In this document: positions 1 through 64,000 of the stretch, one piece after another
Layout: every line of letters starts with the position of its first letter
How positions within the stretch are numbered: the first letter of the stretch is position 1
Origin: Cystobasidiomycetes sp. EMM_F5
Lineage: Eukaryota
Direction: 5' to 3'
Assembly: GCA_051047955.1 (NCBI GenBank)
Contig: JBPGPT010000013.1
Span: forward strand, 434,001 to 498,000
Length of the DNA stretch: 64,000 nucleotides
Made by a program: the position numbers and the translations under genes
The notes under the pieces: generated by a model
The model's database searches: none
The model's input: only the letters and a program-made list of their open reading frames with translations
Told to the model about the DNA's origin: nothing

Positions 1-251
1 CTAGGGATGGAGCAGAATATCGACGCGATCAAACAACGGTCAGCATATACGGCTAGTATACTCGGTGCAGTACTAAACCGAAAGGCATTCAGCTAGCCGG
101 CGGAGATGCGGACCGCTGCTCCACATTCTCGGTTAATCAGTATAAGTGTCCTTTGAGCCGGTATATCGCGGCAGAGGGAGTTAGCTACGCTACAGCGACA
201 GAATACGCTGTCCACCATATCGTCCGAGCTCGTCTTTTCATTTAATCACTC

Positions 252-2374
252 ATGTGGCGTCAAAGGTTGGCGGTCGCAGCGCGACATCAAAGCAGAAATA
301 TCAGCCATCCTGCAAAGCGCAGTGGATCCAGTCGGTCAGCTTCTACTTCTTCTCAATCAGCGAGAAATGGATGGTCGACGACGAGTTTGGCGTTAGTCGC
401 GCTTGCTGGATCAGCCGCTACCCTACTCGTCAACGCCCGCTTCATCCATGCAGATACTCAGAAGACGGATGCTCGCACCATTCCCCACCCAGGCGCACCC
501 TTCCACACTGACTTTGCAGCCGCAATTGCGGAGCTTCAAAAAATATTTGGCGAGCAGGTCTCCATAGACGACGATGAGCGAAAGTCGCACGGGCATTCGC
601 CAAATACACACCATGGTGAGTTGAATAAGGATCCATAGAAGTCTTACACTGACAATGTAATCTGTAGAGGGTGCAAGTCCCGCAGTTGTGCTGTACGCCG
701 AATCTACAGAAGATGTCAGCAACGCCATGGTCATCGCGCACAAGTACAGAATGCCCGTAATACCATTTTCAGGCGGGACAAGTCTCGAAGGTCACTTTAC
801 AGCCCCGCATGGAGGATTATGTATCGACATTTCCCGCATGGACAAGATTCTCAAGATCAATGTGGAGGACGGAGACGTGGTCTGTCAAGCTGGCGCTGGA
901 TGGCAAGCGATTAATGAACAACTCGAAGAGCAAGGTATACCGCTTTTCTTCCCTCTAGATCCTGGACCAGGCGCGTGTATAGGAGGAATGATTGCAACAG
1001 TAGGCTAGCTACAGACGCTGTGAGGCTAAATTTGCGCTGAGAAGGACATTACAGGGCTGCAGCGGGACCAATGCGATGCGCTACGGGACTGCGAGAGCAG
1101 AATGGATCATCAACGTTACAGCAGTACTACCTAATGGCCGCATCATCAAGACAAGATCCCGCGCACGCAAATCTTCAGCTGGCTTCGATTTGACAAAACT
1201 CTTCATTGGCGCGGAAGGATCACTCGGCATTGTCACGGAGGCTACGCTGAGACTGGCACCAGTCCTACCGAATCGAGTCGCTGTATGCAGCTTTCCCAAC
1301 GTCAAGCAAGCAGTAGCTTGCGTGGTCGACGTCATCAATGCAGGATTGCCCGTACAATGCGCAGAGCTTTGTGATGCTTACACCATGAAGGCAATCAATA
1401 CTGCCAAACTTTGCTCATCCACCTTCGCAGAGGCCGACTCTGTCTTTTTCAAGTTCCAGGGTGATGAAGATGCGATGAGGCGGACGGCAGACCTCGTTAC
1501 AGGAATTATAAAGAAGCATCAAGGTGACAGCATGCGGTTCGCAGCAGACAAGGAGGAGAGTGATGCCATATGGCATGGCAGAAAGAGTGTACATTGGAGC
1601 TTGTGAGTCATCTTAGTCCCCAAATCATGACGCTGGCTGAACATGCATTATCAGAATGGCCATGAAACCTGGCTACGACATGTATTCCACTGATGTCTGC
1701 GTACCACTTAGCAGGTACATCATCTAGGCAAGCAACCCGTTATACCTTTAGCTGATGGCGTCACTGTTCAACAATAGGCTACCTCAGCTGGTCGAAGAAA
1801 CCCAGAAGGATTTGGAGGCGTCCGGTATCACTGCAGGGATACTCGGTCACGCCGGAGATGGGAACTTCCATGCTGGCTTGAGTGTATCCAAGGAGAACTT
1901 TGCGGAAGTTGATGCGGCTGCTGGAAGGGTATGTGGAGACGCCTTGTCGACGTCACCCACCCTTTCGACTAACGCTTCGTATAAATCGATAGTTGGTGGA
2001 GAGGGCAATTGCTTTAGATGGCACGTGTACCGGTGTAAGTACAGCGCTTCTAGATGTGCACAACTTTAGGTTAATCTGAACCTTCGCAGGAACACGGAGT
2101 CGGTACTGGCAAGAAGGTCCGTTACTGCACAACACAACTTCTCCATATACTGATAACACTTCTTTATGTAGAGATATCTGCGGAAAGAATTGGGTAACGG
2201 CACCGTAGAGCTGATGCAAACAATCAAGGACGCTGTTGACCCGCTCGGCATTATGAATCCTGGCAAGCTGTGAGTGGGAGAACGATATCAAGGAAGCAAC
2301 GATGCTGAACTGTCGAGATTCTCGTCAGCTACCCGGATCGACTTGCATTGCCTGCGCCGACTGTCAATAAATGA
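252..2374 (+). CDS. DLD1: Mitochondrial D-lactate dehydrogenase (cytochrome), FAD-linked oxidase; multi-exon
   Basis: Spliced exons give FAD-binding PCMH motifs (PFSGGTSLEGH, DPGPGACIGGM, SGTNAMRYG, GFDLTKLFIGAEGSLGIVTE) and C-terminal GHAGDGNFH, GEHGVG, DPLGIMNPGK. The N-terminus is Arg/Ser-rich, like a mitochondrial presequence. Confidence 0.9.
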
Positions 2375-3075
2375 AGATTATGCAGCCTTTCATACTGTCA
2401 GATTCGCCCACACGAGCAGAAGCACCAGTCAATGTAGCACATGCCAATAAGGTTGCCAAACCGACTGATGCTGTTGGTATCCATGACTAAAAGTTCTTCG
2501 ATGATTCATCGGAGTAACACAGCACGCTGGATACTTTGTGACTGACAAAGTCGCGCACTGTGCAGAAGTGCAATATTCCAATGAATCCAATTTCAGCGCT
2601 CTGACGGCATCTTCCACATCTTGGTATTCTGATCGCAGATGCCCCACCTGGGCGCGAAGCGGAGATCAAACGAACCCCCAGGAGGCGGAGAACATACCTA
2701 GACTATCCCATACCTTGATATGGAATAGCTTGGCTATAACTACTGATGTCCGGAAGATCTAAAGGGCGCCAATGCTGACGGCTTCGAGCTCGAGGAGCGG
2801 CACAGTCGGACCGCGATCCGCCCGCGAGCAACCGAGGCGCCCTGGGCTCGCTACATGATGGCAAGGCTGTAATTTAGAGAGTCAGGAAGAGCTATAGGCT
2901 TATATTAGATGTTTACGGGTTGTTGACCGGTGTTGACTCTCTTTGCGCGATAGTGCTTGCCTTGCTTTTACCGACCATGATGCTTTCTTGAATGATAACA
3001 TGGCATGACCAGCAGGGATGCGAATGATGTGTTAGCGCAACCTTGCCAGCTGAACGTCGAGATGAACTCGAAGCC

Positions 3076-5651
3076 ATGAGCGGCATCAGACGGGGACCCA
3101 AAGCGGTGCGGCCTTTGAACGCACGCCCAGGTCTTGATGAGCTGAGACGATGCATATCGATGACCGCAGTGCACGCAGTGTCGGAAGCTGAAGCGTTCGG
3201 TACATAAACACTGATGAAGACGGCTTGCAACGTCCATAGACTGGAACTAAACTGACTGACATCCTTGGCCAGTGCGAAGGCGGAGAACCGCCATGCGCAA
3301 GATGCGTCGCTGCAGGGCATCCCCAAGACTGCGTCTTCGAAAGGCCCGGGAGTAGTATTATTCACGACGCGTAGGCTGCCCAAGGCGATTCCTCCAATTT
3401 TGATGACGGGCTGACGATACCAACAGCGGACTCGCCCGATTAGCCAATATTGAAGCCTCCCTTGCGTTACAAGAACGTAGACTCGACACGATGGTCGAAA
3501 ACATCGGAAGCCTTACTGGTCTGTGAGACCCGTCCAAGGTCGCTCAACTTTCTACTGACGCAATCGATGCTGGAGTAGCCGTCCTTGCTGAGATTAGCAA
3601 GAAATTACCGCGTATACAAGAATCAAATCCTTCGCCAAATGGGTCGTGGGCCAGGCCAGCTGAATCCCAATGGGCATCAACATCGCAATCGATACTCAAT
3701 CAATTCTCGCATACTACACCTCCACTCAACAACATTCCTGTTGCTTCGCCCACCTTCCAAGTACCTAAACGCGCGGTCATTGGAGATACTGCCACTCCCG
3801 ATGACATTACACGGTTTGCAGCAAACATTAGCAGACCTATCGAGGCTTTAGCGGAGGCTGCTGCAACAGCTTCCGCTGCAACGGATGGTCTCAATGAAGA
3901 CTATGCTGCCTTGCAAGAGTCTAGACTTGCAGCACTCGAGTCGAAGAAGCGACCGTACCCAACTTCGCATATCCCCGGCACAGTACTCGATGCAGCGCCA
4001 GAGGACTTAGTTGGATGCGGTGCCATAACAGACGGAGAAGCTCGTAGTCTCCATCACTTGTAGGTCGCGTACTCGGCTTGAAGTAGCTCAGAAGGTGACG
4101 TGCTGAGCGCTTGCAATTCTCCAGGTGGGAAAAAGAAATCTCGGTCTTCTGTCCACTGCTGGATTCGGCGATGGATACCTATGAAAGTTTGAGGAGCCGC
4201 AGTGCATTCTTGTTCAATACAATCCTTGACATCGCGATGCGATGCTCGGGTACAGCTCAATCTGCAGCTGTTCAGCGGTGTATAAAGTCGGTACAGAGTA
4301 GTTGCCTGTCCAACACCCTATCTGGGCCGATGGCTACCTCGCCAGAGCTTGAGACTATACAGGCATTGCTCATCAACGCTTGCTTCCATACAGAGCCATA
4401 CGTTACAACGGGCTACGCAGTCCGGTTGTGCCTGGCTGGTCATTACGAAACGACTTGGAGTATGCTGGACGAACACGGTTGGCAGAAGACGGATAATACG
4501 GCAAGACGTTTGTCAGCACAATTGCGGACATGGCTCTATGCCATCTTCCTGGACTTTAAGTATGCTGTCGTGCCTCGCCAAGGTGTGCTGTCAGGGAACT
4601 AACGACATCGCGTTTGATCTAGGCATTCCCGATACAGTGGTAGAATGATTCCGTTTCGACAAGAAGACATGGATGAGCTTCGGGGAAAGATTGACGACTT
4701 TCTAAAGCTGCCCTTGAGTCTTCCGAATGACTATCGACATGTCGCCAATTTTCAGTGCATCTTCCTAGAGCGCAAGATCCTGATGGACTCGCAACGCCTT
4801 GTTGATCCAACCTTTCAAACCCATCGAACGTACATACAGAATTGTCTCGCTAGCATCCAGACTTCGTATGCAGCGTATGAAGCGATAGGAGGTGAGCATT
4901 CACGTCTTTGTATTCATCTGCTGCACACGATGACCCTGGTCTATCCAGCTACATTATTCACTTCGCTATCCTATCCTCGCCGCAGTCAAGAACGAATCTA
5001 TCACGATTCTATCCTATATTTAGTTTCCAACGTATACAAAGAGCATCTCTTCAACCCTGCCATTGTAGACGAGTCCACTATCCAGCTCACGCTATCGCAC
5101 GCTCAGTCGGCGATACGGACAGTTCTCGACAGCCCCGTGTACTCCTCTCGAGCCAAGTATAGTGGTTATCTCCTCCGCGTGGATCTATCCTTCGCTTGTC
5201 TGGTTCTCCTAAAACTGGCGAAAGCATACCCGTCATACCTCGAAAATACTGGCATTGTCAGCAGTAATGTGCTCGGCATTGCGAACCTTCTCGAGGGAAT
5301 GTCAGGCTCGCAGCGTTATGCCAAAATGCTGAGGTGGGAGTCACAGATGCCTGGAGGAAATTTGCCTTTTGACGTTACTTCTACAGACACGCATACTTGG
5401 AATATCTTCACAGCCAGAGTACTCGAAACATAGAAGGTTCCTCGAATTTCTCACTGCATAGACAACATAACGGCGAAGTTGCTACTGTGCAGGATCCGGC
5501 TACAGAATGGCTGTCCACAAGCGAGTTCAATATCGATGATTGGCTAGCGCTTCCAACGTCGGGTTTCACAGAGTCCTCAGACTTGTTGCTCAATCATGAT
5601 TGGCTGGCCACACTGGGAGGCGGGGCCGACTGGCAGACGTCTTATGGCTAA
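3076..5651 (+). CDS. Zn(II)2Cys6 fungal transcription factor; multi-exon
   Basis: Splicing gives MSGIRRGPKA-CTQCRKLKRS-CEGGEPPCARCVAAGHPQDCVF (binuclear Zn cluster), then a middle homology region (SLRSRSAFLFNTIL, LETIQALLI, QLRTWL) and an acidic C-terminus. The start codon is inferred. Confidence 0.8.
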
Positions 5652-5783
5652 TCGCGCCAATTCGAATGAGACCAGACACTGCCGTCTCATTACAGTAAAT
5701 GTTATCCCTTTCTGAATCCGTCAGATACCCCTCTCAACATTTTAAGAGAGCGATCTGTGTCCTACAGCCATCAGTGTGATATG

Positions 5784-6511
5784 CTACATGGTCTCCTTCA
5801 CTGTTTCTTCCGCCCAACTGACCGTGCTCCTGTAAACTCGCTGTAACATATCCTAAAAAGCCGCTCCCTTTGCTCCATACGTAATGTCCAAATTACGGCG
5901 CGCTCTTGCGATATCTTCCTGCAGATACAGCAGCTCTTCAACACGAGCCAGTTGTCGCGCCTGCTGCGGTCGACGAAGGGCAAATTTGAGGTCGTCTAGC
6001 TTGAGTTTCTTTGCGTTTGTCGAGTGTCCAGCAGCGTCCTTGCACTGCGAGAGGCACAACATGATTATCGGGATGAATGTTGACAGCAATTGCATCGCCA
6101 GCATGTCTGGCCGACAAGTAAACTCACCAAGTCTGTTAGATAGTCGACCAGAACCTCCTCGAGGATAGCAACAGTCTCGGGCAGAGGTTCAGGGTCATCT
6201 CCAAAGGCATACATCATGGCCGGCACTGCCAATGTAGATTGTATCAGATTACGAGGTCGTCCAATACTCATTCGACCCTCACAATCTTTCGCAAACAGGT
6301 TCTTGCGCTGCAGCTTCTGCCTTTCTTTGCGTTCCTTTGTCGACGTGCCCTCGCCTCTGTCTCGCGTCCGCGCTGTATCCCGCCTGACCACCCCGTCCTC
6401 GTCGGCCTCCCTGCGACCGCGCTTCTTTGCGTGCGGAATGTACGACGACGGTGTCGGTGCTCCTGACGCCGTAGCGCTGTCATCGTCTGCAGGCGTGCCA
6501 GCGGTGGACAT
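5784..6511 (-). CDS. TAF13: TFIID subunit TAF13 (histone fold)
   Basis: Motifs NLFAKD..AMMYAFGDDPEPLPETVAILEEVLVDYLTDL and LKLDDLKFALRR..LARVEELL..EDIARARR. The 3' end is approximate (5853 if the last intron is not spliced). Confidence 0.85.
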
Positions 6512-6659
6512 TCTTTTGATATTGCAAGAGTTGGTGGAAGCAAGACAGTGGCGGCAATATGTAGCTTTAGAGACTTGGATGAGTATATGCATGCAAGCTT
6601 TTGTAAACAACAACGACTGGAATGAATACAGTGTAACCTCAGACTAGCCTGCTAGCCTA

Positions 6660-7518
6660 TTACGACGCATTGCACATCTGCGCAGCTCGTGCACTGACAT
6701 CCTTCGTCAGGCCTTGGGCGTTCGTGATGATGCAGTACGCAGTGACTGGGTTCCGCGAGCTCGAGTCGCCTGGCGTATTAGGGAAGAGTCAGTGAAGTAC
6801 CAGTACTGTTACAAAATACCGCGCTCACCTGGATATGTGCATGTCGAAGTAGTAGCCCGGTATGTATCTCCGGGTGGAGACGAATCATAGGCTGTACCGC
6901 TGCAGCATTGTGTCCTGCGCAGCATACATGTTTAGTCCTCGACAAATGCAAGACGACATTCCAAAGAAAAGGCTTACCACCTGCCGCAGGTCATTGACGA
7001 CAGGACGTGGGGGTTGAACTGTTGCGGGAAAAGCATCAGTACGTAATCTTGCCATCATTACATACATTCACGGCACCAACCTGATGATTGACAGCAGCTG
7101 AGGGACTCTGTGCGGATCCAGCCGCAGAAGAGCTGACCTTGGACGACGGTGGGGCGGCTGACGACGAGGATGCTACTGCGGATGACGCAGGAGCGGACGA
7201 TGAAGACTTGACAGCAGGCGCTGCTGATGAAGATGATGGCGGTGGTGGAGCTGCAGACGACGAAGCAGCTTTCGTGGATGCGGGCGCTGTAGAAGCAGGG
7301 GCAGGGGAAGATGTGACTGCAACGGCGACTTTGATGCTCGAACTTGCAGAGTCTGGTGCAGTAGAGTTGGACTTTGAGGATGGTTGAAAGACTGCTCGAG
7401 CGACCAATGCGTCGCCGTGATTATGGCGGTCTGTCCGTCGGCCATGGCGGTTCTGGCGAGCATCTGCTCCGCTCAGGAGGACGGCCGCGGCCAACAGTAC
7501 TGTTGTGAAGCCGTGCAT
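6660..7518 (-). CDS. Secreted protein: signal peptide, Ser/Ala/Pro-rich linker, C-terminal 6-Cys domain
   Basis: Signal-like start MHGFTTVLLAAAVLLSGADA and a low-complexity S/A tract. Three GT-AG introns restore FNPHVLSSMTCGRWTQCCSGTAY...TCTYPG...YCIITN...AAQMCNAS*. Confidence 0.65.
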
Positions 7519-8148
7519 GATTCTGTCGAAAGGAGCGGGTGTGATAGAGTGTGCGTGTGATGCGCGTTGTCTAGGTGTCAATGCGGATGCCCTAGATTAT
7601 CACCTCTGCCAGCGAAGTGATGGGAATTGCAAAGTCAAGAGGGAAAGAAGGGAACGAAATGAATGCATATCGAATATCGAATTGCTTTTGAGAGCTCGTT
7701 TGTGATTTCCCATACCTGAAGCCGCTCCAGGCTCGCATCGACCCTTCGTTTGCCGCCGGATTTGGCAGGTCATTAATCCATACGCGACTGATTGTCCCAA
7801 GTCGACCGTTAGCCATTAGACAGCACACATTAGCAGTCAGTAGTGATGCCGCAATGAGCGTGTATAATCAAAAAGAGTCAGCCTGGCCCTCGTAAAGTCA
7901 GTGTATAGTCCAGCTAAATCAGCCAAAACAGCCAATAAACTGGCCATTCTTTCGCTCGCAGGCTGCTCCCATGACTCCGCTCATCAAGATATTCATTGCC
8001 CATGTCGCACTCGCTGTCCCCGTTGTACCGCGGTCATCCCGGCAAGTCGCACAAAGGCCAACCTGCAATCCAGCTTTACTTTGCTTTTATTCTCTCAGCT
8101 ACGACGACTTGAACATAATTCTGAGCTGACCACTGCTGACGCGCCGTA

Positions 8149-11100
8149 ATGGCTGCACAGGGATGGCAGCCAGACCCCGCAGCCCTGGCCCAGCTGGCGG
8201 ATGTCCTGGCCCACGCAGACTCGCCAAACACCCTCGTCCAGCAGCAAGTCGTCGAGCAGATTGACACCTTCTCCCGCAGCGAACCCTCCTTCCCGGCCTA
8301 CTTGTGCTACATGTTTGCGGATCCAGCGTCCGATTATCCAGAGACCGTACGGCTGCGCGCAGGTCTCACGCTCAAAAACAACGTCACCCAGAGACTCGCA
8401 GCGTTTCCCCCAGAGATATTGGAGTACGTCAAGGATACCCTGTGGAAAGGCTTCGAGGATGCGAGATTGTCCATCAGAAACACGACAAGCAGCATCCTCG
8501 ACTGGCTATTCAGAGCAATAGGCCCAAACAATTGGCCAGACGCAATCTTCAGGCTCATGCAGTACCTGCAGAGTCCAGATATTCTGGTGCAAGAGGTGCG
8601 GATGATTCTCGACGGCATCCACTGTGTGCGACTGATAATCGCCACGTAGGCCGCATGCAAAACCCTCTCCAACATCTGTCGCATGACTCCGCGCGTGATA
8701 GCGCACCTAGAAGTCAACAATCAGAGACCGATGGATGCTATCGTTCCAATGCTCATCGCTTCAGGCTTGAGCAGTCCGTCAGAAAGTGTCCGGATCTCGT
8801 CCCTAGAGGCACTCAATGCATTCATCGTCCCACAAGCTCCCATTCTCGCCCAATACATGCAGCCATACCTCTCTGGCGTATTCAGCCTCACCTCAGACTC
8901 TTCTATAGGCGTCCGCAGGGTGGTCATCGAAGCGCTAAATACCATGCTCAGCTTTTGGGTAGACCAGATCATTTCCCACATCGAACCCGTCATCGATTTT
9001 ATGCTCTTCTGCCTCAAGGATAAGGAGGCAAACGAAGATCTTGCCTTGACCGCAGCGGAGTTCCTCCTCACGTGAATCATTCGCATCACTGCTACTTTCG
9101 TTTACGTATTGACCTGGCTTTTCAGATTTACCGAAGAGCCAGATCTATTTGAGCAACTACAACTACAACAGGAACGTTTCTTGCCGGGTCTGCTGGAAGC
9201 GATGACATTCACCTCCACGTCGCGCGAAGTACTAGACCTCGATGAAGACGATCATGAGAAGGAAGATAAAGCGAGCGACATCAAGCCGCACATTCACAAA
9301 TCACGGACAACCGGCTCAACGTCTAGAGTGCCATCTCTAGCAGCGAGAATGGGATTGACTGCTGATGATATCGACAACGCGCAAGATTCTGGCAACTTCG
9401 AGGATGATGATGTATATGACGATGAAGACGAAGATGACGAAGATGGAACAGATGGGGACTGGACGTGCAGAATTGCAGCCGCCAGAGCTCTGGAGACATC
9501 GGCAGAGACCTTTGAAGGTGCACTACTCGAGATTCTGTTGCCGCAAGTCACGCAAATGCTCGCAAACAGCGAATGGTACACTCGAGAGGCCGCTATATTA
9601 GCGCTAGGAACGGTCGCAAGGGGGTGTGGCACAGCAATGGACGAGCACCTACCTTCTCTCATCCCCTTTCTCCTGCAGAGCCTGAAGGATCCCCATGTAG
9701 GCCGCAGCCTCCTCTGGAGTCTACTGCAGGAACACGCCCAGGCTGACCTCCATGTTTCAGCCCCTCATACGATCTGCGGCCGCCTCAACGCTAGGAGAAT
9801 ATGCTATCTGGGTGGCCAGTGCCGATAACGAAGGGCACAATGTCCTGCTGCCCAGCATTGCCGGAGTGCGTTGAGCGGACATTGCTCGCTACGGATCCCT
9901 GCTGACGCGACATTGCAGCTTCTGACTGTAGCGCTTGACAATAACAAGCACGCCCAGGGTAACGCGCTCATTTCGTTTGGGCAGCTTTGCAAAGAAGCTG
10001 GTCCGACTGGTAGCCTGAAGCCGCACCTGCCCAACATCATCAACGCCTTTGCTGCCGGTTTTGCAAAGTACCAGCACAAAAATATCCTCAAACTGTACGA
10101 CACAATCGGGTACCTGTCCGAAGGCTTAGGTTTAGGCGGTTTGAATGACCCTGATTCATTGGGTCGTTTGATGCCGCCTCTTATCGAGCGATGGCAAAGA
10201 TTTAGCGATACAGATCAAGATCTGCTGTATCTGCTCGAGGTGAGGCGCTGAAGAATGCAGGCTGCGTACGAGAACTGAATTTGGTTCTTTACAGTGCCTG
10301 GCTTCACTAGTCGTAGCTGCCGGTGAAGGTTTCCAGCCGTATGCGGATCCAGGTAAGTGCGACCCGGCAGACTTTCTTCGGTGCTGTGCTGCTCATCTAG
10401 TGATACATTTCCGTTCCCCCAGTGTTTCAACGAGCTTACCGACTCATTCACGCTGGTCTGTATCAATATCAGCAGCATCAAGCCGATCCCGACAATCTGG
10501 AAGCACCGGAGAAAGACTGGATGATTGTCAGCCTTGACCTGACGGCGAGCTTGGTTCAAGCACTTGGTCCACAAAGCCAGCAAGCTTTGTCCCCAATTGT
10601 GGATGCACAGGCGGATGGGAGCTTGCCAATGCTGCTTGTTTGCTTGTCGGTAAGTAATCGATCTGTAACAGAGCGCGTGAACATGATTTGACTGATAATG
10701 AATTCACCCAAAGTACCCGGAACCAGCAGTCAGACAGTCTGGATTTGCGCTGATTGGGGACATTGCACGGAATGCCGTGTCTGCGTTGTATCCCGTCATG
10801 AACCAACTCCTCACGATTGCCATCGAAGCCATTAATCCGAGTCCACGCATAGCGCAGACAGGCCTAGATAGCAACGTGGCCTGGAGTATTGGCGAGCTCG
10901 CGATGACCATAGGTGCGTATTTGAAAGATGATATTGTGCTTGATGAGACCTGACTGTTTCGACTCAGGTGCAAACATCACTCCCTTCGTCCCTTCGATGC
11001 TTGACCGGATGATTCCCATCATGCAGTCAATGAAGGTATCAGCACATCTGCTAGAGAATACTGCAGTCACTATCGGTCGGCTTGCACTCGCTTCGCCAGA

Positions 11101-11400
11101 GTCTGTGGCCAGCAGATTGGACGACTTGTTACCTATATGGGGCCAGGCAATGATGCATGCTAATGCAGGGTCTGAGCAAGACTCTGCATTACGTGGCATG
11201 TGTATAGCTGTCAGCAAGAATCCTTCGGTCATTGCTCAGCATGGGCGATGGCTGCTCGAGGCGCTCAAAGTGTGTACGGACCCTTCTTCAGAATTGCGCG
11301 AACTGTCAGCGCCAGTGGGTTGCGGAGTTATATCTGCCTCGGATACGCAGCTGAGCGTATGGGTCTCGTTTTACAGATCATTACAGCACTTCAGCAGTAA
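8149..11400 (+). CDS. KAP104: Transportin / importin beta-2 (HEAT-repeat karyopherin)
   Basis: N-terminal WQPD..RLRAGLTLKNN, acidic H8 loop (EDKASDIKP...DDEDEDDED..DWTCRIAAARALE), REAAILALG, AFAKYQHKNILKLYDTIG, VRQSGFALIGD, LLENTAVTIGRL. Confidence 0.9.
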
Positions 11401-11507
11401 AGCAGTTACGTATACGTCGTGTCATTGTATCATCAACCGCATCAGTGAGAGCAATGGGATTACTCGCGACATCGCACGAATGTCACGCTATAGCATCGTT
11501 GAGCACT

Positions 11508-12277
11508 CTACAAGTCCAGATCTTCAATCTCTCTCCTTGCCTGGCTGACGAAAGCTTCTAACGCTGCGTGCCTCTGCGTGGCCATCTCTTTGCCGAGAGG
11601 GGTGCGCATCATCCCCTTGAGCTTCAACAGCTTGTCGTCTAAGTGGGAGAGCGAGTCGTTTGGATTGTCCTTCGCGTAGAGGGGTCTGTGCTTTGCTGCG
11701 GAGAATGCTGCACATCGCATGATGCCAATCGCTGTTAAGAGACGTGAGAAGGGTATGTCGAAAAGTGCGTGCTACTGCTCCCTTACCTCCCATTGCGTCT
11801 AGCTTGTCTGCATCTTGGACGATATGCAACTCTGTACACGTCTCGTGCCAGGGTGTCTGTGTATTATTCGCTATCCGTTTCACTTCTGTAGAGTAACTGA
11901 CATTATCGCATATCCTTGCTACGAGCTGAGCTTGCTGCAGCGATATTGAGCCTCTCTCGAGCCATTCCTCGAAGAAGCGGGCGTGCAAGTCTTCGTACGC
12001 GCTGGTCGTGGCAGAGTATTTCGAATCGTGTCTGATAAAAAACAGAGTGAGCGAAAACAGTCTTACGTTGATAACGCTGCACTGACAAGTCGTGGAAGAG
12101 AGCTGCAAGCTGGAGCACGGTGTGGTCGACTGTCGGAGCGATAGAAGGGTTCCCAGCGAGCTTCAAAGCCAGAGACCGGACTCTTTTGACGTGGAGCCAG
12201 TCGTGGGACACGTCGTTGTAGCTGTCCATATGAGACTGCGCCAGTTGCTCTGCGGCTTTGAGCATATTTACGTCCAT
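11508..12277 (-). CDS. HD-domain phosphohydrolase
   Basis: HD-family motifs SHDWLHVKRV, LAALFHD, VSYSTE, IVQDADKLDAMG, HLDDKLLKLKGMMRTPLGKEMATQRH across 3 exons. Confidence 0.85.
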
Positions 12278-12463
12278 TTTGTATTGCTTGTTTACGCGGT
12301 CAATGGACAAAAGCAGTCGCGTCAGCTTGGAACAGACCATCAACATCAACGACGACGATACTGAACATGTAGCCCATTGTAGCATACACCGTGTACCCTT
12401 AGTATCCGTTACCGCGCTGTATGAGCTCCATTTTGCTGCTCGTCCAATCTGTAGACGTATACA

Positions 12464-13591
12464 ATGATACAATTGACGAGAATGGCTGCGACTGTCGCCT
12501 CTTCCGGGCCCAGCCTGCCAGTCCTCGAGTCTGTCCAGCACGTCAGGGCATGGCGGCAGCAGGCCTTTGCGTCGCGGCAGTCTGTGGGGTTTGTGCCCAC
12601 GATGGGTGCGCTGCATCGCGGCCACCTCGAGCTGAGTGCGGGGTGTGTTTGGTATATTGTCCATTCTATGTGCTGATGACCTCCCCGCAGTCCGCCAGTC
12701 CCTCCGACAGACTGACCACACCGTCTGCTCCATCTTTGTAAATCCTGCCCAGTTTGCCCCGTCAGAAGACCTCTCCACCTACCCCCGTACCCTCCAAGCC
12801 GACATGGACAAGCTGTCGAGTATCGAGTGCGACGGGAAACGCGTCTCCGCCCTCTTCCTCCCGGGCGTAGAGGACCTCTATCCAGACGGCATCGAGCAGG
12901 ACGTCAACAAACAGCGGGGCACCTTTGTGGAAGTCGTGGGCTACTCCCAAGAGGTGGGTGTTCATCTAAAACACCAGACTCTCGCTGACCCTCTTGACAC
13001 TAACAGATGGAGGGCGCCTCTCGTCCCACATTCTTTCGAGGCGTCGCGACAGTAGTAACAAAACTCTTCAACATTGTTCAACCAGACCTCACCTTCTTTG
13101 GCCAGAAGGATATCCAGCAATGCCTTATCCTCCGGAGGATGGTGTCCGACCTGCACTTGCCCCATCCCCCCTCACCCTCTCATCTCCGCATAGTACCAAC
13201 CGTACGCGACCACGACAACCTCGCCCTCAGCAGCAGAAATGCATATCTCTCGACAGCCGAGAGGAAACTCGCTCCGATACTATATACATCGCTGCAAGCT
13301 GCCCAGACGCGAATAACGGAAGCACTGCAACAAGACGGAGCAGAAATCTCAGCAAAAGAAGTCTTCATTGCCGCGCAGAGCGCCATGGAGGAATTTGTCG
13401 CGGCGTACAGTAACGACGAAGACGGTTCTGCCAAAGTTGACCTCGCCCTAGACTACATCAAGCTCAACGATCCCCTCACACTACGCCCAATGACGGCAAT
13501 CGCCAAAGGACAGGCAGCCGTCCTGTCGGGTGCAATCAAGATTGGCAAGACACGGTTGATAGACAATCTTCTCGTCAACATTCAGCTGTGA
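12464..13591 (+). CDS. PAN6: Pantoate-beta-alanine ligase (pantothenate synthetase)
   Basis: VGFVPTMGALHRGH, SIFVNPAQF, MEGASRPTFFRGVATVVTKLFNIVQPD, FGQKDIQQ, LALSSRN, TRLIDN. The start may be 12482. Confidence 0.95.
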
Positions 13592-13599
13592 TGGTTGAA

Positions 13600-16500
13600 G
13601 TGTATTGTTGTCGGGTAAAGTCTCTTCACGATACTGTAGACCCAGATCAGCTTCACCCTGGGATGACCGTGGCACGCTCCAACATGATCAACGCGAGACC
13701 ATCGTGCGACCTGCTTGAACAAGCAAATAGGGCAACTAAGTCACAGACACCTACCGTTTATGGGGGCACAGCAGCATCTGGTCTCTTCAAAGGACAACGC
13801 ATCAACTGTTCACAACAACACGCTCCAGTACGATCTGCCACCACGGACAGCGTTCGGACGCTCCCTACTGTTCTACCGGTACATCTTCGCTGCTTAACAT
13901 AGCTTGCGCCGGTTCTTCAAGTCTGAAAATGGTCTCGCCTTGTTCGTAGTATTTTGGTTGAAGGGAAACAGTCAACGCATTCTCAAAGCTGTCGTCGTCT
14001 GGAGAGGAAGGCATCGGTCAGCCTATAGAACTACTAGTGCGTAGCATTGTGATCCTTGCCTATTTTTCGCGTCCTGTAGTCGGTGTACGGACGGCCTTCT
14101 AACGTTGTCGAAGTGTCAAGCGTGAAGTTCAACTAGGAAAGGAGCGTAAGCTCTGCGCAGACAACACATGTGTCGCACCCAAAGCGTCAAGCTTACGAGA
14201 TCACGAGAAAAGAGCTCGCACAGAGCCAGCACATCGCCATCATTTGCCAAGCTAATCCATTCAATTTCCTTGTCGGTTGTAAGTCTTCTCTCGTACGCAG
14301 CGGCCTCAGTCTGCATTTGCGCTGGAAGCGCCGTTGCGTAGGGACACCTGCATCCAGCATAAGTCAACGAATGCTCTGGGCTTCATAGGGGATTGCATAC
14401 CGTTGCGCGAACATCTCTACACGTTTGGCGCTGGTGGTGTTCTCGTCGACCTTGTATATGTCGACCTCGCTCAAAGGTCGGGTCAGTGGCCGGGCATTAT
14501 ACTGATTCAGTTTCTGCGCAACCGTGATGGTAGACCAGAGATAGTCCCATCTGGCGGGTGCATCACGCTGATCAAGTGTCGTCTGTCTGTCTATGTTGAA
14601 GCTGTTTTCGAGCGCAGCTCTCGTACCGGGCAGCTGCACAAAGGTCTCCATCTGATTTTTGGGCATCATCGCTTTGAAGCGGCTACAGTATGCGTGTCAG
14701 CAATAAACTCAGTGTGACGCAAACGTGCGACCTACACAGTCTGTTTGTTTATTTTGGCGCAGAGGTATGTGCGATGCGCAAGCAAGTCGACCTCGGTAGG
14801 ATGTGATGGATGGGGTTCAGGCAGATATTTACAGCCCCGCCTTTCGAGCCAGATATCATTCCAAGCATGGCCAAGCGCATCAAGATAAGGACCTTCCTCG
14901 TGTGCAGTGACGCGACGGCGCAGCCGGCTCAAAAGTAGCTTCTTGTCGCAACCAGGATAGTATGGCAGCATAGGCTGTACGTCTACAGTATTGCTCGAGC
15001 CCAGATGCACTGCACGGGCATGCAGGATGACGTAGAAGTCGCGAAGCTGGTCGTCCTCGGCTTCCTCCCAGCCCAGAGTGGGTGTCTTCTTGACGCCTGC
15101 GACAAGCAGTACTGAAACAAAGCACATGGTTAGCGTCATTGCGAGGCAGACTTTCATACTGACCAGGCGCTAGAGCCGGAGGAGGATCCTCCGCATCGTA
15201 CTGTGCTAAGCGCGTGGACTGAGATGGCTCCTGAAGCAAAGCAGCCACTGAACGTGAGCGAGCTGCCGATACCGTCGGATCGAAGACTAGACCCGATGGT
15301 CCACCAAGAGAGAGCGTGACAGAATCCTCTACCATGGTCTCCAATTGCTTCATAAGTTCACTCGCGCTCAGACCGTCTGGCGAGCAGAACCACGTATACA
15401 GATACTGCAAATGCTGGCGATCAAAGTTGGCTTCACCGTGTTTTTCGAATGCTTGCTGGATAGCAGCATGCCAGATCTGTTGCTTGTCCTCAAGGTCTTC
15501 CTTGTTCTTGCGTCGACCTGCCTGTCCGCGGTGCGACCTGCTCCCAGGTTCAGCTTCGCCAACTTCTGATGAGTCTTCGGATTCCCCCTCTGATTTGGCC
15601 GGTTGTTGCGCTTTCCGCCTTCTGAACCTCATTTTAGATTGCAGTCTGTCCGTTGATACATTCTTGATGTAGTTTGCAATAAAGGCCTTAGTAATGTCCT
15701 CGTCCCTTGCGCAAAGGTCGTATGTAAGCTTTTGCAACTCTTCTGGATGGTCGATGATCGATTGTCCGTTGTCTCTTCTGGCTTGTAACACTCTCCGTAG
15801 GTAAGTCTTTTGATTCTGGTACAGTGTCGACTGCTTCCATCGCAAAGCGGTCCCGATAGTCCTGGCAAAAGTCTTGGTCGTGGTGGGCAGGAGCGGGTGT
15901 GCAGCCTGTGCAGGCAACAGAAATGTGTCGTACGGCTTACGGAGGCAGATAGCTTGCAGTGTAGTCCAGAAGACTTCAGTATCCGCCGACGTTACCGTTG
16001 GCATCTCGCCTAGCAAGATTTGCTTCGACTTCACGCGCTCGTTGTAAGCATACAAAGGCGCAGAGTTTAGCAGCATCCAGTATGAAGAATTTGTCTTGAC
16101 ATGCGTTTCAAAGTATCTCGGTTCTCTCTGCACACCCGAGTAGATGACAGTGTCGGTGGCTGTGTCGACTTGCGCCATTGGTTTGACCAAACTCAGCTTG
16201 AACAGAATTTCAAGCAGTCGCTGTATTCGGTGGCCATTACGCTGAGAGCCAGGCTCCAAAATCGCTTGCACGTGCGGCGGAGCGTCCTTGACCAGAACTT
16301 GAGAGGCGTCGTTGTTATCGAGATACGCCAAAAGAACGTCATTTAACTCTACAGTCGCGCAAATGCTGAGAAATACGCTGAGAGGTAGATCAGCCATGAA
16401 GTATCCAGAAGCCAATATACGAGTGTCTTGATTGGACGAAACAATATAGCTGGAATCGTTATCATCTGTAATCGATGAAACCAGGTGAATATGTAGAGCG

Positions 16501-19500
16501 CGCGCACGCGCATACATGCCTGGGCACCAGCCGGTAGTCTGAGCTGCGATCCTCCAGTCAGTCGCGAAGATACTTCGGGGATCCGCATTATCAATCTCGG
16601 GAACAGCAATACCGTCGAGTGCTGGGACCAGTGAGCCATCTTCCAACAGTTCCAGTTGTTTGCGGTTAGGGAACAGCGGGCGATTTCCTGTTCTCATGAT
16701 GGTATCCTGCAACGCTTTGACCCATTCCTGCATTTGCGGATCTCCAATCTCAATAGTAGTCAAGTATACAATGGATTTGTTAATCAGCTTGTCGTTCGAT
16801 CCGAGTATCTGGATCGATGTCCGCTTGATAACGTTTCGTTGCTCGAGCGAATTGAGAACGAGTCGTTCGGTACGCTTATCGATCTTGTGCAACACTTCTC
16901 CGGGAGGAATGCGTTCCATCTTCCACTCTTCCCACAGTTTTGTCAGAAAGGCTTCTTCGATAATGCCGCCCCGATCTTTCAGAAGATCAGTAAAATCTCT
17001 TTCGTGGCGAAGCAGAGAGTGGTTGACTCTGTCGACGACTGGAGAGGCAGATCAGTGAGGAGTCCTGCGAAGCGAATACTGACTGACTGACTTTTCGAAG
17101 CTTTAGCTACACGCTTGATGGGTATCTTTGGGAAGATCCTGCTAGACGGTGTCACCGCAGGTGTAGCGGAAGCGATTGCAGAGAGCGATCGATTTGTTGA
17201 TGGCAATCGGGAGGCTTGCTGGCGCGTGCTCTCGCTTACAGCTGTGACTGGAACATCGTCGACCGCCATGGAATCGGTGCCGTTATTCTCCGCTTCCGGC
17301 GATGCTAGTGCGTTTCGCATCTCGGGCACATCAGGAACCGTTCGCATTCCTGGATGGTCCTCTGCAGTGCCATTGAGCATTCTCGCTGGAGGCCTGTCAT
17401 CCGGTTCGTCATTAGCGGCATCCTGCTGAGGCTCATTCGTCCGAGCCAAGAGTTGGTTGATCGCATCCTGAATTTCATCCTGCGATGCCGAGGGTCCTGT
17501 CTCAGCCATCTCTGACGCGTTAGGCAAACCTGATGGATTGTTTGGGATATCAATCGCGTCTTCAAGTAGCTCTGTATAATTATCGGGAGGAATAGCTGAA
17601 GTTTCCGGAGCTGTCAAAATCTCCGGGACGGTTAGAACGCCTGCGACGCGATCCGTGATGTGCTCCTCGACATTTCCGTGCGCTACCGCTAATGACGCAT
17701 CATCGACAATTGGGGTGTCGCTGGAAGCGCCTGCCGTGATCTGGCCTTTGGCAGCCTTTTTTGCTTCACGCGCCATCTTTGCTCGATCCGCTTTTGACAT
17801 GCCCTCTGGGTATTTCCTGGGTCTCCCCCTCCTTATTACTGGCGGGTCTCCAGCATCGGGCTGTTGCGCAGGAGGCTGAGGCTGGGCATTGACTATGACA
17901 GGCACGAGTGGAGGAGGCTGAGATACCGGCTCGGAGGAGATCACCTCAGAATCAGCAGGGGAAGCTGTCAATGTGGTAGCTGGGGCTGCTTTTTTGCCGG
18001 CGCGACTTTTCCTCCGTTTTGTGGCGGGGGCATCATCGACGATACTATCGGATGCTGGCGCAACTTTTATTCCAGCGTCAGCAGCAGTCGTGACCGCCTC
18101 GACATCCTTAGCAGCATCAAGTTCTGCTGTTTTCCGCTTGCGTTTGCGTGTACCAGCTTTTCCTGTGACTGGCTCGTCGACTTCGACTAGCCCAGTGAGG
18201 GCGTTGCGTTCTTCTTCCGTAAGCTGTTTGGCTCTACACCGATATTTTAGCTTCTTGGCCCTTTCAAACTCTTCTAACAACTCTTTCGGGGGCTCTTCGC
18301 CTTTTGCGACGTATTCATTGAGCATTTCCTGCACCTTGTTGGCTTTTCGACTACCAGGAGGACGCCCTTTTCGCTTCGGTAGCTGGTCAGCAATGGGCGT
18401 GTCATCCATTGCTTTCTTTCGTCTCTTGACGTCTGGGACACCAGCTTCTTCAGATCCTTTGCGCGTTGCAGATTGTGCTCCTGTGGCGTTAAAGCCCACA
18501 CATACACCTCAGCGTTTCGAGAATGATTTGTTCGAAGCAAGCCGACATACCTTTCTTTGCGATGCGAGACATTCTTGTCGACACATTTGTATTGAGGTTG
18601 TTGATATAAATTTCCAGACTGGCGGGTGTTTCGTAATGTCCGGCTGATTCTCCCAGGGAGAAACCACCAGCGAGGTCAGGGTACGGACACACCTGAAAGT
18701 CTGGAGCGTCCACTCCGTCTTGTATGCATCTCGCTTTGTAGCCTGTAAGCGTGAAGTAGCGGAGTTGCTTCTGGCGACCTTCCGTTTCCATTACGCTCAT
18801 GACCTGAACGTCACAGAGATGAGGCGGCTGAGGACTTCGTTCAAAACGTGCCAGTATGGTCTCAATGATACGGTGGTTGATGTCACCGATCCCTACTCGA
18901 ATCTCCTAAATAGCGGCAAAGGGACATATTGTTACTGTCAGATCTTTACGAGACTCAGTATGCATACCTTGATAGCTGCACCAAGTGGTCCAGCTTCAAC
19001 GAGATAATCGAGTATCTGACGTTCAACAGGTGTAGTTAAGATGAGATTTGGTCGTTGCACCTCTTCCTCTGTCGTGTAAAGTCAGCTCCTATAAAAAAGT
19101 ATACATGCGTTGCTTGTACATGCACATACCGAGAACACCCTCTATCTTGATAGCCCGTGCGTCACCTTCATCTGGTAACTTCAAGCAACTTTGTAGCCCT
19201 CGTGCACCTTTCCTAGCAACGCCGACTTTCTCTACCAAGCCTTTTTCGCACATGCTTGTGATGATTCGATTGAACCGACGTCGATCTAGCCGTTCCGGTT
19301 GATACTTGAAGCCCTGTAGCAAAAGTCAGCAAAATCGATGTTGGCTCTGGGAACGGGCGTACAATTGCAGCCAGCATCTCAGTGTGAGGTATGATGTTAT
19401 CCTGAGCGTTCTTTAGAGCCAGTACAACTCTCGCACGTATAAGCGGCTCATTCGAGTTGAGATGCGCGACGGTTAGGAATGATAGTTGGAGTGGTTTGGA

Positions 19501-20881
19501 TACGTCATCTTCGTCGTCGTCCACGTCGGCTACACCAGCGTTTGGCACGGTATCTGGGTCCTTCACCTGTCGAGTCGCCCAGTATGAGGATGTCTCGAGA
19601 TAGTGACGGTGAATGCAGCGGGATGTCTGAAGCCGAGCATCGAGCACACGAAATTTGACGCTGTAAATATTGAATCATCGTCGTCAGCTTAGCTTCCGGC
19701 ATTAGAGGTAAGAGCAAAACAAACATCAAGTTTAGCTCGAGTAGATTCTTGGCAAAATGGAAGAGTGACTTTTGATCGTGTGAGAATTCGTAGCCTAGCT
19801 CTACCACAGTCTTGCCCTTTTCTCTCCCTCTTGCAATTGCTTGCAGGATCTGGTAGCATAAGTGAGTGAGCTTGCCGTGCTGTCGCGGTACGATCCAAGC
19901 ATCAGTAGGAGTGCTAGGTGCTCATACACGCGCATCATACGCGTACCTTTTCGTGTGAGCCCGTGAGAGCGATATAGCACGTCTCTGGATCTGCTGCTAT
20001 CCGGAGTGCGGATTGGCCATATCGTTCAACGAGCTGTTGCCGTGTGGACGAGTGTACTTCCGCGTGATCCAGTTTGCAGAAGGTGTACTCTTCTGCATTT
20101 AGGCGTGCATCCCTTGCTCTCTGCTTGTTGTCGCCCATGCCTGCTCTGAGTTCCTCTTTGGCAGCTTTGAGCGAAGGTCGAGCCCGTCCTTTACCCTTCT
20201 CTTTGGCCTTTGTCTCGGCAGTGCTGTCGAGCATTGGAGGCGTTCCCGCTTTGCTTTCATCATCGTGCAGTGTCCCAATTGCCGGACTGCCATTGTCTAC
20301 GGTATTGCCATTCTCGACCTTTCGCAGGTAGGCTACGGTAATCTCTGGGAGTGCGACGAGCTGACGCCATACAAACTCGCGAAACCTGTCGTCTACATTC
20401 TGCTGGATGATGCTCGTGCTCGGCTGATTGGCACACCTCGTTTGCTGTTGTTCATAGTAGGCCGTCAGGAAGCCGTCGAGTCGTTCAGCGGGAGTTCCTG
20501 GGAGAATGGCAGAGAAGAGCGAGCAATGTCAGTCTAAGCAGTCTCTTGCACGGTATGTGTCGAAAGGCCATCAGAGGATGCGAAGAGTGCACGATTCGAA
20601 ACGGGGATGTCGAGTATTTGTTTATTTCTTTCTGGCTGCATTTTGCGACGCAAAGAAGGCCAAAGAGCCGGGCAGAGCAATATCAGTCGCGTCGCAGGAC
20701 AGCGAGCGCGCGCAGAGGGTGTGTGAGTATGGCCAGGGTGTGCCCGGGCATCGTCGTCGTCGTCGTCGTTGTTGCCGTCGTTTATGACTTGACTTGGACA
20801 TTACAATCAGCTTATAATCAGCTCACCGTCGTCGCCGTCCATGGCAATCTCGCTGCGGAGATGCTCGAGCAGGTCGTCCAT
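13600..20881 (-). CDS. TFC3: RNA polymerase III TFIIIC B-block-binding subunit (tau138/Tfc3/Sfc3-like); long multi-exon gene
   Basis: Exon 1 MDDLLEHLRSEIAMDGDDG, then LVERYGQSALRIAADPETCYIALTGSH, winged-helix-like segments and AT-hooks (KRKGRPPG, RRGRPRKY). The 3' end is approximate and abuts the PAN6 stop. Confidence 0.75.
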
Positions 20882-21247
20882 TGTGCTGGTGGTTGAATAT
20901 TATCGACGCTGCCCTCCCTCGCCGTCGTCGTCGTTGGCTGCCTGCTTCCTTCCCGTTTCATACATCGAGCAATCTCTCACACTCCCGCTCAAATGGCACA
21001 CGAAGTGTCGAGTATTGATGGCAGCGTGTGCAGTGATGATATGCCGTGAATTTACGCGGCCATTGTTCGAGTCGGGTCGGTCAAGACGTCAGAGACAACG
21101 TGTAGAGTGCTGATGGAGAGGAATATAGTGAATACCGACATGCAAGGTCACGGCTGACAGTCTCCATCATTGATTTAATCTCATTATTCTCATCACCGCC
21201 GCGCTGGCTAATCCACTCATCCACTCAGACTCTGACACACTGACTGA

Positions 21248-23076
21248 TCACCTCTTCAACGAAACATCCGTAAACGCCTTGCTGTACGCAGGTCGGCTGG
21301 GACTGTCATCAACGTCGATGTCCCCGCTCCCACTTCCAATCTTGGACACAGCCGCTAGGGTATCGCGGGGACTCGAGTCAGAGCGCATGTCCTGGTGCTC
21401 AACCTGACGGCGTTCTTGTCGCTTGTGCCACGCCGCACTCTTCATCCCAAGCAGACTCACTCGCCCCTCACTCCACTTCATGTAGACCAACGCAGCGACA
21501 ACCGACAGCCAGTAAAAGACGTAGGCGAGGATCGTCCCGACCGTTGCGGTGTTGTTCCATCCGAGAATGGCATTGAAGATTGACCATCCATAGCTAGATG
21601 TGCGGCTCTCTGGATTGCAGCAGTCGCTGGAGTACGGGTGGGCAGACAATGATCAGCTCATGAGAAGCGCTAGAGGGTGTATAGGTCACATGGACTTACA
21701 GACTAAAGGTAACGAGTAGAGCAAGTGCAATAGAGCAGATGATCAGCTACGCTTGGAGCAAAGCGCATAGGATGTGTAAAAAGCTACTCACTGCCACACA
21801 TTACCATGCACAGAGTACGATCCCGGCCCATCCCCAGTCTCGGCGACATCGGCGCCAACAAGCTGGATATACTTGTACGTCTGAAAGTACCCCACAGATC
21901 TGCTGAAGAGACCTGCACCGATGAGGAGGAGGAAAGCCGTAGACGCGACGAGGAAGATGGACATGTCTGTATTGACGTGAAGAGTCAAGTCAGCTACTTG
22001 ATTTTCGATTTTCTGCTGCCCGTTGGTTGACCCACTTAGCCGCGACGAAGTTCTGTAGAGCAGGAATCCGACAATGAGCCCAACAATGAGACCGACGATG
22101 GCGGCCAATGGGATGGAAGATCCGTCTTGGCCGAGAGACACGCCTCCGACAAAGACAACAGCCTCGAGTCCTTCTCTGAGTACCGTCACTCCGGGCAAGA
22201 AGAAGAGGACCCATCGACTTGTGCGAGATGACTTGACTCGCTTCTCGGCTTGGCCAATGTCTGCGGGGATCAGAGTCGTTAGAGGTGGTTGAAAAATGTA
22301 GTAGAACATCTCAGCCGACTCTGAATATCGTCATTCGTCTCGAATGCCTTTTGGAGCTTGATTCTCCACTTGATCTTGGCCCGATCCATCCGCAGCATAG
22401 TGATGCCCATGACCCCTAAAGACAGTTCAGAACGCGTTTAGTTAAAACATGCATCGCGCAAGTTGAGCATGACGAACGCCTCACAGATCATGATTGCGGC
22501 AATGACGGCAAAGATACCCTCCCACAGCTCTTCGGAATTGCCATACAGGTCTTGCAGTTTGGTGTAGTAGACTGCGATGAATGCCGCTCCAATAGCAAGG
22601 GCAAGGAGAAGACCGACTCCTGCGCCCGCAAAGATCTGAATGCGGAGTTTGCGCAACAAGCGACGTTTGCGTTGGAAATCGTCAGACAGGAGCGGAGACC
22701 CCGTCCCTTGGGTCGTTTCGCCGTTCAGCTCGCTCTCGGTCGTCAGTGCCCCTTGGCTATACTCCTTTGAAGTGTCTTGGTCATCTCTTGATGCGGTTCG
22801 GCGGCCTCCTACAGATCCACCCTTGACGAGCTGCTCTACGAGGGCGAGGAGGACACTGATAATGATGGCTGCTTCGAGGGTCTCGCGAAACACGACAAAG
22901 AAGACTGCGAGGTGTTGGAGTGTGGGGGATAGACTACAGTGTCAGCTGTGGGCTATCAGATGCCTTCCGAGGGTCAGACTGACTGGGTACCTGTACAGAT
23001 CCCGCCGGGTCGCAAGTGAATCAGCGGATGGGCAGTCGAGGAGGAGAGCACGACCTACCGAGAATACGTTGACCAT
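21248..23076 (-). CDS. FTR1: High-affinity iron permease
   Basis: Two RExLE motifs (FRETLEAAII, LREGLEAVVF), multiple TM segments, NVWHLDCCNPE, IFNAILGWNN. Confidence 0.95.
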
Positions 23077-23147
23077 GACTGCTGTAGCTTAAGCAGGAGT
23101 TGGAGTCGAGGCAGCTCCGTTCTCTCTGTCAGTCTAGACTTTCCGAG

Positions 23148-23156
23148 TTATCTGAT
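23148..23156 (-). promoter_or_regulatory. SreA/Urbs1-type iron-responsive GATA site (ATCAGATAA on the minus strand)
   Basis: TTATCTGAT on + is the reverse complement of the extended consensus ATCWGATAA, about 70 nt upstream of the FTR1 ATG. Confidence 0.7.
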
Positions 23157-23334
23157 CAAAAGGAAGGCAGCGGGCGAGTCGGCGGAGGAGAAATGTAGGC
23201 GACTGATTGGAAGATTGTACTTAGCTCTGACGGCGCACTGTACCATCTGATTGGCTGGGTGTAGTTCATCTCCGTCCGCTCGTCCGCTGGCTTCCCTCGA
23301 GTCCCCGCCTCGGAGCTGCATATTCTGTGATCAG

Positions 23335-23343
23335 ATCAGATAA
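23335..23343 (+). promoter_or_regulatory. SreA/Urbs1-type iron-responsive GATA site ATCAGATAA
   Basis: Exact ATCWGATAA match in the FTR1/FET3 bidirectional promoter, embedded in gatcagatcagataag. Confidence 0.7.
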
Positions 23344-23469
23344 GATTTCGCACTTCTGATCTGGGAGTGCAAGAAGCAGGAGACGACAGAAAGGAAGAGG
23401 CAGACTGCAAATATCGATATTACGGTATCCTTGAGCGTACAGTGAACACATTCACGTTACTGGGTCGCG

Positions 23470-26137
23470 ATGAGAGGAGTGCACTGTGAGTCGTCTGCAC
23501 TTTAGCGTCTGCCCAGTGTACTGACTTGTGGACCCATCCACCAGGCCTGCTCGCTGCAACAGCTTTGACAGGCTCAGCCTCTGCGGCACTTCGAGAGAGC
23601 AAGCTACCGTCCACACACTTAATGACCCTCCAAGCTGACTGCACATTCCCCACACCCATCCAGTCTGGTACAACGTCACCTATGCTTCCGCAAACCCTGA
23701 CGGTCTCCAAGAACGGAGAGTCATTGGACTGAATGGAACATGGCCGCGAGTTGTGTTGTATCGTCGTACTTGCCTGTAGACTGACCCTCCATACTCGCAC
23801 AGACCTCCTCCCATCGAAATTGAGGTCAACGATACTCTGGTCGTACACGCTTACAACGGACTCGGTAATGTACTGACGGCGGTACATCACCATGGCAGTA
23901 AGCCAGTCGCCTGAGTGAACCTTCACGCGCTGAATTGCGGTCCCCAGTGTTCTTCAACAGCAGTTCATGGTACGACGGCGCAGTTGGAGTCTCGCAATGG
24001 TGAGATCCCATAAAGTGGATGAAATGTAGACTGCCAATGTCTGAACCTGATTATGCAGCGGCATCCCTCCTGGGCAATGGTTCAACTACGTTATCGATAA
24101 TGCAGCAGCACAGAGTCAGACCGGGACATACTGGTATCACTCGCATTTCGGGTACGCCTGCATATATGTAACCAACCCGCCCCGATCTGATTGGAGCATA
24201 CTGCACTTGCAGCGGTCAATACGTAGATGGCTTTCGCGCACCCTTCATTATCAAGAACAACCCAGAGTCGTACAAATACGATGATGAGTATATCGTAGCT
24301 GTCAGTGACTGGTACCACGACGAACACTCTGTCCTCCTCAAACAATTCCTCAGCGAGTCAAACCCTACCGGAGCAGAGCCAGGTAAGGCTCAGCGTGACA
24401 TACGCCGTCGCGTGTATGCTAATCGAGCCGATTGATCTCATGTTGCGCACAGTCCCAAAGAGCGGGCTGATTCAGATTGCACAAAATGGAACATGGCAAT
24501 CTGCCTTCAGCGAAAATACTACATTAGCGTTCGAGCCAGGCAAAACGTACCGCTTGCGTTTTGTCAGCATGTCTGCGCTCGCCATGTTTTCGATACACCT
24601 CGATGGCCACAACATGACTGTCATCGAAGTCGATGGCACAGATATCGAGCCGTATCCTATTGATGTCGTCACTGTTTCTGCCGCTCAGCGGGTATCTGTT
24701 CTAGTCACTGCCCTTAACACGACCGATACCAACTATCTTCTTCATGCCGACATGGTAGGTCACGCATTGGTGTTTCTACTTCAAACAATTCGAACTGACT
24801 CGATCTTACACCGCAGAGTCCAGACATGTTTGATACCGTTCCAGACGACCTAATGCTCAATGTGACTTCGACAATCGTATACAACTCTGCTGCCAACGCG
24901 ACCGTGGCCAATGCTACAACGATTGACGAGTACTCAGAATTTCCAGACTGGGACATGGTACCGCTCATCGTCGAGGCAGAAGCCAAAGCCGATGTTTCAG
25001 TCGCGTTGAACGCCTTCTTTGCGACATCATCAGACGGAACCAATCGCGCCTTCTTCAATAATGTCACGTACGCTCAGCCACTGGTTCCAAGCTTACTAAC
25101 GGCGACGTCTATGGGACAACTCGCTTACAACACCGATGTCTACGCCCAAACGAACACATTTGTCTTGACGCATGGTCAGGTTGTGGAGATGTAAGTGGAC
25201 CTTACGCAATGTCCTTGATCCTCCTTCGCCTACTGACACACCGATCGTCTAGCGAGCTCGTAAATTGGGACGTTGGTTTCCATCCGTAAGTAACAGCCAT
25301 CTTCTATCCGAGTAAACATTTGCTGAATGTAATTAATCTCTCAGATTCCATTTACACGGCCACAAGTTCCAGCTCGTATCGAAGTCGATGGACGTAACAT
25401 CAGATAACGCAACCATTAACCCGCCAGTCCCAGAGGGTCTCTCAAACCCAATGAGGAGAGATACAGTCATGGTACCTCCCGGCGGCTCCCGTACATTACG
25501 CTTCCGGGCTGATAACCCAGGCGCATGGTTGTAAGTCCTTGTGCGCCACAAACGCATGCGTGATTGCTGAATCTGCCGTGATTGCACCATACTAGCTTCC
25601 ACTGTCACATCGAGTAAGTTGAGCGAGTCGTCTTCAAAGGGAACAGTACTCACTCGACCCTGTTCATCGCAGATGGCATCTCCAGTCCGGTCTAGCAGCA
25701 GTCTTCATCGAAGCGCTCGACACGCTCCAAACTGCCATCGGTGCTCCTTCTGCATTGAAAAGCCAGTGCGCCCAGCTTGGCTTTGCTACTTCTGGGAATG
25801 CGGCAGGAATAAACAGTACGACAGACTTTTCAGGCTTATCGTTAGGTCCCTATCCACAACAAAGTACGTTCGTCGCACTCTTCCGCCTGAAGCTTTGCGG
25901 CTGACATTTGCAATTTTATCAGTCGGCTGGTATCCAAAAGGTATCGGTGCGCTCGCGGGATGCATCATTACTGCGCTCCTCGGTTTAGCAACAGTAATAT
26001 GGTATGCAGCAGGAGGACAGCTCGACGAAGATGAGCTAGAGTTGGAGGTGCAGGAGGCTATACAGAAAAAGGCTGCAAAGGGCAGTAGAGTGACACAGGC
26101 AAAGCGACTCTTCAAGCGGTCAACAGTAAAGACTTGA
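23470..26137 (+). CDS. FET3: Fet3-type multicopper ferroxidase with C-terminal TM helix; many exons
   Basis: Cu-binding motifs HHHGMF, GTYWYHSH, HPFHLHGH, WFFHCHIEWHLQSGL (Leu at the axial position), NPDG..RRVIG and a C-terminal TM segment. It lies divergent from FTR1. Confidence 0.92.
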
Positions 26138-26749
26138 TGTTTGTGATATGAGATGAGTGAAGAAGAGTCCGACTAGTGTCCGCTCAATGATTGTGTGGTG
26201 GGACTATGAAGAAGTAATGAGCGATTGGATAATGTGACCGAAAATTCCAGTACGACGGCCTGCAAAACATATTTACGCGGTGTGTAAAACGTGCTTGGTG
26301 ATACAGACGTCAGAGGCTATTCAGATTGGGGTGGAATCTACCGGGTGATGGCAATTCCGAAGGGTCCGCCTCGACTGGTCTGTTGCGCAGTCAGCCGTCC
26401 CACGAAGCGCAATCATCGACACGAGCATAAACGATAAGTGGGGTTTGGGTTGCTATCACATCTAGAATGTACGTATCATACACGCGTCATGATAAAAGAA
26501 AGAGAGATGCCTCCGTATGTCGGCAATATGAGGAAGATGGAAAAAGCGGTTTTCGCCCATGTATGCTCTTTTTAGTGAAACGAGACTGCATGATGATAAG
26601 GGTCGTTATGGTCGATTGGAAGAGAGACTGTCTGCGATGTTTTGGATTTGGATGCTATAGATTTATCCGATATAGGCGTGTCGCCATAGCAGCCTGTACA
26701 AGCGTGGCATCCTGTTCACACCGACAGTCCTCTTCATGCTGAGGCGGAA

Positions 26750-27634
26750 TTACGCAGTACTGTGGAAGGAGCGAGTCGTCAGACGTTGAATGAGCATACT
26801 GTGAAACGATGAAAACGCACGACTCCTTGAGCCAGGTGATGAGGTTGTTCCCTACGGCGGTCGTCAGATGTGCATTCATGGTACACGCATCGTAGAGTGC
26901 TACTCACTGTCCTTGTCCTTCTTCAGACCCTGAATACGCAACCCGATCGTCAGACTACTCGGTCCTCAACGAGATTGTTGCATGTACACTCACTGCAAAC
27001 GCCATCTTTGTACCTGGAATGTACTTCTTTGGGTTCTCGAGGTATTCGAAGAGGGTGTTCTCGTTCCACTCGATGCCCTTCTTGATGTTTGCCTCGGTGT
27101 ATGAGAAACCCTCGGCTTGACCGGTATGACGTCCGAAGAGGCCGTGGAGATTTGGGCCCTATTACATCGAGACAAGACGAAAGTGAGTGGGCGATATGCA
27201 TTACGTTGAGACCGATGGTCTACGTACGACCTTGTGACCTGTGGTTTGAGTCGCGATGGTCGATTGTGACCATGATCGTTATGCCGTTACAGGTCAGGGC
27301 AAGGAGCCAAACGAGGGATCGAATGAGTTGATACGACCAGTCGACCAGGAGTGGATGGAGTGTATTGGTGCGATGCCGTCAGTCAACCATCTCTTCCAAT
27401 GTCGTCCATATGTGTCTGCCCACCTCCGCCGCTCTCTACGGTATGGCACTGGGCGCAGCGGGTCTTGAAGAGACTGGATACGTGAGCGTATCAGTATGCA
27501 ATTAATAGCTGAGTCATCGTCTTCCCACCTCGCTCCCTTGCTTGCATCGCTGTATTCATCCAACCACGTCAGATTTCCGTCAATCGAAGGCTGGCTGGCG
27601 TCTCTTTCTGCACCCACCCCTTCTCGAAGCCCAT
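26750..27634 (-). CDS. CYC1: Cytochrome c (8 exons; not recovered as an ORF in the track)
   Basis: Splicing yields [108 protein letters not shown] with the CxxCH heme site. Confidence 0.97.
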
Positions 27635-28343
27635 AGTTGTGTGTGTGTGTTTGTGCAGTAGTGTATGTGTCGATAACCTCGCCGCTGGCTGTTGGTTAAA
27701 AGATTACTCTTGTAACTTGTTGCAATTCTCTGCAAATTCCTGGCTGCAGTGGCAACTTTTCAACCCCCCTCCGAGGCATCCCGCAGCCAATGAGCGGGTG
27801 CCGATTTGCTCCGAGGTGACGAGGGGGAGAGCAGTAGGGCAAGCGAGGTGTGATGGGGAACAACGAGTGCTAGCCCTCTCTAGAGCGTGTGTGGTTGGTG
27901 GTAGTATTTTGTGGTTTAGTTTCTCGTTTGAACTGGCTCATTTGGACCAAGTAGAGTGGGTTGTAGCCCGAAATCAATGGACAGCAGGACATTGCCTCAG
28001 CATTAGTAACCATCAGCTGTGGTCTGCAGACGTATGGCGAGTCAGTAGGTATGGCTGATTAGCTATCAGTCTCCATGAATTAGTCCATCAGCATATCTCG
28101 GTCAGTATTGACACCCCGGCCGCCGTTGTCAGTGCATTCAGACGGTGAGATATGAGCCATTCTCTATAACCACCTCCAAGTCTCCAATGGACACATACTC
28201 AAGGTCGCTTCTTTGCGGGGAGGAATCAAGTCCTTTTCCTTTGATTTTTTTCTCCCCAGGGAAGACTCGGACTCCAACTCGGGGGTCCAAGGGATCAGCT
28301 GCAAGTCAGTAATCAGTGTACACTACCCCAACAATCTGCAACC

Positions 28344-29813
28344 ATGCCATTCACAAAGGTAGTAAAGAACGATGGTGGGCACAGCTGCATTTGAGTGAAA
28401 GAAACGGGCACAATGGACTGACTGGCGTGGAATGGGTGGACAGCGTACTTTTCACGTAGGGTTATATTATGCTATGGATATCAGTAACGGCATTCTGATT
28501 GTACGCTGGTATATTCGCAGGCTACCAGGTCAAGTACCGACGTCGCAGGTGGGTTTGAGATTGGGCATGAATGGCAGTATCCGACCAGGCGACGTGAAAG
28601 AGGAATATATACTGCACTCGATATATACGACACACATCAACACCCGATGAAGCACAATTACAACTGGCATAGTTCAGATTAGCTCGCGGTCAAAGACGAC
28701 CAACAGCAGTGATTACGCAAAATGGACATATAATAGTCTTTCGCTCCTATCTGATGAACATCGACAATCGCATAGACGCCGCCTGGTTGGCATGATGTGG
28801 AGGTAGCAGGAGCAGCATGCTGACTGTCGTGCTGTTTTTACTCGCAACAGAGAAGGAAAGACCGACTACTACGCTCGCGTGAGTAGCAAGATTCAGGATA
28901 GAAACCTCAACATGCCATACTGATGCAGTCTCTGCATACAGCGCAAGCTCGTGACGCAAAACAAGACTCGCTTCACATCCCCCAAATACCGCCTCGTCGT
29001 CCGATTCACCGGCAAGGACATCATTGCACAAATCGTATATGCCAAGATCCAAGGAGACGTCGTCCTGACTTCCGCCTACGCACATGAGCTACCCAACTAC
29101 GGCCTGAAGCACGGTCTGACCAACTGGTCTGCTGCCTACGCTCTCGGTCTACTGGTCGCCCGACGTGCTCTGACCCAGCTCGGCCTGGCCGACAAGTACG
29201 AAGGTGTCGTCGAACCAACCGGAGAGATTAGCCAGACTGAGCGAGCAGAGGAGGATGGTCCACGACCCTTCAAGGTCTTTTTGGATGTCGGTCTCAGGAG
29301 AACTTCAACCGGCTCCCGTCTATTTGGTGTACTCAAGGGCGCGTCCGATGGCGGTCTCTACATTCCTCACAACGAAAAGCGCTTCCCTGGTTACGACCCA
29401 GAATCAAAGGAGCTTGACTCGGAGGTTAGTCGATACACTATTCCAGTCAATTATATCACGACCTAATTCATCCTTATTTGTTACTACAGACCCTAAAATC
29501 CTACATTGTCGGAGGACACGTGCAGGGCTACATGGAGTCGCTCGAGGAGGAGGATGACGAGCGATTCAAGAAGCAATTCGCGAGCTACCTCGCCGACGAC
29601 ATTGGTTCGGAGGATCTCGAGGAAATCTACACAAACTGCCACGCCGCGATCCGTGAAGATCCCATGCGCAAGAAGAAGGAGCACTCTGCAGAAGAGATTG
29701 CAGAGTTCAAAAAGGCTGCACGAGCTTCCCACCCAAAGAAGTTGACGTACGAGCAGAGGAAACAGAGAGTGCAGGAGAAGAAGGAGGCGTACGCCCGTGG
29801 CGACCTCGAGTAG
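28344..29813 (+). CDS. RPL5: 60S ribosomal protein L5 (uL18)
   Basis: [66 protein letters not shown]; includes a 12-nt microexon at 28444-28455. Confidence 0.97.
28640..28759 (+). ncRNA. Intronic box C/D snoRNA, snR60/SNORD80-like double guide for 25S rRNA
   Basis: In the 302-nt intron 3 of RPL5: C-like box (c)cgatga ~28645, D' CAGA preceded by GGCATAGTT, C' gtgatta, and D box CTGA 28751-28754 preceded by TAGTCTTTCGCTCCTAT. Both guides are complementary to conserved LSU rRNA segments. Confidence 0.85.
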
Positions 29814-30498
29814 ACTTTCCTACACGCCCCTCGTGTCTTTCCTCCACCCCTTTCCGGTGTCCTGTCGTAGTCTGCCTCGGTGTTGCGCTGAATGCCTTGT
29901 GGGAAGACTGTCGATTGTCATTGCTGACGACGTGCCCTTATTGTCGAACATCTGACGATGCCGTGAATCCAGCTGACTTCGCTGACCACCGGCAGGTGTT
30001 GATTGCTGACTACGCCCCTTTCAACACGGACTGACCATAACCCGTCAGCACATATGACTACTCTTGGGTAAGCGTGAGACATGCTGCTGGCACATGCGCG
30101 ACTCTTCGATATACAATGGCTAATCTACCCGGGGATGTGCCACTGTGTCTCTATGTTTCGCTCAATGCTTTTGGCGAAGGAAAATTTTAGCCCAGCGACA
30201 CTGCCGTCTACATGCACGGGCACCAGTATCAAGGCGAGGCAGTCTGATCAGTTGACGCTTCCCGCTATGTTCGTGCCCTCCTCGCTCCTTTGTCCCTGCA
30301 CACAGCTATCGCAAACGGAGCTGTAAAGGGGAAAAGCAAGGCAACCACCGGAGCTATGCTAGACTTGCATCGCACTGACATCCCATTCTGTGTTTACGGT
30401 TTACTTTGCCTGATTTATCTCGACTCAGAAATACTGTTTCCTCCCAGAGGCCCACTCGTCCTGATCGGGATCGCTATTCCACACATTAGCATTCAGCT

Positions 30499-31598
30499 AT
30501 GCCAAAAAAAACCAAGGGTACTACAGAGACATTCAAGCGTCCTTCAGCCCCCGCTAGTCGCAGCGGACCTTCATCAGGTGGAAATGCCAGCAATGCCCAG
30601 CGCCTAACCGGCCCCGGCGGAATACAACGTCCGTCGCAGACGCGGTAAGCATAGTCCGCGGAGCAATTTTGGGTAGCAGGACACGACTCACGTACTCTAC
30701 CGACACAGGCGCCCATCGATAACGAACCCATTCGTGACACAATCCCGCTTAACTCGTGACAGAGTTAATGCCGAAATAACAGCCGTGACGAACGCACCTC
30801 TATCGTGTCGTATGCCTGGCTGGTACGTGTTGAACATGTGACTGGTGTCGTGAGCATTGACTAACGCCTCGCTCTGTGCCGAGCAGTACTCAAATGCACC
30901 ATCGCGGGGAAGCGGGCATTAAACATACTTTTGCTCTACCTCCTGCTCCCATGCAGCATACGATCGGACCAGATGTACCTGTCACATGCCCTTTATGGTC
31001 AGTATGCGTCAATCTGCTGCGGCATGCATGCTAAACGTCTGGCTCGATGGGCAGTCAATCGTCTTTTCCGCATCTGCTTGCGTTTATGAATCATCTTAAT
31101 ACTACCCAGTTATGCAAAACACACATGGCAACTTGGTACAAGGGGACTTTCAAGCTGTGTTCGGAACAGTCATGGTTGGTCAAGCCTCACAAATATCGAC
31201 AAGCTGAGCAATCGTGGTCGGCCAAGCTTCGCAATTATCGACAAACTGGGAGTTTGCTGACTTTTTTGTGACTTTTCATCGTAGCGGCATGATATATCGC
31301 AGGGAAGTGGCAGCAACGCATATGGCGCTCATGCACAAGAAGTTGTACCTGCCACCGGGCCATGACCAAGAGGACTTCGCTATTGCCTGCATTAAATGGT
31401 TGGGCTAGGTATCACTGTGGCGAGGTTGTCGTTGCTGACTTATGATTCAGCAAAGCTTTCTTTCGAGGGTCTTCTGGATTCTTGCAACACCTCAACAATG
31501 ACGGTCTTGTAGAAGACGCATGCTCTCGCTTCTGCTTGATTCACTTAGATGGCTCACTACGCTGGGACAGCCGTACATCAAGAATAGTTCTCAAGTAG
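30499..31598 (+). CDS. Unrecognised multi-zinc-finger protein, copy 1 (6 exons, ~250 aa)
   Basis: Exons 30499-30644, 30709-30822, 30887-30997, 31055-31174, 31285-31398, 31451-31598, all GT-AG, total 753 nt in frame. Fingers: CRMPGC-x12-H, CPLC-x12-HLNTTQLC, CSEQSC-x11-HMALMH, CIKC-x12-HLNN..C. Confidence 0.85.
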
Positions 31599-32085
31599 CG
31601 GAGGTGTACCTCATCACTGCTTTTATAACTCGCTTTTCAGCGCGCCTGACTTGTCTTCCAACCAATCTCAACGGTTCAGATCGTAAAGGGGAAAGGCAAT
31701 TGCGGTCACTTGAGATTCATCGTTTTTGGACGTGCTTGCCGTCCTCTTACAACAAACCTGCATCCCGGTGCTGGCTGAATATCACGCATGTTCGCACATA
31801 TGCAGGTCATTGCTCCCTGCCGTCACATACTGATACGTACCCTGTCCACGCTTGCACCGCTACCTCGACGATTGAGTGACTCCGCATGAACACAGCCTGG
31901 CGGCCAAATGTCCGTACCGCAATGACATTCACCGGAAATCCGCCTGCACAGTCTACAAGATGAGCAATCAAATCGAGACTCCGTGTTGCGAGTCTCTCTT
32001 TCGCACTTTAATACTTTCCGCGCGGTGTTTCTCGAATACGCTGCCTACAGGAGCGTTCATATCTGCGAGGTAGACAAGGCAAGAC

Positions 32086-33173
32086 ATGTCCTACTCTGAT
32101 CGCCGTCGTTCGTCAACGCAAACGCCAACGCCATCCTCAACGCCAATGAGCACTGGCCGTCCATCAAACGGTCAAGGTCGGGGCAGCCCATTTCGCCGCG
32201 CAAACAATCGTGGATCCTCTCGAACACCGTAAGCTGTTCGAGATGACGTAGTGTGCCAGCTATTACTGACATCTATCATGATGCTGGAAGTCTGCGCAAT
32301 AGGCCAGCGTCGGCAGCCCATGCCGATTCTCAGATCAATGCACCGTACAGCAGCGCTCGGCCACCACTTCCAATTCTGCTACCGTGCCGTATGTTTGGCT
32401 GGTACGCTAGTCCCTTGCTTGAACACATAAAGTACTCAGCTCTTCGCATCTGCAGTACGAAACTCCACAGAGCGGAGGATATTCATCCCGTACACGACTT
32501 TTCACTACCAAGTACCGCACAGCAAAACGTTCAGATCCATTGCCCTTGCTGGTTTGTTCTACAACTATACACGTTGCTAGCAAGCTGACGTGTACCTTTT
32601 CCCGCCCCCTTTATTCGTCTGCGGACGTACGCGACTCAGCCAACAAGTTGCGCCAAATTTAATCGTATTCATGAAGCATCTGAATGACGGCACGAATGGG
32701 TTATGTGGGAATTACATGGTTCTGAACTACAGTGTTACCTTTCAGTTATGCTCCGAGCCAAATTGGTAGGTGCATTCTGCGTTAGCTTGTCCCACTTTCG
32801 CAAACAGCTGAACGCGAATGCTTTCTACGTTCGTACCTCGTTCCAGTGGTATGGTACTCCGCAAGGAAGTGGTGACCTCGCACATGTCACTCTTGCACAA
32901 AAAATTGTACCTTCCGCGTGGCCACCATCTTGCGAGCTTCCGTATGCACTGTATCTCCTGGTGAATAATATGATCAATCTTGACAGAACGCGGCTAAAAC
33001 TGTCTTGCCTTATCCGTAGCAATAATACATTGGGAGGCTCGCCAGCATATCTTCGTCATTTGAACGACGGCGGCTACGCTGAAGGCGGATGTGGGCGCTT
33101 CTGCCTTCAACACTTATCTAATTCGTTATATTGGGATAATTCAGCCTCACGACAGAAGATCAAGTTCAATTAG
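32086..33173 (+). CDS. Unrecognised multi-zinc-finger protein, copy 2 (6 exons, ~247 aa)
   Basis: Exons 32086-32228, 32291-32401, 32456-32551, 32640-32765, 32847-32960, 33020-33173 (744 nt). Collinear with copy 1: CRMFGC, CPCC..FMKHLN, CSEPNC..HMSLLHKKLYLP, CISC..HLN..CGRFCL. Confidence 0.85.
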
Positions 33174-33182
33174 GCTTGCTTG

Positions 33183-33216
33183 GCTGGTAGCAACGTAATT
33201 CTATGTTGCTACCAGC
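33183..33216. repeat. Inverted repeat/hairpin immediately 3' of zinc-finger copy 2
   Basis: GCTGGTAGCAACGTA-attc-TATGTTGCTACCAGC: a 12-bp perfect stem, extending to 15 bp with one G-U pair. Confidence 0.8.
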
Positions 33217-33443
33217 ATGACCTGGTCGTTCACGTCGGGAATTACTGTCTGTCACGACCAGCAATTTTCCTTAAGCTTGATGCAGCGCTTTATCTTGTAT
33301 ATCGCCTAATCTAACGAAACTGACAGTGGCCAGCGATCAATCTGTGTCACCACTGACAATTGTTCTCATACGGAACGCGCAAAGCCATGGATTGACGATC
33401 GCGCAAGCCATGCTGCAATGACGCCGTCTCGACTGGCCATCAT

Positions 33444-34897
33444 ATGAATATTGCGCTAGATCATGCGCTCGTGAACCTCGCCCAAATCAAAGAGGGTCCG
33501 GGGAGTGACCGACCGAATGCGTGGGCATGTGCACCGCATGCTGTGCTGCGTCAAATGTCACCTCAGTCCGGGAAAACATCATTTCTTGCATTCAAGCCCT
33601 CCTTGCCGCCTATCCCTGTACTTTCACGATATCTGAATCTGGCGAAAATTTCGTTCTCGGGCCAACCCAAGGTACGTGTGACTCGGTTGTCTGGTGCCAG
33701 CCTCCCTACTAGCAACAGTACCAGTGCTGTGGTGACAAGGTCCAGTCTGTACTGACTTTGATATATTTCTACCAAAACGCAAGTCTCGCAGAAGACGGAT
33801 CCGCAGTCTCCAACGAGACGCAAATTCCCAGATCATGGTGACAATGTCGGCTATGACATATGTCAAGCCAAAGAACGCAAAAGCTGCACACAATCGGCGC
33901 ATGATCAACACACTAGGTTTAAATCCAGGTATACAGACACGGTTCTTGAGCCCTATCGTACAAAACGCTGTTCGCTGTCAGAACAAACAATGGTACGACT
34001 ATGCCATTGATCGATCCACGGCACTTTATAACATGCTTCTAGCAATTTTGGCCAGAACGATGTGAACCTTGGAGGTCTGGCTAAGCACCTGAACGCGTCT
34101 CCTGCATGTAGGACGACCACTTTATCTCGCTACCACAGTCTCCGATGCAATAAGTTCGGCTGGTGCGGGCTTGTGCCTCACAGGCAATTACGATTCACTC
34201 ATCGCTTCTGTTCTTACAGTGATAGGGTCTGTATGGGCGGACCCTCGCAAACGGCTCACAGCTTCGCCCTGCCGTAGAATGACCAGCAGCAAGAGCCCGT
34301 ATCCTGTCCGCGTTGGTAAGTCTCCGCATTCTTACCTTTTTTCTTAGTACCCGGCGATGGTCTAAGGCCTGTTGCATGGCCACACAGCAGTATAAAGTAT
34401 CCAACGCTGCTTGATTTCCTGGATCACTTGAACAAAGTGATGATATGTGGCACGCATATGGCTTGCACCTATTCCAAGACTTTCAGGATGTGTACAGAGG
34501 CTGGATGGTGGGTGCATCTCGGTCCTGTGCTGGTCTGATGGCTGAGGCACGCTACTGTGGGATGGCAACACCAGCAAGTTTAGAATCTTCCGCAAGCAAT
34601 CGGCACAGATCCATATGGCAGCCTTGCATTTCAAGCTGTACATTCCAAAGCGCTGGAAATCCTCGAAAGATCAGACATGTTGTGTTGGATGGTAAGACAT
34701 GGCTTGCGCTGACTGCGGGGCCGGGTATATGGCTGATGCTTTCGTTGCATCGAAGCAATTTGCTTTACGACGGAATAATTGGACTCCTTGCGCATCTGAA
34801 TAAGAGCGCTCCTTGCTGTGCGGTTGCGCTGGTACAGCTCAAGGGCTCCCTCCAATACAATCGAGTGCAGCAACGGGTAGAATTGAAGCCGCTGTAG
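33444..34897 (+). pseudogene. Zinc-finger copy 3 (7 exons, extra finger) with one in-frame TAG at 34275-34277; pseudogene or recoded/alternatively spliced gene
   Basis: Exons 33444-33671 (start uncertain), 33784-33992, 34043-34162, 34220-34315, 34388-34507, 34575-34691, 34756-34897. Motifs CQNKQC..HLNASPAC, CNKFGC..HSFALP*, CPRC..FLDHLN, CTEAGC..HMAALHFKLYIP, CVGC..HLNKSAPC. Confidence 0.7.
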
Positions 34898-35115
34898 TCG
34901 GCTTTTCGCGAAGTCGAAGCTCAGCAACACCGTCGGTAGGTGTCCTTCTTTGAATGTATCGCTTTGCAAGCATGTCCTAGCAGTTTTGTCGCACTTCTCT
35001 TCGCATCGTCATGATTTCTAGAGGATTGTCGCCACTGAAACCCGAGTTTCTTTTGCGAAATCGCCGAATGGCCGTTGCTTTTCGACCATTTCAATACTGG
35101 AAAGATTGGAAAACC

Positions 35116-36790
35116 ATGGCACTCACTGCAAGATTAGCCAGAGTGACGAGCTCGTCAATGGCCAGGACGGCCTTCTCTCCCTCGCCAGCCTGCTGCAACT
35201 GCTGGCAGTCCGGACTCAAACCAACTCTTCGCAGCTATGCTACTGCCTCGCGGCCTGTCTCGATGGCTACCGTCGTCGACAGCGTCCAGCAGACCAAAGT
35301 CCCGCAAGCAAAGCCCTTCCGCCCAGATCCTTTGGTGTTGTCGCCCGTCAAAGCGGGAGCCGTTGAGGAGGCAGTGGACGCTCTTCGAGAGGATATTGGG
35401 AGGCCCATCTACCTCGACATGCAGGCGACGACGCCCGTCGACCCGCGAGTCCTCGATGCAATGCTCCCGTACATGACGAATCAGTTTGGTAATCCCCATT
35501 CGCGGACTCATGCGTACGGATGGGAGACTGAGAAGGCCGTCGAGGAAGCCAGACAGGTGCGTTTACTCTGATTGTCTACTTCTCCGACGCCGTGCTGATG
35601 GTTTGAGATATTTCAGCACATCGCCGACCTCATCGGGGCAAATCAAAAGGACATCGTCTTTACTTCTGGAGCTACAGAGTCCAACAACATGGCAATCAAG
35701 GGTATCGCTCGCTTCTACGGCCGTAGCGGAAGAAAGCACATCATTACCCTGCAGACCGAACACAAGTGTGTCCTCGACAGCTGCCGATATTTGCAAGACG
35801 AGGGTTTCGAGGTGACATACCTGCCAGTCCAGAAGGACGGCAAGGTTGATCTTAAAGAGCTCGAAGCTGCAATCCGTCCCGATACTTGCCTAGTCAGCGT
35901 CATGATGGTCAATAACGAGATTGGCACCATTCAGCCCATCAAGGAGATTGGAGAAATCGTCAAGAAGCACAAGGGCATCTTCTTCCACACAGATGCTGCA
36001 CAAGCAGTCGGAAAGATTCCCATGAACGTAGACGAAATGAAGATTGACGTTATGAGCATCTCTGGGCACAAGCTGTACGGACCGAAAGGTGTCGGCGCTG
36101 CGTATGTACGCAGAAGGCCGCGAGTCCGTCTCGAACCGCTCATCAACGGAGGAGGCCAAGAGAGGGGTCTCCGGAGTGGCACTATTCCTGCTCCACTCTG
36201 CGTTGGTTTGGGCGAGGCAGCTCGCATCGCTAAAGAGGAGATGGCTACCGACACCGAACATATCAAGTATCTATCAGACAAGTTGCTCAAGGGTGTGACC
36301 GATAAATGCGAGGCCATCGTCCGCAATGGCGCCGATGACGGCTATCCAGGGTGGTAAGTGGCTCGACTGCCGGCACAGCTGCCTAATCGCTGATATGCCT
36401 TCTGTGTCTCGTAGTCTCAACCTGTCATTCTCCTTCGTCGAGGGCGAGTCGTTCCTTATGGCCATGAAGGACATTGCCCTTTCCTCCGGATCGGCCTGCA
36501 CTTCCGCTTCTCTCGAGCCATCCTACGTGCTACGTGCGCTCGGTGCAGAGGAGGATATGGCGCACTCTTCCATCCGCTTCGGCATTGGCCGGTTCACTAC
36601 CGAGGGAGAAGTAGACTTTGTCACGAGCAAGATTGTAGACATTGTGGAGAGATTACGAGATTTGAGTCCGCTCTGGGAGATGCACCAGGAGGGCATCGAT
36701 CTGAAGAGTATCAATTGGTGTGTTACTTCTTCGCCGTATGATTATCCCTATCAGCTAATACGTGTGTGCCTGTCCAGGTCTCAACATTGA
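35116..36790 (+). CDS. NFS1: Mitochondrial cysteine desulfurase
   Basis: [70 protein letters not shown]-terminal WSQH*. Confidence 0.97.
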
Positions 36791-36924
36791 GCAATCCGGA
36801 GGTTGAAGTGTCAGAAATGTCGCCTGTTGTTTTACCATAGTTTGAATGCGAAGCCTCGGTTAGTGTTAAGCCTCGATTAATGTCCGCTGCCTTGCGTATG
36901 ATTTGTATGCAGTTCTGTCGCCCT

Positions 36925-37620
36925 TTATATGCCAGTCCGGCTGTGCAGCTGCTGAAGCAACTCTACCATTGCTTGAGCATCCATTTTCTGTTCTGCTGTG
37001 AGGCCTGAAAGGCGGTCTTTGATGCGGGCGAGCGCACTATGAATGTATATTAGCGTAATGTCGGCGTGTGACGGACAGCTTCAAGACTCACACTCGCAGG
37101 TACTCTTCGCGACGCTGGCAGTACGCTATCGCTTCATGCAGTTCCATCTCGACGTAGGCATCAAAGCCGAGGGAGATAACGAATGCGTCTGTGTCGGTAC
37201 TTCTGTGGGAAGCCCATTATCAGCAAGGTTACAATATCTTTTCTTTTTGTATTTACATTTCGGTATTGACGTAAACGCCTTCGTCCAGCTCAGTCTGCTG
37301 CTGAAACGTCTTGACGCCCTTGTTCCTCTTGCTGCGTATTTCCAGCAGTGATTGATACAGCGCTTCCCTGTCTAAATAATCTTAGTTCTGATATACCGTA
37401 TTGAGGGATATATATCAGCTCACGTCTCCTGGAGCTGCTGCTTCAATATCCGTTCTTCGCGCTGGAATCGCTCGAGAGCATTCTCGTCGTGTCCAGCAGA
37501 AGTCAGCGAGATATCCTTTGACTTGGTCTTGGTCTTTGCCAATGATCCGGCGTGTGATGGCCGCTGGATTGGCTCCCGGACGAATATGTCGTCGATACTG
37601 AGCGTGGTCATAATGGTCAT
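36925..37620 (-). CDS. Alpha-type prefoldin-like protein (UXT-like); 4 exons
   Basis: Spliced product has a coiled coil, then ELDEGVYVNTEISTDTDAFVISLGFDAYVEMELHEAIAYCQRREEYLR, then a coiled coil, matching the alpha-prefoldin double beta-hairpin pattern. Confidence 0.65.
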
Positions 37621-37842
37621 GCAGAGTCTCTAGACAGCATCAGAGCTGTGTGTCGTTTATGGCGCAAAGTTGGCCATGTTGCAAGTGTTGGTGGAGAGCA
37701 AAGTCGTATCTTATATTCAAGAATGAATTGCAACTATTGCTACATTGTCCATAATCATCAAGAAAATAGTAGTACAGAACGAACCGATATTGTCCTTTCG
37801 ATTGGGAAAATACGATAAAGTTTGCTACTTGGCGTGCAAGAA

Positions 37843-40800
37843 TTACGCATCAGGTTCGATAGGATGTCTCGCTTGACTAGGGGATGTACCCGACGAGCTC
37901 GGACGGTTGAGAGAGGTGGTCGAACGATTACTGTGGTAGGGTGACTGTGGAGCAAAGGAAGAAGGCGGTCGGCTCACAAGCGGGGCAGCCCCAGCTGGCA
38001 GCATGTCTGGCGAGTACGAGACGGAGGGAGGGCGGTGTGGGTCGGCCAACGGATGGACGTTGTAAGATGAAGGCTCTGAATTGCCCGAGTCTTGTCTAAG
38101 CTGGCTATCAGTCTTTGGAAGCGGTGCTTGCGCTGGTAATGGTGGAGGAGCTGGCACAAGAGGAGGCGCTTGATGAGCATTGAAGGGCAATCTGTCGGGC
38201 GGCACGCCGGTGGCCGGTGTAGGCGTCTGTTCGACCCATTCGAACGACGCTGCCTCTCTCAAAGGCGAGCCCGCGCAGCTTGCGGACGGATTCATCACCG
38301 CAAGCGGTAGAGGCGAGAGAGGCGCAGATGCTAAATACGCAGCATGCTGTTGCGGCTGGAAAATGCTGGCGCCCTGGCCGGGAAGTACCAGCTGACCCGG
38401 GCCAGGCGACTTTGATCTGCCCAACGATGACTTGACAGCGTTGGCCAAAGAAAGGCTGCCGGAACGAGCTCGTTGCGAAAAGCTTCGTCTAGGAGAACCA
38501 GATCCTGAGGGTGATAGTGAGCCAATGTGAGACTCTCCTGAAGACATGCTCGTGATATGATGCAGCAGGGCTGGGTCGACTCCTCCAACTTCGCCAGTTG
38601 TGTGCGTGAGCGCAGATCCTTCGCGCGATAGCGGTTGCGATGCATACGATGAATCGGACGGCGTGTAGTAATGCGGAGGTGTGCCAGCAAAAGCAGGCAG
38701 CAGATGACGAGGCGACAGCAGGTTTGGGTTGGGTAGATGAACTTGCTGCGCAGTATTGCCATGATCCCCGCTGTACGCTGAAGACGGTGCACCGAGAGAA
38801 CCGAGCTGAGTCTGTCGACTCGACTGAACGGCAGCATTGCTCTGGGGCGAGGCTGTCAGGCGGGCAGTATCGACAGAATTCCGCCAAGCTGGATCTCCAT
38901 CGTCGCCAGCAACCTCGGCGGAGCTAGATGACATACGCGGGTTTCGATATGGGTTATTCGGCTCATCCAGCACGGGCAGACCCTCGAAAATCTCCTTTCT
39001 ATGCGAAATGAGAAATTCTAGGCACTTATCCTTCGATGCACTTGATCCTGCAGCTATGGCAGCGGCGATGGTTGCAGCGCTATCTTCGGGAAAGAAAACT
39101 GGATTCAAACAGAGGGCCAGAGCTTGAGCTGACATTTTGTTCTGCTCAGAATGGGCAAGGACTCGGTCGAGGTGGGCCATCAGCATCTTGGCCGTTGCTT
39201 GATGTGACGCCGATAATCGACGGAGTCGCTTGATGAGCATCCGCAGAGCCTCTTCTTCTGATGCCATAGTGATGGCTTCTCTCGCTGACGCATCGAGGGG
39301 AAGCAATGGCTCCGGCAGTTGCCTTAGATAAAGCTGAGGAAGTAGAGACGAGATGTCAGGGCACACTGCATACTACGTTAGACGAACTCCCAAATTTACT
39401 CACCTTCAAGACACCGGCAACAGTATGAATGTCATGCCTGTCTGGATCGAACTCGAACATAATCTCATCCTGTTCTATTTCTTGTATGACCTGCTGGATG
39501 AGGCCGAGTTTACCTGGTATGCGATAGATGCCCTCAACTTCCAATCCACGAGAGTCTATCTCTAGGATCGCTCGCTGAACAGTAAGCCTACGCGAATTGG
39601 TGTTGAAGATTCGGTCAAATGTGACATGATTAGCTTTGTCGTACTGTCGAATTTGACAAAATTGGCCTACGGTACGAGTGTGCCATCATTTGCGGCAGTA
39701 TACTCGCTCAGTGAAACGCCAAAGATGAGAGAGTAGGAGACTCCAACATGATAATTAAGGTACGGTAGGGATTCTGAAAGTCCGCATAAGCCAAATACCG
39801 TAGCTGCGGTCAAGTCCGTATTACCACCCACCACCATTATATACAGTCACGCCCGCTGCATCAAGGTACTTCTTGCAATCCTCTGCCGAGTCGACTGCGA
39901 TTGCCGCCTGTCGCGCCTTGTCGGAGCATACTATCGAATGCCTTGCTCTGGAGATGACAGAATCCGAGTATTGGACAAAAGCGCCTGATATCGACACATA
40001 TCTCAGCATGTGGATTGATTGCCTTTGCGGATAATCGCCACTCACTCCTACACACATCTCCGAGCTCGTACGCGCACTCCGTCAGACTTCCAAAGCCCGC
40101 CTTGGACACTCGCTCTCTCTGCAGCCTCAGCGTTTCCAAGTGGTGTATGGCAGCTCTGTAAGCTGCATCAGCTTCTTCAGCCTCCCTCTTGGCTTTCGAT
40201 AGACGCTGCTGCGATATTGCAGCAGCTGTAGAAGACATGTGCGCAGATTGACGGTGCTGTCGATCCTTGTCCTTCTCGCGCACGTCTCTGTCCCGTGACG
40301 GATTCTCGGATCTCGTGGTGCTGGGCGGGGCCAAAGCATAATCAACTGCATTTACCGACTGAGACTGGCTGTCGTTTGGTCCTTGTTGAGGGAATGAAGG
40401 ACCGGTCCACGAGGAAGTCGATCCTCCACTCGCATCTCGCTGCTGCCCACCCACGACAGACGACGATCTCGATCTATCGCCGATGAAACCAGGCGAATTT
40501 TGCGGGTGTTGTCCACTCGTACTGATAGGCGAAGTGTACGTGTTAGTGTTTGTATTTCTCGCTTTGCCCAGCTTTGCTATCAAACTGTTTAGTTGCTGTC
40601 GGGAGGATTTGATGGCGGCAGATAGATTCGGTGGTCCACTGTCCTTGTCTTTGTCAACTCGTCCAACTGACGGCAATGGCGAGTCTTTATAGACTGATAT
40701 TGATGCAGCTCCAGCAGTCGCTATTGCCGACATCCCATCGGACTGCGACGGGGGGACAGGCATACCGGTATAAGTATAGCCTGAGCTGCCATACGATTCT

Positions 40801-41732
40801 GGCATTCCTAGAGTATGAAGTTCCGGCCCACTTGGCTGCTGAAGTGGATACTGTAGGTGATTTGTATAAGCGAGGTGCGAGGGAGAGGCGTTGTTATGCA
40901 AGTTGGCTGGAATGGGCGACGTTGCGGCTGATCTGCTGATGCCGTGATGATTTTGTGACGAACCAGAATGTGACGATGTCGACGCTTTTGTATTGCCTCC
41001 AGTGAGATGGGGAGGGGAGCCTACGGAGAAAGCCTGAGCGTGTTCTTTGCCTAGTTGAGCTGCGTCATCCGATTTTCGAGCATACACCCTCTGCAGCTTG
41101 AGGGTATGCGTCTTGTACTCTTTGTGCTCTGCGACTACATTTCTCGCTTCCTCTGCAATCCTCCTCCTCTGCCTGTCCTTCTGATCGCGAAAGGCGGTGA
41201 GGGGATCAATGACGCTCCGTTTCAGTGCGTCGACGAGTATCCTCCTGTCGCTCAGCTCGGCGTAGGTGATTGCGCGCATCTGTAGCCATGCAATCTGTAT
41301 TCCAGAGTCCCACCTCGCAAAGAGCGATGCGGACGACGCGGGTTGTCGTTTGTCAATCTCGTCCTGTTTGGCTATGAGCTGAGGGGGGGGGGGGGGGTGA
41401 GCGGTGTCAGAGTGTTTTGTGGAATGCGTGGACACGTTGTTGCGATATCGTAACGTCTCCAAGGGAATACCCACCTTTTCGAGCCCTGGGAATGGGAGTG
41501 TCAGTACGGAATCCCTCCAGCACCATGACTAGACCTCCTCACCGTCCACATACTGCTGTTCGAGGTCAGCTCTGCGGAATGAACCCAGTCCAGCCCATCA
41601 ACAAGTCCGCCCCGTCAGTCGATATCCTTCCCCCCAAATGGCCGAGACTGCCCACCTCCGCTTGAAGAAGACTATAGCCCTGTCGCAGAATGCTGTGAGC
41701 TGCTTGAATGCGTCGTCTGCGTCGAGCTGCAT
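37843..41732 (-). CDS. F-BAR (FCH) + RhoGAP protein (Rgd1/Rga7-like)
   Basis: N-terminal FFKRRADLEQQYVDGLEKL helical F-BAR; RhoGAP motifs GLEVEGIYRIPG, DIHTVAGVLK, YLRQLPEPL, HLDRV..NKMSAQALA; Ser/Pro-rich tail. Confidence 0.85.
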
Positions 41733-41870
41733 GATTCCAGCGATATCTCGAATTGGGCGGGCTCATCGGCGATGGAGTGTTTGAGCAGCCCAAGTCATGG
41801 TCATTCTGAGAGCATTGTCATGTTATCATGTGCATTGTCAGGTTATTGCTCGGTTGTAATCAATCCAAGC

Positions 41871-41910
41871 TCCATTTGAATCCATTTGAATCCATTTCAA
41901 TCCATTTGTA
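41871..41910. repeat. 10-bp tandem repeat (TCCATTTGAA)x4, degenerate, in AT-rich divergent intergenic region
   Basis: tccatttgaa tccatttgaa tccatttcaa tccatttgta. Confidence 0.8.
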
Positions 41911-42117
41911 TCAATCCAAAGCAACAGAGTCTTGTAGCATGGAATAGTATCGATATACTGAGCATTAGTATCTGATTATATCCATTACTCTTTATTGTAA
42001 TTGAATATCCTGGGGCACCGGGATTGTAATTGTAATCCACATTAACAATCGCAGCTCTCCATTACACCGTCAACACTGCGACACTCGATATCCAGCATTA
42101 ACAACACCCAGCTCAGC

Positions 42118-45100
42118 ATGCCGTCCCACTCGCCGCTGCCCAGTTCGAGCCTGCCAAAGGTGCGCCAAATGACGGGCAAACGTGCTGAAAGATGGAGGAT
42201 ATCTGATAAGAAGAATGTGTTGATGGACGATATGCTAATGCTTCTATCCATCGTACTAGGAATGCGCCAAAGCTGCCCGTATCTTCAACTCGTTTGAGCG
42301 CATCATCCCCCACGAGCTTCTCTCCCAGGCCAGAGGGTTTGCCATACTCACAGTCGCAAAGGCCGGCTTCTTGTTCAGCGGTGGGGGGAATGAATATTAC
42401 ACTACATTCTAATATGCGCTGACACTCTTCCTCCAGCAAGAGCCGGGAGCGGTCTCGTTATCGTAAAGCTCCAAAACGGATGTACGTCAGAGCGGGGCAA
42501 CGTCCAACAAGCAAGGCAGGCTAACTACGATTGATGTTTATTACACCTCTTCTATTCCTCTGACACAGCGTGGTCTGCACCGTCGGCTATCGGGACTGGC
42601 GGACTAGGCGTGGGAGGACAAGTCGGGGCAGAACTGTCGGAATTTGTAATCATCCTAAACTCGAGAGCAGCAGTCCAGAGCTTCATGAGTAGCGGAAGCG
42701 TAAACATGTGAGTGGTGTCAATCACCGCAATTGTCGCTCGAGGCGATGGCTTGAAGAATGCTGACGTCGTAGTTTCCTCCTTCTCCGCTTGCTCATGTGC
42801 CCGTCAATCAACTCATCCCATCGTCAACATGTATTCGCTCTTCGTATCACTCTCACCAGCGGCGGTAACATGTCGATAGCAGTAGGGCCTATCGGGAGAA
42901 ATGCCGAGGCATCGGGAAACTTGAACAAGATGGCAGCCATGTATTCGTATGCCAAGGTAGGCAAGGCATTTCTGCACGTTTGAGCATCCATCGAATATTG
43001 GTTCACACACAGACAAGAGGCTTGTTTGGAGGAGCTTCGCTCGAAGGGTCTATCATTATCGAGAGAAGCGATGCCAATAATCGAGCATATGCGTCATATC
43101 TCGACGATGAGCATGGACGATGGGGCGGGTCAGGCAAGAATAGTGGATCGATTACTGCGCGGCAACTGCTATCAGGTCAGGTAGAATGTCCGCCATGGGC
43201 TTCAGCGCTCGTAGCCGCAATTGAGCGGTGCACAGGCGGGAGCAGTCGAGATGTACGAGATGACTGGGGAGCAGCAGACAACACTCAAGATACCTCCGAC
43301 AGCGACAGCTCGTCTGGGAATACGCGTCGAAAGAACCGGTCAGGCAGGGGTGGCAGCGATTCAAACAGGGACCGCGGGTATTCGTTTGGTGAAGAAGGCA
43401 AGGGTCACCTCAGTAACGACAGCTATGCACGGGATCCCGAATGGAACTCGCCGTCCAATACCCAAGACAGCAAAAAAAGTAGGCTGAGAGGCTACTCCCT
43501 CGGGTCTTTTGGGCGGTCAATGTCTGGTGGCAAGAGCGGATCTGGGGGTGGTGGGCGAGAACGCAGCTGGACGACATCAAACGCCTCTCCTGCACAGACC
43601 TCACGGCCCTCCTTCAGGTCCGATACTTCGTTTGGCGATTACGATTTATACGATGAAGAGGCTGCTCGAGCAGACTATGAAGATTTCTCAAATGATCCTG
43701 CGGCTGTCAAAGCAAGAGCAAGACGTCGTGCGCGCGAGCAGGATGATGTTCCAGATTCTCCTGGCGGAAGTATAGCCTCAAGAGGTAGCACGAGCGGACG
43801 ATTCAAGGAATTCATGACACGTCCGATGCTGCCATCTCGGAAAAGTACTTCGGCAGCAGCAGAATTCAAGAGAGACAGAGATATGGACCTGTCAGCTTCA
43901 ACAAACTCCAATTCTCGAAACAGGAGTGCAAGTAAATCTAGTCTGGGCTTTGGTGCGTTCGGCCGAAGTTCAAGCAAGAAACAGCTAGAGTATGGGGGAC
44001 GCTATCAAGAAGAGGATGAGGACAATGCAGATGTTAGCGGCTCACGCAATTCAGCTGGATGGCGAGATACTTCGAGGGAGGAAAGCGCTCGAAATACATC
44101 CGCGTTTGGTACGCAATTCAGAAGCGGCACGCCCGACGAATTCGATGAAGAAGATGAGGATACGAGCCGCCGGAGCCGATCGGGTACCATGAGAGCTGGT
44201 ACCAGCTCTCCCTTTGCGGATTCCTTTGATCCAGACGGCGGGCGCAATAGGAACGCACAACGGGAAGGCATGTTTGACCGTATCGACGCTCGAGAATACG
44301 AGAACGATGAAGGTGACGATTGGGGTATGTCATCGTATGGCGATAAAGGGGGAAGTCCGAGCTATTCTCCTGCGACCCTTGAGAAACGCAAGGACAAGAA
44401 GCGATCTATACTGAGCAAAGGTGCAAATGTCATCAAGTCTGTCCGCCCAGGCGCAAAACGCGCTAGTACAGCACCCGCATTTGGTCGCTCGTCCTTATAC
44501 AACAATGGCGCCGATGATGACGATGGGAACAATGACTACTTTGGCAAATCTCGTGGAAAGGGCCGACGTAATGAAGACCAAGATCCTATCACGCCCACAG
44601 GCTTTGGTTCGCAGTACGATGATCACCTGGCTGTAGCAAGAGGCGAAGCAAAGGATCCATTCTCTGCTGAAGAGATGGCAATACGCCGCAGCCGTAGCCG
44701 AAGTTCGAGTGGCAGTGAAGATGGAGGTAGACGCAGTCCTGCATCTCCCGTCCGCCAAAGTACTCGGGATCGGCGTGCAGGGAATGGATACGGCAATGAT
44801 GGCAGCGGGGCATTCTTTTCGTCCCGTGATCAGAGGGATCTACTAGATACGCTCGACGAGGACGACGACGATGATGCTCGCGATCATCGATTGTCCTCGT
44901 CACTGAGCTCGCACGAGCCTGTTCAGCCCAGACATCGGCTAGATGCGGCTGGGAGAGACGATGATGATGCTCGTTCGCTGCGAAGCTTGGACTCTGATCA
45001 GGATTTCACGTTTGGCGAACGTGCTATACGCATAATCAAGCCTGGCGATACTGATGGGTCGGCATCCAAGACAGCAGGACGCAGGATGCCTCCACTTCCT

Positions 45101-45364
45101 GCTGCGAGTAGCGATCGTGAATATGTCGTTGCAATCTACGACTTTGATGGAGGCGAGGTACGCATGTCCGCTTCGGCGAAACACACGAAACTGATTATGT
45201 TTGTCTCGCTGCCTCCTTGTATGCAGGCTGCGGATCTATCATTCAAAAAGGGTGACGTGCTGGAAGTAGTCGGCAAAGATGATCCAGACTGGTGGACCGG
45301 GCGGAACTCTGCTGGCCAGACGGGCATCATACCCGTCAACCGGACAAAGCCGCATCAGGTGTAG
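42118..45364 (+). CDS. Ysc84/Lsb3-family SYLF + SH3 actin-binding endocytic protein
   Basis: ECAKAARIF..GFAILTVAKAGFLFSARAGSG, SWSAPSAIG, GGQVGAELSEFV, AVGPIGRNAEA, TRGLFGGASLEG; C-terminal SH3 (VAIYDFDG..DLSFKKGD..DWWTG..GIIPVN). Confidence 0.9.
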
Positions 45365-45580
45365 GTTGCTCATGACCAGGAGCATGTGTGTATCCTTATA
45401 GAGTAATTTAGCTTGTTTAGCATTACATTAAGTAGCATTTGTAGCGTTATTTCACAGAAGGATATCTCACAATTGATAGAGGCCTTTGTATAGGCTGGGA
45501 AACCGCAATACAACAACAAAGTGTGACGAACTTAACATACGCAGATGACGAGCGAGCTGTGAGTGTGAACGGCGTCTCCG

Positions 45581-46152
45581 CTACCGCAATCTGCCCAGAT
45601 TTTCAGCACCATGCCACGGCGTGTGGAATGGCGAGTATATCCCTGTAATGCCAATCAGCCAGACTGTCCAAGTAAACATCAAACGCGCCCACTCACCGCG
45701 AACACTCTCCGTTGTGCTCTTTACCGGATGTCCTTTTTCTCGACGGAGCTTGTCGCCGGAAGCGTCCAAGACGAGCTGGACTTTCTGTTCGATAGCGGAG
45801 GGTTCGAGGTTGCGCACGCACACGACCTTGTCTCGGTTATTGACTGGGGATGGATAATTCAGTATGGTCTATATTGGCGTTCATTTTGAAGTAAAGACTG
45901 ACCATACAGCCCACGAACGACTGGATGCCTGTTTGGACGGCGACGGACGATAAATTCGACGCTCGGATTGTTTCTTGCAAGCTTCTCCACTCCGCTGGCG
46001 CTGGCTACAAACCTGCGCATCCCGTCGCTCGAGCCCCACTGCTCGCAGTATTCAATGATGAGCTTCCTGATGGGTCGCACAAAGAGCGTGTGCCCGTTGC
46101 TCGCAGAGGTGCTGCCCAACGATGCGCGCAGTATTGGTTGAATTGGGGGCAT
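45581..46152 (-). CDS. MRPL51: Mitochondrial ribosomal protein mL43
   Basis: FVRPIRKLIIEYCEQWGSSDGMR..NPSVEF..RPNRHPVVRGLY..VCVRNL..ESVRGIYSPFH. Confidence 0.88.
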
Positions 46153-46507
46153 GGCTGAGGCAGAATATTGCGCGGTTGGAGCAAGTCGAAAGAGGTTGCT
46201 GATGTGGGATTTGAAGATATTATCGAATCGAATACTGACGAGCTAATCAACTTATATCAAGCTGACTGAGAGATATTTATCATGTTAATGACGTCCCGAA
46301 TGACTCTATGGCGAGCCACCTCGTTTTCCAAGCATAGATATTGAGCAAGACCCGCCTGCTGACGACAGGTTATGAGCGATACTCCAGACTCCTCACCAGA
46401 CAAGCTGACACTGCACAGCTGCACATGGACCAAATTATTCATCATTGAAATATACACCCTGTCGTAACAAACCTGCACTTTCGCAGCATCACCAGCAACC
46501 ATCGTCC

Positions 46508-48623
46508 ATGCGCGCGCGGATTGGACGTGGCTGGCATGCCGTGTATGGCTTCATGTGCATACTGCGCCAAGTACAAGGACTACCCGTCAACGAAGTCGCG
46601 ATATCGGCTGTACTCTCGTCCGGAATGATTGTCTTTACTGGACCCGCGCCATCTACTCAAGTGGCCCGCCCCACACCGACAACAATTCCGCCATTGCCAG
46701 CACTCGGTACAACTCGCACCACAGTCACCTATACTCGCACAGTCGTGATGGAAGCAACTACTTCTGCCTCTACAGATGATGCCCCATCCTCACCATCGAC
46801 TTGGTCTCAGCCGGCGGTCTTTGGCAAAAACTTGACTTCAGAATTCGCCATACAACGCTGGGCATGGGGCCAGACGCTCGTGACGGTTCTTTCTGGAATT
46901 CCTAGCACCGCCACGCCTTCTCCAACGAAATCGCTTGCTACACAGAATTCGGCACGACCTTCCACTTCGCCAAAACCGCAATCTAAACAGGTCTTGCAAG
47001 TCAAATACCCAAAAGATTCTGTCAACCCAGCTGCAAGACCGCAAGGCGGAGTTGGGTTTTACGCGAGTGCTTGTAAATCTTCTCCGTTACATTGATTGTG
47101 GCCTCAAATTCGCTGACTATGCTCATAGTGGACCTGTCGTCTGCTACCAATGTGTCATTTGCATACTCTGTATACTTTCCCGCCGACTTTGACTTCGTGC
47201 AAGTGTTCTTGCTTCTTACCTGCTGGGCCGCCTATTGCTGAGAGACCTTTACCTATGCAGCAAAGGCGGGAAACTACCTGGCCTGTATGGCGGGCACGGC
47301 GGATGTTCTGGAGGGGAGGAAAGCGAAGACTGCTTCTCGACACGCCTCATGTTTCGGAAAGATGGGATGGGCGAATTGTATCTGTACGTACCGAAAGGAG
47401 ACGACAACGGCTCAAACGGTCAATCGGCTCAGCTCTGTTCGATGCCGCCAACTACGTACTGCGATTCGACGTATGGCTACTCGATTGGGAGAGGCTCTTG
47501 GACATTCAAGCGAGGTAGATGGTCCGATGTACGACAGGATATTTGGCTCAACACGCCCGGAAAACAGGATGGCGGTTTCAACATTTGGTGAGGAATAGAT
47601 CTCTGAGTACACAGTTGTTGAAGACTCATACAAGGATTTGTCAACAGGGTCAATGGCGATTTAGTACTACATTCGGACTCTGTAATGTATCGTCGCGCGA
47701 CTGGCAAGGCAGCAGAAGCCGAACAACCAAATGAGGTCACCGACAGCAGTAGCGATGCGGATCATGGATCGAACGATGCATCCTCAGCGCCTGACGAGGA
47801 TGACGGGAGCGGAGATACCGAACCCCCCTCGGACAGCGGCGACGAGTCGACTCCCGTTCTCACAGCACCGGAAATTCCTGCCCTGCCTACACCAGCTGTT
47901 ATCGCTGATGGACTAGGCGAGGCTGCAGGTATGGTTGCTGCACAGGGTTCGGCGGCGCCTCCGAAGTCCCCTTTAGCGTCAGGTCTCTCAATCGGATCTC
48001 TGCTGAGCGGGGAAGCGGCTGCTCTTGGTGCAGTCGCTGGACACGTATTGAATGTGGACAAAGCGGTGTCCTATCCAATTGTAAAGCAAATGGAGACGAG
48101 AGGGGATAATCTGGCGCAAGAAAAGCTTTCCTTGCTGAAACCGGAAGGAGAGTATAGAATGAGTGTCTTCAACACTTCGAACGAGTTTCTCCAGCCCGTC
48201 AGAATATCAGTATCGACAACTCCTCCAATCGTGGGCAACGCGTCGTCGATTGCAATGGATCCGCCTCGTTTACAGCGTATGCCGATATCCAAGCGGAATA
48301 CTACTTCAGCAATACTCGCGACACCACCAGACTCGGCTGTGCAGATCGGGCCGTTCTACGTCGACGCTCTTCATAATGAGGGTATGGAGGGGAATACGGC
48401 CCCGTCGTTCGTGTCGAAAGCCAAGGCTTCTCCGAACAACAAGCCGGTGGCTTTCCTCGGCATCATGTTTGGTGGGTCGATAGTCATTTTCTTAGTCGGA
48501 AAGGACTGATGATGGCTTCTCCACTGCGCAGACACATTCTTTGGGGGGAGTGACCCAAGTTGGGCTTCTCCGCGCGACCAGTATTCCTATTTTAATTCTT
48601 TGAGTTTGAGAATCAATGGCTAG
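46508..48623 (+). CDS. Polysaccharide lyase family 14 protein with long low-complexity insert
   Basis: LQVKYPKDSVNP..GGVGFYA, FAYSVYFPADFDFVKGGKLPGLYGG, CFSTRLMFRKDGMGELYLY, YGYSIGRGSW, TFFGGSDPSWASP. Confidence 0.85.
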
Positions 48624-48741
48624 CCTGTACGACGGGGAACATCAGGGTGTTGTACAAATGAAAAGACATGTCAATAGCGGTATTCCATTTGATAATCGTC
48701 AATTCTGTCTTGACCATCCGCCAACAATTGCAAGATGCAGG

Positions 48742-50679
48742 ATGTTTCCGACGCTCGGTCTGCTGTCGAGCGTGCGATGTCCCGACATGCTCAACGGCAG
48801 CGTCGCCTGCAAACGCGTTCCCTGCCTTTTCAGCCATTCCATCGCTCCCCCAATTGCTGCCAGAGTGTTTCCATCCATTACTGACAGCGACAATGGCAAG
48901 CGGGCTGCCTCTTTTGCGTCGACGGCGGACACTACGAGGCCCGTCAAGAAGGTCAGATCTCTGTTTGCAGGCTCAGCGTCCTCGTCGCAGTCGGTAAAGA
49001 CCGAGCACCATACTCGCGCAAACGACGAAGCGAGCACTTCGACCAAACCTGTAGGACCACTCAGGACAACGCAGAGCCTGCCTTTGACCAAGTCGCGGTT
49101 TGAGATTACCGGGTCGGGCAAGGTCATCAAGCATGCGATACCGACGGCGAGAATGTTTGGACAGGCTACGACGTCGGGCACGTCCCATGCCGCCGGGAAA
49201 CTCGCCAGTGCTAGCTCGTCCAAGGGCAAAGAGCCGGCTACGTCTAGGCCTATCTCGAGCAACGTGCCAATATCTGCCGAACCCCCAAAGCTGTCAGTCA
49301 GCCCGACTAATCCCCACACTCCTCTGGCAACGAGAAACGCAATGATCCGAAACATGCACAAGGAATTCATGACAATATACGTGCAGTTGTCTCCAAGAGG
49401 TGCTGCGTTGCGACTGGCTGCCCAGCATGCACTTGCGCAGGAAGCTGCCATGTACAGCAAGAACAACAAGCACTCTTACAGAAACGCGTGTATAGCAATA
49501 ACCGCTCGCCTCAAGAAACGTCCGCCGGCAAGTTCGGTCAACGACACAGGTACAATGGAGGAGTACGATGCTCGCATCAAGGAGAACGAGGAGCGATTAC
49601 GCACCCATCTGAGTCTCGATAGAGCTAGACTTCTGACCCTCGACAAAGATGCCATGGTCAAGCATGATTACATTACTACTGTACCATCAGCATCAGGCGG
49701 CAACATACCTACCGAGGAAGGTGGGGTCAAGAAGTGTGACCGGTGCGGAACAGAGTTTGTCGTGCACGGTAATCTCACGACAGCAGAGAATAATGCATGC
49801 AGACATCACTGGGGCAGATTGGAACCGCCTAGCAAGGGTGAGATACATCTGTACAGGGTATAACGCATCCAAACTAAGGCTACGGAACAGGCGACAAGTC
49901 CAGACACTTTTCCTGCTGTCAGTCTACGCCAGAGTCTGGTGGCTGCATAACAGGGCCACATGTCTTCAACGAAAAATCGGCGGAGGAGCTCCACTCTCGT
50001 GTCGCTTTTGTTCGTACGTCGAAGTTACCTCGGTCTCAGGATGCCGTTCCCTTGCCCATCGCAGCTCTAGACTGCGAGATGGTGTACACGACTGCGGGTC
50101 TGTCCATAGCGCGCCTCACTCTTGTCGACGCCGAAGGCAAAGTGATTCTCGACGAATACCTAATTCCGAATGGATTGGTCGTTGATTATGTGACCAGATG
50201 GAGTGGCATAAGAGAAGGAGACCTGGCTAAAGCAAAATGGAATCTGGCAGACTTCCAGCAGAATGTTTTGGGCGATTACATAGACGGCAATACTAGTGAG
50301 CATGTTTTCCCGTATTTTATTGACGATGAGTTTGACGGAGCTCCCCCGCAAGTCCTTATCGGTCACGGGCTCGAGAATGATTTAAAAGCTCTGAGGCTCG
50401 TTCCGCGCATCGGGCAAGTAATAGATACTGCAGCACTGTATCCTCATCCTAGAGGCTTGCCCTACCGCTACAGTCTGAAGATACTGACTAAAGAGCATCT
50501 CATGCAATGTGAGCGGGATCACAAAATGCAGCGGCAAACCAGCTGACTATCCTGCTCGCGCAGTCATACAAGATTCCGGTGCGTCTGGACACAGCTCAGC
50601 CATCGATGCCAAAGCGGCCTTGGACTTGACAAGGATGAAAGCTGTCAAGTCTTTGACGTCTATGTCCGCCGTGACGTGA
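48742..50679 (+). CDS. DEDDh RNA 3'-5' exonuclease (Rex3/REXO1-like)
   Basis: MFPTLGLL..CPD..C.R.PCLFSH N-terminus, CDRC..C.HHWG zinc motif, ALDCEMVYT, IGHGLENDL, GHSSAIDAKAAL. Confidence 0.88.
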
Positions 50680-50746
50680 TATTTTAGGACCAGTACCTGT
50701 TACATGGAATTCTGTTCTTGTCCGAACGCAGGCCCTTTGCAGATGA

Positions 50747-53374
50747 TGTCAGTCCTACAAACTCGTGTACAATGATGAGAAGACCTCACTTACCAAATAG
50801 TAAGGTGTCCATATCGCCCAGAACTGAGCTGGGCGGTTCCGAAGTTGTGAAGCCTCCCGTAAGGGCGCTAAGCCACCGGTCAAAGTCTGAGTCGATCGTT
50901 GCTGCAGTGATATTCTGTACTACCGGTCGCGGTATAACGGCTGTCGTAGGAGTGCCCGAATGCGAAACAGCCTGCTCGCGGAGACGCGTCCCAGAACCTA
51001 GCATGGCATCGACATCTTCGTCTTGCGCAGCCTGTGACGCGTCGGATGCGTTCGCATACCGTGACGCGAAACGCAAGGTTGCGCGAGAGGCCAATCTGTG
51101 TCCCCGACTCAACAGCATCCGATACCAGTAGCAAGGTGTTGCCTGTGCGGCGACTTCCAATAAGCTGACACCTTTCGCCAACGAATTGAGAGCATGATTT
51201 GCCAATGACGATTTCGGTGATCTGATGATGAGGGCTGCCAACGGCACTAAGCTGCTAAATAAATCCAGGTTTACGAGCTGTACGTAATTTCAGTCGTGAG
51301 GATACAGATGAGAGGCCAAAGCAAGCTTACGGTGTGACGCGTTGTTATACGATCCTGCTCAAACAGCGCATTTGCCAGCGCCAGTATATTGGCGGATGCC
51401 TCGTTGATGGTGACTTCGACGCTGTACCGGTGAGCAGACAATAATGGCTCCTCAGGGTGGTCTCGCAACGCCTTCGCGAAAGCCGAACGATGCAATTGCA
51501 CTGGCAGAAATGTGTGAGCACTCTTCGATGTTCGGAGGCAGGAAGACTTACGGAGTCCAGAGTCAAAAACAAAGGCCAAACGGATCTGCTGCATATGCAA
51601 CGTTCGAGCATCGCTAATTTCCGCCGCCGAAGTCGCAGCAACGCCAGCTTGCGTGCCACTGTGATGCACAATTGGCGACCGCAAATGAGGCGGAGTCCTA
51701 CGCCAAAGGCTGCGCATAGATTCGTCCGCTCTCCTAACCGCATCGACATCCGGATTGCTGCGGGCAGCAGTCATTCCGGAAGTGACTTCGTGTACAAACA
51801 ATTCCATCTCCCACCTAGCATTTTTAATTAGCCGCTTTCCACGATCGTGAGCCATAAAGCTAACCTCCACCACAGAAATTGATCAGTCGGAAGGTCAGTT
51901 GGCCTAGCTGTATCATAGTGATCTGCGGTGACAGAGGTCGGACACCCAAATCTTGCCGCCTGCCGAATATTGACACTCGATCAGTCTTACGACCCGAATC
52001 ACTCACTCGCCTTACCTGTATTCTTTCCAGAGTGAGCAGATCCCACCATAAGCGTCTCCTCGCGTCAACTTCCTTCTGAGGTAAATTCCACCAGCTCCCA
52101 TCTCGATGAAATCCGGCTACGGTCGCCAATCGAACAGCTAGACCGACAATGGCGAATATCTGCCAATATCGTCATTTAGCTGCGAGCGTGACGAGCGGAT
52201 GATTTAAGATACCTCGTCTGTTCGAGGAGCTCCGTCATTCAGCAAGAAACAGCAGTATAGGTGTAGTGTAGCACTGCGATGAAGGTCAGCATCTAAGGAC
52301 ACTGTGCAGAATTTCAGGCCGCACAGATTGTTGACGGAAGAATTCCTCAAGAAATTGCCTGCGGATAAGCATGACGTGCTAAGACTGTGGAATTTGCGAG
52401 CCTCCTGCGAATGAGGAGGTAGGCTGCCGTCGAAGAGACAGCCAAACGCCAATGCTCCAAAAACCAATGCCAGCTGTGAAGCTTGCGTCTCGGGGTGATC
52501 TGACGTGTCGCTGTACACCTGGAGTACAATTGGCTCTAGGTATTCGCGCGAGACACACTCGAAACGCCAAGAACTCGCTTGCCAATACAGGCTTAGCCAG
52601 CGGTCTATCATATCGTAAGCAGGTAAACTTCTTCTGGCATCAGACAGGACTTTTGCCGACCACGCTGCGTCGTGCGCGTTGAATGGGAAGACTGCTGGGG
52701 GGCCAGATGCGACATGCGTGCCATCTGCGGAGCTTGGCAAGGGTTCCTCTTGTCCAGCGTACTCCTCTTCGTCCGGCAGGATATGTACATGCGCAAGAGC
52801 GCCGTAGTACCGTGATGTACCGCCAGCCTCTATGCTGAGCTGCCCTATGTTGGAGTCTGGCGTTGCGCTAAACTTGACGGCCGGACTTGACGTCGCCAAC
52901 CGAAGCGGATGTACGTTGCTCAGCGCGCTCGGAACGGTGAAGGTGACTGGTGCAGACGCGATGGAGGGACCGGATGGCGAAGAGGACCGCTCTGCCTCGC
53001 TCAGCCTTTGTTTCAGTTCACGGTTCTCCTGCACGAGTTGCTGGACGGTCAGCTTTTCGACCATGATTCCTCGCGGGCAGATGTCGGAGCATCCTGGTCA
53101 TTGTCCGTGTGAGACTCTGCGACATGTTAAGAAGCTCTGCCATCTACCTCGTCGTATGCATTCGGAGCACGGAAAGACCTTGTTGCCTGCGAATAATTAA
53201 AACAAAAGTCCGTTCATTGTCGGGATACAGCGACAGCCGGTCAGCTCCGTATTCGGCTCGGACGTCGAGCTTTACAATGTGCTCTTTCGTACATTTGAGC
53301 TTGCTTCGTCGACATTCTGCGCAGCTCACAGCTGGCCGCCCAGTCTTTTTGGCAGACCCGGGGAGGGAGGTCAT
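50747..53374 (-). CDS. Zn(II)2Cys6 transcription factor with fungal-specific TF domain
   Basis: RPAVSCAECRRSKLKCNKVFPCSEC..CP, SRYYG, AVRLATVAGFHRDGSWWNL..RRRLWWDL, ALRDHPEEPLLS. The 3' end is approximate. Confidence 0.85.
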
Positions 53375-53507
53375 GTTGGCATCGGTTGGGCGGAGAAAGA
53401 AAGACAAGATGTAAAAAGAACGAACCCGTCAACATCGGAGAAGGCCACAAAGATTAGAAATAACATTGCATAGTGTTTTATGAACAAGAATCGTAGACTT
53501 TCCAATG

Positions 53508-55992
53508 CTAGGGACCTGCAGCCCGGTCTCGCCCGACATCCTCTGGTACATCCGTTAGAATACCCTGACTGTCTGCCACATCAACGCCATCCCGCTCGGA
53601 CTTCAGCTCTTGCAGACGTGCCTTTACGTCCTGCCAGAACTCCAGCCTTGGGAGATACTGTCCCAGTACTGCCCATGGTTCAGGAGCATCCTTTGGCTGT
53701 CCGCCCATCTCCATGGGAGACCCATGCTCATGCCCAGGCTGTAACTCTGAAGGCGCTATGGTATCCGAAGACATACGCGCATAACGATGACTAGCGTGCC
53801 CACCGCGAGAATTGTGCAGGTCGATGAGGAGGAGCAGGAGGTCGCGTCTACTTGACTGATATTCAAAAAGAAGGAGCAAGTCATCAAGCTGTTCATAGTA
53901 ACCACTTCAGCCTCGAGCCGCTGGTCACAGTGAAATCTACCTACGCGTTTCTCAAGCAAATCCCATACATCCCGCACATCGGGATGCTCCGACGACACCT
54001 TCTCCACAATACTTTCACTCTCATATGATTGCGGAGGAGCACATTCACGTGTGCCCAACCAATACTCCCACCATGTGAGGCGTTCCCTATCCACTTGGCT
54101 GCGCCGCACCAGTATTTTGGCAGCGCGCACGTAGTTGACGTGCAACAAGTCGTCCTTGAAACGGGGAATATCGGTCTTCGGGCCTGACTTGGGCTTAACA
54201 CTGTCGACCGAAGCACCGTTGGAAGTTCTCGATCGACCACTCCTGTCGTACCAGGAAATGAAAGGATTACGCGGGTCCAACTTCCACGCTGGAACGGCGC
54301 TCAATTGATTGCAGATAGGTGAAGCCGAAGCCGAAGCCGGAGATATCAGCCGTGGCGGTGGGTGCGTCTCCGCTTTCAAGCCGACGAAAGGCGCTCGGTA
54401 CCTTGTTCTGTTTGACAGAATGGCTGTTAGAAGAGGTATACGTTTGTTCCTGCAATGTATTCTCACCGAAGCCACATCCGCCTTCTGACAAAGAAGCGTA
54501 CAGATTGTACCCCTCGCCAGTACTTGCTACCGAATCTTGTGCTATATTGCCAGCCTTGTGCATCGACGTCATGAGCCATGTCTACTAGCCACTCTGAATG
54601 ATGCCACTTCCATGCTGCTGTTGGTAAGGGGTAGTTGAAAATGTTGTATTTGGAAGGTTGATCGTCCATCGTAGTCCAGGCAGCGGCATCCGTGGGCAGC
54701 AACGCTCGATTAGAGTAGCTCGGAGAGAAGATGCGGTAGCTGAAAAGGTGACCAGTCAGTCTCTTCGGCGAGCCATATCAATTACGACCTGCCTACCCTC
54801 GCTGATTCTCCCATATCCTGTCAGTCGCGTAAGCCTCGGTATGGTCGGCTTCAAGGAGTCCGAGCTCTTCAAGTTGCTCTCGCAGGGCCTCCTCGTCAAA
54901 GACAGCCTCTTCTTCGGCGTTGATTGCTGTGGCCTTCTTGCGTTTATATCGATTTCCGAATTGCATCCTGACCTTTTTAGGCCTTGTATTTCTACGCTGT
55001 ACCGAATCTCCGGCTGCAGAACCGCGATTGGTGAGAAGGCGGGTCAGCCTTTTACCGTTCGGTAGTATGGACGAGCTACGCGTTGGTTGCCGTGTTGCGA
55101 CTGCCGCAGAGGTGGAAGCGTCATCGCGTTCTGTCGGAACACGGAGCAGCGACATGTTCATGTCGTTGAGCGCTATTGGAGAGGATTGGACGTCAGTCTG
55201 AGACTGTCGAGACTGCTTGCGTGTGATAGGATTGAGTTTGTCGACGGCTTCCCCATGCCATTCATTGGCCGGCGAAGTTCTGCCTGAATGGTTCACAACG
55301 CTCCCATCCGCGGAATACGTGTCGAGTGTATCGACGGAGCCGTTCGCTAGAGGCATCTGATTGAGAAGGCCGAGGTCGAAATACGAAGCGACAGATGGAA
55401 CAGGAGAAGGAGGTACATTATCAGTCTGTTGCTCCACCCCGTCCCTGCTGGCTTCGGGAACGTCTGCGTAGTCTTGCGGAATGACTCCCATAGCTTCTGC
55501 GTCAGTGACATTGTCGTTATTGGAGTCCTGCGCCGTCGTTTCGCATTGCGGGGCACGTCCATCCTGACGTTTGCGCAGCGATTTACTGACGAGCATCCGG
55601 ACCTCCTGGCGTTTCTGGACTTCGCCGTCACCGTCCAGCATTGGGACTCCTCTGTTCTCGTCCAGGCGTCTCAGCAGTGCGCTGTGCTGTTTATCGCCCA
55701 GCCAGCTCGCCGTCGTCACTGGCATCTCAGCCAGCCGCCTAGCCTTCTGATGCTGCTTGCCCTCTGGCGTTCCGCGAAGCCATCGATGCCATCTACGCTG
55801 TCCTGCGCTCTGCTCGTCGACGGCAGCTCCATTGTAACCATGCAGCGTCTTCAATTTGCGCTGCAGCACCTCGTCGTTGTCGTCTTTTATCGCTTTCGGC
55901 GATGGGGGCATGTCAGCAATGAGCGAATCATTGGATCCAGTGACTGGATTGGCAGCAATGGACACGGCATCGTCGTCGCGAGACGCCGTCAT
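53508..55992 (-). CDS. Dysferlin/Pex23-like domain protein (Spo73/Mug65-like)
   Basis: IWENQRG, LLPTDAAAWT, YPLPTAAWKW..EWLVDMAHDVDAQGWQY..FVRRRMWLR, DRERL..W, LLLFEYQSSRR. Confidence 0.75.
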
Positions 55993-56924
55993 ATTTCATC
56001 GTGGTCATGGCGGGGGCAAATGGGCAGCAACGACACAATGGCGCTCGACGAGCATTTTATAAAGAATCTGATACTATCTAAAAGACCGGAGACTAAGAGT
56101 CTGCTAATACTGACGGTCTCGTTTAGTAGACGTCTCCGCGACGACTTTCGGGTCGGCTGAAACGATATGGCTGAAACGACGTGCGGCGCAGGGTGCCAAT
56201 TCTCAACGGTGTTTGCAACCACTCCTCGTGTTTCATAGCCAGCGGCTTTCAAAGCCGCCGTAAACATTGCCCTAGTGTCTTTCCCTTTGGCTTTGAAAGG
56301 ATGACTTCTGGGAATGAGATTAGCGCCCCATGTTGTGGCCATAGCCACGTCGACCAGTGAGAATTTCTTGACAGCCTTGATTCTGGCCTCCGTCAAGATT
56401 CGAGCCATGGCTTTGTCATTTAGGCTCAATTCTTTGCGTGGATTAGCCTTGCGCTTCGTCCGCTCGCGGTTATTGTAACTGTTTTGACTAGAGTCAGAAT
56501 TAATTACAAGTCGAACAATCGCCCTTTTCCTCCGATAATGTAAGAAAGCCTGTCGAGTGGCAGTCCCCTTCAGCGTGTTGCGAGACGGTCCTTCGTCTGC
56601 GGTTTGATCCAAACCACTGCCAGCCTCGTCGCACGCACTCTCTTACGCCTTTTTTTCAGCAGGTTCATTGTCGATGTCTGTAAGTCTTGTAAAGCCCATG
56701 TTTTTCATATCCCGCCGAGTCGATGACGCTGACGTTTGTGTTTCTTCGACTTCGTTCTCTGCGTCACCTTCACCATAGCAGATATCTTTTCGTGACGCAG
56801 TACTTCTGCCATTCTGCAAAATCTGTGTGCGCAGATGCCGCGGAACTTTGTCCTCGCCGTCGCCTTGGGATGACTCTGACACAGCAGCCTGATCATCCGA
56901 ATCGACCTGCAACCGAGAATCCAC
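55989..56924 (-). CDS. Hypothetical protein (acidic N-part, basic C-part); boundaries uncertain
   Basis: ORFs 56643-56924 and 55989-56612 can be joined in frame by a GT-AG intron (AEKKA|GLDQTAD). No recognised domain. Confidence 0.4.
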
Positions 56925-57845
56925 GAGCGATGTTACGCCTGCGTGCGATAAAAAGTTTTTGGCTAGTCCTGGGATGCTCCTGACAGCTACCCAGCGGATA
57001 GCCGGTTTGCCCTGCAGCCTCAGACCTCGCTCGTCAGCAACACTATGACGTACATCTGATTAAGGTGTTTGGCAGCACCTTGGGACATCGAACCCTGATC
57101 ATGGCCTTAACGAAATTTGTCTCGCAGCGACATGTAGCGTAGTGGTAGGCGTCGTCCTCCGTGAGGGCGTCGAAACCGAATGATGCTGCCCTGTGGAGAA
57201 GGCTCTTTTCCACAAAACCTAAGACTGCCTGCGAATCACGATCTTCCGTGTAAATGGATTATGCCGCATGATATCGGGATCGCTGCTCCGCAGGCCTAGA
57301 TGACCAAATGGCTCAAAGCCTTCTTGTGCCCAAGTCTTTCTCGACCAGATCGTTCTCACAAGCAAAAGAGTAGGCCCACTCAACGTCGAGTGGTACGCGA
57401 TGACCACTGAGTCCTGGATCGACAGACCGCCCGACCCGGGGGGCTGGCCAAGTGAAAGCTCATAACTTTTACTGTGGCCAGCCCCACAGAGAAGAAGAAG
57501 AGAGAGAAGCATCGAACGTTTCCTCCAAGATATCAGCAAGTAAGCGAAGTGTCTGACAATTTCGCAGTCGGCTAAGTCTTGTCAGACGAAAAGGTGCGCT
57601 ATTATAGCATATCCTCCACGCTTCTTTGACTGATACGAGTCCCCCCGCATGTTTGTACAGGCATCAGCCGAAGTTGTCAGCGGGAGAGGAGATTGCGTAG
57701 CGCAAACGGATTCGAAGAAGCGAGAGTCAGGATAATGGAGCGTGGAGCAGGACAACAAAATGCGTGTATTAACGGCCGAGATGTAGTGGTAGATGCTACA
57801 TGTGTGAATATATTAAGCCTTTTCAAGGGCATAATGCGAGCCAAA

Positions 57846-58600
57846 TTATGCTGCTAAAGCAACGAGGAACGAGACGAAAAGCAAGGCGCCAAGCGTCCCG
57901 CGAGTGTTTGATTGTTTGTTAGGTCTTGCGTGATTGGGATGAAGTACCGTAGCGCTATTCTGTAGCTGGCCGCGATCGCACGTCCATTGTTTGCTGAGCG
58001 CATCTTGACAGAACCCTGTCGGGCAACTTGGACTGTTGTAAAGGACTGTGCTCGAGTCGATACCGTATGCGTTTGCTGGATATCCACAGATACAGGTCTG
58101 TATGCCAGTCAGCGTCGTGCATCCACCGAATAGTTCGTAAGCCAATTCTGCTCACACTGATATTGTTCGCCTTCAATGCTTGCGACCAGGCGCTTGCAGA
58201 AGCAGATGCACAAAACACGCTATCGGCATAGGCACTGTCGCTGAAAGTACACGCGGTGTTGCTAGGAGCAGTGATCTGTATGATGGTAACGTTAGTCTAT
58301 ACGGACAAGACAGACGGTATGCGCTTACGTTGGCGTTACCAGCGCACACAGAAGGAGAACTAATGATAGACTGGCTTGTAGCGGGCCAGCCGTTTGATGC
58401 ACCACATGGAGTCATGGCAACCTGCGCAACATACGGCGCAGATAGACAGCTCGAAGCATCCTTGAGTACGGTAACTGCAGGTGCCATATTTGAAGTCGAG
58501 AAACGTTGAAGAAATCGCGGAGCTGGGCAGCGCTGGGTATAGGTAAGTCAGAAAACAGAAGACCAAGGGCGAAGGCTGACCTTGCAGGATTGCAAGTAGG
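57846..58600 (-). CDS. Small Cys-rich, probably GPI-anchored/secreted protein; 5' end uncertain
   Basis: Spliced frame SSCL..TPCG..SVCAG|ITAPSNTAC..VFCAS..|TCICGYP..SCPTGFCQD..WTC, ending in the hydrophobic tail GALLFVSFLVALAA*. Confidence 0.55.
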
Positions 58601-58922
58601 CTCTTGACATGGGTCGGCGGAACTGTTGTTCAGAACAAGGCCAAATCTTTTGTTGCGTGTATATCAGGAGGTCCGTGCAGTGACGTCTGCCTGTGCCAAT
58701 GCTTATGTGTGCGCTGATCTCGATTCGCCTGCTGAGCGGTCCAAGCTGAATAGGCTCCGGAAGCAGAATGCAAACAACAAACAATGTCAGGGAGATTGCA
58801 GAAAGTAGTCAGTGATTGCCTTGCGTTAGTCTGCGTCAGTGAGACTGCTTCCGCAATAGCTTCTTTGCATTAGTCTATTGAAGCATTAGACGGTCTGGCA
58901 CCTCGAAAGCAGCCCAACAACC

Positions 58923-59706
58923 ATGACGGCCGCGTTCAAGTTTTCGACGTTCGAAGTCACCAAGCAGGTCTTCTTCCGGTCAAAACTGAGCTTTGGCATT
59001 GTCAACCTGAAGCCCATTGTCGACAATCGTATGCGCACTCCATTTCTCGTCAAGGCTGCCTAAGACCATCATGAACCGAATGCTGAGGCTGATAATTCCT
59101 TGATGCTCCATCATAAATACAGACGTGCTCGTCGTTCCCAAACGACTCGTCAAGCGCTTTGCTGACCTCACGCCAGAAGAGTGTGCAGACTTGTTCGTGT
59201 CCGTCAGAGATGTTGGGCGAGAAATCGAAAGGGCGACAAACGCAAAGAGCCTGACGATAGCGTGCCAGGTAGGCTTGCGCAGAGTTTGCATTGCCTGGTA
59301 TTCTACTAATCTCGCTTGCATGCCAGGACGGGGTCTATGCTGGTACATCTCCGCTTTCGACGATGTAGCAGTAAATGTCAACGTTGGCTGACAATCGATG
59401 ATGTCTTCCCTCCACAAGGTCAATCTGTCCCACATCTACACGTACACATCCTGCCGCGCCATCCTGGCGATTTTGAGCCAGCAGACAAGGTATACGACCA
59501 CCTCAACAACGTAAATATATCTGCAGACTTGCAGAATGCTACCAAGTTCAAGGTAGACTCCGAGCGACATGCAGTGGGTCGAGCGCATCTACGTGTATAC
59601 AGAATCTACCTCACTGACCTGCCTGTCGCACCTCCAGCGATCAGAGGACGAGATGATCAAGGAAGCCACCTGGCTAGCTACCCTTTTCCCAAATAACCAG
59701 TCTTGA
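58923..59706 (+). CDS. HNT2: HIT-family diadenosine polyphosphate hydrolase (FHIT/Hnt2)
   Basis: VNLKPIV..HVLVVPKR..ADLT..QDG.YAGQSVPHLHVHILPR histidine triad; C-terminal RSEDEMIKEATWL. Confidence 0.92.
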
Positions 59707-59961
59707 GCTAATCTGGCCGGCGTCGCGCGAGCAGTCACTGCATGCGATCTCCAGCTTCTGCTGTGTTGAGCCACAATCCGGCACCGGACATATTGCTGAT
59801 CTTGGGTACGACGCAGACTCTCTTGCTGGGCTTGAGCCAGTCGAAGCTCGAAGAAGCTCGTCACCACCAGAGCTGGACGACAAATATCACAGCGTCCACC
59901 GGAGGCCAAAGACGACAAGCAGGCGAAAACGTGGAGGTCAAGCTGCGTCTCAGCCGCTATT

Positions 59962-60955
59962 TTACGTAGTGTTTCGCAGCTGCATAGTCGTCTGTAATGC
60001 ACGGGCAAGCAAGAAATCCATGTTGATTGCGCTCTTTGCATTGCTCGCTGTGTCTTTCGCTTTGTCCGGAGTTACTGTTGGCTTGTCTCCCTCTCCCGTC
60101 CCTAGTTGGGTGGCTAGAGCGGCCACTTCTGCGTCCTTCTTGACCACTCTGTATGCATTACCTCCTGTACGAGGAGCAAAGTCTGATCTGTTGTTCCGGG
60201 CAGCGGATAGAGCTGTCTGCATGTAGAAGAGCGACGACAGCTGGGAATAGATTGGCATTAGCGATGTTGACCAGGAGAATGTCAAGCAGACTTACTAGTC
60301 TGTTCGACAAGACAGAGTAGAGATCAGGTGCTTGGCTGTACCCAACGATTGCACATCAGCAGGTCTTTGATGAGCTGGCTTACATGGGTTCACATACTAT
60401 ATGGAATTATACAGGATCCAGTATGCGGCAATTGTACGGGCTGGTACGAAAGATCATGATCAGAGATCCTCACCTTTACAAGTCGTACTACGCACCCTCC
60501 GTAGGGCTAATGCGGTCCCGCTTTTCGATGACGAAGAGGTTTGGCGGTTCGCCGTGTGTGACTGCAAACTCGATGCCAACGAAGCGTCTACAATAACAAG
60601 CCAGTCAGTCCCGTTGGATATCAATGTATTCAGCATTAAAACATCCCCACTTTAGCTCCTCGTCCTCATTGAAGACGGATCCTCTGGACGGGTCAGCATC
60701 AAACGCAGCAAACAATCAGCAACGTCAGCAAGACCAGTCCAGTCCAGAGTCTCAATCGTAAAAGGCAGCCCACGGCATGACGGAGAACTGCGTCTGCATC
60801 CGGAGCACGGCATTGTTGCTCGTCGCGTCAAAGAACGGCGACTGGGCAAAGTAGTCGAGGGCAGTCTGCGCAGTGAGGGCGCCAAAGGCCTGCACCCACT
60901 CGACGGACCGCCATTGTACCGACGTGAGCTCGTCGTTGGTCGTTGGTGCGGCCAT
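59962..60955 (-). CDS. MED6: Mediator subunit 6
   Basis: ELTSVQWRSVEWV..ALDYFAQSPFFDATSNNAVLRMQ..RFVGIEF..LFVIEKR..LSSLFY. Confidence 0.9.
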
Positions 60956-61169
60956 GCGTTGGGGCTGGGTGGTGTCGAGTGGAGACGGACAGAACAAACG
61001 GCGTGCAGCTAGATTACAACAAGATATTATAGGGCCGGAATAATGTTGCGAAAGGGTACGGGTCTGTAGGGTGCACTGAGAATCCCAGTCCCCGCTTGCC
61101 TAGCCAGAGAGCCATCCCAAATAACAAGAATAACACAAAACACATACCAAGAAAGCGGAATAGAGGCTG

Positions 61170-63612
61170 CTACTTTTGTGTCGGCCGGTTGAGCAGGAAG
61201 ACGGCAATGACTGCGAACCCCGTAAAGACGACGGCAGCAGGGAGAACCATCTCCTTGGATAGAAATCCGAGAACAAGGTCGTCCCCGCCCTGGACCCAAG
61301 ACTTTCGCGGAGCTGATTTGCCTCTGGGCTTCTCGCCCAAACTCCTGTTGACCTTTGTCTTCTCGTCGTCATCGTCTGTAGACGTAGCATCGTGGTCGTG
61401 AACCTGCACTGTCGGAGGGACAAGCGGCTGTCGCTTCAACGCCGCTTCCTGTTGAAGCGCTTGTTGCTCTGCAGCATTCGTAATTGCCGCATCCCAGTCT
61501 TTGCCGCCCTTGATCGTTAAAAGTACGCGGTCTTTGCCCTGCTTGCGTGCCGTCTTGACGCTGTCCTCCAAGTCTCCGTCGGCGCTCATCAAGACTACAT
61601 CGCCATCATCGTCGGTATAGCTAATCATAAACTCTGACGGATCCGCAATCACGCCAGTCTCTGCACCCCGCGTTGAATTGTACTGCACAAAGAAGGGATC
61701 GCTCGATAGCTTGCCTCCGATAATGTCTCGGACCGTGGAGAAGTTGTCGTGCCGAGCTACAAAGCGATGAGTCGTCCCGCTCGGAGAGATGAATTTGAAC
61801 AAGTATGTACCGTCATCGTGTTCGGGTACAGTCGCTTTGCCCACTCCAGATGCTACAGCGGAAGTGCCGGGTTTGGATCCGTTCGCGCGACGACCGATTT
61901 CGGACACTTCGTCCTCGTCGTTGTTGACCGAAGCAGAGTCATTCGGGTGTATCTCGGAGGGCGACGTGGACCCATTGGTGTATTGAGAGTCTCCACGCTG
62001 CATGTGCCTCGGTACTGCGCTAGGAGTTCCGTTGTTGATGGACGAAGGGGCATTCGTGTCAGATACGACAGACTCGGTGTCTCCGTCAGCTGCGGCGCCA
62101 GCAAATGAGGAGAAGAAGCGAGACCATAGTGGTCCACCAGCAGCGTCCCCGCCCGCTTCGGCACCAATTGATGAGACCTGGCGCGTTGTGAGCCCAGGAT
62201 GCAATCGATAAAGTACACGCAGACATACCTGCTCCAGAGTGGCATAGGTCAATTTGAGCACATCTACACAGCCCACGAGCGTCCCGTCTTCTTCCAAGAC
62301 TGGCAGATTCAGGAAACGGCCATCTGTAAATGACGTGGAGCTTAGCAAGCTTGCCATATTACATTGGCTGCCGTGTTGCTCACCGTTCATCTTGCGCAAA
62401 GCTTGCTGTATGCTCAGAGTAGGCAGACCGGTGTCTGGATGAGGGGTCATGACCCGCACGACCGAGCATGTCCTTGCTTCCAAGCCCGCTGCAATCACAC
62501 GCAGCACGACGTCCTTGCTCGTAAAGATGCCGGCCAGCTTGCCGCCATCCTCCACGACACATACGGCAGTGGTGCGGTTGTCTCGCATAAGTTTAGCAGC
62601 TTCCCGTACCGAGGTCTTGACGGATACGGTAACAGCTCTTGTACGGGCGTCGAGAATGCTGCCGAGATCAGGAAACGACATTTTTTCGCGTAACGCTTCG
62701 ACGTAGCTCATCAGACCGTGTGCGCCACCAAATCCACCAGAGTTGTTGGGTCCCCATTCGGACTGGACGCCCTCGAGTGCGCTGTATAGCTTCTGCGATG
62801 ATCCGTATGCCCTTTCCAGCTTCTCGAGGGATTCGTGAAAGACTTTGGTGATATCGAGTAGTCCAACGACGTCGCCTTCCTCGTTGCATACTGGCTGTTG
62901 ATGGCCTGTCAGACATGATTTGGGAACATTCAACACACGCTAGGAATGCCCACCAAATGCCTGAAGTGCTTTTGCACCATTGTTTGCAGCGCATCCGTCG
63001 CAGACGTTGTGTCTCGCGTGACCATGGGATTCGGCGTCATGATCTGGCTGACGGGTGTGTTACGGGGGTCCAGACCCTCGCCGACGACTCGGAACGCGAG
63101 ATCCTTTGCAGTGAAAATCCCGCAGAGATGTTCGTCGTCGTCTACTACCAGTACGCAGTCTGTCCGCTTTGCCGCACACAGCTGCGACGCGTCTGCGACT
63201 GAAATGTGCTGGGGAACGGTAAGGGCCGGTGTCGGCCGCAGTGCGGATACTGTCCCGGCTTGACGTGCGCTTGAAGATCCACCAACACCACCTGCTCCGC
63301 GTCTGCTGGCATTGCCGGGCGTTGCTGAGCCTCTGGACTGCGGTGGATCTGGACGCTTTGGTGTTCCGCCTCGTTTTCTCTCCAAGTCGGCAGCAATCTT
63401 CTTGCGTATGGCCTGGATGGCACCTCATACGTTAGCACTACTCGTCGTCGTCGTTGGTTTCAGCTTGTCCCGGTCTCTTTTGCCCACCTCATCGCGGCGA
63501 GTCTGCCTCTTTCGACCATCCTAAAGTCGTCGAATAGGGTATATTCCATGCTCAGTTGTGCTCTACAGCCTCGTCTGCCATCGTCCATCCAACTCACAGA
63601 CAGCGTAGACAT
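61170..63612 (-). CDS. CBS-pair x2 + PB1 domain protein with C-terminal TM (Mug70/CBSCBSPB-like)
   Basis: MSTLS|DGRKRQTRRDE|AIRKKI, two CBS pairs (LCGIFTAKDLAFRV; LAGIFTSKDVVLRV), PB1 (YLFKF..ISYTDDDGDVVLM), C-terminal TM. Confidence 0.9.
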
Positions 63613-63785
63613 TGTTGCAGGTCGACTTGGTTGGAGCTGATCCACGTCTCAGGAACGCGGAAACGATAAACAGGATATCATTACATGGTTCAAGACAACG
63701 CTGAAATGACTATGTGAAGTTAAGCCTGCTCAAAAAAAGGTTGTGAATAGTCTGACGAAGGGATATACTCTGGACTAATCTCCGG

Positions 63786-64000
63786 TTAGACTGAAGTGAC
63801 TGCCAGTTGCGGGGAATCGGGACACCGGACCATCAACGCGACATCGTCACCATTCGTCTCTGGCCGTGGACAGTAGCCGTAGAAGACGGACATCCTTGTA
63901 TGGTGACAGTTTGAGCAGTTGCCGTGGTATTTGGCGGAACACGGAAGCCAGTGGCCCATCTGTACGATATGATTAGGTATACAGCTACTGATGAACACTA
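63786..64000 (-). CDS. Possible 3' end of a Cys/His-containing protein truncated by the window edge
   Basis: Open frame ..HWLPCSAKYHGNCSNCHH..RCPDSPQLAVTSV*; no recognisable domain. Confidence 0.25.
   Translation of the reverse strand, partial: VFISSCIPNHIVQMGHWLPCSAKYHGNCSNCHHTRMSVFYGYCPRPETNGDDVALMVRCPDSPQLAVTSV

Follow-up and report, generated by a model that had tools for sequence, protein, structure and literature searches.

In the 64-kb window, by which we mean the whole stretch of DNA that was analysed, the forward-strand segment from 30499 to 34897 holds an array of three spliced paralogues (c1, c2 and c3) between RPL5/uL18 and an NFS1-like gene. We consider it probable that the three are protein-coding genes of a basidiomycete-like fungus, duplicated in tandem long ago, that encode zinc-finger proteins of ~250-300 aa with a basic tail, and that the zinc-binding, nuclear and binding roles proposed below apply to them; spacing and composition are the basis for what we say about zinc binding, fold, localisation and ligand. 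As a lineage-restricted gene cluster the array is real but fairly ordinary, and its family could not be placed. Newly described here are the phase-2 introns in Cys codons (13/13), the gain of an exon in c3, an in-frame TAG in the same copy, and the saturation of synonymous sites between the copies.

Gene models between RPL5 and an NFS1-like gene

Upstream of the array, RPL5/uL18 spans 28924..29813 on the + strand (Pfam PF17144, 7e-62; PF14204, 1e-17), and its joint 29422->29488, which has GT..AG ends, is an intron confirmed by a spliced contig from a close relative (run X1). Downstream lies the NFS1-like cysteine desulfurase, a class-V aminotransferase (35116..36790, +; Pfam PF00266, 4e-62), the likely ATG of which, read from the ORF at 34981-35571, falls only ~220 nt past the c3 stop. 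Run X1 (share 0.06, kind guessed) contributed three contigs, two on the close relative's RPL5, one of them spliced, and one of 56 nt on NFS1; none falls on 29956-36027, and the run bears no information on expression of the array.

The first-pass annotation had proposed that the ORF-poor gap between RPL5 and NFS1 resolves into three same-strand spliced paralogues, and this is what emerged once models had been built and searched against the window by tblastn, with the flanking genes identified by Pfam: c1 matched c2 at 5.7e-24 and c3 at 3.7e-13, and c2 matched c3 at 5e-7. All five of the collinear motif sets quoted in that annotation are present in the spliced models. The paralogy of the three predicted copies is far beyond chance. 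Outside the array, the best tblastn match of the models within the 64-kb window reached only E = 0.035, and there are no recent duplicates.

The predicted model of c1 (30499..31598, +) has six exons (30499-30644, 30709-30822, 30887-30997, 31055-31174, 31285-31398 and 31451-31598, +), with 250 codons, four fingers and a TAG stop. That of c2 (32086..33173, +) also has six exons (32086-32228, 32291-32401, 32456-32551, 32640-32765, 32847-32960 and 33020-33173, +), with phases identical to those of c1, and comprises 247 codons and four fingers, again with a TAG stop. c3 (33555..34897, +) was modelled with seven exons (33555-33671, 33784-33992, 34043-34162, 34220-34315, 34388-34507, 34575-34691 and 34756-34897, +), 306 codons and five fingers. 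The start codon and exon 1 of c3 are uncertain, with an in-frame ATG at 33444 and more ATGs within exon 2, and its intron 1 is phase 0, as opposed to phase 2 in c1 and c2.

All 16 introns of the predicted models are GT..AG, with lengths of 50-112 nt; 15 of the 16 have G at +5, and 15 of the 16 are phase 2. Weak donors occur among them (GTTGGG, GTGAAT and GTGCGG), and only 7/16 have a CTRAY branch motif 8-45 nt upstream of the acceptor. Read-through of in-frame introns was discarded as biologically meaningless.

Finger architecture and symmetric exons

By regular expression, each spliced protein contains one C-x4-C-x3-[HC]-x8-H-x-F-x-LP finger, two C-x2-C-x12-HLN-x4-8-C fingers and one C-x4-C-x11/12-H-x4-H finger. 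A two-finger module of ~75 aa, in which a C-x4-C finger ending in H..(L/F)x(L/I)P is followed by a C-x2-C-x12-HLN-x4-8-C finger, occurs twice per protein after the N-terminal tail. When the seven 'HLN' exons are aligned, H, L, N and C are invariant in 7/7; in the six aligned C-x4-C exons, H, P and C are invariant. The third ligand position of finger 1 is Cys in c3 and His in c1 and c2, which fits a metal ligand. Every one of the 13 fingers in the three proteins has the spacing C-x2/4-C-x3-hydrophobic-x7/8-H. The 7-residue TGE(K/R)P-like linkers that characterise Krueppel-type poly-zinc-finger proteins were found in 0/3 proteins, the linkers between fingers being 12-20 residues long and TGE[KR]P being absent from all three spliced sequences. 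These patterns, run on the spliced models, bear out the earlier description of alternating C-x4-C and C-x2-C...HLN...C fingers without Krueppel-type linkers.

The finger introns are phase 2 in 13/13 cases and split the second Cys codon (TG|Y), such that the junctions rebuild TGT or TGC in 13/13. Since every finger has its second Cys codon interrupted by a phase-2 intron, each internal exon would be a symmetric 'finger-to-finger' cassette, a type of exon that can be duplicated with frame and fingers left intact. Xenopus TFIIIA has one intron per zinc finger. The array is like TFIIIA in that its exon boundaries track the finger repeat, allowing finger gain through exon duplication, but differs in that the intron is inside the second Cys codon and always phase 2, with each exon running from the last part of one finger into the first part of its neighbour. 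In literature searches, no description of this second-Cys-codon, phase-2 arrangement in fungi came up.

One extra exon is found in c3 (exon 3; 34043..34162, +; 120 nt, phase 2-2). This exon can be aligned with the six remaining 'HLN' exons, and its length equals that of c1 exon 4 and c3 exon 5; through it c3 acquires a hybrid fifth finger, C-x4-C-x14-HLN-x4-C, while the following finger recovers its C-x4 start. The predicted fifth finger of c3 was gained via this one extra symmetric exon, and the count of five, obtained from the regular expression and the exon alignment, replaces the four fingers of the first reading.

An addition to that reading is an in-frame TAG at 34275..34277 (+) in c3 exon 4, directly after the HSFALP motif. 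Past the TAG, the frame stays open and carries conserved motifs to the end of exon 4 and across the three exons after it. An alternative donor, also in frame, immediately precedes the TAG. We do not take the TAG to be a recoded codon, because TAG is the normal stop of all three copies. Either this codon recently inactivated or truncated c3, or it is a variant that stems from the sequencing or from the strain.

The N-terminal tails are of low complexity and contain lysine/arginine clusters. Their pI is 12, 41-58% of their residues are S/T/P/G/N/Q, they have 12-18 K+R as against 1-3 D+E, and they lack Cys. They had been described as basic and unalignable, and are both: basic by composition, with no alignment among the copies. 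A 17-nt motif, GTAAAGGGGAAARGCAA, lies at 30323..30339 (+), ~160 nt upstream of the c1 ATG, and it recurs at 31683-31699, ~390 nt ahead of the c2 ATG. These are the only two matches with at most 3 mismatches in the 64-kb window, where 0.10 are expected, and two were reached in 1/100 shuffles; the motif was found post hoc, and we regard it as a candidate cis element shared by c1 and c2.

Named zinc-finger families and searches for relatives

The PROSITE PS00028-type C2H2 pattern, C-x(2,4)-C-x3-[LIVMFYWC]-x8-H-x(3,5)-H, fits only one of the 13 fingers exactly (the third finger of c3), and the relaxed pattern C-x(2,4)-C-x(11,13)-H-x(3,5)-H fits three, one per protein, the other 10 having no second His there. 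The array fingers share the spacing of classical C2H2 fingers (Pfam zf-C2H2, PF00096), and the third finger has H-x4-H. Unlike in classical C2H2 fingers, seven have Cys in place of the last His, 6-10 residues on and after an invariant H-L-N, three use C-x4-C-x3-[HC]-x8-H, and TGEKP linkers are missing. Given the classical C2H2 spacing, the predicted fingers are a variant of an already known kind. The label 'unrecognised family' in the first-pass annotation thus stands insofar as no named family was matched exon by exon, but is overstated for fingers that keep this spacing.

It is unlikely, in our estimation, that the three genes are divergent members of a named family such as Rei1/ZNF622/ZNF277 (zf-C2H2_2), TRAF or the UBZ/NEMO C2HC fingers, all of which the array motifs resemble to some degree. 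The Rei1/ZNF622/ZNF277-type module (zf-C2H2_2, PF12756) consists of H-M-x3-H plus hydrophobic-Y/F-(I/L)-P, a spacer, and a C-x2-C finger whose last ligand is unusual. In the array, too, H-M-x3-H-x1-2-L-Y-(L/I)-P precedes a C-x2-C finger, and the fingers are non-Krueppel and far apart, but the first of them starts with C-x4-C, the spacer is ~12 residues and the second finger ends in H-L-N-x4-8-C. Searched with queries of 31-38 aa, the exon with H-M-x3-H..LY(L/I)P gave no Pfam hit in 3/3 copies and no Rei1-type PDB match. UBZ/NEMO-type C2HC ubiquitin-binding fingers follow C-x2-C-x~12-H-x3-4-C and TRAF-type fingers (PF02176) an alternating C-x2-6-C-x11-12-H-x3-7-C, the reference His-to-Cys spacing for UBZ/NEMO and TRAF being 3-4 residues. 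The alternation of C-x4-C and C-x2-C is common to TRAF and the array, and six array fingers have C-x2-C-x12-H; in each of these six, His and Cys are 6-10 residues apart, which argues against UBZ/NEMO membership and sets the last-ligand spacing apart from that of TRAF. The PDB contains Rei1, TRAF and NEMO chains. Single-exon queries gave no TRAF hit in Pfam, and none of the profile searches against the PDB picked up a TRAF chain. More broadly, no Pfam family was matched at even E = 0.05 over 12 exon translations, and four PDB profile searches at E <= 10 returned unrelated proteins or nothing; membership of a named family is favoured by the low power of these searches, since the queries were single exons of 37-50 aa, each without the Cys pair of its finger. 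Tentatively, the genes could instead constitute a lineage-restricted new family with a ~75 aa two-finger unit, portable 'half-finger to half-finger' exons, and a new compact zinc-bound domain for an RNA or protein partner.

Exon-wise searches of Pfam, the PDB, 1.84 and 5.8 billion proteins, metagenome contigs and the ESM Atlas recovered no relative. Finding no relative is weak evidence, given that the queries were single exons and that sampling of the lineage is poor; for a control gene from the window, no relative exceeded 47% identity. The Pfam scan of the 12 exon translations at E <= 10, which saw no whole finger because every finger is split by an intron, gave no zinc-finger family and three sub-threshold chance matches (E 0.079-0.16), and 0 families came from a further 12 ORFs, taken from both strands of the array and its surroundings. 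When four exon alignments were used as profiles against the PDB (E <= 10), the output was unrelated enzymes and a ribosomal protein (E 0.22-1), or nothing, with the profile of the seven 'HLN' exons finding only an unrelated ribosomal protein at E = 0.5. Against the longer proteins of the protein collection, the last-exon profile matched 2/126 candidates, both naive ORFs of the same contig; the last exon of c2 falls within naive ORF P0001, present in the collection from the same contig. The exon-5 profile (open frames around the exon) matched 0 of 24 candidates from the collection at E <= 10, and 0 of its 21 pattern matches in metagenome contigs were confirmed. An exhaustive hmmsearch of 1.84 billion representatives with the exon-4 profile gave four matches at E <= 0.001, rejected as simple-repeat translations or an unrelated bacterial surface protein. 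In the ESM Atlas, one exon led to DUF4256 fragments, set aside with recognition below the stated threshold, and the other to no usable match. Lastly, tblastn over 80 RPL5 loci (26 with at least 3 kb downstream, by hand count) found no NFS1 (best E 0.61) and no zinc-finger match (best E 1.6); RPL5, the positive control, matched 80/80 loci, and the search is uninformative because the closest genomic loci are just 67-70% identical in RPL5.

Plant INDETERMINATE-domain (IDD) proteins are plant-specific, and their fingers are ordered as two C2H2 followed by two C2HC. Taking these proteins (PMC1586020) as a comparison system, we note that the array similarly has a short basic N-terminal part followed by a fixed four-finger block that mixes C2H2 and C2HC fingers as a family signature. 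Unlike in IDD proteins, the finger types of the array alternate, and the likeness is one of layout, with no sequence similarity implied.

Age, constraint and predicted roles

Between copies, pS is 0.78-0.84 as against a pN of 0.34-0.49, over 159-164 codons; pS is saturated, which precludes a proper dN/dS. The identity of the copies at the nucleotide level is close to that of shuffled sequence, and for c1 and c2 this is true of exons and introns alike, making the exon/intron contrast uninformative. Saturated pS with pN at about half that value points to an ancient, constrained array without recent expansion; the predicted genes are old and constrained, neither recent nor fast-diversifying. The finger helices are the most conserved stretches, and the copies have similar residues in the helices of the conserved fingers.

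These observations leave unsupported the earlier hint that the array is a genetic-conflict or defence locus, a fast-evolving expansion tracking a changing target such as a transposon or virus, which we consider very unlikely. Such a locus would account for tandem genes with no relatives detected elsewhere, for unalignable N-termini and for a nonsense codon in one copy, but the copies are ancient (pS saturated, DNA identity at shuffle level), pN is well below pS, there are just three copies in 64 kb with no recent duplicates, and conservation is highest in the finger helices, the opposite of target-tracking fingers; the missing relatives are explained at least partly by poor lineage sampling. 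We likewise consider it very unlikely that c1, c2 and c3 are decaying or non-functional remnants (pseudogenes) whose ORFs are relics. The in-frame TAG of c3, the failure to find homologues and the very short gap (~220 nt) from c3 to the NFS1 ATG are what pseudogenes might leave, but c1 and c2 have complete frames over six exons each, GT..AG is kept in 16/16 introns and the split Cys codons in 13/13, pN is about half of the saturated pS, and c3 is open past the TAG with conserved motifs. Intact frames, introns and Cys codons argue against pseudogenes because long neutral decay would destroy them.

For three anciently duplicated protein-coding genes, the reading we favour, we propose that each finger binds one zinc ion, which would give four or five per protein, and that nuclear entry and non-specific nucleic-acid affinity are conferred by the basic tail. 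The finger block may be a compact surface to which RNA, structured DNA or a protein partner binds. It would probably not read double-stranded DNA base by base as a Krueppel-type array would, because the hydrophobic C2HC helices are similar between copies and the linkers are long and non-TGEKP. Finger number would evolve by duplication of exon cassettes, as in c3.

Lineage-restricted zinc-finger genes are common, and the array has no bearing on any long-standing open question. ORF-poor gaps in such genomes can conceal intron-dense genes, for which prokaryote-style gene calling yields meaningless fragments; indeed, the protein collection has only such pieces of c2 and c3. If the models are right, the array is a clean natural example of zinc fingers evolving through exon-cassette duplication, and puts forward C-x2-C-x12-H-L-N...C as a candidate for a new finger subtype, in a fungal lineage of which hardly any relatives have been sequenced.

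Three tandem paralogues between RPL5 and NFS1

The DNA of the window looks fungal nuclear in character, with a GC content of ~0.50-0.55 throughout and short GT..AG introns. An ORF-poor interval (29814-35100) is bounded by two plus-strand genes, RPL5/uL18 upstream (Pfam PF17144, 7e-62; PF14204, 1e-17) and an NFS1-like class-V aminotransferase downstream (PF00266, 4e-62). We read the sequence directly, joined exons by their coordinates and translated the products, giving three plus-strand models: c1 (30499-31598; 6 exons, 250 codons), c2 (32086-33173; 6 exons, 247 codons) and c3 (33555-34897; 7 exons, 306 codons). The first-pass annotation had proposed an array of three spliced genes here, a proposal that the models confirm and refine, and all the motif sets it quoted were found, collinear in the three models. 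When the whole window was searched with the models by tblastn, similarity among the copies exceeded chance (c1/c2, 5.7e-24; c1/c3, 3.7e-13; c2/c3, 5e-7); the best match outside the array had an E-value of 0.035, so the 64 kb contain no further copy.

The 16 modelled introns measure 50-112 nt and without exception have GT..AG ends; all but one carry G at +5, and all but one are in phase 2. A few donor sites are weak, and only seven introns have a CTRAY branch motif 8-45 nt upstream of the acceptor. Exon phases are identical between c1 and c2, with closely similar sizes of 146/143, 114/111, 111/96, 120/126, 114/114 and 148/154 nt. Intron 4 of c1 is unusually long (110 nt vs 50-88 nt in other finger introns) because a 42-nt unit is tandemly duplicated (79% identical; 31164-31247, plus strand), from 11 nt before the end of exon 4 into the intron.

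In alignments of the finger block covering 159-164 codons, synonymous differences have reached saturation at 0.78-0.84, which precludes a proper dN/dS; the non-synonymous difference is 0.34-0.49 and amino-acid identity 34-48%. In exons and introns alike, c1 and c2 are hardly more similar in nucleotide sequence than shuffled sequences would be. Together, these values indicate that the duplications are old and that constraint has preserved the copies, leaving unsupported the earlier suggestion of a conflict or defence locus.

Several other features accompany the array. A 17-nt motif, GTAAAGGGGAAA(A/G)GCAA, lies upstream of c1 (30323-30339) and c2 (31683-31699) on the plus strand, with no copy upstream of c3; these are its only matches in the window with up to three mismatches allowed (0.10 expected; 1 of 100 shuffles reached two), and it may be a promoter element common to c1 and c2. 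Starting 10 nt past the c2 stop codon is a 15-nt inverted repeat with 93% complementarity and a 4-nt loop (33183-33216), which may belong to the transcript 3' end. Elsewhere in the window, an FTR1-family iron permease (PF03239; 21788-22330, minus strand) lies near a multicopper oxidase (PF00394/PF07731; 24299-24853, plus strand), on the opposite strand, the gene pairing typical of high-affinity iron uptake in fungi.

Finger architecture and proposed mode of action

The array consists of constrained protein-coding paralogues in tandem, each with a basic tail and four or five Cys/His motifs spaced as in zinc fingers. The N-terminal tail of each protein (79-103 residues) is Cys-free, with a pI of 12, lysine/arginine clusters, 12-18 K+R vs 1-3 D+E, and 41-58% S/T/P/G/N/Q. 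Finger 1 is C-x4-C-x3-[HC]-x8-H-x-F-x-LP; finger 2 is C-x2-C-x12-H-L-N-x4-6-C (the "HLN" type); finger 3 is C2H2-like, C-x4-C-x11/12-H-x4-H followed by K-L-Y-(L/I)-P; and finger 4 is a second HLN type, C-x2-C-x12-H-L-N-x4-8-C. The block accordingly consists of a two-finger module of ~75 residues present twice. Across the seven aligned HLN exons, H, L, N and the C after them are invariant; in the six aligned C-x4-C exons, one H, one P and the first C of the next finger are. The third ligand position of finger 1 is His in c1 and c2 and Cys in c3, a swap that would be expected of a metal ligand. The classical spacing C-x2/4-C-x3-hydrophobic-x7/8-H is conserved in every finger, which makes a beta-beta-alpha fold probable.

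Each finger would bind one zinc ion, the basic tail would provide nuclear import and non-specific nucleic-acid affinity, and the finger block may act as a compact platform that binds RNA, structured DNA or a partner protein. Base-by-base readout of double-stranded DNA seems less likely, since the HLN-finger helices are largely hydrophobic and alike between copies, and the linkers are long and non-Krueppel; a pattern search of the spliced models found a TGEKP-type linker in none of the three proteins. We give nucleic-acid binding as the main activity a fairly low probability, and a role as protein-binding adaptors one only slightly lower.

Relatives and known families

Our queries were single exons or exon alignments of 31-50 aa, and because every finger is split by an intron, no query held a whole finger. 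Pfam searches with 12 exons matched no zinc-finger family, returning three chance matches (E 0.079-0.16), and PDB profile searches with four exon alignments gave unrelated matches (E 0.22-1) or nothing. Against 5.8 billion clustered proteins, the last-exon profile matched two naive ORFs alone, both from this array's own 202,864-bp contig, and the exon-5 profile gave no match at E <= 10. With the exon-4 profile, hmmsearch run exhaustively over 1.84 billion representatives found only four proteins, repeat or unrelated; a search of metagenome contigs found no relatives, and an ESM Atlas search with exons gave no usable match. Among 80 metagenome RPL5 loci, 26 of which (by hand count) have at least 3 kb downstream, there was no NFS1 or zinc-finger match nearby, RPL5 identity at the closest genomic loci being only 67-70%.

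This absence of relatives is weak evidence. A control gene, an open frame of 555 aa in which Pfam identifies no domain (39861-41528, minus strand), has only three relatives besides itself: an ENA protein (42% identity over 75% of length), one from Cystobasidium minutum (Basidiomycota, Pucciniomycotina), the nearest named (47% over 25% of the query), and one from Trametes (29% over 20%). Sampling of the source lineage is thus poor, and an exon of 40 residues that evolves fast would escape detection. Since relatives of the control frame in the protein collection carry RhoGAP, it probably forms one gene with the RhoGAP-domain exon that follows (37843-39372, minus strand). The public protein collection contains the contig only as prokaryote-style ORFs, such as P0001 (32688-33173) and P0002 (34415-34897), in which intron read-through is fused to the final exon of c2 and of c3, respectively; protein-level searches therefore cannot see the real genes. 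A close relative is present as spliced RNA in public run X1, whose kind is presumed: a 593-nt contig aligns to RPL5 over 481 nt with 9 differences, leaving out 65 nt whose ends are GT..AG (29422-29488, plus strand), confirming one RPL5 intron.

The fingers appear to be variants of the classical C2H2 finger; the PROSITE pattern fits one c3 finger, and a relaxed pattern fits three. The initial description of an unrecognised family agrees with the lack of any exon-level family match, but goes further than exon-wise searches can establish. A C-x2-C finger preceded by the H-M-x3-H..L-Y-(L/I)-P motif resembles the paired fingers of Rei1/ZNF622, the C-x2-C-x12-H...C fingers resemble those of UBZ/NEMO, and the C-x4-C/C-x2-C alternation resembles that of TRAF fingers; no exon-level profile or PDB search supported any of these likenesses, and the His-to-Cys spacing here is 6-10 residues, unlike that of UBZ/NEMO and TRAF fingers. 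Plant IDD proteins are analogues in layout only (PMC1586020), and among the papers listed by literature searches none was described as reporting this finger/exon arrangement.

Exon cassettes and the third copy

All 13 finger introns interrupt the codon of the second Cys between its second and third bases (TG|T or TG|C), and each internal exon therefore spans from one finger's Cys pair to the next, in symmetric phase 2-2. In c3, an in-frame TAG, the normal stop codon of all three genes, occurs at 34275-34277, directly after the HSFALP motif. Past it, a conserved open frame continues over the rest of exon 4 and three further exons, with splice sites intact; the TAG would therefore be a recent change, a sequencing or strain variant, or the end of a two-finger c3 product. 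An alternative in-frame donor lies just before the TAG and, joined to the exon 5 acceptor, would skip the next finger's Cys pair. The start of c3 is uncertain: its modelled intron 1 is in phase 0, unlike those of c1 and c2, and alternative starts include an in-frame ATG at 33444 and others within exon 2.

c3 also has an extra exon (34043-34162, plus strand), which is symmetric and, at 120 nt, equal in size to c1 exon 4 and c3 exon 5. This exon makes a hybrid fifth finger, C-x4-C-x14-HLN-x4-C, and rebuilds the start of the next. The intron-cassette structure of the fingers is new in this analysis. We propose that c1-c3 are C2H2/C2HC-type zinc-finger proteins with a neat exon-cassette architecture; the extra c3 exon is direct evidence that exon duplication alters the number of fingers in this family.
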